Part shown: in pieces, positions 1 to 32,555 of the stretch
Layout: each line of letters starts with the position of its first letter
Numbering within the stretch: the stretch's first letter is position 1
Origin: Nitrososphaeraceae archaeon
Lineage (GTDB): Archaea; Thermoproteota; Nitrososphaeria; Nitrososphaerales; Nitrosopumilaceae
DNA: 32,555 nucleotides
Direction of reading: 5' to 3'
Assembly: GCA_025922755.1 (NCBI GenBank)
Contig: JAICHE010000001.1
Location: forward strand, 1-32,555
Notes under the pieces: generated by a model
Told to the model about the DNA's origin: nothing
Database searches by the model: none
The model's input: only the letters and a program-made list of their open reading frames with translations
Position numbers and translations under genes: made by a program

Positions 1-130
1 AATTTTTTTTCTTATCATTTCTATTAACCTTTATTTTTGTGATTTAATACTAATTCAAGATTATCAGTTTTAATAACTATCTCATTACTTGATTTTCAAG
101 AGTTTAGTTTAATATTCGTCAATTTTAATT

Positions 131-565
131 TTGATCATGAGAAAATCGCTCTACATGAATATTTTGGTTCCATTGGATGGTTCGGATTATTCCAAAAAAG
201 CACTTCTTCAGGCTTGTGATATGGCCAAAAACTACCAAGCTAATCTCATATTGGTATATGTAGTTGATAAATCCCCTTCTCTAAATCTGTTGGATAGAAA
301 TGAATATTTGAAAATGCTTAGAAGATTTGGAGAAAAAGTTCTAATCCACGGAAAGGAAACTGCAAAAGATAAAGGAATTGATACAACCACTGTTATGAAA
401 GAGGGAAATATAACAAACGAGATAGTAAAACTTGCAAAAAATAAAAAATGTAATTTGATTATAGTGGGAAGTAAGGGTTTGGGTGCAACAGCTAGATTTT
501 TTCTGGGAAGTATCTCCAATAAACTTGCAAATAACTCTCCTTGCTCTGTACTGATTGTAAAATAG
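131..565 (+). CDS. Universal stress protein (UspA family)
   Basis: 144-aa ORF from a TTG. ATG 155 (MNILVPLDGS) is the likelier start. It has the N-terminal ILVPLDGS pattern and the C-terminal G-x2-G-x9-GS nucleotide-binding motif (GSKGLGATARFFLGS) typical of USPs. Confidence 0.85.
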   Translation: MIMRKSLYMNILVPLDGSDYSKKALLQACDMAKNYQANLILVYVVDKSPSLNLLDRNEYLKMLRRFGEKVLIHGKETAKDKGIDTTTVMKEGNITNEIVKLAKNKKCNLIIVGSKGLGATARFFLGSISNKLANNSPCSVLIVK

Positions 566-566
566 T

Positions 567-1478
567 TTAAGCCTCTGCAATAGCTTTTACAATATCTGCT
601 TTAGTGATGATCCCAACCAGTTTTGAATTTTTTACTACTGGTAACCCACTAATTCTATTTCTTATCATTAACAATACAGCAACACTTACGTCTTCATCGG
701 CTTTCACTGTAACTGGATTTGAAGCCATAATATCGACTGCCTTGAAATGAAGAAGGTGACTCATTTGGTTTACCTGAAAGTCACTTGGATCTTTTTTAGT
801 TCTATAGTTTTCTACTTCTTTTGGATCAGCATATTGTGCAATCCAATGAGGTAGTTTTGCTGGAACAAAATCTCGGTAAGTAATTATCCCTACTGGAATT
901 TTATTTCGTTCAATAATAATCCGTGAGATTCTATTATGTATTAACAAACTTTCAACATAAAGTAATGAATCTCCAGGCATCGCGGTAATGACCTTTCTTG
1001 TCATTATTTTGGAGACCTTTAGAGGAGATACTGCATGTGTAAGAAATATGGATGCAAGATCAGTTTTCGTTACAAGTCCTTCTAAAACTCCTTTTTTACC
1101 TAAAACAATAACAGAACTAATTCTATGCCTTTTCATTAACTTAGCACAATCATAAATGGAATCAGTTTGTTTTACAGTAAACAATTTTTTTGACATAAAT
1201 CCTGAAACTTTTACTGATTTGATCGGCTTATCTCCTAAAGCATAAATCGTTTTTGCAATATCCTTTTCAGTAATTATCCCTACAGGACAATTCTTAGAAT
1301 TTATCACAATTAATCTCTTTAAATTATGGCGAAGAAGGACTTCTCTAGCCTCCAATAAAGTTGTATTTGGGCTAATTGTAATAGTTTTTTTAATAATTAT
1401 CTGATTAAGTTCTGCCTTTTTTAATAGCAATATGCCATCTTCAGCTTTTTGGGTTAAATATATGAACTCAAATATCAA
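567..1478 (-). CDS. CBS-domain protein (four tandem CBS repeats)
   Basis: 303-aa ORF with four repeats ending in CBS-type strands (VGIITEKDI, EGLVTKTDL, VGIITYRDF, VGIITKADI) and no other recognisable domain. Tail-to-tail with the USP gene, 1 nt apart. Confidence 0.85.
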   Translation of the reverse strand: MIFEFIYLTQKAEDGILLLKKAELNQIIIKKTITISPNTTLLEAREVLLRHNLKRLIVINSKNCPVGIITEKDIAKTIYALGDKPIKSVKVSGFMSKKLFTVKQTDSIYDCAKLMKRHRISSVIVLGKKGVLEGLVTKTDLASIFLTHAVSPLKVSKIMTRKVITAMPGDSLLYVESLLIHNRISRIIIERNKIPVGIITYRDFVPAKLPHWIAQYADPKEVENYRTKKDPSDFQVNQMSHLLHFKAVDIMASNPVTVKADEDVSVAVLLMIRNRISGLPVVKNSKLVGIITKADIVKAIAEA

Positions 1479-1512
1479 GAATGAAAATCAAATTTGAAAA
1501 TCTAGGGTTTTC

Positions 1513-1528
1513 TTTTAATTTAAAAATA
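1513..1528 (+). promoter_or_regulatory. TATA-like box upstream of the CBS/HPF-like gene
   Basis: TTTTAATTTAAAAATA is centred ~30 nt upstream of ATG 1551 in the 72-nt divergent intergenic region. The spacing fits an archaeal BRE/TATA promoter with a very short or absent leader. Confidence 0.35.
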
Positions 1529-1550
1529 GGTGTTTTATCAATAAAGAAAG

Positions 1551-2717
1551 ATGATAACTGATACAATTTATGAACACCTAAAAGATATTCAAACTACAAA
1601 ACTTAGAAATTTTGTTACGAAACCCACATTAATTGAAACAACTGATACCCTCTCTTCTGTTATCAACAAAATCACTCGAAACAAGTCATATGATGCATTT
1701 TACATTAATGGCAAGAGTACTTTTTCTACAAACGTTCTTTCTCTGCTTAATGCAAAAAATATAACTTCCATGAAAGTAGAGCCATACCTCTCACCCATAC
1801 CTTATGTTTCTCCTAACGACTCGATACAAAAAGCATGTCATATAATGACACATTATAGAACTAGAGAAGTTCCTGTTGTCAGTAAAAATAAAATCATTGG
1901 AGTAGTTACTGCAAAACAAATCATCAAACTACTTTCTTCTAAAGACAACAAATGGATAAAAGCAAACTTGATTTACACTCAAAACCCTATTACGGTTACC
2001 TCAGATGAGCCTTTAAGTGCTGCAAAACGAATAATGATCAATAAGAAAATAGATCATCTTCCGGTAATAAATAAAGACAAAATAACACAAGTTTTAACAT
2101 CCTCTCATCTTATTGAAGCGATAATACCAAAAGAGAGTTTGGGACGTTTATCGAGAGGAGCTAATAGAGTTCATAAATTAGAATCAAGAATAGGTAATAT
2201 CGGTAGTACTAGAATTCCTCAATGTTCACCTAATGATGATTTAAATAAAATTCTAAAACTAATGCTAAAAACAGATACAACGTGTTGTTTGGTAAATCTA
2301 TGGGATAATCTTCAAGGAATAATCACATTCAAAGACATTCTTGGATTATTAGCCACAAAAATAGAAGCACAGATTCCATTATTCATTGTAGGAATGCCAG
2401 AAGACCAAATTAATGTAAATTTGATCACTTCTAAATTCGAAAAAACCCTAAAGCGATTACAACAAACTTATTCGGAAATCCACGAAGCTAGAGTATCTAT
2501 AAAAAAACAGAGAAGCGGTAATAAAAAAGAAGGAAAATTTGATGTAACAATTATGATTACTACATCACACCATACTCCTTTAATTTACAGATCTTTAGGT
2601 TTTGATCTTAGTGAGGTTTTAGAAGACCTTAGCCAAAAACTATTAAGAAATCTTTCCAAAAAAGCAAAACGAAGATCAAAGACAAGCATTAGAAAAATGG
2701 GTCTACCAGTATTCTAA
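1551..2717 (+). CDS. CBS-domain protein (4 CBS repeats) with C-terminal HPF/RaiA (S30AE)-like domain
   Basis: 388-aa ORF. CBS-type repeats end in IIGVVTAKQII, ITQVLTSSHLI and LQGIITFKDIL, plus a degenerate N-terminal one. Residues ~275-372 follow the beta-alpha-beta-beta-beta-alpha sequence pattern of ribosome hibernation factors and are followed by a Lys/Arg-rich tail. Confidence 0.8.
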   Translation: MITDTIYEHLKDIQTTKLRNFVTKPTLIETTDTLSSVINKITRNKSYDAFYINGKSTFSTNVLSLLNAKNITSMKVEPYLSPIPYVSPNDSIQKACHIMTHYRTREVPVVSKNKIIGVVTAKQIIKLLSSKDNKWIKANLIYTQNPITVTSDEPLSAAKRIMINKKIDHLPVINKDKITQVLTSSHLIEAIIPKESLGRLSRGANRVHKLESRIGNIGSTRIPQCSPNDDLNKILKLMLKTDTTCCLVNLWDNLQGIITFKDILGLLATKIEAQIPLFIVGMPEDQINVNLITSKFEKTLKRLQQTYSEIHEARVSIKKQRSGNKKEGKFDVTIMITTSHHTPLIYRSLGFDLSEVLEDLSQKLLRNLSKKAKRRSKTSIRKMGLPVF

Positions 2718-2719
2718 TT

Positions 2720-3448
2720 ATGCAAGTCAGCAAGAAACCTTCCAAAGAACGTGTATTACTTGTAGGATTTCCTAGTAATGGTCTAGTAGGCACTTTTACC
2801 ATTTCATATTTGGTTCATCATTTACAAATGCCACAGATAGGTGAAATAGACCATCCTGATCTCCCCCCAACATTATTTGTTGAAGATGGCGAAATTCTCC
2901 CGCCTATTAGAATCTATAAAAAAAATAATCTTTACGTAATAATGTCAGATCTCCCCTTTGATCAGTTTGTAGCCTATGATTTTGCTCAATCCGTTTTGGA
3001 TTATTGTAAAAAAAATCAGATTTCAAAAATAATTATTATTAGTGGAATGGAAACCATCAATCGGGATCCTAAGGCACCAAAAATATTTGGACTTGTTACG
3101 CACAAATCACTTGAAAAATTACTCTACGATTGTGGAATTTCAAAATTCTTGGCAGGATCAATTTTTGGAACAGATGCTGCAATGATTACTGCATTTAGAA
3201 AATCAAATACCCCTGCTCTAATTTTGTATGCCGAATGCCATCCATTTTTCCCAGATCCTGAAGCGTCAATTATAGCAATTGCAACTCTAGCCAAAATATT
3301 AGATGTCAAAGTGGATACAACTGACATAAAAATGAAATTAGAACGATTACGTATTCAACACAGGAACCTTATGGAAGAAACAATTCGATCTTTACAACAA
3401 CAACAGCAAGAAAAACCGTCAGGACGAGCTCCTCAAATTTACCGGTGA
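2720..3448 (+). CDS. PAC2-family proteasome assembly chaperone (PbaA/PbaB-like)
   Basis: 242-aa ORF. The N-terminal VLLVGFPSNGLVGTFTISYLV matches the PAC2/DUF75 GFPG-x-G-x-VG signature. The extreme C-terminus is ...QIYR, a hydrophobic-Tyr-X (HbYX) proteasome-docking motif. Starts 2 nt after the upstream gene. Confidence 0.8.
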   Translation: MQVSKKPSKERVLLVGFPSNGLVGTFTISYLVHHLQMPQIGEIDHPDLPPTLFVEDGEILPPIRIYKKNNLYVIMSDLPFDQFVAYDFAQSVLDYCKKNQISKIIIISGMETINRDPKAPKIFGLVTHKSLEKLLYDCGISKFLAGSIFGTDAAMITAFRKSNTPALILYAECHPFFPDPEASIIAIATLAKILDVKVDTTDIKMKLERLRIQHRNLMEETIRSLQQQQQEKPSGRAPQIYR

Positions 3449-3452
3449 TTTT

Positions 3453-3845
3453 ATGACTAAACAAGAAGACAATAACAAAATTAGAATATTTCAACCAGTA
3501 TTTAGCTCATTACTAAATGATGATGTGGAACAACATAGTCTTTCTCCTTTATCTTGTTTAAGGGAATTTGGGACTTATTGGTTACTAGAATTTGACCTTC
3601 CCTTAGTAAATAAAAAAGATATTAAAATTACATTTGACGAAAACACCGTTTCAGTTGAAGCAAAATTAAAGGAAACTTATTCTGAGGAAAAATTTGGAAT
3701 AAAAACTAAATTTGAATACTTCAAAAAAACAATAACTCTCCCCTCCAAAATTAATAACAAAAAAGCAAGTGCAAAATTTACTAACGGAAGATTAACTATT
3801 ACAATACCAAAAGGGAACTTAGGTCATAAAATAAAAATAGAATAA
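3453..3845 (+). CDS. hsp20: Small heat-shock protein (Hsp20 / alpha-crystallin family)
   Basis: 130-aa ORF with an alpha-crystallin domain pattern (ITFDENTVSVEAKL ... KTITLPSKI ... AKFTNGRLTITIPK). 4-nt gap from the PAC2 gene. Confidence 0.85.
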   Translation: MTKQEDNNKIRIFQPVFSSLLNDDVEQHSLSPLSCLREFGTYWLLEFDLPLVNKKDIKITFDENTVSVEAKLKETYSEEKFGIKTKFEYFKKTITLPSKINNKKASAKFTNGRLTITIPKGNLGHKIKIE

Positions 3846-4118
3846 TCACTTGAAAAATTGATCAATTTGGTCTCTATACTTGACAGTCATTTTTCCAAAT
3901 TCGGTGAAATCCTCTGCAGTAGGATACTTTAATCTCATTGCATATTGATTTACAAAAATCGAAACAGCACTTCCAACAATTAGATTGTAACATGCATCAG
4001 CTAGATTTTTGGAGTAAGGAAATGCTACTTTGATAAAAGGCAAATAAGCTTCTGTTTGTGAAATCATTAATTTGATCTGTTTTTCTACATAATCTTGAAC
4101 ATCTTCTGGAATAGTCAT
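3846..4118 (-). CDS. Hypothetical protein (90 aa)
   Basis: Non-overlapped ORF filling the gap between hsp20 and the Cys-rich gene. No motif recognised. Confidence 0.5.
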   Translation of the reverse strand: MTIPEDVQDYVEKQIKLMISQTEAYLPFIKVAFPYSKNLADACYNLIVGSAVSIFVNQYAMRLKYPTAEDFTEFGKMTVKYRDQIDQFFK

Positions 4119-4168
4119 ACTATGACTAGTATACTCCCCTAAATAAGCACTTTATTTTTTAGAGAAAA

Positions 4169-4381
4169 TTATGATACGATTTGTTCTAGATATCGTTCTT
4201 TCCCTTTTCTACTTCTAGGAAGACAACGTAATTGCCTATTACAACAAGGGCATGTAATTCCGTCGTAATCTACAAAAATCTCACAATAATTACATCTTTT
4301 TTGTCCAGCTGCATACCGTCCTATTCTTGATGGTTTTTGTGCTTTGTAATTTTTACATTTACCAATACAATAAGTCATCAT
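4169..4381 (-). CDS. Small Cys-rich zinc-ribbon protein (70 aa)
   Basis: Cys pairs C5-x3-C9, C30-x2-C33 and C44-x-C46-C47, followed by a basic C-terminal tail (RSRKGKERY). Looks like a two-knuckle zinc ribbon. Confidence 0.6.
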   Translation of the reverse strand: MMTYCIGKCKNYKAQKPSRIGRYAAGQKRCNYCEIFVDYDGITCPCCNRQLRCLPRSRKGKERYLEQIVS

Positions 4382-4541
4382 CTATCACTTACAATAAAAT
4401 TCCATTCTGATAATATTATATTCTAAATTCTAATCTCAACGTTGATAATTACCTTGGGGAATAAATAACAAAATTTTCCAAAAAACTTGAATTTAATAAT
4501 GGATATTAAAATTTGTAGAAATTTAATTTATAATACAAAAA

Positions 4542-4853
4542 ATGGAGATAAAGATAATGGAATTAGATAGAAAAGTATTTGGAAAAATTACTACCAAAGA
4601 AATCATTGGAGCATTTCCACCAGCAGTGCCTGACACTAAAAATTTGCTTGACAATGAATTAAATCAATTAACTAATCAACTTGAATTGCATTCAAAAGAA
4701 GACTTACAAAAATTATTAGAAGATCAAGAAATTGCACAAAAACATGTGAATAGTAGACCAGGAGCTATGGCTCTTGCGCAAGATAAAATTCGATTATTTT
4801 CTGAATACAATCAAAAATACATTCAAACCATAAAAGAAAAACTCCAATCTTAA
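4542..4853 (+). CDS. Hypothetical protein (103 aa, predicted helical)
   Basis: Only long ORF in this interval; alternative ATG at 4557. No motif recognised. Confidence 0.45.
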   Translation: MEIKIMELDRKVFGKITTKEIIGAFPPAVPDTKNLLDNELNQLTNQLELHSKEDLQKLLEDQEIAQKHVNSRPGAMALAQDKIRLFSEYNQKYIQTIKEKLQS

Positions 4854-4871
4854 GAATTTTTTAATTTAGAA

Positions 4872-6254
4872 TTATTCTTTTTGAGAATCTTCTGGGGGTT
4901 TGGTGATAAAACCTCCCTCTTTTGGTTCTGGAGGAGGTATTTTTTTTGATCTTCCTAAACCGATAGTTGTAATAATTACCGAGGATAGAATAATAAAAAA
5001 AACAATCTGTGAATAGATCTCAGCATTTGGTAATCCTAGCGTTAAAGGAAAAGTTGCTAAAACAGCCGCTGCTAAACCTCTTGGAATCATTGAATAAGTC
5101 ACCTTTCTGTCGAGTAACGAAAACCTCTTGGTTAGAGTTATCTTTCCTATAATTACTCTTCCAAAATAAATTAAAATTGTAATTCCGATTCCAATTATTA
5201 TATATTCATAATTTCCAACACTTGCCATTAATCCTACAAAAACAAAAAAGAACACCCTTACAAGAAATGTTAATTGATTATGGGTTGGATCATCAACTTC
5301 GATTCTTGGAAGTTTGAATTTTAAGACCCTTGCAAGGTGTTTCTTATTTCCCAACATTAATCCAAATACTAAAGCAGTAAGTGCGCCTGATTCTCCAAAA
5401 GAATTTGCTAAAAAGAACAACAAAAACAGTATTCCTAAAGTCAACATGTAGGAGTGCTGGGCATTGCCAAGCTTTGTGTTAACATACATCCAAGGAATTC
5501 CTACTCCAAACCCAAGTACCAATCCTACAATAATGGATCTTCCCAATGTTTCTTGCAATACCTGTAAATCAAATTGACCTGCAAGTATTGCACCAAATAG
5601 AATGAAAGCAAATATTGTCGATAAAATATCCGTCAGAGCAGATTCAAAACTAAGCATGTTTTTTGTTTCCTCAGAAATTCTGATATTTCTGACAAGCCCA
5701 AATACAATCGCTGAACTACTTCCTCCTACGATTGAACCAAGTAGAATGCTCTCTAGCCACGACCAATCCAAAAGATAGTGTACAGCAAAGGTAGTAATTG
5801 CAACTGATAAAATAAAACCCAGAATAGCTAATGTAAAAGCAAAATGTGCCGTTTTTATCATCTGTTTAAGATCTAAATTTAATCCTCCATCAAACATGAT
5901 GATTATCAAAGCTAAAGCTGCAAAATATGGAACAATTTGAATTACGGCCTCTGCTTGAATGATTCCAAGAATTGGTCCAATAATTACTCCAAGTACCATC
6001 AAAAATGCAACATCTGGTATTCCTGTTTTTTTGAAAAAAGCCTCACCTGCCACTCCAAGAAAAATTGCAACACCTGCTGCCAATAAAATTACATGAGCAG
6101 AAGCAACTGGCCCATCTTGACTCAGAGTTCCCAAGAAATTTTGAAATTCGTTTATTTTTTCTAAGAAAAATTTAGTATCAAAACTGCTTAAGGATGGAAT
6201 ATCATCTATCTGTCCTCTGATTAGCTCCAATATTCCCAAAAAAATAGGATTCAT
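4872..6254 (-). CDS. Na+/H+ (cation/proton) antiporter, CPA1/NhaP-like
   Basis: 460-aa polytopic membrane protein with more than 10 hydrophobic segments. Has the CPA1-type MFDGGLNLD segment and a short hydrophilic C-terminal tail. Confidence 0.85.
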   Translation of the reverse strand: MNPIFLGILELIRGQIDDIPSLSSFDTKFFLEKINEFQNFLGTLSQDGPVASAHVILLAAGVAIFLGVAGEAFFKKTGIPDVAFLMVLGVIIGPILGIIQAEAVIQIVPYFAALALIIIMFDGGLNLDLKQMIKTAHFAFTLAILGFILSVAITTFAVHYLLDWSWLESILLGSIVGGSSSAIVFGLVRNIRISEETKNMLSFESALTDILSTIFAFILFGAILAGQFDLQVLQETLGRSIIVGLVLGFGVGIPWMYVNTKLGNAQHSYMLTLGILFLLFFLANSFGESGALTALVFGLMLGNKKHLARVLKFKLPRIEVDDPTHNQLTFLVRVFFFVFVGLMASVGNYEYIIIGIGITILIYFGRVIIGKITLTKRFSLLDRKVTYSMIPRGLAAAVLATFPLTLGLPNAEIYSQIVFFIILSSVIITTIGLGRSKKIPPPEPKEGGFITKPPEDSQKE

Positions 6255-6361
6255 ACCTTTTTTTTATTTAGATCTATTAAAATCCCAATTAATCAATCTA
6301 GATTGATTCATCGTATATCATTTAGAACACATTAAATTTCACCTTAAAATCTTATTTTATT

Positions 6362-6904
6362 ATGAGTGCCACTGAAGAACTTAGAGCAGATCATGACCAA
6401 GTACGTCGATTGCAAAAAGTAATTGAAAAATGTACTGCAAAAATAAAGGGTGGATCGAATATTCCTTTTGGCGATATTGAAAAAATCACAATTATTATTT
6501 ATGAATTTGTAGATACCATTCACCATTCTAGAGAGGAAAATTCGTATTTTCCATGTGTAGCAAGTTATGATACACTCAAAGAAGAAATTCGAGCATTTAT
6601 GATTGAACATGAATTTGGGAGAAATATTGCAAGAGAAATAACAAAACATCTACAAAGATGGAAAAAAGGAGAAGATGCAAGAGAACCTGTTTCAAGATTC
6701 TTGAGAACTTATTCTATTTACCTTTATGACCACCTAAACAAAGAGAACAAATTTTTTGATCAAGCTGAAGCCGAAGTTTTATCAAAAGAAGAAGAAATTG
6801 AGATGTATGAGCAATATAGATCAATAACGGCAATTACAAAAAAGAAAGAAGATATGATTAAGGAAATTGATTATTTGGAAAATCAGCCTTGGTTCCAAAT
6901 TTAA
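6362..6904 (+). CDS. Hemerythrin-like (HHE cation-binding) domain protein
   Basis: 180-aa ORF with spaced His/Glu ligand pattern (RADHD, HHSREE, IEHEFGR, YDHLNKEN) as in hemerythrin-like four-helix bundles. Confidence 0.65.
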   Translation: MSATEELRADHDQVRRLQKVIEKCTAKIKGGSNIPFGDIEKITIIIYEFVDTIHHSREENSYFPCVASYDTLKEEIRAFMIEHEFGRNIAREITKHLQRWKKGEDAREPVSRFLRTYSIYLYDHLNKENKFFDQAEAEVLSKEEEIEMYEQYRSITAITKKKEDMIKEIDYLENQPWFQI

Positions 6905-6942
6905 CGTAACCTCTTTATGTCCAATTTCTGGTATCTGATCAC

Positions 6943-7458
6943 ATGAAACCGTTTGTTCTTTGGATGACTGGGCTTCCTTGTTCAGGAAAGACTACGATCG
7001 TTAAAGATTTGCAAAAAGACATTCCTAATTTGGCAATGCTTGATGGTGATGAATTAAGAGAATGGTTCTCACCTAAGGACTTTTCAAAAGAAGGAAGAGA
7101 TGAGCATAATAAAAAAGTCGCTCATTTGGCTAAACTTTTGCTAAAACATGGTGTCCCAAGCGCTGTTTCTCTAGTTTCTCCATATTTGGAAAATAGACAA
7201 AAAGCACGAGAAATTATTGATGCAGGTGATCAATTTGCAGAATGTTATGTAAAATGTTCACTTGCAAAATGTGAAGAAAGGGACGTCAAAGGCATGTATG
7301 CCAAAGCAAGAAAGGGTGAGATTAAGGGATTTACTGGAATTGATGATCCTTATGAAGCACCTGAAAAAGCAGATCTGGTAATTGACACCGAAAATGAACC
7401 ATTATCAGAAAGTGCCAACAAAGTTAAAGAATTTCTCAAAGGAAGAAATCTAATTTAA
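6943..7458 (+). CDS. cysC: Adenylyl-sulfate (APS) kinase
   Basis: 171-aa ORF. P-loop WMTGLPCSGKTT near the N-terminus, LDGDELR and the size are typical of CysC. Confidence 0.9.
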   Translation: MKPFVLWMTGLPCSGKTTIVKDLQKDIPNLAMLDGDELREWFSPKDFSKEGRDEHNKKVAHLAKLLLKHGVPSAVSLVSPYLENRQKAREIIDAGDQFAECYVKCSLAKCEERDVKGMYAKARKGEIKGFTGIDDPYEAPEKADLVIDTENEPLSESANKVKEFLKGRNLI

Positions 7459-8265
7459 TTTTTTAAATTCTTCCAATATTTTATTATGAATCAGACCATT
7501 GGTCACCAAAATTCCATTTTGATGATGTACTATTTCATTATTGTAAGTAAGATCATTACCTAGCATATCTGTCATTTTCCCCCCAGCCTCTGTAATTATA
7601 CAATAAGAAGCAGCAGAATCCCATTCTTTCATTTTATTTGTAGTTGTGATGTATGCCTCAGCCTCACCCGAACTAATTTTTCCAACCTTCAATGAACTTC
7701 CAATACTTGTAAAATCTTCAATTCCTAATTTTTCTATAAATGATTTTTCTTTATCTGAGAGATGATGTCTTGAACCTACTGCTCTACATTTTGATAACTC
7801 GGAAACATTAGTTACTGAAATTTTCCTCCATTCTCCATTAAAATATCTGAAAGCTCCACCATCCTTTTGAGCAGCAAAAATAGTTTTTTCTGTTGGCCAT
7901 CCAATTACACCTAATATCGGTTTTTGATTTCTAACCAGGGCTATCATAACGGTAAATTCTCCAGTTTTATCAATAAAATCTGATGTGCCGTCTAGGGGAT
8001 CTACAATCCAAACCATTTCTTTTGTTAATCTACTCTTATCATCCTTGTCTTCTTCCGATAAAATATGATGAGGAGTTTTAGAAAGGATACTTTTGATTAT
8101 TTCATTGCTTTTTACATCTGCCTCTGTAATCGGAGAATCGTCATGCTTGGTGGAAGTTTCATAATTTTCTCCATAGATTTCCAGTATTGCTTTACCAGCC
8201 TCACTTACTGCCTGTAATGCGACATCAAACTCGGGAAGTTTATTTGAAATTGGAATATTGTTCAA
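7450..8265 (-). CDS. cysQ: 3'(2'),5'-bisphosphate nucleotidase CysQ-like (inositol monophosphatase superfamily)
   Basis: 271-aa ORF with IMPase-superfamily motifs LSEED, WIVDPLDGTSDF and KEWDSAA...EAGG. The EWD-x-AA form and the convergent 9-nt overlap with cysC favour PAP phosphatase over IMPase/FBPase. Confidence 0.75.
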   Translation of the reverse strand: MNNIPISNKLPEFDVALQAVSEAGKAILEIYGENYETSTKHDDSPITEADVKSNEIIKSILSKTPHHILSEEDKDDKSRLTKEMVWIVDPLDGTSDFIDKTGEFTVMIALVRNQKPILGVIGWPTEKTIFAAQKDGGAFRYFNGEWRKISVTNVSELSKCRAVGSRHHLSDKEKSFIEKLGIEDFTSIGSSLKVGKISSGEAEAYITTTNKMKEWDSAASYCIITEAGGKMTDMLGNDLTYNNEIVHHQNGILVTNGLIHNKILEEFKKLN

Positions 8266-8274
8266 AATTATTAC

Positions 8275-8481
8275 CTAGGTTGTAAGTTCGGGTTTTAAAG
8301 TCCATGCAACTCCAAGCATGATAAAGGGAATAGACAAAATTCCTATAATTGACAATATTGTATTTAGTTGAGAATCTGAAACTTCTGGATTATTAATTAT
8401 CCATGGAAGGGGCAAAGTAACAACTACCCATATCACTCCTAGTAAAATGATTAATTTTGCCTTCTTTTTCCTGTCAGCCAT
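8275..8481 (-). CDS. Small membrane protein (68 aa, 2 predicted TM)
   Basis: Basic N-terminus (MADRKKKAK) followed by two hydrophobic helices. Sits between the SDR gene and cysQ on the same strand, with 41-nt and 9-nt gaps. Confidence 0.5.
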   Translation of the reverse strand: MADRKKKAKLIILLGVIWVVVTLPLPWIINNPEVSDSQLNTILSIIGILSIPFIMLGVAWTLKPELTT

Positions 8482-8522
8482 TAAATCTAATACAATTTAG
8501 GGAATATTAAACTCATGTGAAT

Positions 8523-9305
8523 TTATTTTGTAGATTGGCCTCCATCTACGGCAAGAATGGCTCCTGTAGTCCAAGAGGAATCTTCAGAAGCTAAAAATAA
8601 AATTGATTTTGCAACATCTCCTGGTGTTCCTATTCGTCCTATTGGATGATCATTATCCATAAATTCTCTATCTTTTTCTGTTTTCAAAAAAGGTTTAGTC
8701 ATATCAGTATCGACTACTCCAGGACACACACAATTAACACGGATTCTATCTTTTGCATACTCTAATGACCAACATTTTGTTAACACAATTAATGCTGCCT
8801 TGGAAGCGGAATATGCATCAGCATTAAATCCTTCATATGCTTTTAATCCTGCATCAGATGAAACATTAACAATTGTACCTGAAGATTTTTTCAAAAAGGG
8901 TATTGAAAACTTTGTAAATCTAAACTGTCCATTTAGATTCACATTTAGAACTTCATTCCATTCTAAATCCGATATTTCATGTAATTGTTTAATTTTAGGA
9001 AAGATCCCTGCATTATTAACCAAAATATCAAGCCTCCCAAACTTTTCTATTGTTTTTTCTACAACTGTTTTAACTTCTTCTTCTTCTGTAATATCTGCTG
9101 AAATGGGATAAACATTAGTAAGTTGATTGGAAGCATTTTCTAATTGTTTTACATTTTTTGAAGTAATTACCACTGTTGCTCCATTTTCTGAAAGAATTTT
9201 GGCAGTTTCAAATCCTATACCTCTACTTCCACCAGTAACTATTGCAACTTTTCCTTTTAATTTCAATAAATACATCCTTAAATTTCGTAATTTATACCTC
9301 TTCAA
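8523..9305 (-). CDS. Short-chain dehydrogenase/reductase (FabG-like)
   Basis: TGGSRGIG Rossmann motif, NNAG, and catalytic YSASK. The likely true start is the internal MYLLKLKGKVAIVTGG. Confidence 0.9.
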   Translation of the reverse strand: MKRYKLRNLRMYLLKLKGKVAIVTGGSRGIGFETAKILSENGATVVITSKNVKQLENASNQLTNVYPISADITEEEEVKTVVEKTIEKFGRLDILVNNAGIFPKIKQLHEISDLEWNEVLNVNLNGQFRFTKFSIPFLKKSSGTIVNVSSDAGLKAYEGFNADAYSASKAALIVLTKCWSLEYAKDRIRVNCVCPGVVDTDMTKPFLKTEKDREFMDNDHPIGRIGTPGDVAKSILFLASEDSSWTTGAILAVDGGQSTK

Positions 9306-9589
9306 AATTTTTGTAGTGATTTATCATATTTTATAATCAAATCTTCGAGGAAATCTATTGGAATATCAGTTCTTGTGAATTTAATTTTTTAATTGAATAT
9401 TTACTAAAATCAATTCTCATCCCAATTTAAGAAATTTAGTTCAAAAGTTTATCCAATACATAATCAATCATTTGTTCTATAAATTTTAAAAAAATTATAA
9501 AAATTTACAAATATTTTTTTTAAATGATAAATAGTTAAAAAAACTATATGAATCAATGTTGAAGGACATTATTCCTATCGACTAAAGTA

Positions 9590-9682
9590 GCGTGGCCCAG
9601 CAGAACGAAAAAGGCAATCAGACTTTCAAAGATCTGACCACGAGAGGAAATCTCTCATAGTTCTGCAACAAGTGGGGCACGC
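9590..9682. ncRNA. G+C-rich structured RNA candidate, class unknown
   Basis: 93-nt island with 47/93 G+C in an AT-rich spacer. Nested helices: GCGTGGCCC (9590-9598) / GGGGCACGC (9674-9682), 9 bp with one G-G mismatch; GCAGAAC (9600-9606) / GTTCTGC (9660-9666), 7 bp. These enclose two hairpins: TCAGA/TCTGA (9618-9637) and GAGAG/CTCTC (9642-9656). No cloverleaf could be drawn. Confidence 0.4.
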
Positions 9683-9685
9683 CTT

Positions 9686-10117
9686 CTAGTTTTCAATAAT
9701 ATCTACTGATATACTTCCCATAACATTTCCATTAGGATTAATCTGAATGAAAATTTCTTGTGGAGAGGGAACATTAATGATCTTTTTTCCATCATAATCC
9801 CATGTATAATACTCAGAAATCCCGGTCTCGTGTAATGTGCCATTTAACTTGAAATCTTCGTTAAATTGAAATTCTTCCCCCTCCAATTCTATTGATAAAA
9901 TCTGAGGACTATCACCATTTGGAACAAATCTGAAAGAATAATCTCCTTTATCTAACTCAAACTTACTAGAGTACACTCCTTCATTATATTGATCAGGATC
10001 AGCAAGAGTTACATGGAAAAGAATTTTATTTTTATCCTCCGAATTATTAGGCTGGGAAATAACGAAAATAGAAATTATTATTATCACAACAGGAATAATT
10101 AGGATTTTTTTTTTCAT
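9686..10117 (-). CDS. Secreted or membrane-anchored small protein (143 aa)
   Basis: N-terminal MKKKILIIPVVIIIISIFVI signal/anchor followed by a beta-rich, Asn/Glu-rich domain. No family recognised. Confidence 0.6.
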   Translation of the reverse strand: MKKKILIIPVVIIIISIFVISQPNNSEDKNKILFHVTLADPDQYNEGVYSSKFELDKGDYSFRFVPNGDSPQILSIELEGEEFQFNEDFKLNGTLHETGISEYYTWDYDGKKIINVPSPQEIFIQINPNGNVMGSISVDIIEN

Positions 10118-10247
10118 TTAGATAAAATGACATACAATAACAAAAATAAATTTCTAATCGTGCCTAGGGAACTTAGAATAGCTATTTGTGAGTAAATTTA
10201 GTAAGTGAAATTTGGTTTACTGTGAAGCAATCTTTACACCGGAAATT

Positions 10248-10264
10248 AAGTATAAATTTTAAAA
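10248..10264 (+). promoter_or_regulatory. TATA-like box upstream of the cdvB-like gene
   Basis: AAGTATAAATTTTAAAA ends 10 nt before the TTG start at 10274. The spacing implies a leaderless or near-leaderless transcript. Confidence 0.3.
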
Positions 10265-10273
10265 TTAGTACTA

Positions 10274-10918
10274 TTGACACAACTTAAGGATAAATGGACT
10301 AAACAACCACAACCAAGCATTTCTGAGAAAATCAATGATGTAATCAAACCAAAAGGTCCACTAAAACCAAGAGTTCAAACTGCAATTAAAAAACTTAGAC
10401 TACAAATTACAAAATTAGATCATATGTTAACTAAATTACAAGAAAGAGATGGTAAACTATTTCAACGAATTGTAGATGCAACCCAAAAACATGATGCTCA
10501 AACAAGTAAAGTATTATCTAATGAATTAGCGGAAGTACGAAAAGTAACAAAAATTTTAAGCAATGCAAGGATTGCTCTAGAAAGAATAGAATTGAGATTA
10601 ACTACAACAAATGATATTGGCGATACTGTAATGACAATAATGCCAACCATGGGATTGATGAAGAATCTTAAATCCTCTCTAGGAAAGATAATGCCTGGTG
10701 CAGAGCAAGAAATTGGTCAAATGGCAGATATGTTGGGTGGATTTATGACTGAAAGTTTCGCTGGAGATGGTGCCTTTGGTATTGACGAAACAACAAATAT
10801 AGAATCAGACAAAATCCTCCAAGAAGCTGCAGCAGTTGCCGAAAATTCTACTGGAGATATGTTTCCCTCAGTGCCAGCCTCAACTAGTGCAACGACATCA
10901 TCGTCAAAATTTTATTAA
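10274..10918 (+). CDS. cdvB: ESCRT-III (Snf7-like) cell-division protein CdvB family
   Basis: 214-aa ORF with a TTG start. N-terminal LKDKWTK...ISEKI...KPKGPLKPRV, then long helices (KLRLQITKLDHMLTKLQERDGKLFQRIV ... LSNELAEVRKVTKIL ... ALERIELRL). Next come the M/G-rich TIMPTMGLMKNLKSSLGKIMPGAEQE region and a Ser/Thr-rich tail, matching thaumarchaeal CdvB proteins as I recall them. Confidence 0.8.
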   Translation: MTQLKDKWTKQPQPSISEKINDVIKPKGPLKPRVQTAIKKLRLQITKLDHMLTKLQERDGKLFQRIVDATQKHDAQTSKVLSNELAEVRKVTKILSNARIALERIELRLTTTNDIGDTVMTIMPTMGLMKNLKSSLGKIMPGAEQEIGQMADMLGGFMTESFAGDGAFGIDETTNIESDKILQEAAAVAENSTGDMFPSVPASTSATTSSSKFY

Positions 10919-10934
10919 AATTTAATTTTAAAAA

Positions 10935-11426
10935 TTAGGATTCTAATGATTCCCTTGATTCTTTAATTTTCCTTACTCTTTCTCCTTCATTATCCACAAT
11001 TCTGTCAATACCAGATAATTTATCCTTCAAACTATTGATTAAAGATCCCACTTCATCGGCTTCATTTTCGACTTGTTGTCTTTTACGAGCCAATTCCTTG
11101 ATTCCTTGGTTTTCTTCATCAATATAGGCACTAACTTTTTCTAATTTTTCTTTGAGATTCTTTATATCCACTGACTCTTCTTCAATATCTTTTTCTAAAC
11201 CAGTCCGTTTATCCTTCAAATTCTTTATCATTAGACCTACATAATCAATTGCCTCATCTAATTGGGCACGTTTATTCATGAGATCTCCAATCCCAATTTC
11301 ACTTGATTTTTCAGAAAAACTCTCTACCTTTGGCTCCTCATCTACTTTCTCTACCTTTGGCTCCTCACTAGTTTTTTCTTCTACCATCTCTCCACCTTCA
11401 TCTTGCTTCTTGAACTTGTCAAACAA
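10935..11426 (-). CDS. Acidic coiled-coil protein (163 aa)
   Basis: Glu/Lys-rich, with heptad-like repeats (LKDKRTGLEKDIEEE, LKEKLEKV, LKDKLSGIDRIV). The N-terminal part has a duplicated EEPKVE segment. Convergent with the cdvB-like gene. Confidence 0.6.
   Translation of the reverse strand: MFDKFKKQDEGGEMVEEKTSEEPKVEKVDEEPKVESFSEKSSEIGIGDLMNKRAQLDEAIDYVGLMIKNLKDKRTGLEKDIEEESVDIKNLKEKLEKVSAYIDEENQGIKELARKRQQVENEADEVGSLINSLKDKLSGIDRIVDNEGERVRKIKESRESLES
11322..11367. repeat. In-frame tandem duplication (19-nt perfect core, 27-nt period)
   Basis: CTCTACCTTTGGCTCCTCA occurs at 11322-11340 and again at 11349-11367. It encodes EEPKVEKVD / EEPKVESFS in the minus-strand coiled-coil gene. Confidence 0.9.
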
Positions 11427-11808
11427 TTTATAATTTTATTATAAAAATGGAATAAAAAGTTATTATGTATTCTCAAAACTGACCTAATGAATGATTTTTT
11501 CAATTAAAATATCCAAATATCCATTTTTTTGAAAATTGGGAGGTTTTTCATTTTTTAATATCTGAATCTTCCATAATGTTTTCTCCATTTTCTTCACGAG
11601 ATAGTTCCATTCAGATGATCCTGATGAAAACATTGACAATAATTCTCTATTTTGGATATTTTCTATTAGATTTTTTTAATTATCAGATGATATCTAGGCT
11701 AAGACCATAGGAATGAGGGTGAAACGCACTGTTCCTTATATACAAAAAACCAACAAAAACAAAGAAAAAAACTAGATTTTTCAAGATTTTTTCAAAAAAT
11801 CAATTTTC

Positions 11809-11830
11809 TAGAATTTTGAAAAAAATTCTA
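11809..11830. promoter_or_regulatory. Perfect 9-bp-arm palindrome in the long intergenic region
   Basis: TAGAATTTT-GAAA-AAAATTCTA (arms 11809-11817 and 11822-11830). Candidate dimeric regulator site, although low-complexity A/T sequence makes chance palindromes likelier. Confidence 0.3.
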
Positions 11831-11926
11831 AATTTTGTATCAAAAATGTAGGCACAAAAAATATGCCAAATTTTCTTCCCGCATCAAAAATCTTAAAAAT
11901 TCATCATTTTTTTAGATGAAATTGGC

Positions 11927-11949
11927 GTTCCGCTTTGTGTTCCGCTTTG
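11927..11949. promoter_or_regulatory. Tandem direct repeat GTTCCGCTTTG x2 (candidate operator)
   Basis: GTTCCGCTTTG occurs at 11927-11937 and 11939-11949 with a 12-nt period. It is relatively G+C-rich and sits just upstream of an AAAATATT TATA-like element, 47-69 nt upstream of ATG 11996 of the small wHTH gene. Confidence 0.4.
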
Positions 11950-11995
11950 AAGTTTCAAAATATTCCTCATAAACAAACCAATACAATACTTTGAC

Positions 11996-12283
11996 ATGTC
12001 AAAACAACAATACAGGTCCGAAATGGGCATAATGGGTGATATCCTAGACGTTACCGCAAATGGTGGACGTGATGGAATCATTATATCTGCAATATCTCGC
12101 AAAGCCAACCTTTCTCACTATGCAGTACTAGACAAGTGTGAGAAATTGGTAGAAGCTGGCTTAGTCGAGTCCGTCAAAAACGATAGAAATAGAGTCTTTT
12201 TGATAACTGAGAAAGGACTTCAATTTTTCCAGGAATTTAAGAGATTTCAGGGACTCGTAGAAAGCATGAATTTAAGGTATTAG
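11996..12283 (+). CDS. Small winged-helix DNA-binding protein (95 aa, HTH_45-like)
   Basis: The pattern GDILDV...GIIISAISRKANLSHYAVLDKCEKLVEAGLVESV...RVFLITEKGLQF is the helix-turn-helix plus wing layout of small archaeal wHTH regulators. Confidence 0.7.
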   Translation: MSKQQYRSEMGIMGDILDVTANGGRDGIIISAISRKANLSHYAVLDKCEKLVEAGLVESVKNDRNRVFLITEKGLQFFQEFKRFQGLVESMNLRY

Positions 12284-12286
12284 CCA

Positions 12287-13321
12287 TTGAACCCAGAAAT
12301 CGTACCAATCCATAGGAATGAACCTCTCGTAGATGATGGAATGCTTTTTGTAAGGACTGAAGGTATCGTCAATACAATGATTAGGATGCCCCTTGTACTT
12401 GCCGGCTTGCTAGTTATGGCCATTGGGATGCCACTCCAGACCTCATTCAGCTCTACTAGAACCCTGGAATTAACCATGTATACAGATGGTTCTACACATA
12501 TTTCTACTCAAATTGATATAGAAACATTTTCTCCAGATTTTGAAATCGACTTATTCGGTCCATCCGTTGATAATTTCGTTGCAGTAGGAGCAGATGGATT
12601 TTTGCTTACAAGTGAAGTTATAGAAGATAAAGCTGTTGTCGATACTTTTGGGTCCTCCAGCATTACGGTTGATTATGATATTCATGATTTAATTTCAAAG
12701 GAAGGAAGAGTTTGGACTTTCTCGTTTGATTCTCCTTCAGATTATACCTTGCTTATGCCCTCAAGTTCCATTATTGTCGGAATGAGTACCATCCCCAAGA
12801 ATATGGAGATCCTAGAGGAGCAAACAAAATTAGAATTATCCAGCGGACCTACTGAGATTAATTACATTCTTGGGATACCAACAACGCCTGTTGACACTAA
12901 ACCTCCAACAATCACACCTCCCCCTTCAGAGGATTATACTGTACCAATTATTGTTGGAACAATTGCAGCCGCAGGAGTAGCTGGAGCATCAGTCATCATA
13001 AAGAAAAACAGAGCAAAAACATCTCCGACAGTTCAAAAAGAAATTGTACAAGAAAAATCAACAGAAGAAAAGTCTGTGGATCCACAAAAAATCTTTGATT
13101 ATAGACCCGACATGCGAGAAGACGATAAAAAAATAGTTAGATTTCTCTCTGAAAACGGAGGGCAAGCCTTTGAAAGTGAATTGAGAAAAAAATTCCTTCA
13201 ACCAAGAACAACTATGTGGAGAGCTGTAAAACGACTAGAACGACTTGATGTAATCACAATTACCAAAAAAGACATGCAAAATCTTGTTAAACTTAGAGAA
13301 GATGTGGAGGAGGAAGAATGA
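12287..13321 (+). CDS. Membrane-tethered transcription-regulator-like protein (extracellular domain, TM, cytoplasmic wHTH)
   Basis: The ORF opens at TTG 12287; the likelier start is ATG 12380 (MIRMPLVLAGLLVMAIGMPL, a signal/anchor). Layout: ~190-aa extracytoplasmic domain; Pro/Thr linker (PTTPVDTKPPTITPPPSEDY); TM helix (IIVGTIAAAGVAGASVIII + KKNR); C-terminal wHTH (IVRFLSENGGQAFESELRKKFLQPRTTMWRAVKRLERLDVITI). Confidence 0.7.
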   Translation: MNPEIVPIHRNEPLVDDGMLFVRTEGIVNTMIRMPLVLAGLLVMAIGMPLQTSFSSTRTLELTMYTDGSTHISTQIDIETFSPDFEIDLFGPSVDNFVAVGADGFLLTSEVIEDKAVVDTFGSSSITVDYDIHDLISKEGRVWTFSFDSPSDYTLLMPSSSIIVGMSTIPKNMEILEEQTKLELSSGPTEINYILGIPTTPVDTKPPTITPPPSEDYTVPIIVGTIAAAGVAGASVIIKKNRAKTSPTVQKEIVQEKSTEEKSVDPQKIFDYRPDMREDDKKIVRFLSENGGQAFESELRKKFLQPRTTMWRAVKRLERLDVITITKKDMQNLVKLREDVEEEE

Positions 13322-14304
13322 AATCAATTAAAATTTTAGGATTACTTATTTTAGTGGTAAGTTTAACAGTAGGGAGCATTACAAATCCCGCATTCGCTCA
13401 AGAAGATCCTCAAATATTAGTCAAAATTGCTAAACGAGCTCAAGATCAAATTCAAAAACAAATTACTGATGAATCTCCTATATCAATAAAAGAGCTATTT
13501 CAGGAAGGTAAAAACAAAGTTTCTTCATTAGAAACATCTCTCTCAAATAATGATTATACTACTGCAAGAGAAGATTTTCTAGCAGCAATGAAAATTTTCA
13601 GTGAACTTTCACATCAATTATCAGCTCAACCAACACAAAGTCAAATTGCAAGTAAATCTACACCAAATCCTTCAAATGATTTACTAAGATTATACAGTTA
13701 TGTTAATAATCTAAAGAATATTGCTAGGAATCATAACTCCACAATAAACTTTGATTATCTTGATGGATTATTCGTTACTTCTAAAAATCAAATTCAAAAT
13801 AATCAGTTTTCCCAAGCCTCACAAACCATTCATGAAATTAAACAAACCATAATTGAAATTAACGCAGAACTACGTGAAGAGGCCTCACAAAAAGAACTAT
13901 CTCGTGCTCAAGTATTTGCTCAAAAATATCTAAAACAAATTGATAGATTAATCGAACACTCTCAAAGTACTGGCGTATCTCAAGAAATTATTCAAAAATT
14001 TGAGACTGCCAGAGAAAATCTTTCTGTAGCATCTACACCCTCTCAAGTAATACAAGAGGTTCGAAACACCATGATTCTTCAACAACAATATGAACTTACA
14101 GAAAATAAACTTCTACAATTAAGAGTTGATCAAATTGAAAAAACTTTGGATTCTATCTCAACAGAACTAGATGAAAATAGTCTCCAAGAACTAAAAGAAT
14201 CTCTTCAAGCAATTAAAACCAGTATTTCCAAAAGTGACTTTGAAGAGGCAAATAAATTACTAAGATCTATAACATCAACTCTTGAACAGATTCAAATCCA
14301 GTAA
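13318..14304 (+). CDS. Secreted all-helical / coiled-coil protein (328 aa)
   Basis: Signal peptide MKSIKILGLLILVVSLTVGSITNPAFA, then Gln/Glu/Ser-rich helical repeats. The ATGA start/stop overlap with the upstream gene (13318-13321) indicates translational coupling. Confidence 0.65.
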   Translation: MKSIKILGLLILVVSLTVGSITNPAFAQEDPQILVKIAKRAQDQIQKQITDESPISIKELFQEGKNKVSSLETSLSNNDYTTAREDFLAAMKIFSELSHQLSAQPTQSQIASKSTPNPSNDLLRLYSYVNNLKNIARNHNSTINFDYLDGLFVTSKNQIQNNQFSQASQTIHEIKQTIIEINAELREEASQKELSRAQVFAQKYLKQIDRLIEHSQSTGVSQEIIQKFETARENLSVASTPSQVIQEVRNTMILQQQYELTENKLLQLRVDQIEKTLDSISTELDENSLQELKESLQAIKTSISKSDFEEANKLLRSITSTLEQIQIQ

Positions 14305-14343
14305 TAATTTATCATAAACTTCATATACATTTTCCAAACAGCA

Positions 14344-14544
14344 TTGAGCATGGCTTCTAAGCAAATCACAGTTGGTGTAGGAATTCCAATGATAGTGGTT
14401 GGAGCATTAATGGCATGGCTTTGGGCTCCATTGGAAGTTGAAATGCAAAGTACAGTTGAATTTGTAGGTAGCCTCATTGGAATTTTAGGCGTTGTATTTT
14501 TCATATCTGGATTATTCTATGCCAAAGAACCTGTAATGCACTAA
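14344..14544 (+). CDS. Small membrane protein (about 64 aa, 2 TM)
   Basis: Two hydrophobic helices (VGVGIPMIVVGALMAWLWAP, VGSLIGILGVVFFISGLFY). ATG at 14350 is the likelier start. Confidence 0.5.
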   Translation: MSMASKQITVGVGIPMIVVGALMAWLWAPLEVEMQSTVEFVGSLIGILGVVFFISGLFYAKEPVMH

Positions 14545-14588
14545 CAAAAACTCATTGAATAAATAATGAAAAAAATTACAACTATTAC

Positions 14589-15302
14589 TTGAAAGTTAGA
14601 TTATTTGAAATTTTTACATCCGTAGAAGGAGAAGGAATTCTTTATGGCACAAAAACTCTATTTGTTAGATTAGCAGGTTGTCCTTTTACTTGTTTTTATT
14701 GTGATACTAAAGAATCACTACCACTTGATTCTGGAACAGAATACGATCTAGATGAAGCATGTAAGCTAATTGATTCAAACCTAAAAAATCAGACATACAA
14801 AGTTAATTTTACTGGTGGAGATCCCTTAGTACAATACCAGGCTGTGGCAGAATTAGCTAAACATGTACAAAGTAAAAAAATCCCTACATATCTTGAATCA
14901 TCCTGCTTTGACTCTAAGAAATTTGATTATATTCTGCCTTTTATCGATATTGTAAAAATTGAATTTAAAACTAAGGATTCTGAGTTTGTCGATTCTAAAC
15001 ACTATGAAAAATTAATCGCAAACACAATGGATTGTCTTAAATCCTCAGTATCTTCTAAAAAAATTACTTACATCAAAATAGTTGTTAGTTCTAAAACAAA
15101 TCTAAATGATTTTAGCAATTTAGTAAGAAGTATTTTCAATTCCATTTCAAAGAATCAAATTGACGGATTTGTTATACAACCAACCTATGGAATTGCAGAA
15201 CCATCCTTAGATTTACTTCTAAAAATGTATGATATTGTATATCCATTCTACAATGAAGTAAAAGTGGTCCCTCAACTGCACAAGTTCATAGGAGCCCCAT
15301 AA
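14589..15302 (+). CDS. queE: 7-carboxy-7-deazaguanine synthase (radical SAM)
   Basis: The TTG start gives MKVRLFEIFTSVEGEG, the conserved QueE N-terminus. It has the radical-SAM cluster motif C-PFT-C-FY-C and is 237 aa long. Confidence 0.85.
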   Translation: MKVRLFEIFTSVEGEGILYGTKTLFVRLAGCPFTCFYCDTKESLPLDSGTEYDLDEACKLIDSNLKNQTYKVNFTGGDPLVQYQAVAELAKHVQSKKIPTYLESSCFDSKKFDYILPFIDIVKIEFKTKDSEFVDSKHYEKLIANTMDCLKSSVSSKKITYIKIVVSSKTNLNDFSNLVRSIFNSISKNQIDGFVIQPTYGIAEPSLDLLLKMYDIVYPFYNEVKVVPQLHKFIGAP

Positions 15303-15366
15303 AGTTACCACCAGTTAAAAAAACTAATTAGGTTCAAATACTAGAAAAATTCTTTGAGATCATCCA

Positions 15367-15924
15367 ATGGATCAAGAACGAGTAAAAAAGCTGGTCAGGG
15401 AACTAATTATCGAAATTGGAGAAGATCCTACCCGTGAGGGACTAAAAGATACTCCAGAAAGAATAGGTCAAATGTATAAAGAAATTTTTGGTGGCTATGA
15501 ATCTGACTCTGAATTATCAGTCCAGTTTTCAGAAGATTCTGACACTGTTGTTGCTAGAGATATTCAATTTTATTCCATGTGTGAACACCATATGTTACCA
15601 TTTTTTGGCAAAATCCATATTGCTTACTCCCCAAATGGAAGGGTTTTTGGAATATCCAAATTAGTAAGATTAGTTGAAAAATATTCAAAAAGACTTCAAA
15701 TTCAAGAACGACTAACTAAGAACATTGCTGATGAATTATTTGCTCAAGGAGTAAAAGGTGTAGTAGTAGTTGCCGATGCTGAACATTTGTGTATGCGTAT
15801 GAGAGGCGTAAGAAATGATGCTACTCTAACATCTTCTGCATATAGAGGAATTTTTGAAAATAAGGAAGAAAAAGAAAGCATTATGGCAATGATAAGAAAA
15901 CACCCCTCCCATTCATCATTTTAA
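15367..15924 (+). CDS. folE: GTP cyclohydrolase I (FolE type I)
   Basis: 185 aa. Contains GEDPTREGLKDTPER, the zinc/catalytic segment SMCEHHMLPFFGK, and RLQIQERLT. Confidence 0.9.
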   Translation: MDQERVKKLVRELIIEIGEDPTREGLKDTPERIGQMYKEIFGGYESDSELSVQFSEDSDTVVARDIQFYSMCEHHMLPFFGKIHIAYSPNGRVFGISKLVRLVEKYSKRLQIQERLTKNIADELFAQGVKGVVVVADAEHLCMRMRGVRNDATLTSSAYRGIFENKEEKESIMAMIRKHPSHSSF

Positions 15925-15964
15925 GATCTCAAAAATTAAATAATCATCATTTTTAACAGCTCGT

Positions 15965-16213
15965 ATGGTAGCTCACGATAATATCCATATACCAAAAGAA
16001 TCATTTCCACACTGGATTTGGTATGCAATTGAAGCAGTCATTGTAATCGTGATTTCGTTTGCAATTTCTTTCAAGGTGGCCGAATCTTTTGATGTAACAC
16101 CAGAACTGGGAAATTGGATATTAACTGGAACATTTGGTGCATGTTTCCTAATATGGTATATCATTATTCGTGGTCTTGTACTAAAAAAGAAAATTCTTCA
16201 AAATCGTTACTAA
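15965..16213 (+). CDS. Small membrane protein (82 aa, 2 TM)
   Basis: Two hydrophobic helices. Occupies the gap between folE and the convergent queC. Confidence 0.5.
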   Translation: MVAHDNIHIPKESFPHWIWYAIEAVIVIVISFAISFKVAESFDVTPELGNWILTGTFGACFLIWYIIIRGLVLKKKILQNRY

Positions 16214-16215
16214 AT

Positions 16216-16890
16216 TCACTGGGCATACTTTGTTTTGTCTTTTATTCCTGACTTTTCAAATGCAATTTTTCTATTATTACAAGATTCACAATTACCACAA
16301 TGATATTTTCCACTGGAATAACAACTCCAAGTTTTGAAAATAGAATCACCAATAGTTTTGTAACCTGATTTTAGCAAATCACTCTTTGATAGACCTTCTT
16401 TGTATGGAGACCAAATTTCGATTTTTTTCCTTAACCCAGTAATAATCCCATCAATTTCGCCTTGATTAAAGGAAGATTCTAATTTTTTTGCAAAATTTGG
16501 TCTACAATCTGGATAATTTTTATCTCCAGTATGTGCTCCGTAGGCTACTAATTGTGCATTTAAAGTATAAGCCCATGCAGATGCAATAGAAAGAAAAACA
16601 GCATTTCTGATTGGGACTACAATAGAATAATCAAATTCACTTGGTATCTTTTTATTCCCGCTAGTCAAGACATTTGATTTACCATACAAATCCTTCATGA
16701 AACTAATATCAACGATTTTGTGTTTTTTCAATCCTAATTTTTTTGCAAAGGACTTTGCAGCTACAATTTCTCTATTTGCCTTTTGTCCATAGGAAAACGA
16801 AATTCCATAAAGATCATATTTTGATTTTAAGTAAGAAGCTGCACAAACAGAATCTATACCGCCACTAAACACCACTACTGCCTTTTTCAT
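16216..16890 (-). CDS. queC: 7-cyano-7-deazaguanine (preQ0) synthase
   Basis: PP-loop VVVFSGGIDS at the N-terminus and a C-terminal zinc cluster (SCYSSGKYHCGNCESCNNR). 224 aa. Confidence 0.9.
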   Translation of the reverse strand: MKKAVVVFSGGIDSVCAASYLKSKYDLYGISFSYGQKANREIVAAKSFAKKLGLKKHKIVDISFMKDLYGKSNVLTSGNKKIPSEFDYSIVVPIRNAVFLSIASAWAYTLNAQLVAYGAHTGDKNYPDCRPNFAKKLESSFNQGEIDGIITGLRKKIEIWSPYKEGLSKSDLLKSGYKTIGDSIFKTWSCYSSGKYHCGNCESCNNRKIAFEKSGIKDKTKYAQ

Positions 16891-16905
16891 CAGATTTTCT
16901 CCAAA

Positions 16906-17829
16906 TTATTTTTTGATTGCCGCACCAATACTTGGTTTACAAATAATTGTATCACATTCTGTCTTGGCAGATCTAAAACCTCTTCTCATAGCTAAACTAA
17001 TTTTTTTAAGGTCTGCTGTTTTTTCTGAAAAAGCAATTACAGATGGACCTGCACCACTAATTGTTACCCCTAGAGCCCCAGCTTTTAGTGCATTTTCTTT
17101 CACATTCTTAAATCCTGGGATCATATGTTGCCTTGCGGGTTCAACAATTACATCTTTTATTGATCTACCAATTAGTTTTGAATCATTATTCATGAATCCA
17201 GCCACAATAGCTGTAGCGTTAGATAAATTTGTAATACTATCTTTAAGACTAATTTTTTTTGGAATTACTCCTCTTGAGACCTTAGTTTTCTTTTTTGGAA
17301 CTTTTAATTTTGGAACAGCGATACACATACGCAAATTTGTTGGTGGAGTTATTTTGATCACATCCAAAGGGTTTGTTTTGACAATTACAAATCCTCCTAA
17401 CACCGAAGCTGCAACATTATCATAATGAATTGAACCTGCACTTGCTTTTTCGCCAATCCCTGCAAACTCTACAAGTAAATTATCATCAAGTTTAAGACCA
17501 TACAATTTATCAAATGCAACGGCTGCTGCAGCAGCTGAGGCTGCACTGCTTCCCATTCCATACCCAGCTGGAACATTTTTTTTAATTTTAATTTCAATTC
17601 CATCTTTGGTTTTAAATTTTTTAATCATATTTTTTACAACCAATCCTGCAGTATTCTTATCAGGATTAGTAGGTATGTTGTCTTCTGTTACTATGCGAAC
17701 TTTCTTTTCTTTAGTTTTTGTTAAAGTGATTTCATCGTAAAATGCATTTACTGCCAATCCAAAAACGTCAAATCCTGGACCAAGATTTGCTGTAGAAGAA
17801 GGTGCTACCACCGTTATTTTTGATCTCAT
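16906..17829 (-). CDS. thrB: Homoserine kinase (GHMP kinase family)
   Basis: APSSTANLGPGFDVFGLAV matches the ThrB N-terminal signature. GHMP motif PAGYGMGSSAASAAAA. 307 aa. Confidence 0.8.
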   Translation of the reverse strand: MRSKITVVAPSSTANLGPGFDVFGLAVNAFYDEITLTKTKEKKVRIVTEDNIPTNPDKNTAGLVVKNMIKKFKTKDGIEIKIKKNVPAGYGMGSSAASAAAAAVAFDKLYGLKLDDNLLVEFAGIGEKASAGSIHYDNVAASVLGGFVIVKTNPLDVIKITPPTNLRMCIAVPKLKVPKKKTKVSRGVIPKKISLKDSITNLSNATAIVAGFMNNDSKLIGRSIKDVIVEPARQHMIPGFKNVKENALKAGALGVTISGAGPSVIAFSEKTADLKKISLAMRRGFRSAKTECDTIICKPSIGAAIKK

Positions 17830-18588
17830 CTAATCTTCTACCTCCTCTCCCAAATTAAGAATTCTGCTTAAAGCACCTTCCAAATTTACAAGACCATCTC
17901 CTGTTTGATTAGAAATTGGAATCAATCCTTGGGCAAATCCACTAAGATTTAATCCCCGTAAAATATTGGTAGCTAAAGTATAGGTTTCTCCATCAGCCTC
18001 AGCTGCTATGGAATTTTCTAGGGATCTTATGTTACTTGACCATTGAATAATCTCTTTTAATTTTTCACCAATAATGTCAGTTTTTGTAATTACGTTTATG
18101 GTTGGAAGATTTAGACGTAGTCTAATCGAAGTAGCCAAAAGTGCAAGTGATACAAAATTAATTGGAGTGGTAATCAAAGCTCCATCAAATAAGAAAATAT
18201 TTGTTTTTTCCTCTGCAGTGATATTTTCTACAATAAATCTACCACTAGATCGATATGCAAATAATTCTATTTGGCCAGGTGTGTCTACTAACAAATAATC
18301 CGGATTTACTCTTTCAACTTCATTTCTAATGTCATCAATTTTAGAAGCAATTAGATCATTTGCCATCACAAGTGCTCCGTTTGGTCCTAAATCATAATTT
18401 TTCATGACTGAAACAATGTCAACATAATCACGCACATCAATATCACAGGTATATGGAATATTTTCTACTCCCGGATCTAAATTTAATGCAGCTACAAAGG
18501 CACTGTTTTGAGTATAGTAATCATATAATTTTGAAGTTAACAACGACTTTCCTGATCCTGCAGTTCCAGTCACAAAAATTGTTTTCAA
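17830..18588 (-). CDS. GPN-loop GTPase
   Basis: P-loop GTAGSGKS, the eponymous GPNGAL motif, DTPGQIELF, and TKTD. 252 aa. Abuts thrB with no gap. Confidence 0.85.
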   Translation of the reverse strand: MKTIFVTGTAGSGKSLLTSKLYDYYTQNSAFVAALNLDPGVENIPYTCDIDVRDYVDIVSVMKNYDLGPNGALVMANDLIASKIDDIRNEVERVNPDYLLVDTPGQIELFAYRSSGRFIVENITAEEKTNIFLFDGALITTPINFVSLALLATSIRLRLNLPTINVITKTDIIGEKLKEIIQWSSNIRSLENSIAAEADGETYTLATNILRGLNLSGFAQGLIPISNQTGDGLVNLEGALSRILNLGEEVED

Positions 18589-18701
18589 TACCGTCTAATT
18601 CTCCTTTGTTGGCTTATATTTCAAACTAGATATAGGCGTAAAGAAACTTAGTCACAAAATTGGGTCAACTTTCATATTTGAATCAATAAAAAAAATCCCA
18701 A

Positions 18702-19718
18702 ATGAACTGGAGAATTATTGTCATCCCAGCTACACTGATTCCAATTTTATTCATCGCATTACAATTCGATATTAAAATTGAAGATGTCTTAGCTATCGGA
18801 ATTTTTCCATTTGCAATGGCCGTCATTGCCATGTTGGTAAAATTAGGGATTCAAGGAATAAAATTTGCGTACATTGCTCAAAAATATTTAGGAAAGTTTG
18901 ATTCGTTTTGGAAATTATCTGGAGTAAGAATTGGAAGTGAATTCATTAAATTTACAACTCCAATGTTTGTTGGTGCAGAATTCATAATAATTTATTATTT
19001 GCACAAAAAAGGAGTACCTCCATCAAAGTCTACTTGGATTGCTATAATGGATATAGTTACAGAAGTTTTTGCAGCAGGTTTATTGTCTATCATGGCCGGA
19101 ATTCTTGCTTTAATGCATGGAGCATATATTGTTGGAGTAATTATTCTTACAACAAGTATCTTTGTTACAACTTTGTGGATGGTTTTGTTTTTTCTATCCT
19201 CCAAAAGAGTTTTCCAACTCCCAAAAGGAATTGCAATGTTGGTTAAGAAATTTGGGAAAGAAAAAGGAGAAAAAATTGTTGATAAAACAAACTCTTGGAT
19301 GGAAGAAGTGTGTGTAATGAGCAAAAAAAATCTAAGAACATCCGAATCAAAAAAAGTATTCACTGTAACATTTTTCATGTCGTTAATTTCCTGGTCTTTT
19401 TACGGAATATCCTTTGCAATAATTGCCTTTGGAACAGGTTATGTCTTAGGTGTATTTGATTCAATAATGGCAGTTATGGGTGCAAATGCAATTGGTAATT
19501 TACCAATTACTGTGGGAGGATCGGGTCTGGCAGAATTTGGTATTGTGGCTTATTTGAATAATCAAAATCCATTTGATGTTGCTGCCCTTGAGGGAAATTC
19601 TATTTGGAATGCAGTAATTGGATGGAGAATTGCTACTTACTATGTACCAATTGTCATAACCTGGCTATTGCTTGTTAAATTAGCCTTGAGTAGATTAGAT
19701 AAAACTGAAACTGATTAA
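18702..19718 (+). CDS. Polytopic membrane protein, UPF0104 / lysyl-PG-synthase-TM (flippase-like) family
   Basis: 338 aa with ~8 TM segments and a basic loop in the middle. The GNLPITVGGSGLAEFG segment resembles the conserved P-x-x-PGG-x-G-x-x-E motif of this family. Confidence 0.6.
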   Translation: MNWRIIVIPATLIPILFIALQFDIKIEDVLAIGIFPFAMAVIAMLVKLGIQGIKFAYIAQKYLGKFDSFWKLSGVRIGSEFIKFTTPMFVGAEFIIIYYLHKKGVPPSKSTWIAIMDIVTEVFAAGLLSIMAGILALMHGAYIVGVIILTTSIFVTTLWMVLFFLSSKRVFQLPKGIAMLVKKFGKEKGEKIVDKTNSWMEEVCVMSKKNLRTSESKKVFTVTFFMSLISWSFYGISFAIIAFGTGYVLGVFDSIMAVMGANAIGNLPITVGGSGLAEFGIVAYLNNQNPFDVAALEGNSIWNAVIGWRIATYYVPIVITWLLLVKLALSRLDKTETD

Positions 19719-19747
19719 TCAAAATTATTTTGGATATTTTTGAGCAA

Positions 19748-19825
19748 TTATAATAAAAGGATGCCAAATATCTGAACAAGAATTGCTGCAATAGCAAATA
19801 TTACAAGCTTAATGCCAAACTTCAT
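19748..19825 (-). CDS. Candidate 25-aa hydrophobic micropeptide
   Basis: ATG at 19825-19823 encodes MKFGIKLVIFAIAAILVQIFGILLL then a stop. A TTTATACTATAT TATA-like box lies ~20-30 nt upstream on the minus strand. Too short for the ORF track and unsupported by homology. Confidence 0.25.
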   Translation of the reverse strand: MKFGIKLVIFAIAAILVQIFGILLL

Positions 19826-19905
19826 AATTTGTAAATTCTTTTCATATAGTATAAAGATTTCAACCAATAGAAAGCACTTTATCTTTTGAATGATTTTTTT
19901 GAGTT

Positions 19906-20706
19906 ATGGATTTTAAAGAAAAAGTTGTCTTAATTACTGGAGCCTCATCAGGAATAGGACGCGCATCGGCAATCAAATTTGCAAAGAAAGGTGCAAAAAT
20001 AATTTTGGTTGCAAGAAACAAAATAAAACTAGAAAAAGTCCAGTCAGATCTAAATGCATTTAACACCTCTACTCTTGTATGCGAATGTGATGTTTCTGAT
20101 AAATCTCAAGTTCAATTAATGTCAAAGAAGGTTTTAGAAAAATTTGGATCTGTAGATATTCTAGTCAATAATGCCGGATTTGCTATTTATGATTCTGTGG
20201 CAAATTTGAGTATAGATGAAATTGAATCACAGATGGCAACAAATTATTTTGGGATGGTTTATTGTATCAAAAATTTTCTACCATCAATGATTCAAAAAAA
20301 ATCAGGACATATTGTAAATGTCGCATCAGTTGCAGCTAGCTTTGGATTACCAGGTATTGCTCCATACTGTGCATCCAAATTTGCAATGCTAGGTTTTTCA
20401 GAAGGCCTAAAACATGAGCTAAAAGGCACTGGCGTAGGAATAACAGTAGTAAGTCCTATCATGGTAAGAACAAATTTCTTTGATCATCCATCTTTTGAAA
20501 ATATGCCAAAATATTCCCCAACTTCTCTAAGTCCAGAAACAGTTGCAAATGCAGTCTTAAAGGCAGCTAATTCACCAAGACTGGAAATCATTGTTCCTTC
20601 AATAGTTAGAGGTGCAGTATGGATAAAAGAAACTTTTCCATATCTGATAAATCCAATTTTGGGTTCAGCATTTCGTAAACAATTAAACAAAAAAGAACAA
20701 AATTAG
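19906..20706 (+). CDS. Short-chain dehydrogenase/reductase
   Basis: ITGASSGIGRA, VNNAG, and catalytic YCASKFA. 266 aa. Confidence 0.9.
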   Translation: MDFKEKVVLITGASSGIGRASAIKFAKKGAKIILVARNKIKLEKVQSDLNAFNTSTLVCECDVSDKSQVQLMSKKVLEKFGSVDILVNNAGFAIYDSVANLSIDEIESQMATNYFGMVYCIKNFLPSMIQKKSGHIVNVASVAASFGLPGIAPYCASKFAMLGFSEGLKHELKGTGVGITVVSPIMVRTNFFDHPSFENMPKYSPTSLSPETVANAVLKAANSPRLEIIVPSIVRGAVWIKETFPYLINPILGSAFRKQLNKKEQN

Positions 20707-20707
20707 A

Positions 20708-21103
20708 TTATTCTTCATCCATATCTGCAGGCTCGCTAGAACCTACGTCTAGCAATTCTAAGGATTTTAATTCAAATTGATATATCGCTGCCATTTCTAT
20801 CTCTTTTTCTTTCTGTAGATACTCCGTTACCTTTTTGCTCAACGGAGCTTTATGTTGATCAAATGTAAATTCATAAACTACACCTCTCTCCAAATCTGAT
20901 GCCTTGATTTTTTTAGGCAAATCCATCGTGACAATATGTCTTCCATCCTCTACTGGATCGTATAACTGAGTATCTATCTTGTTATCGGCATCATAAATTT
21001 CTAAAATATATCCAGTTCTTGTCAGTTCTTCAGGTTTCTTGAATTTTGCATTTTGAATTTCGTCAGAAACCCAATCAGGAATTTCATCTTTCTTTTTTAC
21101 CAT
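20708..21103 (-). CDS. Hypothetical acidic protein (131 aa)
   Basis: Non-overlapped ORF 11 nt downstream of the Zn-ribbon gene on the same strand. No motif recognised. Confidence 0.55.
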   Translation of the reverse strand: MVKKKDEIPDWVSDEIQNAKFKKPEELTRTGYILEIYDADNKIDTQLYDPVEDGRHIVTMDLPKKIKASDLERGVVYEFTFDQHKAPLSKKVTEYLQKEKEIEMAAIYQFELKSLELLDVGSSEPADMDEE

Positions 21104-21114
21104 AAATATCAGCT

Positions 21115-21423
21115 CTAGCTTAGCTCTTTTTCTTTTTTACTTTTTTGCCACCATTCTAGGTAATCATCTTGTTTGTCTTCTCTAGTTTTTTCTCTTTGAT
21201 TCAATTTATAGCGTATATCTGAGACTTGTTCTCTTGTAGCATATAGTCCACATCGTTTACAAATGAAATGCTTTGTTGCAGAATCCATTTTCATTGGAAA
21301 ATCGATCTCGTCAAATAGTTTGAATAAATCGTCCCTTTGTCTGTCTTCCTCTGGAGTTTCAGCTTCATATTTTTCTTGAATTTTCTTTTTTTCTCTTGCA
21401 GTACATTCTGGACAGTTAGGCAC
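21115..21423 (-). CDS. Hypothetical zinc-ribbon protein (102 aa)
   Basis: GTG start giving MPNCPEC. The C4-x2-C7 and C55-x2-C58 pairs could form one zinc ribbon. Otherwise highly charged (Glu/Lys/Arg). Confidence 0.55.
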   Translation of the reverse strand: MPNCPECTAREKKKIQEKYEAETPEEDRQRDDLFKLFDEIDFPMKMDSATKHFICKRCGLYATREQVSDIRYKLNQREKTREDKQDDYLEWWQKSKKEKELS

Positions 21424-21487
21424 TGTTGATCTGGCTTAATTTTTTCCATAAAAGCCTTCCCACCTACTTTGATCGATAATTATGAGG

Positions 21488-21553
21488 TCTGACACGCGGA
21501 TTTTATCGTCATCCCTTTCGGTCAGTTCGCCCATCGAACTCCCGCGTGCCAGA
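21488..21553 (-). ncRNA. G+C-rich structured RNA candidate with 12-bp closing helix, class unknown
   Basis: 66 nt, 37/66 G+C, in the 155-nt spacer between the glycosyltransferase stop and the Zn-ribbon gene start. On the minus strand, UCUGGCACGCGG pairs with CCGCGUGUCAGA over 12 bp with one G-U; the same position is an A-C mismatch on the plus strand, which favours a minus-strand transcript. Inside are hairpin GUUCG-AUGGG-CGAAC and CUGA-CC-GAAA-GG-GAUGA (K-loop/box D'-C'-like). Confidence 0.4.
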
Positions 21554-21578
21554 TAATTAAAATTCAAAAAATAATATT

Positions 21579-22814
21579 TTATCTCTTTTCTTCTAAAATT
21601 TCAGAGGCGATTTTTGCAGTATTTTCTGCTCCATTAGGAACAAAATTTTGGGAAAATTCCAATAAACTACCCTCAAAATTCTCGTGGTTTTCCTTAATTT
21701 TGTTTATTCCTACCATAACCTTGTTTGTATTTTTGGCCAAGATCCCCAGACTTTTATTTTCAGCCCATTTGATATTATTTTCATGCTCATCATAGATTGG
21801 AATTCCAATTATTGGCTTACTGTATCCCCCAAGTATTTCTCCCATTACTGTATGTGAGCCATTTACAACTGCATATTTGCAGTAATTTAGAACTGTATCT
21901 TTTTCTTGTTCTGAAAGATAACCAACATCAATTTGTATCCAATCAATTTTCTTTTCATAGGCTTCTGATATACTGAATCTTTTTCCATCTTTGGCCAAGA
22001 CTGAATCTATAGATGAATCATCTCTAGCATGAGAAATTATTCTTTTTTCATTTTTCATTTCATTTTTATGAAAAACTTGCTCATATCTTTCACCAGTCCC
22101 ATCATTTGTAGATTTATTTCCAGTTCTCATCCAGTAACCAAATTCAGAATCCTCAATAATTTTTTCAAGGTCTGAAGGAGAATTGTTTTGTATAATTTTT
22201 TTATTGGTAAAATGACCCACATAAGAAACTTTTTCAAGTACTTGTTTATTGAAATTCAAATTTAATTCACATAAAGTATAAGGTGGAGGAGAATCAGCAA
22301 CTATGATTTTAGTTGCTTTGGCAATCTGTTTTGCAATAAAATAAAGTGAAGGATAAAAGTAAGACCTTGTTTTATACAATTTTGGTCTATATTGATTTGT
22401 TATGAAAAGACTTGGTATGTCGCGGTTTTTGGCTAAGATATTAGAGCCCATATCGCCATCATTGATCACCAAATCAAATTTTTCTTTATTGTACAATTTT
22501 CTTTCTTCTCTCAAGTAATCAGCAATCTGATTTACCAAAGGTGGATTTTCTCTAACCGGTAACAGAAAATTTAACATTGACAATGATACACTTGGACCAA
22601 ATTTACCATCTATTGGAGTTGGCATCAAAATATTGTGAATTCTTTCTTTTTGGTCTGGAAACTTTTTTAATAATTTCTGAAAAACGTGATCTTTGCTGGA
22701 AAAATGTACTTCAATTTTGTTTTTCATATTTTCCAAAAAAGCATCATGAAATCTCATCATGCGTGAGAAATGGCCACTTCCCCATGGATAAATAAACTCA
22801 CCAACTTTGTACAT
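21579..22814 (-). CDS. Glycosyltransferase, GT-B fold (MurG / MJ1255-like)
   Basis: 411 aa. The N-terminal YPWGSGHFSRM resembles the G-x-G-H-x-x-R motif of GT28/MJ1255-type enzymes. The C-terminal half has the nucleotide-sugar-binding style segment (VVNGSHTVMGEILGGYSKPIIGIP). Confidence 0.7.
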   Translation of the reverse strand: MYKVGEFIYPWGSGHFSRMMRFHDAFLENMKNKIEVHFSSKDHVFQKLLKKFPDQKERIHNILMPTPIDGKFGPSVSLSMLNFLLPVRENPPLVNQIADYLREERKLYNKEKFDLVINDGDMGSNILAKNRDIPSLFITNQYRPKLYKTRSYFYPSLYFIAKQIAKATKIIVADSPPPYTLCELNLNFNKQVLEKVSYVGHFTNKKIIQNNSPSDLEKIIEDSEFGYWMRTGNKSTNDGTGERYEQVFHKNEMKNEKRIISHARDDSSIDSVLAKDGKRFSISEAYEKKIDWIQIDVGYLSEQEKDTVLNYCKYAVVNGSHTVMGEILGGYSKPIIGIPIYDEHENNIKWAENKSLGILAKNTNKVMVGINKIKENHENFEGSLLEFSQNFVPNGAENTAKIASEILEEKR

Positions 22815-22845
22815 GAAAAGAAATCTAATAATGCCGTTTAAAATT

Positions 22846-23973
22846 TCACTGATTTTCTTCTAATGAATCTAAAATATCATGCACATTATTTGGCCCTACA
22901 GTCACATTCACAGTTTTCTTGGTTTTTAATGCAGTTTTTACATCTTTTTCAGAAATCTTAGGAATTTCTTTAAAATCCATTTTAATGGCGTTACTCATTT
23001 TGGGAATTTGTGATTCTAATCCAATTTCTTTTGCATCATCAAATAATCCACTATCAACCCCACTTAGTGGTATTAATGGAAGTTTATCATTTTGAAATAT
23101 ATTTTTCATGGCAAATTCCGAAATATTTTGGGAGAAAGTCAAGGGTGAAAATCCTAATGAAACAAAAGTCAAATTATTTGTCTTTGCTTCATGGAGCATA
23201 ATTTCAATTATTGTGTTAAGGAAAATGGCATAATCTTTTGTACTAGAAGATCTTGATTTTATTTGAAAAAAATCCAATGTAATTTTTTCTTTTACAAGCC
23301 TAGGAATTATTTGATTAATTGTTTTCACCAAATTCATTAATTCTGAATTTTTTCTATAGCAGATTATGATTTTTGAGTCAAAACCTTGCTTTATGGTTTC
23401 ATAACAAGATACTGCAGATAACTCATCATAAACACAACAAACTGTATTTTGTTTGGGAGAATTGAATGTTATTCCCCCATTTCCTTTATCTATAAAAATA
23501 CAGATGTATGCATTGTTCTTGGTCAAATACGTATAAAGTAATTTGTCATAATTTTCTTCCGTTCCCGGTCTTGCTCCTAAATTTGATTTTTCTTCAATTA
23601 TAGACGAAGTTGCAGCGATTTCAACATCTTTTGTAAAAAATCCTTTTGAATATCCTTCCACTTTAACCAAAAATTTTTCTCCTTTTAATAGTAAATTTCC
23701 TCCTATTGAGGTAATTTCAGATACAATTGTTTTGAAATCATTTTTAACTTGTCTGGCAATTGCAACTTTTTCGATTCCAAATAGTAAATTTATGGCCGAA
23801 GATGAGAAAACAGGATCTCCTGAATCAACTAAAATCACATCCCCATCTCGTTTTACAGATTTGAACTCTTGGTTTCTAATTTTCAAAATTTTTTTGATAT
23901 TCGAAATTAATTGTGGAATTTTATTTTTTGAAAAAATTGTTGGAAAGACTACAACATAAGAAACTTCTTTCAT
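22846..23973 (-). CDS. ThiI-like THUMP-domain protein with degenerate PP-loop
   Basis: 375 aa, colinear with ThiI as I recall it: FGIEKVAIA (ferredoxin-like domain), KFLVKVEGYSKGFFTKDVE (THUMP), AYICIFIDKGNGG. Where ThiI has LLSGGIDSPVAAY, this ORF has CVYDELSAVSCY (nt 23413-23430 encode YDELSA). Confidence 0.6.
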   Translation of the reverse strand: MKEVSYVVVFPTIFSKNKIPQLISNIKKILKIRNQEFKSVKRDGDVILVDSGDPVFSSSAINLLFGIEKVAIARQVKNDFKTIVSEITSIGGNLLLKGEKFLVKVEGYSKGFFTKDVEIAATSSIIEEKSNLGARPGTEENYDKLLYTYLTKNNAYICIFIDKGNGGITFNSPKQNTVCCVYDELSAVSCYETIKQGFDSKIIICYRKNSELMNLVKTINQIIPRLVKEKITLDFFQIKSRSSSTKDYAIFLNTIIEIMLHEAKTNNLTFVSLGFSPLTFSQNISEFAMKNIFQNDKLPLIPLSGVDSGLFDDAKEIGLESQIPKMSNAIKMDFKEIPKISEKDVKTALKTKKTVNVTVGPNNVHDILDSLEENQ

Positions 23974-24024
23974 CTTTTTTATTTTGAAAATAACCTGTTT
24001 ATAATTTAGGACAAAATAACTGGG

Positions 24025-24038
24025 TAATCAATATAAAA
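24025..24038 (+). promoter_or_regulatory. TATA-like box upstream of cysH
   Basis: TAATCAATATAAAA is centred ~28 nt upstream of ATG 24062 in the divergent spacer shared with the ThiI-like gene. Confidence 0.3.
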
Positions 24039-24061
24039 CAACTAAAGTTGATAATAGTCAT

Positions 24062-24781
24062 ATGCCTAAATTTTCTCAAAAAGAACTTGACGAAATTAAC
24101 CCTAGTCTAAAAACTGCTGAAGATGCTTTGCGCTGGGCATCAGATAATTTACATCCAAAAGTTGCTAAAGCATCAAGTTTTGGGGCAGAAGACTCTTTAT
24201 TGATTGATATGATGACAAAGATTAATCCTAAATTCCGATTTTTCACCTTAGATACTGGAAGATTACCAGAAGAAACTTATGATGTTATGGATAGATTATC
24301 AAAAAAATATAATGTAAAATTTGAAGTGATGTTTCCTGATGCACAAGAAGTAAAAGAAATGGTTGAATCAAAGGGAATCAATTTATTTTATGACAGTGTT
24401 GAAAACAGAAGACTTTGCTGTGGAATAAGGAAAGTAAAACCACTACGAAAAATGCTTTCCACATTAGATGGTTGGATAACTGGAATTCGAAGAGATCAAA
24501 CCTCTACTAGAGAAAATGCAAAGATGCTTGAAATTGATGAAAAATACGATGGAATAGTAAAAGTGAATCCATTACTTGACTGGAATTGGGACCAAGTATG
24601 GAAGTATATCAAAGACAATAACGTTCCTTACCATTCCCTTCTTGACAAGGGATTTCCAAGTATTGGGTGTGAACCATGCACACGGGCCATTAGTGAAGGT
24701 GAAGATTTAAGAGCGGGTCGATGGTGGTGGGAAAATGATGAAACCAAAGAATGTGGATTACACATGCCTGATGGAGTGTAA
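24062..24781 (+). CDS. cysH: Adenylyl-sulfate (APS) / PAPS reductase, thioredoxin-dependent, Fe-S-cluster type
   Basis: 239 aa. C-terminal catalytic ECGLH, plus the Cys-Cys ... Cys-x-x-Cys set ([10 protein letters not shown] and GCEPCT) that marks the [4Fe-4S] APS-reductase subclass. Confidence 0.9.
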
Positions 24782-24783
24782 TA

Positions 24784-25923
24784 ATGAGTAATGAGCAGAT
24801 CAAACCTCACGGTGGAGTTTTAGTAAATCGAATAAACAAAATTGACGCTTCTGGAATGCATTCAATTTCCATTTCAGAAGATCTTGCAAATGATGTTGAA
24901 AATATTGCCGATGGGATTTTTAGTCCTTTGGAAGGATTTTTGGGACAGCAAGACTTTGAAAGTGTGGTTGCAAAAGGAAGATTGTCAAACGGTTTGGCTT
25001 GGACAATCCCCATTGTTTTAGATGTAGAGGAGTCAACTGCAAATAAATTAAAAGAAGAAGGCGATGTACTACTAAAAAATCATCAGGGACTAGGTGTTGC
25101 AGTTTTACATGTAGAGGAAACTTTCTCTTTTGATAAAGAAAAAACTGCAAATGGTGTTTATGGAACTAATGATACTTCCCATCCAGGTGTAGCCAAAACC
25201 ATGGCCATGAAGGATTTTCTTGTTGGCGGTAAAATTGATTATATTCAAAGACCTGAGGATACAGAAATTAGAAAGAATAGATTAACTCCTTTACAAACCA
25301 GAGAAGCGTTTTCCCAAGCGGGATGGAAAACAATTTGTGCATTTCAAACAAGAAATCCACCACATGTTGCGCACGAAATGCTACAAAAGACATCCATTAC
25401 TACAAGAGATGGTGTCTTTGTAAATCCAATCATTGGAAAGAAAAAATCTGGAGATTTTGTAGATGAGGTAATCATAAAATGCTATGAAACTATGATTCAA
25501 AATTATTATCCTGAAAACAGATGCAAACTTGGAACACTACATACAGAAATGAAATATGCAGGTCCAAAAGAAGCAATTCATCATGCAATCATGAGACAAA
25601 ATTATGGTTGCACGCATATTATTATTGGCAGAGATCACGCAGGAGTAGGAAAGTTCTATGATCCTTTTGCAGCACAAAAAATATTTGATGATTATCCAGA
25701 ATTAGACATAAAACCTGTATTCTTTCCTGCCTTTTTCTATTGCAGGAAATGTCTTACGTATACAAATCCAAAGGCATGTCCACATGGTGATGATGCCAAA
25801 GAGCAAATTAGCGGTACTGCCTTAAGAGAAATGATTCAAAATGGTCAAGCACCATCCGAATTTATCCTAAGACCTGAGGTAGCAAAGGTAATCTTGGATT
25901 ATCCACATCCCTTCGTTGACTAG
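24784..25923 (+). CDS. sat: Sulfate adenylyltransferase (ATP sulfurylase)
   Basis: 379 aa. [11 protein letters not shown] and GRDHAG motifs. Starts 2 nt after cysH. Confidence 0.9.
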
Positions 25924-25954
25924 ATATTTATTCAATCGATAAACTATCCTGTTT

Positions 25955-26620
25955 ATGAAGTACCTAATTACATTAATCATATTCTCAGGATTTTTTACGT
26001 CGGCCTTTGCTCAAGAAGAAGTAAAAAATCCATCAATTATCATCAATACACTTGAAATTCCTTTTGAAGATTTTAACACTATTTCCCGTGATGCTACAGT
26101 CTTTGAATTAGAAGAAAGTCACGCAATTAGTTGGAATATTACAATAGATAACAATCTTGTATATGCAAATCCTGATGGAAACGCAGTTTTGAAACTTTAC
26201 GATAAAAACTCTGATAAGTTCATTGAGGTAGGAATGGGTGGGCCACCTAATGAAAAATTTTGGGTTGGAGTAAATGCTGAAAAAGAAGGATATGTAGTAG
26301 TGCAAAGTGATCTTGAAAGAGGTTGGTATCCTGGTGCAAAAGTTGCTCTTTCATATACAGAACGAGGAGGCTTAACAGTAAACAATGGAGTAAGAATTAC
26401 AGTATCTAGCCTTAATATTGGCTCATTTGAGGTAGGTTCCTACTCAGTTCATGGAATGGAGAGTCCAACCGATCCACCCGCTGTAAAATCAGGTGTAATG
26501 ATAGTTGAATTCCTTTCCGGAGACCCATCACAAAATGTATTTGCATTATTTCCCTTTTATCTTGCAGCAGGAATAGGTACTCTTGTAGGAGTTTTGTATT
26601 TGACTAAGAGACGTTCTTAG
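25955..26620 (+). CDS. Secreted protein with C-terminal membrane anchor / sorting-signal-like tail
   Basis: Signal peptide MKYLITLIIFSGFFTSAFA, a beta-rich ~170-aa domain, then a C-terminal FPFYLAAGIGTLVGVLYL helix followed by TKRRS. Confidence 0.6.
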   Translation: MKYLITLIIFSGFFTSAFAQEEVKNPSIIINTLEIPFEDFNTISRDATVFELEESHAISWNITIDNNLVYANPDGNAVLKLYDKNSDKFIEVGMGGPPNEKFWVGVNAEKEGYVVVQSDLERGWYPGAKVALSYTERGGLTVNNGVRITVSSLNIGSFEVGSYSVHGMESPTDPPAVKSGVMIVEFLSGDPSQNVFALFPFYLAAGIGTLVGVLYLTKRRS

Positions 26621-27281
26621 ATGAAAAATACTTGCAACTGTTTTTAATTTTACAGACCTCACACATAGGGGAAATAGGTTTGCATATATTTTGGCCATAC
26701 ATCACAAACGTGTCATTTATTTCAAGCCAAAATTTTTTAGGAATTTTTTTCATTAATTCCATTTCTGTTTCTTCTGGAGTTTTGGTATCCACCAATCCTA
26801 ATCTGTTCGAAATTCTATGAACATGAATATCAACTGGTATGGCTGGTTTATCAAAGGCATATACTAAAACACAATTTGCAGTTTTTCTACCTACACCTGG
26901 AAGTCCAACTAATTTTTCAAGATCATCTGGAACCTTTCCCCTATATCTAGAATCAATTATTTTGGCAACTTCGATAATTCGTTTTGCTTTAACGTGATAA
27001 AATCCAATTGATTTGATTATCTTTTCAATATCTTTTAATTTTGCATTTGCTAATTCTTTTGAATTTTTATATTTTGAAAATAATACTTTGACAACTTTTG
27101 TAGTGCTTTCGTCTTTGGTCCTTGCAGACAAAATAGTTCCAATAAGAATGCTAAAAGGCCCTCCAGTTTCAGCCTCATGCAATTCTCTAAGGGCTGTCAT
27201 TCTTGGAGGATTAACTGAGTTCATGGTTTTCATCATTCCTTGCAAGATTCGTTTCATTTCTATCTGATTTTTTACGTACAA
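26604..27281 (-). CDS. nth: Endonuclease III (HhH-GPD DNA glycosylase/lyase)
   Basis: HhH motif LVGLPGVGRKTANCVL and the [4Fe-4S] ligand pattern C-x6-C-x2-C-x5-C (CKPISPMCEVCKIKNSC). An internal Met (MKRIL or MKTM) may be the true start. Confidence 0.9.
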   Translation of the reverse strand: MYVKNQIEMKRILQGMMKTMNSVNPPRMTALRELHEAETGGPFSILIGTILSARTKDESTTKVVKVLFSKYKNSKELANAKLKDIEKIIKSIGFYHVKAKRIIEVAKIIDSRYRGKVPDDLEKLVGLPGVGRKTANCVLVYAFDKPAIPVDIHVHRISNRLGLVDTKTPEETEMELMKKIPKKFWLEINDTFVMYGQNICKPISPMCEVCKIKNSCKYFSSKNVS

Positions 27282-27311
27282 GTATTATATCTGTAATAAC
27301 AAATCAAACTA

Positions 27312-28466
27312 ATGGAGTTAACAAAAGAAGAAGAATCTGCCCTAAAAGGAGAACAGGGTGAAATTATGGAGATGGCATACAGAATTTTGGTTGCCACTGG
27401 AGAAGCTACTGATGCTGAAAAACTCATTCCAATTGAATGGGCACATCTCTCTGGAGTTAATTATAACACAATCGGAGATGCAGGAGAAGAATTCCTTGCA
27501 AGTATTAGTAAAGATGCAAGAGTTAAGGTAAAAACCAGTCTTAATCCAATGGGGTTTGATATTGATAATGTTTCAAGCTATAATCTGGATGATAATTTTA
27601 TCTCCAAACAACTTTCCATAAAACAATCCTATGAAAAAATGGGGGTAATTCCATCCTTTTCTTGTATTCCGTACGAAATTTTTGATATTCCCCAAGAAGG
27701 GACTCAAGTATCATTTGCTGAAAGTAATGCAGCAATTCATGCTAATTCCTTTGATAACTTGAAAACTAACAAGGAAAGTGCCTTCAGTGCACTTGCAAGT
27801 GCTTTAACCGGAAAAAGTCCATACTCTTCACTACGAAAAGAAGAATCCTCTAAACTTACCATTAGAATGAAGGTTGAGAATCCCAGTGAACTCACCTATG
27901 GAATGTTGGGATTTTTTGCAGGTAAAGTTGGAAACGAATCAGTAAATATTTCCGGAATTGGCAAAATGGATCGTCGTAGCTGCAAATCTCTATGTGGTGG
28001 AATGGGAACATCTGGAACATGTGCAAAATTCAATTTTAATGAGGATGATTCAGAATCTGAAGTTGTTGATTTTGATGAAAAAGAAATGAATGAAGTATAT
28101 GATCAATTAAACACAGCAGAAAAAGGTGACCTTATTACACTTGGTAGTCCTCAATTAGGATTAGAAGAAATTTCTGACCTGACTACCAAGCTAAAGGGAC
28201 GTTCATTCAAAAAAAGATGTATGATATTCTGTCCAAGAGCCGTAAAAGAACAAGCTACCAAATTAGGACATGTAGGTAAATTGGAAAAAGCTGGATGTGA
28301 AATTCTTTCTGATTGCTGTACTTGTCTTACACCCCTGATCAAAAAAGATGAAGTTGATGCTGTAACCACAAATAGCATTAAAGGAGCATATTATCTGAAA
28401 AATTCTAACGGAGTGGATGTTAATTTAAAATCATTATCTCAAATAATTGAAGATGAAACCAAATGA
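27312..28466 (+). CDS. Aconitase X catalytic subunit (DUF521); probable phosphomevalonate dehydratase large subunit
   Basis: 384 aa. The N-terminal LTKEEESALKGEQGEIMEMAYRILV...AEKLIPIEWAHLSG matches the AcnX/DUF521 start. Conserved Cys residues appear later in the protein. Confidence 0.8.
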   Translation: MELTKEEESALKGEQGEIMEMAYRILVATGEATDAEKLIPIEWAHLSGVNYNTIGDAGEEFLASISKDARVKVKTSLNPMGFDIDNVSSYNLDDNFISKQLSIKQSYEKMGVIPSFSCIPYEIFDIPQEGTQVSFAESNAAIHANSFDNLKTNKESAFSALASALTGKSPYSSLRKEESSKLTIRMKVENPSELTYGMLGFFAGKVGNESVNISGIGKMDRRSCKSLCGGMGTSGTCAKFNFNEDDSESEVVDFDEKEMNEVYDQLNTAEKGDLITLGSPQLGLEEISDLTTKLKGRSFKKRCMIFCPRAVKEQATKLGHVGKLEKAGCEILSDCCTCLTPLIKKDEVDAVTTNSIKGAYYLKNSNGVDVNLKSLSQIIEDETK

Positions 28467-28855
28467 GAAAAATTTTAGTAAAAGGCAAAACTCAAGGCAA
28501 AATTCTCAAATCAGAAAATCCAATTAACTTTCTTGGATCAGTAGATAAAAAAACTTCTGTAATAAGCGATGCACATCACGATTTATTCAAAAAATCTCTC
28601 AAAAATTCCATATTGGTTTTTCCATCTGGAGTAGGTAGCAGTGTTGGGGCGTACACAATCTATTCAATCAAATCCAACAATTCTGCACCACTTGCTATGG
28701 TTTGTCAAAAAGTGGATCTTACAGTTGCTACTGGGTGTGCACTTGCAAACATTCCTTTAATCACAGTTACAGACAAAGAGTTTTCTTCACTTAAAACTGG
28801 AATGGAAGTTCTATTAGATACCGAATCTCCTAATCCAATAACTTTTCTTGAATAA
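28463..28855 (+). CDS. Aconitase X swivel-domain subunit (DUF126); probable phosphomevalonate dehydratase small subunit
   Basis: 130 aa. G-x-x-x-G-x-IL...NFLGSVD...ILVFPSGVGSSVGAY pattern of DUF126. ATGA overlap with the large-subunit gene. Confidence 0.8.
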   Translation: MRKILVKGKTQGKILKSENPINFLGSVDKKTSVISDAHHDLFKKSLKNSILVFPSGVGSSVGAYTIYSIKSNNSAPLAMVCQKVDLTVATGCALANIPLITVTDKEFSSLKTGMEVLLDTESPNPITFLE

Positions 28856-29447
28856 TTTCTCCCATAGGCTCGGTTTCTTTAAAAACAAGGCCCTGAAATT
28901 TCTGAATTTGAGTTTCTTTGTTTTTCCAATAATCTTTAGGTAACCCTGCCTTTTCACATGTATGTTCAAGAAATTCTTTTTCATTCCATCCGTACTCAAC
29001 AGGAACTTGAGGCAACAGCAAACCAGAATTACATCCAAATTTCACAATTAGACCGTCCTTACCAATCTTGATTTTTGAAGGATATTCAATCGGATCTTTC
29101 ACATCGATTTTTTTAGGGGGAGTAAGAACTGTTACCTCAAAAGTAATAGAATCCAACTCTTCAAATTTCACTGGAGGAAATCTTGGATCTTCTGTGGCTG
29201 CGGCAATTGAAGCTTCTTCTAATGCATCAAACAATTTTTTGTCTGGAAGGGGATATCCTATACAACCACGTAATCCTAGTGGATTATTCAAAGTTACAAA
29301 AACTCCAGATTTGAATGAGAAATTTTCTTGAAAATTCTTTTCCAAAATTAACCTTGTACCATCTTTAAGAAATTCAGTAACAATTCTTCTTGCAGATTTT
29401 ACAAGAGTTTTACCGTCGCCTTCTGTAATTATTATGTCATCTTTCAT
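28830..29447 (-). CDS. AMMECR1-domain protein
   Basis: 205 aa with the family signature GVFVTL...LRGCIGYP and DPRFPPV. Confidence 0.85.
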   Translation of the reverse strand: MKDDIIITEGDGKTLVKSARRIVTEFLKDGTRLILEKNFQENFSFKSGVFVTLNNPLGLRGCIGYPLPDKKLFDALEEASIAAATEDPRFPPVKFEELDSITFEVTVLTPPKKIDVKDPIEYPSKIKIGKDGLIVKFGCNSGLLLPQVPVEYGWNEKEFLEHTCEKAGLPKDYWKNKETQIQKFQGLVFKETEPMGEIIQEKLLD

Positions 29448-29988
29448 TTAACTCACTTACAAATTTCTGTAGGTTTCTAATATGAGATCCTTCCCAAAAA
29501 ATTTTTCCACAATTTTTACATTCCCAAAATTTTGCATTTTGTTCTAAAATTTTGATTGGTATTTTGCTCTTTACATTGTCCTTGTTAACGGATTTTGTTT
29601 TAGTATTGCATAAAGGACATCTTGCTCTATCCCCATTAATTTCAATTATTTTCAAATTTAGTTTATCAATTATTTCGCGAAATTGTTTGGTCTCTTCTTT
29701 TTTTTCTAAAAATATAGAATTTATTTCAAGTTTTAAGGCCTTTTTAACAAGATTTTCATCTCGCGAAATTATTATTCTTTGTTCCTTTCTTGCTAAATTG
29801 ATCAAATCATCATCTTGAATATCTGGTTCATACTTAGAATCATATCCCATCAACCGTAATTTTTTAGCAATGTTTCCTAACATAGCATCTACAAAGAATG
29901 TTGGGTTATTTTCATTATCATACTGCATCCCCATATCCCACTTCTTTAATTTGACTTTGTCCAGCAGGTAAAGCTCTAACAAAATCAT
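29437..29988 (-). CDS. Mut7-C (DUF82) PIN-like RNase-domain protein with C-terminal zinc ribbon
   Basis: FFVDAMLGNIAKKLRLMGYDS is the conserved Mut7-C start. The C-terminal CPLCN ... CKNCGKIFWEGSH forms a zinc ribbon. The likely start is ATG 29934 or 29928, not the longest ORF. Confidence 0.8.
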   Translation of the reverse strand: MILLELYLLDKVKLKKWDMGMQYDNENNPTFFVDAMLGNIAKKLRLMGYDSKYEPDIQDDDLINLARKEQRIIISRDENLVKKALKLEINSIFLEKKEETKQFREIIDKLNLKIIEINGDRARCPLCNTKTKSVNKDNVKSKIPIKILEQNAKFWECKNCGKIFWEGSHIRNLQKFVSELNER

Positions 29989-31846
29989 CTATGCTAATTG
30001 GTTTTGTTATTTCTTCTTCAAGTTTAGAAAATTCCATCTTAATTTTTTTTGCAGCATCAACCATATCCAATCCATGTGGCTCAATAATTGCATAACAAAT
30101 TGAATCTTTTTTAATTGGATCAGGCGGACCTGAGGTTAAAAGATAGTGGTCATCCTGTGGGATTATGCCAACTGCTAAACGCAATGAAGGTATATTTACA
30201 AAATTCCTTTTTCCTTCAATAGTAAAGGAGCCTTTTGGAAGAAATTGTCCAGTAGGTGCTGATTTTTTTACTTGTTCAGGATTTACCCAAAAAGCACTTA
30301 ATCCATGCATTCCTTCTCTCCAAGCTCTGCTAAAACAAACTGTAGCATGAGCAACTTCGTCCATACTTTTTTTAGTTGGTTTTTCAGCATCTTTTAAAAT
30401 AAAAAATGGTGAACCAAAAATGTCACCATGAAATATTTTATCATTTTTTTTGAGATGTTTTCTTACAACTGCAGAATTAGATGGAGCATCCCGACCTCCA
30501 ATGGCAAGCATTCCATCAGAAGTAAAGAACCACCTGTATCTCTCATACCAATTTTTTTTCCTTACTTCTGCTACTAAAATTTCATTTTGTTGCGAACTTG
30601 ATTTATTCTTCAATTTTTCAAGTTTTTTCTTTGTCTTTTCTTTAATCTGCTCAATTGATTTTATCGCACCAGATTGTCGTTTTGCTTCATTAAACAAAAC
30701 AGAGGCAATAGATTGCAAGGATGCAGAAGGATCTATTTTGATTTTTTCTTCGTTTATTACAATTAGAGAAACTCCCTTTTCTTTTGATAACTGAGCATTA
30801 TTCGTGGCCATAATATCCCGTGCCCGTTCATCTTCAATGGAAATTATCCCTTTTGTGACCATTTCAAATAGAGAATTAGCCAAATTTGTGATATATCTTG
30901 ACTTTTCTTTAACAGTGTCCATCGCTTTTTCCTGTTCTGATATTTGAGTTTCAAGTTCCTTGATTTTTTTATCCGATTCCCCCGTTTGAAGAGTTTTGCC
31001 CTTTTCCACAATGTTTTCTGTAAAAACTTTATCCAATCCTTCCATGAAACTATTGACAGAGAAATATTCTTCAGATGGATCTAATTTAATCGGCATAACC
31101 TCGGTTTTATCATTACGAATTATTACAGGATCATGATTACCTGTGACTACATTGGTAACAATGGTTTTTGTTGTATGAAAGATTTTCTTAATTTCATCAT
31201 TGGTAAATTCATTTCCAATTTTTTTTGAATCAATATGTGCAGTGATAAATATTCCTTCCACATATTTTTTGGGTAAACCCAAAGTTCTACCTAACCATTT
31301 TCCTGCAATCAAATCCGTTTTTTTAAGATCATCAAAATCTGATTCTTTGATATTGAAAATATCTAGCCCACTTGGAGGAGGAGTAGCATATTTCATTCCT
31401 ACTCCTAATTTTCTATGTCTTACATCGATAGAATGTTGTAAAGCAAGAATTTTCATTTCTTCATTACAAAGCAAGATATTTCCATCTCCAAAAAACTCAG
31501 CAATAATTACAAACTCTTTATCAAATCCTGAAAATGTGAAATATGCTATTCTCTCAGATCCTATCTGTTCAATTTTTTTGATTTTAAATCTGAGAAGATC
31601 GCTTCTTAATCTTTTTAATAATTTGTTTGGTTCTATTTGATCTATCTTTACTGACGTTAACCAAAATCCAGAAGTAGAAATCATCATAAAAATATCTGCT
31701 TTTTCTGGATGGTGTAATTTGAATAAAATACTGTCCTTTGTTATTCCCCAAATATTACTAACATAGTAACCCTGTACCTCTTCAGAAATTCTATTTACAA
31801 GGAAATTAAGCTCTATTCCAGCAAGTGTCATAACAAATCCCTCCAA
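29918..31846 (-). CDS. NFACT-family protein (Rqc2/FbpA homologue; NFACT-N, coiled coil, DUF814/NFACT-R)
   Basis: 642 aa. N-terminal LNFLVNRISEEVQGYYVSNIW... (NFACT-N), a central Lys/Glu coiled coil, then the DUF814-type segment (WFFTSDGMLAIGGRDAPSNSAVVRKHLKKNDKIFHGDIFGSPFFILK). The likely start is the MTLAG Met at 31831. Confidence 0.85.
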   Translation of the reverse strand: MEGFVMTLAGIELNFLVNRISEEVQGYYVSNIWGITKDSILFKLHHPEKADIFMMISTSGFWLTSVKIDQIEPNKLLKRLRSDLLRFKIKKIEQIGSERIAYFTFSGFDKEFVIIAEFFGDGNILLCNEEMKILALQHSIDVRHRKLGVGMKYATPPPSGLDIFNIKESDFDDLKKTDLIAGKWLGRTLGLPKKYVEGIFITAHIDSKKIGNEFTNDEIKKIFHTTKTIVTNVVTGNHDPVIIRNDKTEVMPIKLDPSEEYFSVNSFMEGLDKVFTENIVEKGKTLQTGESDKKIKELETQISEQEKAMDTVKEKSRYITNLANSLFEMVTKGIISIEDERARDIMATNNAQLSKEKGVSLIVINEEKIKIDPSASLQSIASVLFNEAKRQSGAIKSIEQIKEKTKKKLEKLKNKSSSQQNEILVAEVRKKNWYERYRWFFTSDGMLAIGGRDAPSNSAVVRKHLKKNDKIFHGDIFGSPFFILKDAEKPTKKSMDEVAHATVCFSRAWREGMHGLSAFWVNPEQVKKSAPTGQFLPKGSFTIEGKRNFVNIPSLRLAVGIIPQDDHYLLTSGPPDPIKKDSICYAIIEPHGLDMVDAAKKIKMEFSKLEEEITKPISIDDFVRALPAGQSQIKEVGYGDAV

Positions 31847-31933
31847 ACGGGAAATTATACTCTTCCTGTTTTATGCTCATTTATTGACCAAAGATTTTAA
31901 ACGAGGATCACTTGAGACACACTAGAAATTTAC

Positions 31934-32410
31934 TTGGCCAAACACAAAAAGAAAACATCGAAACCTACTCCTGAGCCTGAAGACTCTAAGAAGGAATCTA
32001 TTGAGGAAAAGCCTGAAGAAATTCCAGAAACAGAGTCTCCAAATATAGCAGATTCAGCTCCAACAGAACCTACAACAAATCTTGTGGAAAGTAGCGAAAA
32101 AGATCGAAAACTAAACAAATTATTTTGGTTAAGAGTTGGACTTGCAGTTATTGCAGGAACTATTGCTACATTCATTTTTGAAGATATAGAAGGTGAAGAA
32201 AGAAGATGGGCTTCAATTGCCTTTATGATTATAATTTTTGCCGGAACAATTGTTGTTGCCAAAGGAATGAAGATGCAATTACCCTCTTCTGATAGAAAAA
32301 AAATTGTTACACAGGGAATTGGTAGTTATATTTTCTTGTACCTATTTACTTGGATTGTAACTTATACACTAGTGCATTCGGGAGATGCTTCCAGTGGAAT
32401 CAATATCTGA
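31934..32410 (+). CDS. Membrane protein with acidic/Pro-rich N-terminal tail (158 aa)
   Basis: TTG start. The first ~55 aa are low-complexity (KPTPEPEDSKKESIEEKPEEIPETE), followed by three hydrophobic helices. Confidence 0.5.
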   Translation: MAKHKKKTSKPTPEPEDSKKESIEEKPEEIPETESPNIADSAPTEPTTNLVESSEKDRKLNKLFWLRVGLAVIAGTIATFIFEDIEGEERRWASIAFMIIIFAGTIVVAKGMKMQLPSSDRKKIVTQGIGSYIFLYLFTWIVTYTLVHSGDASSGINI

Positions 32411-32441
32411 TTTCTTACATCAATTTAATCAGTGATCTTAG

Positions 32442-32555
32442 ATGTGGAATTATAAAACTCCGGGAATTCCTGATGAATATTTTGAAAGAACAGAAAAAGT
32501 ACCAATCACTAAAGAAGAAATAAGAACAATTCAGTTAAGCAAAGCAAGATTAAAG
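32442..32555 (+). CDS. cbiT: Cobalt-precorrin-6B C15-methyltransferase (decarboxylating), N-terminal fragment running off the window
   Basis: ATG 32442 opens a frame that stays open to the window end: MWNYKTPGIPDEYFERTEKVPITKEEIRTIQLSKARLK. This matches the conserved CbiT start (GIPDeeF...vPmTKeEvR). Only 38 codons are visible. Confidence 0.55.
   Translation, partial: MWNYKTPGIPDEYFERTEKVPITKEEIRTIQLSKARLK

Follow-up and report, generated by a model that had tools for sequence, protein, structure and literature searches.

The analysed window comprises 32,555 nucleotides of contig JAICHE010000001.1 (assembly GCA_025922755.1) from a member of the Nitrosopumilaceae with a genome GC content of ~32%. 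One end of the window contains the gene of a 388-aa protein, flanked by genes of a universal stress protein (USP), a second protein with four CBS repeats, a PAC2-family protein and an Hsp20-type chaperone (Table 1). The initial annotation had named these four neighbours, and Pfam matches all of them. It had also drawn attention to the C-terminal domain (CTD) of the 388-aa protein, and the residues it quoted (275-388) are an exact reading of the ORF 1551..2717 (+), in which nucleotide 2373 falls in codon 275. Neither Pfam nor NCBIfam detects a DNA-binding domain in the 388-aa protein; NCBIfam returns just generic CBS-containing families, far under the cut-offs, and no Rfam RNA family is found across the window.

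Table 1 Genes and sequence features around the gene of the 388-aa protein (coordinates of the window).
Feature	Position	Strand	Description
Universal stress protein gene	131..565	+	Pfam Usp E 9.7e-35; synteny; convergent with the SriC-like gene
SriC-like gene with four CBS repeats, candidate partner	567..1478	-	303 aa; Pfam CBS x4 E 1.9e-51; divergently adjacent
Divergent promoter region	1479..1550	.	72 nt; common to the genes of the 388-aa protein and the SriC-like protein
Tandem TGAAAATCW units	1482-1490, 1495-1503		within the 1479..1550 region
TATA-like block TTTCTTTTAATTTAAAA	1509-1525		conserved; within the 1479..1550 region
Probable HibA/AHA-type gene, complete with stop codon	1551..2717	+	388 aa; CBS tetrad, HPF/RaiA-like CTD and basic tail
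N-terminal CBS module	1551..2363	+	aa 1-271; CBS1 ~16-70, CBS2 ~71-130, CBS3 ~131-191, CBS4 ~215-271
Basic CBS3-CBS4 loop	2124..2192	+	aa 192-214; pI 11.6; positional counterpart of the HibA PTC loop
HPF/RaiA-like CTD	2379..2669	+	aa 277-373; AlphaFold2, Foldseek, CTD profile; PF02482 sub-threshold
Basic C-terminal tail RRSKTSIRKMGLPVF	2670..2714	+	aa 374-388; carries the S-I-R-K subfamily motif
PAC2-family gene (proteasome assembly chaperone-like)	2720..3448	+	Pfam PAC2 E 1.3e-35; 2 nt downstream
Hsp20/alpha-crystallin gene	3453..3845	+	Pfam HSP20 E 1e-13; 4 nt after PAC2; synteny

At least 54 species-representative Nitrosopumilaceae loci, from the genera Nitrosopumilus, Nitrosarchaeum, Nitrosomaritimum and Nitrosopelagicus, carry the conserved gene. 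The encoded proteins are 380-396 aa long, with exactly 388 aa in ~42 of the 54 loci. Conservation by region amounts to 0.77-0.86 among the 54 orthologs, and the CTD stands level with the CBS module across genera; the conservation within the family is purifying. With a narrow profile of the CTD, 117 cluster representatives come up at E <= 1e-3; proteins of 370-410 aa with the match at ~273-375 are frequent among them, and others are standalone proteins of ~120 aa. Standalone proteins of this size that carry the S-I-R-K tail motif share 38-45% identity with the CTD; the motif is present in 30 representatives of the family, most of them standalone forms. In the CTD alignments, the tail residues R, K, S, R and K do not vary.

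As the initial annotation had proposed, four CBS repeats precede the CTD. Pfam recognises the repeats with E 5.8e-31 (three stretches above threshold), the AlphaFold2 model contains four CBS-like units, and all four are covered by the alignment to HibA, the hibernation factor of Pyrococcus abyssi (Q9UYR4; HibA residues 6-270) and Thermococcus barophilus (PDB 9SR9-9SRF, 9T7H; Madru et al. 2026, PMC13324472). The full-length model has a low pTM of 0.37 and its domain packing is not interpretable; its Foldseek matches cover the CBS module only. This module matches MJ1225, AMPK-gamma, Sri proteins and Dri, and its best single-sequence PDB match is the Sri chain 9znf_5, ahead of HibA, a ranking that represents no phylogeny. 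In the HibA study, the HibA-CM modules form a monophyletic clade that is sister to CM-5/SriA (PMC13324472). CBS4 harbors the canonical G-h-h-T-x-x-D motif as GIITFKD, essentially invariant in the 54 orthologs. The equivalent segment of CBS3 reads QVLTSSH and has no Asp, leaving the canonical T-x-x-D in CBS4 only, which fits the one CBS3/CBS4 site of HibA, where the nucleotide affinity follows AMP > ADP > ATP (PMC13324472). The loop between CBS3 and CBS4 has low pLDDT at residues 193-209 of the full-length model and is the least conserved region of the protein (0.65 among the 54 orthologs). It is aligned by hhalign with the loop of HibA, from which it differs by one residue in length. The HibA loop, P. 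abyssi residues 190-207, is called the 'PTC loop' and is inserted at the peptidyl-transferase centre (PMC13324472).

The CTD is composed of β1 (277-280), α1 (289-306), β2 (310-320), β3 (329-338), β4 (344-350) and α2 (353-373) in its own AlphaFold2 model, which shows a b-a-b-b-b-a topology with a mean pLDDT of 74.9 (core 78-89). In the PDB, Foldseek places HPF/RaiA/pY proteins in all of its 15 top ranks (probability 1.00, TM-scores 0.53-0.77), and past these the list turns to unrelated LptE/PelC folds. A 42-sequence CTD-only profile, broadened through a representative search before it was matched to the PDB (177,635 sequences), has mainly bacterial HPFs among its best matches, with 6qbz_A at the top (E 1.4e-5, profile positions 20-113). 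The HPF/YfiA layout that the initial annotation had read from the sequence is thus borne out by the model, by Foldseek and by the profile. A narrow 12-sequence CTD profile finds nothing relevant in the PDB, and phmmer with the CTD returns noise only (MAP kinase kinase 7, E > 1). Comparison of the CTD profile with E. coli HPF and RaiA by hhalign gives E 3.4e-4 and 8.6e-4 at low probabilities, which we take as weak support.

PF02482 is the top Pfam match of the CTD (E 0.0013, profile positions 16-87 of 88), yet the gathering score of 23.7 bits is not reached by the CTD alone (19.9 bits) or by the whole protein (17.2 bits). Among 66 family members, 8 match PF02482 at E < 0.01, all sub-threshold. 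Other weak Pfam matches, such as Methyltransf_12 and Spc24, have E-values similar to that of the PF02482 match. Whether an archaeal HPF domain is a family member is not something that Pfam can decide. PF02482, the PDB profile, the AlphaFold2 topology and Foldseek together make the HPF-like reading more than chance. The stretch KKQRSGNKKEGK, previously described as a basic insert, is the β2-β3 hairpin loop of the CTD; it exceeds its E. coli HPF counterpart by only a few residues and forms no insertion relative to S. aureus HPF. The CTD has a pI of 10.1, and residues 366-388 have a pI of 12.0.

The resemblance to HibA extends over the whole protein. The best PDB match of the family profile is the HibA chain 9sr9_H (hmmsearch, E 1e-38), with profile positions 12-364 aligned to chain positions 6-372, and the PDB codes were confirmed as HibA. 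Alignment of the full-length family profile to P. abyssi HibA by hhalign is colinear over 328 columns (99.6%, E 1.1e-24). In both proteins, four CBS repeats take up ~270 aa and lead into an HPF/RaiA-like domain of b-a-b-b-b-a topology and a basic C-terminus, and the two are nearly equal in length (388 aa here, 392 aa in HibA) with the domain boundary at ~270 in both. Pairwise identity is ~22% and confined to the CBS module. Unlike HibA, the protein carries the subfamily-specific S-I-R-K tail, and its gene is paired with a SriC-like gene and followed by PAC2-Hsp20.

A second characterised factor, AHA of H. volcanii, was described in 2026 as a hibernation factor with four CBS repeats and an HPF domain (PMC12934967), the same definition as applies here. 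The CBS module of AHA resembles AMPK-gamma and MJ1225, as does the module described above; AHA holds two AMP at CBS3/CBS4, whereas the canonical T-x-x-D is present here in CBS4 only. The AHA survey was seeded with the HPF of Nitrososphaera viennensis (PMC12934967), and because of this seed it probably reaches the clade of the 388-aa protein. We consider it likely that 1551..2717 encodes the form that the archaeal HibA/AHA-type ribosome hibernation factor takes in Nitrosopumilaceae, with its function assigned by homology. The initial annotation had suggested a CBS-gated, HPF-like ribosome silencer, and by analogy this suggestion gains support from HibA (PMC13324472) and from AHA (PMC12934967), for which the same architecture and function have since been shown. 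Its premise that archaeal hibernation is only beginning to be described has been overtaken: the family is published, and IMG labels the orthologs 'CBS domain-containing protein/ribosome-associated translation inhibitor RaiA'. The HibA/AHA architecture is already documented by cryo-EM, genetics and AMP/ATP binding, and the suggested interpretation is no longer new.

Other hibernation factors share one of the two modules. The bacterial and plastid HPF/RaiA (YfiA)/pY proteins (PF02482, COG1544) have the fold and element order of the CTD, and for bacterial HPF the profile similarity is significant from α1 to α2; both are basic and have RNA-binding character. In HPF/RaiA/pY proteins the domain stands alone or precedes the long-HPF dimerisation domain, whereas here it is C-terminal to a CBS tetrad, has a longer, basic β2-β3 loop and tail, and no dimerisation domain of the long-HPF type is detected in the 388-aa protein. 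The position of the domain and the PF02482 score below the gathering value rule out a canonical bacterial HPF. Sri (SriA-D of M. acetivorans; 9ZNF/9ZNG/9ZNI), ARC-P/ARC-A (Methanolobus) and Dri (Pyrobaculum; 9E6Q), the last a 655-aa fusion of two CBS tetrads, are CBS-tetrad hibernation factors with additional loops or extensions. The CBS module here matches the Sri chains strongly, but Sri, ARC and Dri are devoid of an HPF domain, and the HPF-fold CTD rules out this class for the 388-aa protein. The second-best PDB match of the family is 9L96, a 406-aa CBS protein, which is absent from the ARC preprint.

The main competing explanation is that the protein acts like HibA without being its ortholog. 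In this case a separate fusion would have joined a CBS tetrad to the standalone HPF-like protein that is common among Nitrososphaeria. Such convergence would account for the identity of the CTD to standalone proteins with the same tail, for the Sri chain as best single-sequence match of the CBS module, and for the profile results, in which the CTD resembles bacterial HPF (E 1.4e-5) more closely than it does the equivalent domain of P. abyssi HibA, against which hhalign is not significant (E 0.03, probability 1.7%). It would also agree with the HibA-seeded survey, which apparently missed the Nitrosopumilaceae lineage (PMC13324472). Against it stand the colinear alignment with HibA, the shared boundary and CBS3-CBS4 loop length, and the continuous set of 370-410-aa proteins of identical layout that the CTD profile reaches. 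Moreover, standalone HPF-like proteins are nested within the HibA clades, making loss of the CBS module the commoner direction (PMC13324472). We consider independent fusion quite improbable.

A CBS-type metabolic or transcriptional regulator whose HPF-fold CTD was repurposed, for example toward another RNA or a protein, and which does not act on ribosomes is a still weaker candidate. CBS tetrads do serve in many roles, including the CM-3/HhpR transcription regulators (PMC13324472), and CBS proteins beside uspA genes in N. maritimus behave as heat-induced stress proteins. However, Foldseek singles out ribosome hibernation factors for the CTD, the basic character of CTD, tail and loop is what rRNA binding would lead one to expect, and a DNA-binding domain is not among the domains detected. 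In addition, every characterised protein with the CBS-tetrad and HPF layout binds ribosomes (PMC13324472, PMC12934967), and a regulator of this kind appears very unlikely. The last reading, a chance match in a low-complexity, Lys-rich tail of an AT-rich genome, could draw on the GC content, the sub-threshold PF02482 score and the equally weak Methyltransf_12 and Spc24 matches, but it is effectively refuted by the CTD profile, AlphaFold2 topology and Foldseek, which converge on HPF only; the CTD is also as conserved as the CBS module and exists elsewhere as a standalone gene.

As a HibA/AHA-type factor, the protein would be expected to act on the ribosome in the manner known from cryo-EM and genetics of its relatives. 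[quoted passage not shown] The basic tail may reach toward the mRNA exit channel, since HibA's own C-terminal end lies at the entrance of this channel (PMC13324472). A single polypeptide would therefore clamp and preserve the idle 70S ribosome, stop translation and protect rRNA from degradation. Adenine nucleotides may bind at the CBS3/CBS4 interface and tune the association with the ribosome. The 'energy-charge-controlled' silencing of the initial annotation is kept here as a hypothesis, because AMP or ATP had no clear effect on ribosome binding of P. abyssi HibA in vitro (PMC13324472).

In the ocean, few microbes are as abundant as the ammonia-oxidising Nitrosopumilaceae, which are chronically energy-limited. 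The basic mechanism is already known from other archaea, in which the CBS-HPF architecture was shown in 2025-2026 to put ribosomes to sleep, and the main point of the present gene is its presence in marine ammonia-oxidising archaea, which one of these studies had listed as having none. In the HibA study, Nitrosopumilaceae were described as having no identifiable hibernation factors, and from this absence it was inferred that selection for hibernation is weaker in the water column (PMC13324472). A conserved HibA/AHA-type gene across four Nitrosopumilaceae genera would revise this picture and provides a specific candidate hibernation factor for cultured strains. It also illustrates that a divergent branch of the family, more like bacterial HPF, can escape HMMs seeded with Thermococcales HibA.

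The surroundings of the gene offer leads on how hibernation may be wired into stress responses, through the SriC-like pairing and the PAC2-Hsp20 operon. The best PDB match for the product of 567..1478 comes from the 70S-SriC-SriD complex (chain 9zni_6, E 4.4e-22), and by sequence the product fits the CBS-only Sri family as a SriC-like member. A SriC-like gene adjoins the gene of the 388-aa protein in 41 of 60 related loci, and the PAC2 gene is directly downstream in 34 of the 60. The intergenic region between the two CBS genes contains the conserved repeats TGAAAATC, and its alignment across 36 loci shows near-invariant blocks that reach CSP1-1 and Nitrosopelagicus; the TGAAWATCW unit has 9 matches in the window against ~6 expected, representing no window-wide enrichment. 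The genes of the 388-aa protein, PAC2 and Hsp20 are probably co-transcribed as one operon. The conserved divergent promoter shared with the SriC-like gene, together with PAC2-Hsp20, suggests a stress or dormancy module, in which the SriC-like gene and the gene of the 388-aa protein may belong to one functional unit.

A more far-reaching arrangement, which we put forward tentatively and regard as rather unlikely, is a hybrid hibernation system of two factors. The HibA-like and SriC-like proteins would be co-regulated from the 72-nt region and bind one ribosome in tandem, the SriC-like protein at the P/E sites of the small subunit and the 16S 3' end, while the HPF domain would take the A/P channel in place of SriD; PAC2 and Hsp20 would couple silencing to proteostasis. 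Such a system, if true, would contradict the mutual exclusion of hibA and sri genes reported in the literature, as well as the inferred loss of ribosome hibernation from abundant marine planktonic archaea.

The HibA-like gene encodes a 388-aa protein with CBS repeats in its N-terminal 270 residues (Pfam, E 5.8e-31). The initial annotation had taken the C-terminal domain (CTD) for a ribosome-hibernation domain of the HPF/RaiA type, and its reading of the peptide is correct, codon 275 of the frame lying at nt 2373. The Pfam family it had proposed, PF02482 (Ribosomal_S30AE), is indeed the top match of the C-terminal 119 residues (profile positions 16-87 of 88), yet at 19.9 bits it falls below the gathering score of 23.7. 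An NCBIfam scan of the window protein added nothing specific, phmmer with the CTD against all PDB sequences returned only noise, and a CTD profile of 12 Nitrosopumilaceae sequences found no relevant match in the PDB. Against 1.84 billion cluster representatives, the same profile recovers 117 proteins with E-values up to 1e-3. Roughly half of them are 340-410 aa long with the CTD match at ~273-375, as in the window protein, and the remainder are mostly standalone proteins of ~120 aa.

A profile built from 42 of these matches, cut down to the CTD, was run against 177,635 PDB sequences. Most of its best matches are bacterial ribosome hibernation promoting factors, with alignments that run from helix 1 through helix 2; among them are S. 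aureus 6qbz_A (E 1.4e-5), 5nd8_v, 6s0x_v, Listeria 8uu4_w, 9t0z_9 and 4v8h_AX. The AlphaFold2 model of residues 265-388 (mean pLDDT 74.9, core 78-89) is composed of a strand, a helix, three strands and a long helix, in this order. Structure prediction followed by Foldseek had been suggested for this domain: all top 15 PDB matches are hibernation factors (probability 1.00, TM-scores 0.53-0.77), and unrelated LptE/PelC folds appear beyond these places. Matches include plastid pY (5mmj_y, E 1.1e-5), Psychrobacter RaiA (8rd8_D), Vibrio HPF (4hei_A) and mycobacterial 5zep_x. Because both the 42-sequence profile and the model return hibernation factors, the resemblance of the CTD to HPF is real homology at fold and profile level, though under Pfam's curated threshold. 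PF02482 is detected in only 8 of 66 family members, always sub-threshold, which agrees with the reported low identity of archaeal HPF domains to bacterial ones (PMC13324472).

The combination of four CBS repeats with an HPF domain was described in 2025-2026, and the window gene is a divergent addition to this known architecture in a lineage reported to lack such factors. HibA, discovered by cryo-EM on Pyrococcus abyssi ribosomes, contains four CBS repeats (residues 1-269) and an HPF/RaiA-like domain (270-392) (PMC13324472). It is the best PDB match (9sr9_H, E 1e-38) of the profile of 66 sequences around the window protein, in one continuous alignment of profile positions 12-364 to chain residues 6-372; the PDB codes were checked as HibA. 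In hhalign, the family and HibA align over 328 columns (99.6% probability, E 1.1e-24), with an identical domain boundary and a CBS3-CBS4 loop whose length agrees within one residue. BLASTP of the window protein against HibA covers the CBS module only, at ~22% identity, and the CTD of P. abyssi HibA, taken by itself, is not significantly similar to the CTD profile (E 0.03). Confidence in the full-length AlphaFold2 model is low (pTM 0.37). The structural matches of its CBS module are MJ1225, AMPK-gamma, the Sri proteins and Dri, the same set as reported for AHA, the Haloferax volcanii factor (PMC12934967). The second-best PDB match of the family profile (E 2e-37) is 9l96_a (also 9l98, 9l9c and 9l9v), a 406-aa 'CBS domain-containing protein' with an acidic, haloarchaeal-looking sequence and a match envelope reaching residue 393. 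This protein is probably a further HibA/AHA-type factor of solved structure.

HibA's C-terminal domain occupies the 30S mRNA/tRNA channel, while its CBS module takes three positions on the 50S subunit, one of which puts loop 190-207 at the peptidyl-transferase centre (PMC13324472). The isolated module has one nucleotide site, located between CBS3 and CBS4, with affinity decreasing from AMP (Kd 12 uM) to ADP to ATP, and ribosome binding of HibA does not clearly change with nucleotides (PMC13324472). AHA has HibA's architecture and two AMP at CBS3/CBS4, and its deletion leads to a stationary-phase fitness defect (PMC12934967). Sri, ARC and Dri are related factors with CBS only. Homology to experimentally characterised proteins supports the earlier proposal that the window protein is a putative ribosome silencer. 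With its architecture, fold, basic character, conservation and colinearity with HibA, the window protein may work as HibA and AHA do. Its HPF domain would plug the decoding and mRNA channel of the small subunit, with the tail extending towards the mRNA exit, and its CBS module would sit on the large subunit at tRNA positions with the loop at the peptidyl-transferase centre, so that the three parts jointly clamp and protect idle 70S ribosomes. By the same analogy, CBS3/CBS4 would form an adenine nucleotide binding site.

Two CTD peptide patterns, scanned against the species-representative genomes of GTDB, gave 60 loci, all from Nitrosopumilaceae or labelled Nitrososphaerota/Thaumarchaeota. Names attached to homologs are Nitrosopumilus, Nitrosarchaeum and Ca. 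Nitrosomaritimum. CTD identity is 94-96% in the closest loci (Nitrosopumilaceae MAGs and Ca. Nitrosomaritimum aestuariumsis); it falls to 47-49% in Nitrosopelagicus, which together with CSP1-1 is farthest removed. Protein length is 380-396 aa in 54 loci, ~42 of which have exactly 388 aa. Column conservation is near even (CBS1-4 0.77-0.85, CTD core 0.83, helix 2 0.84, tail 0.81), and the CBS3-CBS4 loop is the only less conserved region (0.65). The protein is strongly basic, with a pI of 10.1 for the CTD, 11.6 for the loop and 12.0 for the final 23 residues. CBS4 is the only repeat in which the canonical CBS ribose/phosphate motif G-h-h-T-x-x-D (GIITFKD) hardly varies at all. The C-terminal S-I-R-K motif is invariant in the Nitrosopumilaceae clade; outside, it is common mainly to standalone HPF-like relatives, which are true standalone genes.

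Thus a HibA-type gene is conserved across Nitrosopumilaceae, contrary to the published absence: the HibA paper names Nitrosopumilaceae and Poseidoniia as the most notable lineages without identifiable factors and builds an ecological inference on this (PMC13324472). The HMM used for detection in that paper was built by iteration from the C-terminal region of P. abyssi HibA (PMC13324472), and a plausible reason for the miss is that the window-type CTD is undetectable from that CTD alone. The AHA survey, seeded with a Nitrososphaera viennensis HPF (PMC12934967), may well have included Nitrosopumilaceae proteins. Orthologs are labelled automatically in IMG as 'CBS domain-containing protein/ribosome-associated translation inhibitor RaiA', and at NCBI only as 'CBS domain-containing protein'.

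The neighbouring genes named in the initial annotation are all real by Pfam (Table). Gaps of only 2 nt between the HibA-like gene and PAC2, and 4 nt between PAC2 and Hsp20, make a single operon of the three probable, and their gene order, kept in most related genomes, suggests a hibernation/proteostasis operon. Synteny places PAC2 directly after the HibA-like gene in 34 of 60 related loci and the SriC-like gene adjacent to it in 41, despite the published rarity of hibA and sri co-occurrence; many loci without the pair or PAC2 end at contig edges or represent an additional copy at another genomic site. This conserved neighbourhood is previously unreported.

Table. Features in and around the HibA-like locus (window GC ~32%)
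Feature	Position	Strand	Remarks
TGAAAATCW copy	90-98	-	5' of USP gene
USP	131..565	+	Pfam
Second 4xCBS protein (SriC-like)	567..1478	-	Pfam; divergently adjoins HibA-like gene
Divergent intergenic region	1479..1550		72 nt
TGAAAATCW, tandem units	1482-1490; 1495-1503
TATA-like block TTTCTTTTAATTTAAAA	1509-1525		~30 nt 5' of ATG
HibA-like gene	1551..2717	+	ATG start
PAC2 family (proteasome assembly chaperone-like)	2720..3448	+	Pfam
Hsp20	3453..3845	+	Pfam
Small ORF, 90 aa	3846..4118	-	no Pfam match
Small ORF, 70 aa	4169..4381	-	no Pfam match; Cys-rich, zinc-ribbon-like
Na+/H+ exchanger	4872..6254		near APS kinase pair
Hemerythrin-domain gene	6362..6904		near APS kinase pair
APS kinase	6943..7458	+
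Inositol-monophosphatase family	7450..8265	-	possibly CysQ-like PAP phosphatase

The best PDB match of the second CBS protein is 9zni_6 (E 4.4e-22), a chain of the 70S-SriC-SriD complex from M. acetivorans that differs from the SriD chain present alone in 9ZNG. Judged from this match the protein is SriC-like and a probable member of the 'SriC-short' group, reported in Nitrososphaerales by the Sri paper. In the region between the two genes, the TATA-like block and the tandem TGAAAATCW units are near-invariant over 36 Nitrosopumilaceae loci, as far as Nitrosopelagicus and CSP1-1, and the region could be a shared operator; this unit is not enriched across the whole window. A two-factor system of the HibA-like and SriC-like proteins, tied to PAC2-Hsp20, seems to us rather unlikely. 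For N. maritimus, CBS proteins whose genes lie next to uspA genes, not necessarily orthologues of the window genes, were observed at the highest growth temperature and at no other.

In some Nitrosopumilaceae genomes there is an additional full-length copy (66-82% identity) in a different context, without SriC-like, PAC2 and Hsp20 genes as neighbours (loci L009, L025, L028, L034, L036, L038, L039, L042, L046, L047, L052 and L055). Genomes with both copies include Nitrosarchaeum sp. BD3, with loci L020 and L055, and assembly DATKYM01, with L012 and L046. At L055 the match spans 350 nt, so this copy may be frameshifted.

The standalone HPF-like proteins (~120 aa; for example L061 5001-5417, and P0029-P0031 and P0156-P0162) show 38-45% identity with the window CTD and have the S-I-R-K tail in common. 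Their genes have a PadR-family gene alongside and no adjacent CBS gene, and they fit the published 'HPF/RaiA-like' class, ascribed to loss of the CBS module (PMC13324472). Two short gene calls, P0002 with 141 aa on a 50-kb contig and P0027 with 123 aa on a 123-kb contig, contain partial CBS4 plus CTD, or the CTD with an unrelated hydrophobic N-terminus; they may be artefacts of gene calling, or else copies that are truncated or disrupted.

Downstream, the two small ORFs are syntenic 3' of Hsp20 in most related loci, with 72-97% identity. Further on, the APS kinase gene overlaps convergently with the inositol-monophosphatase-family gene, which hints at a small PAPS-metabolism pair.
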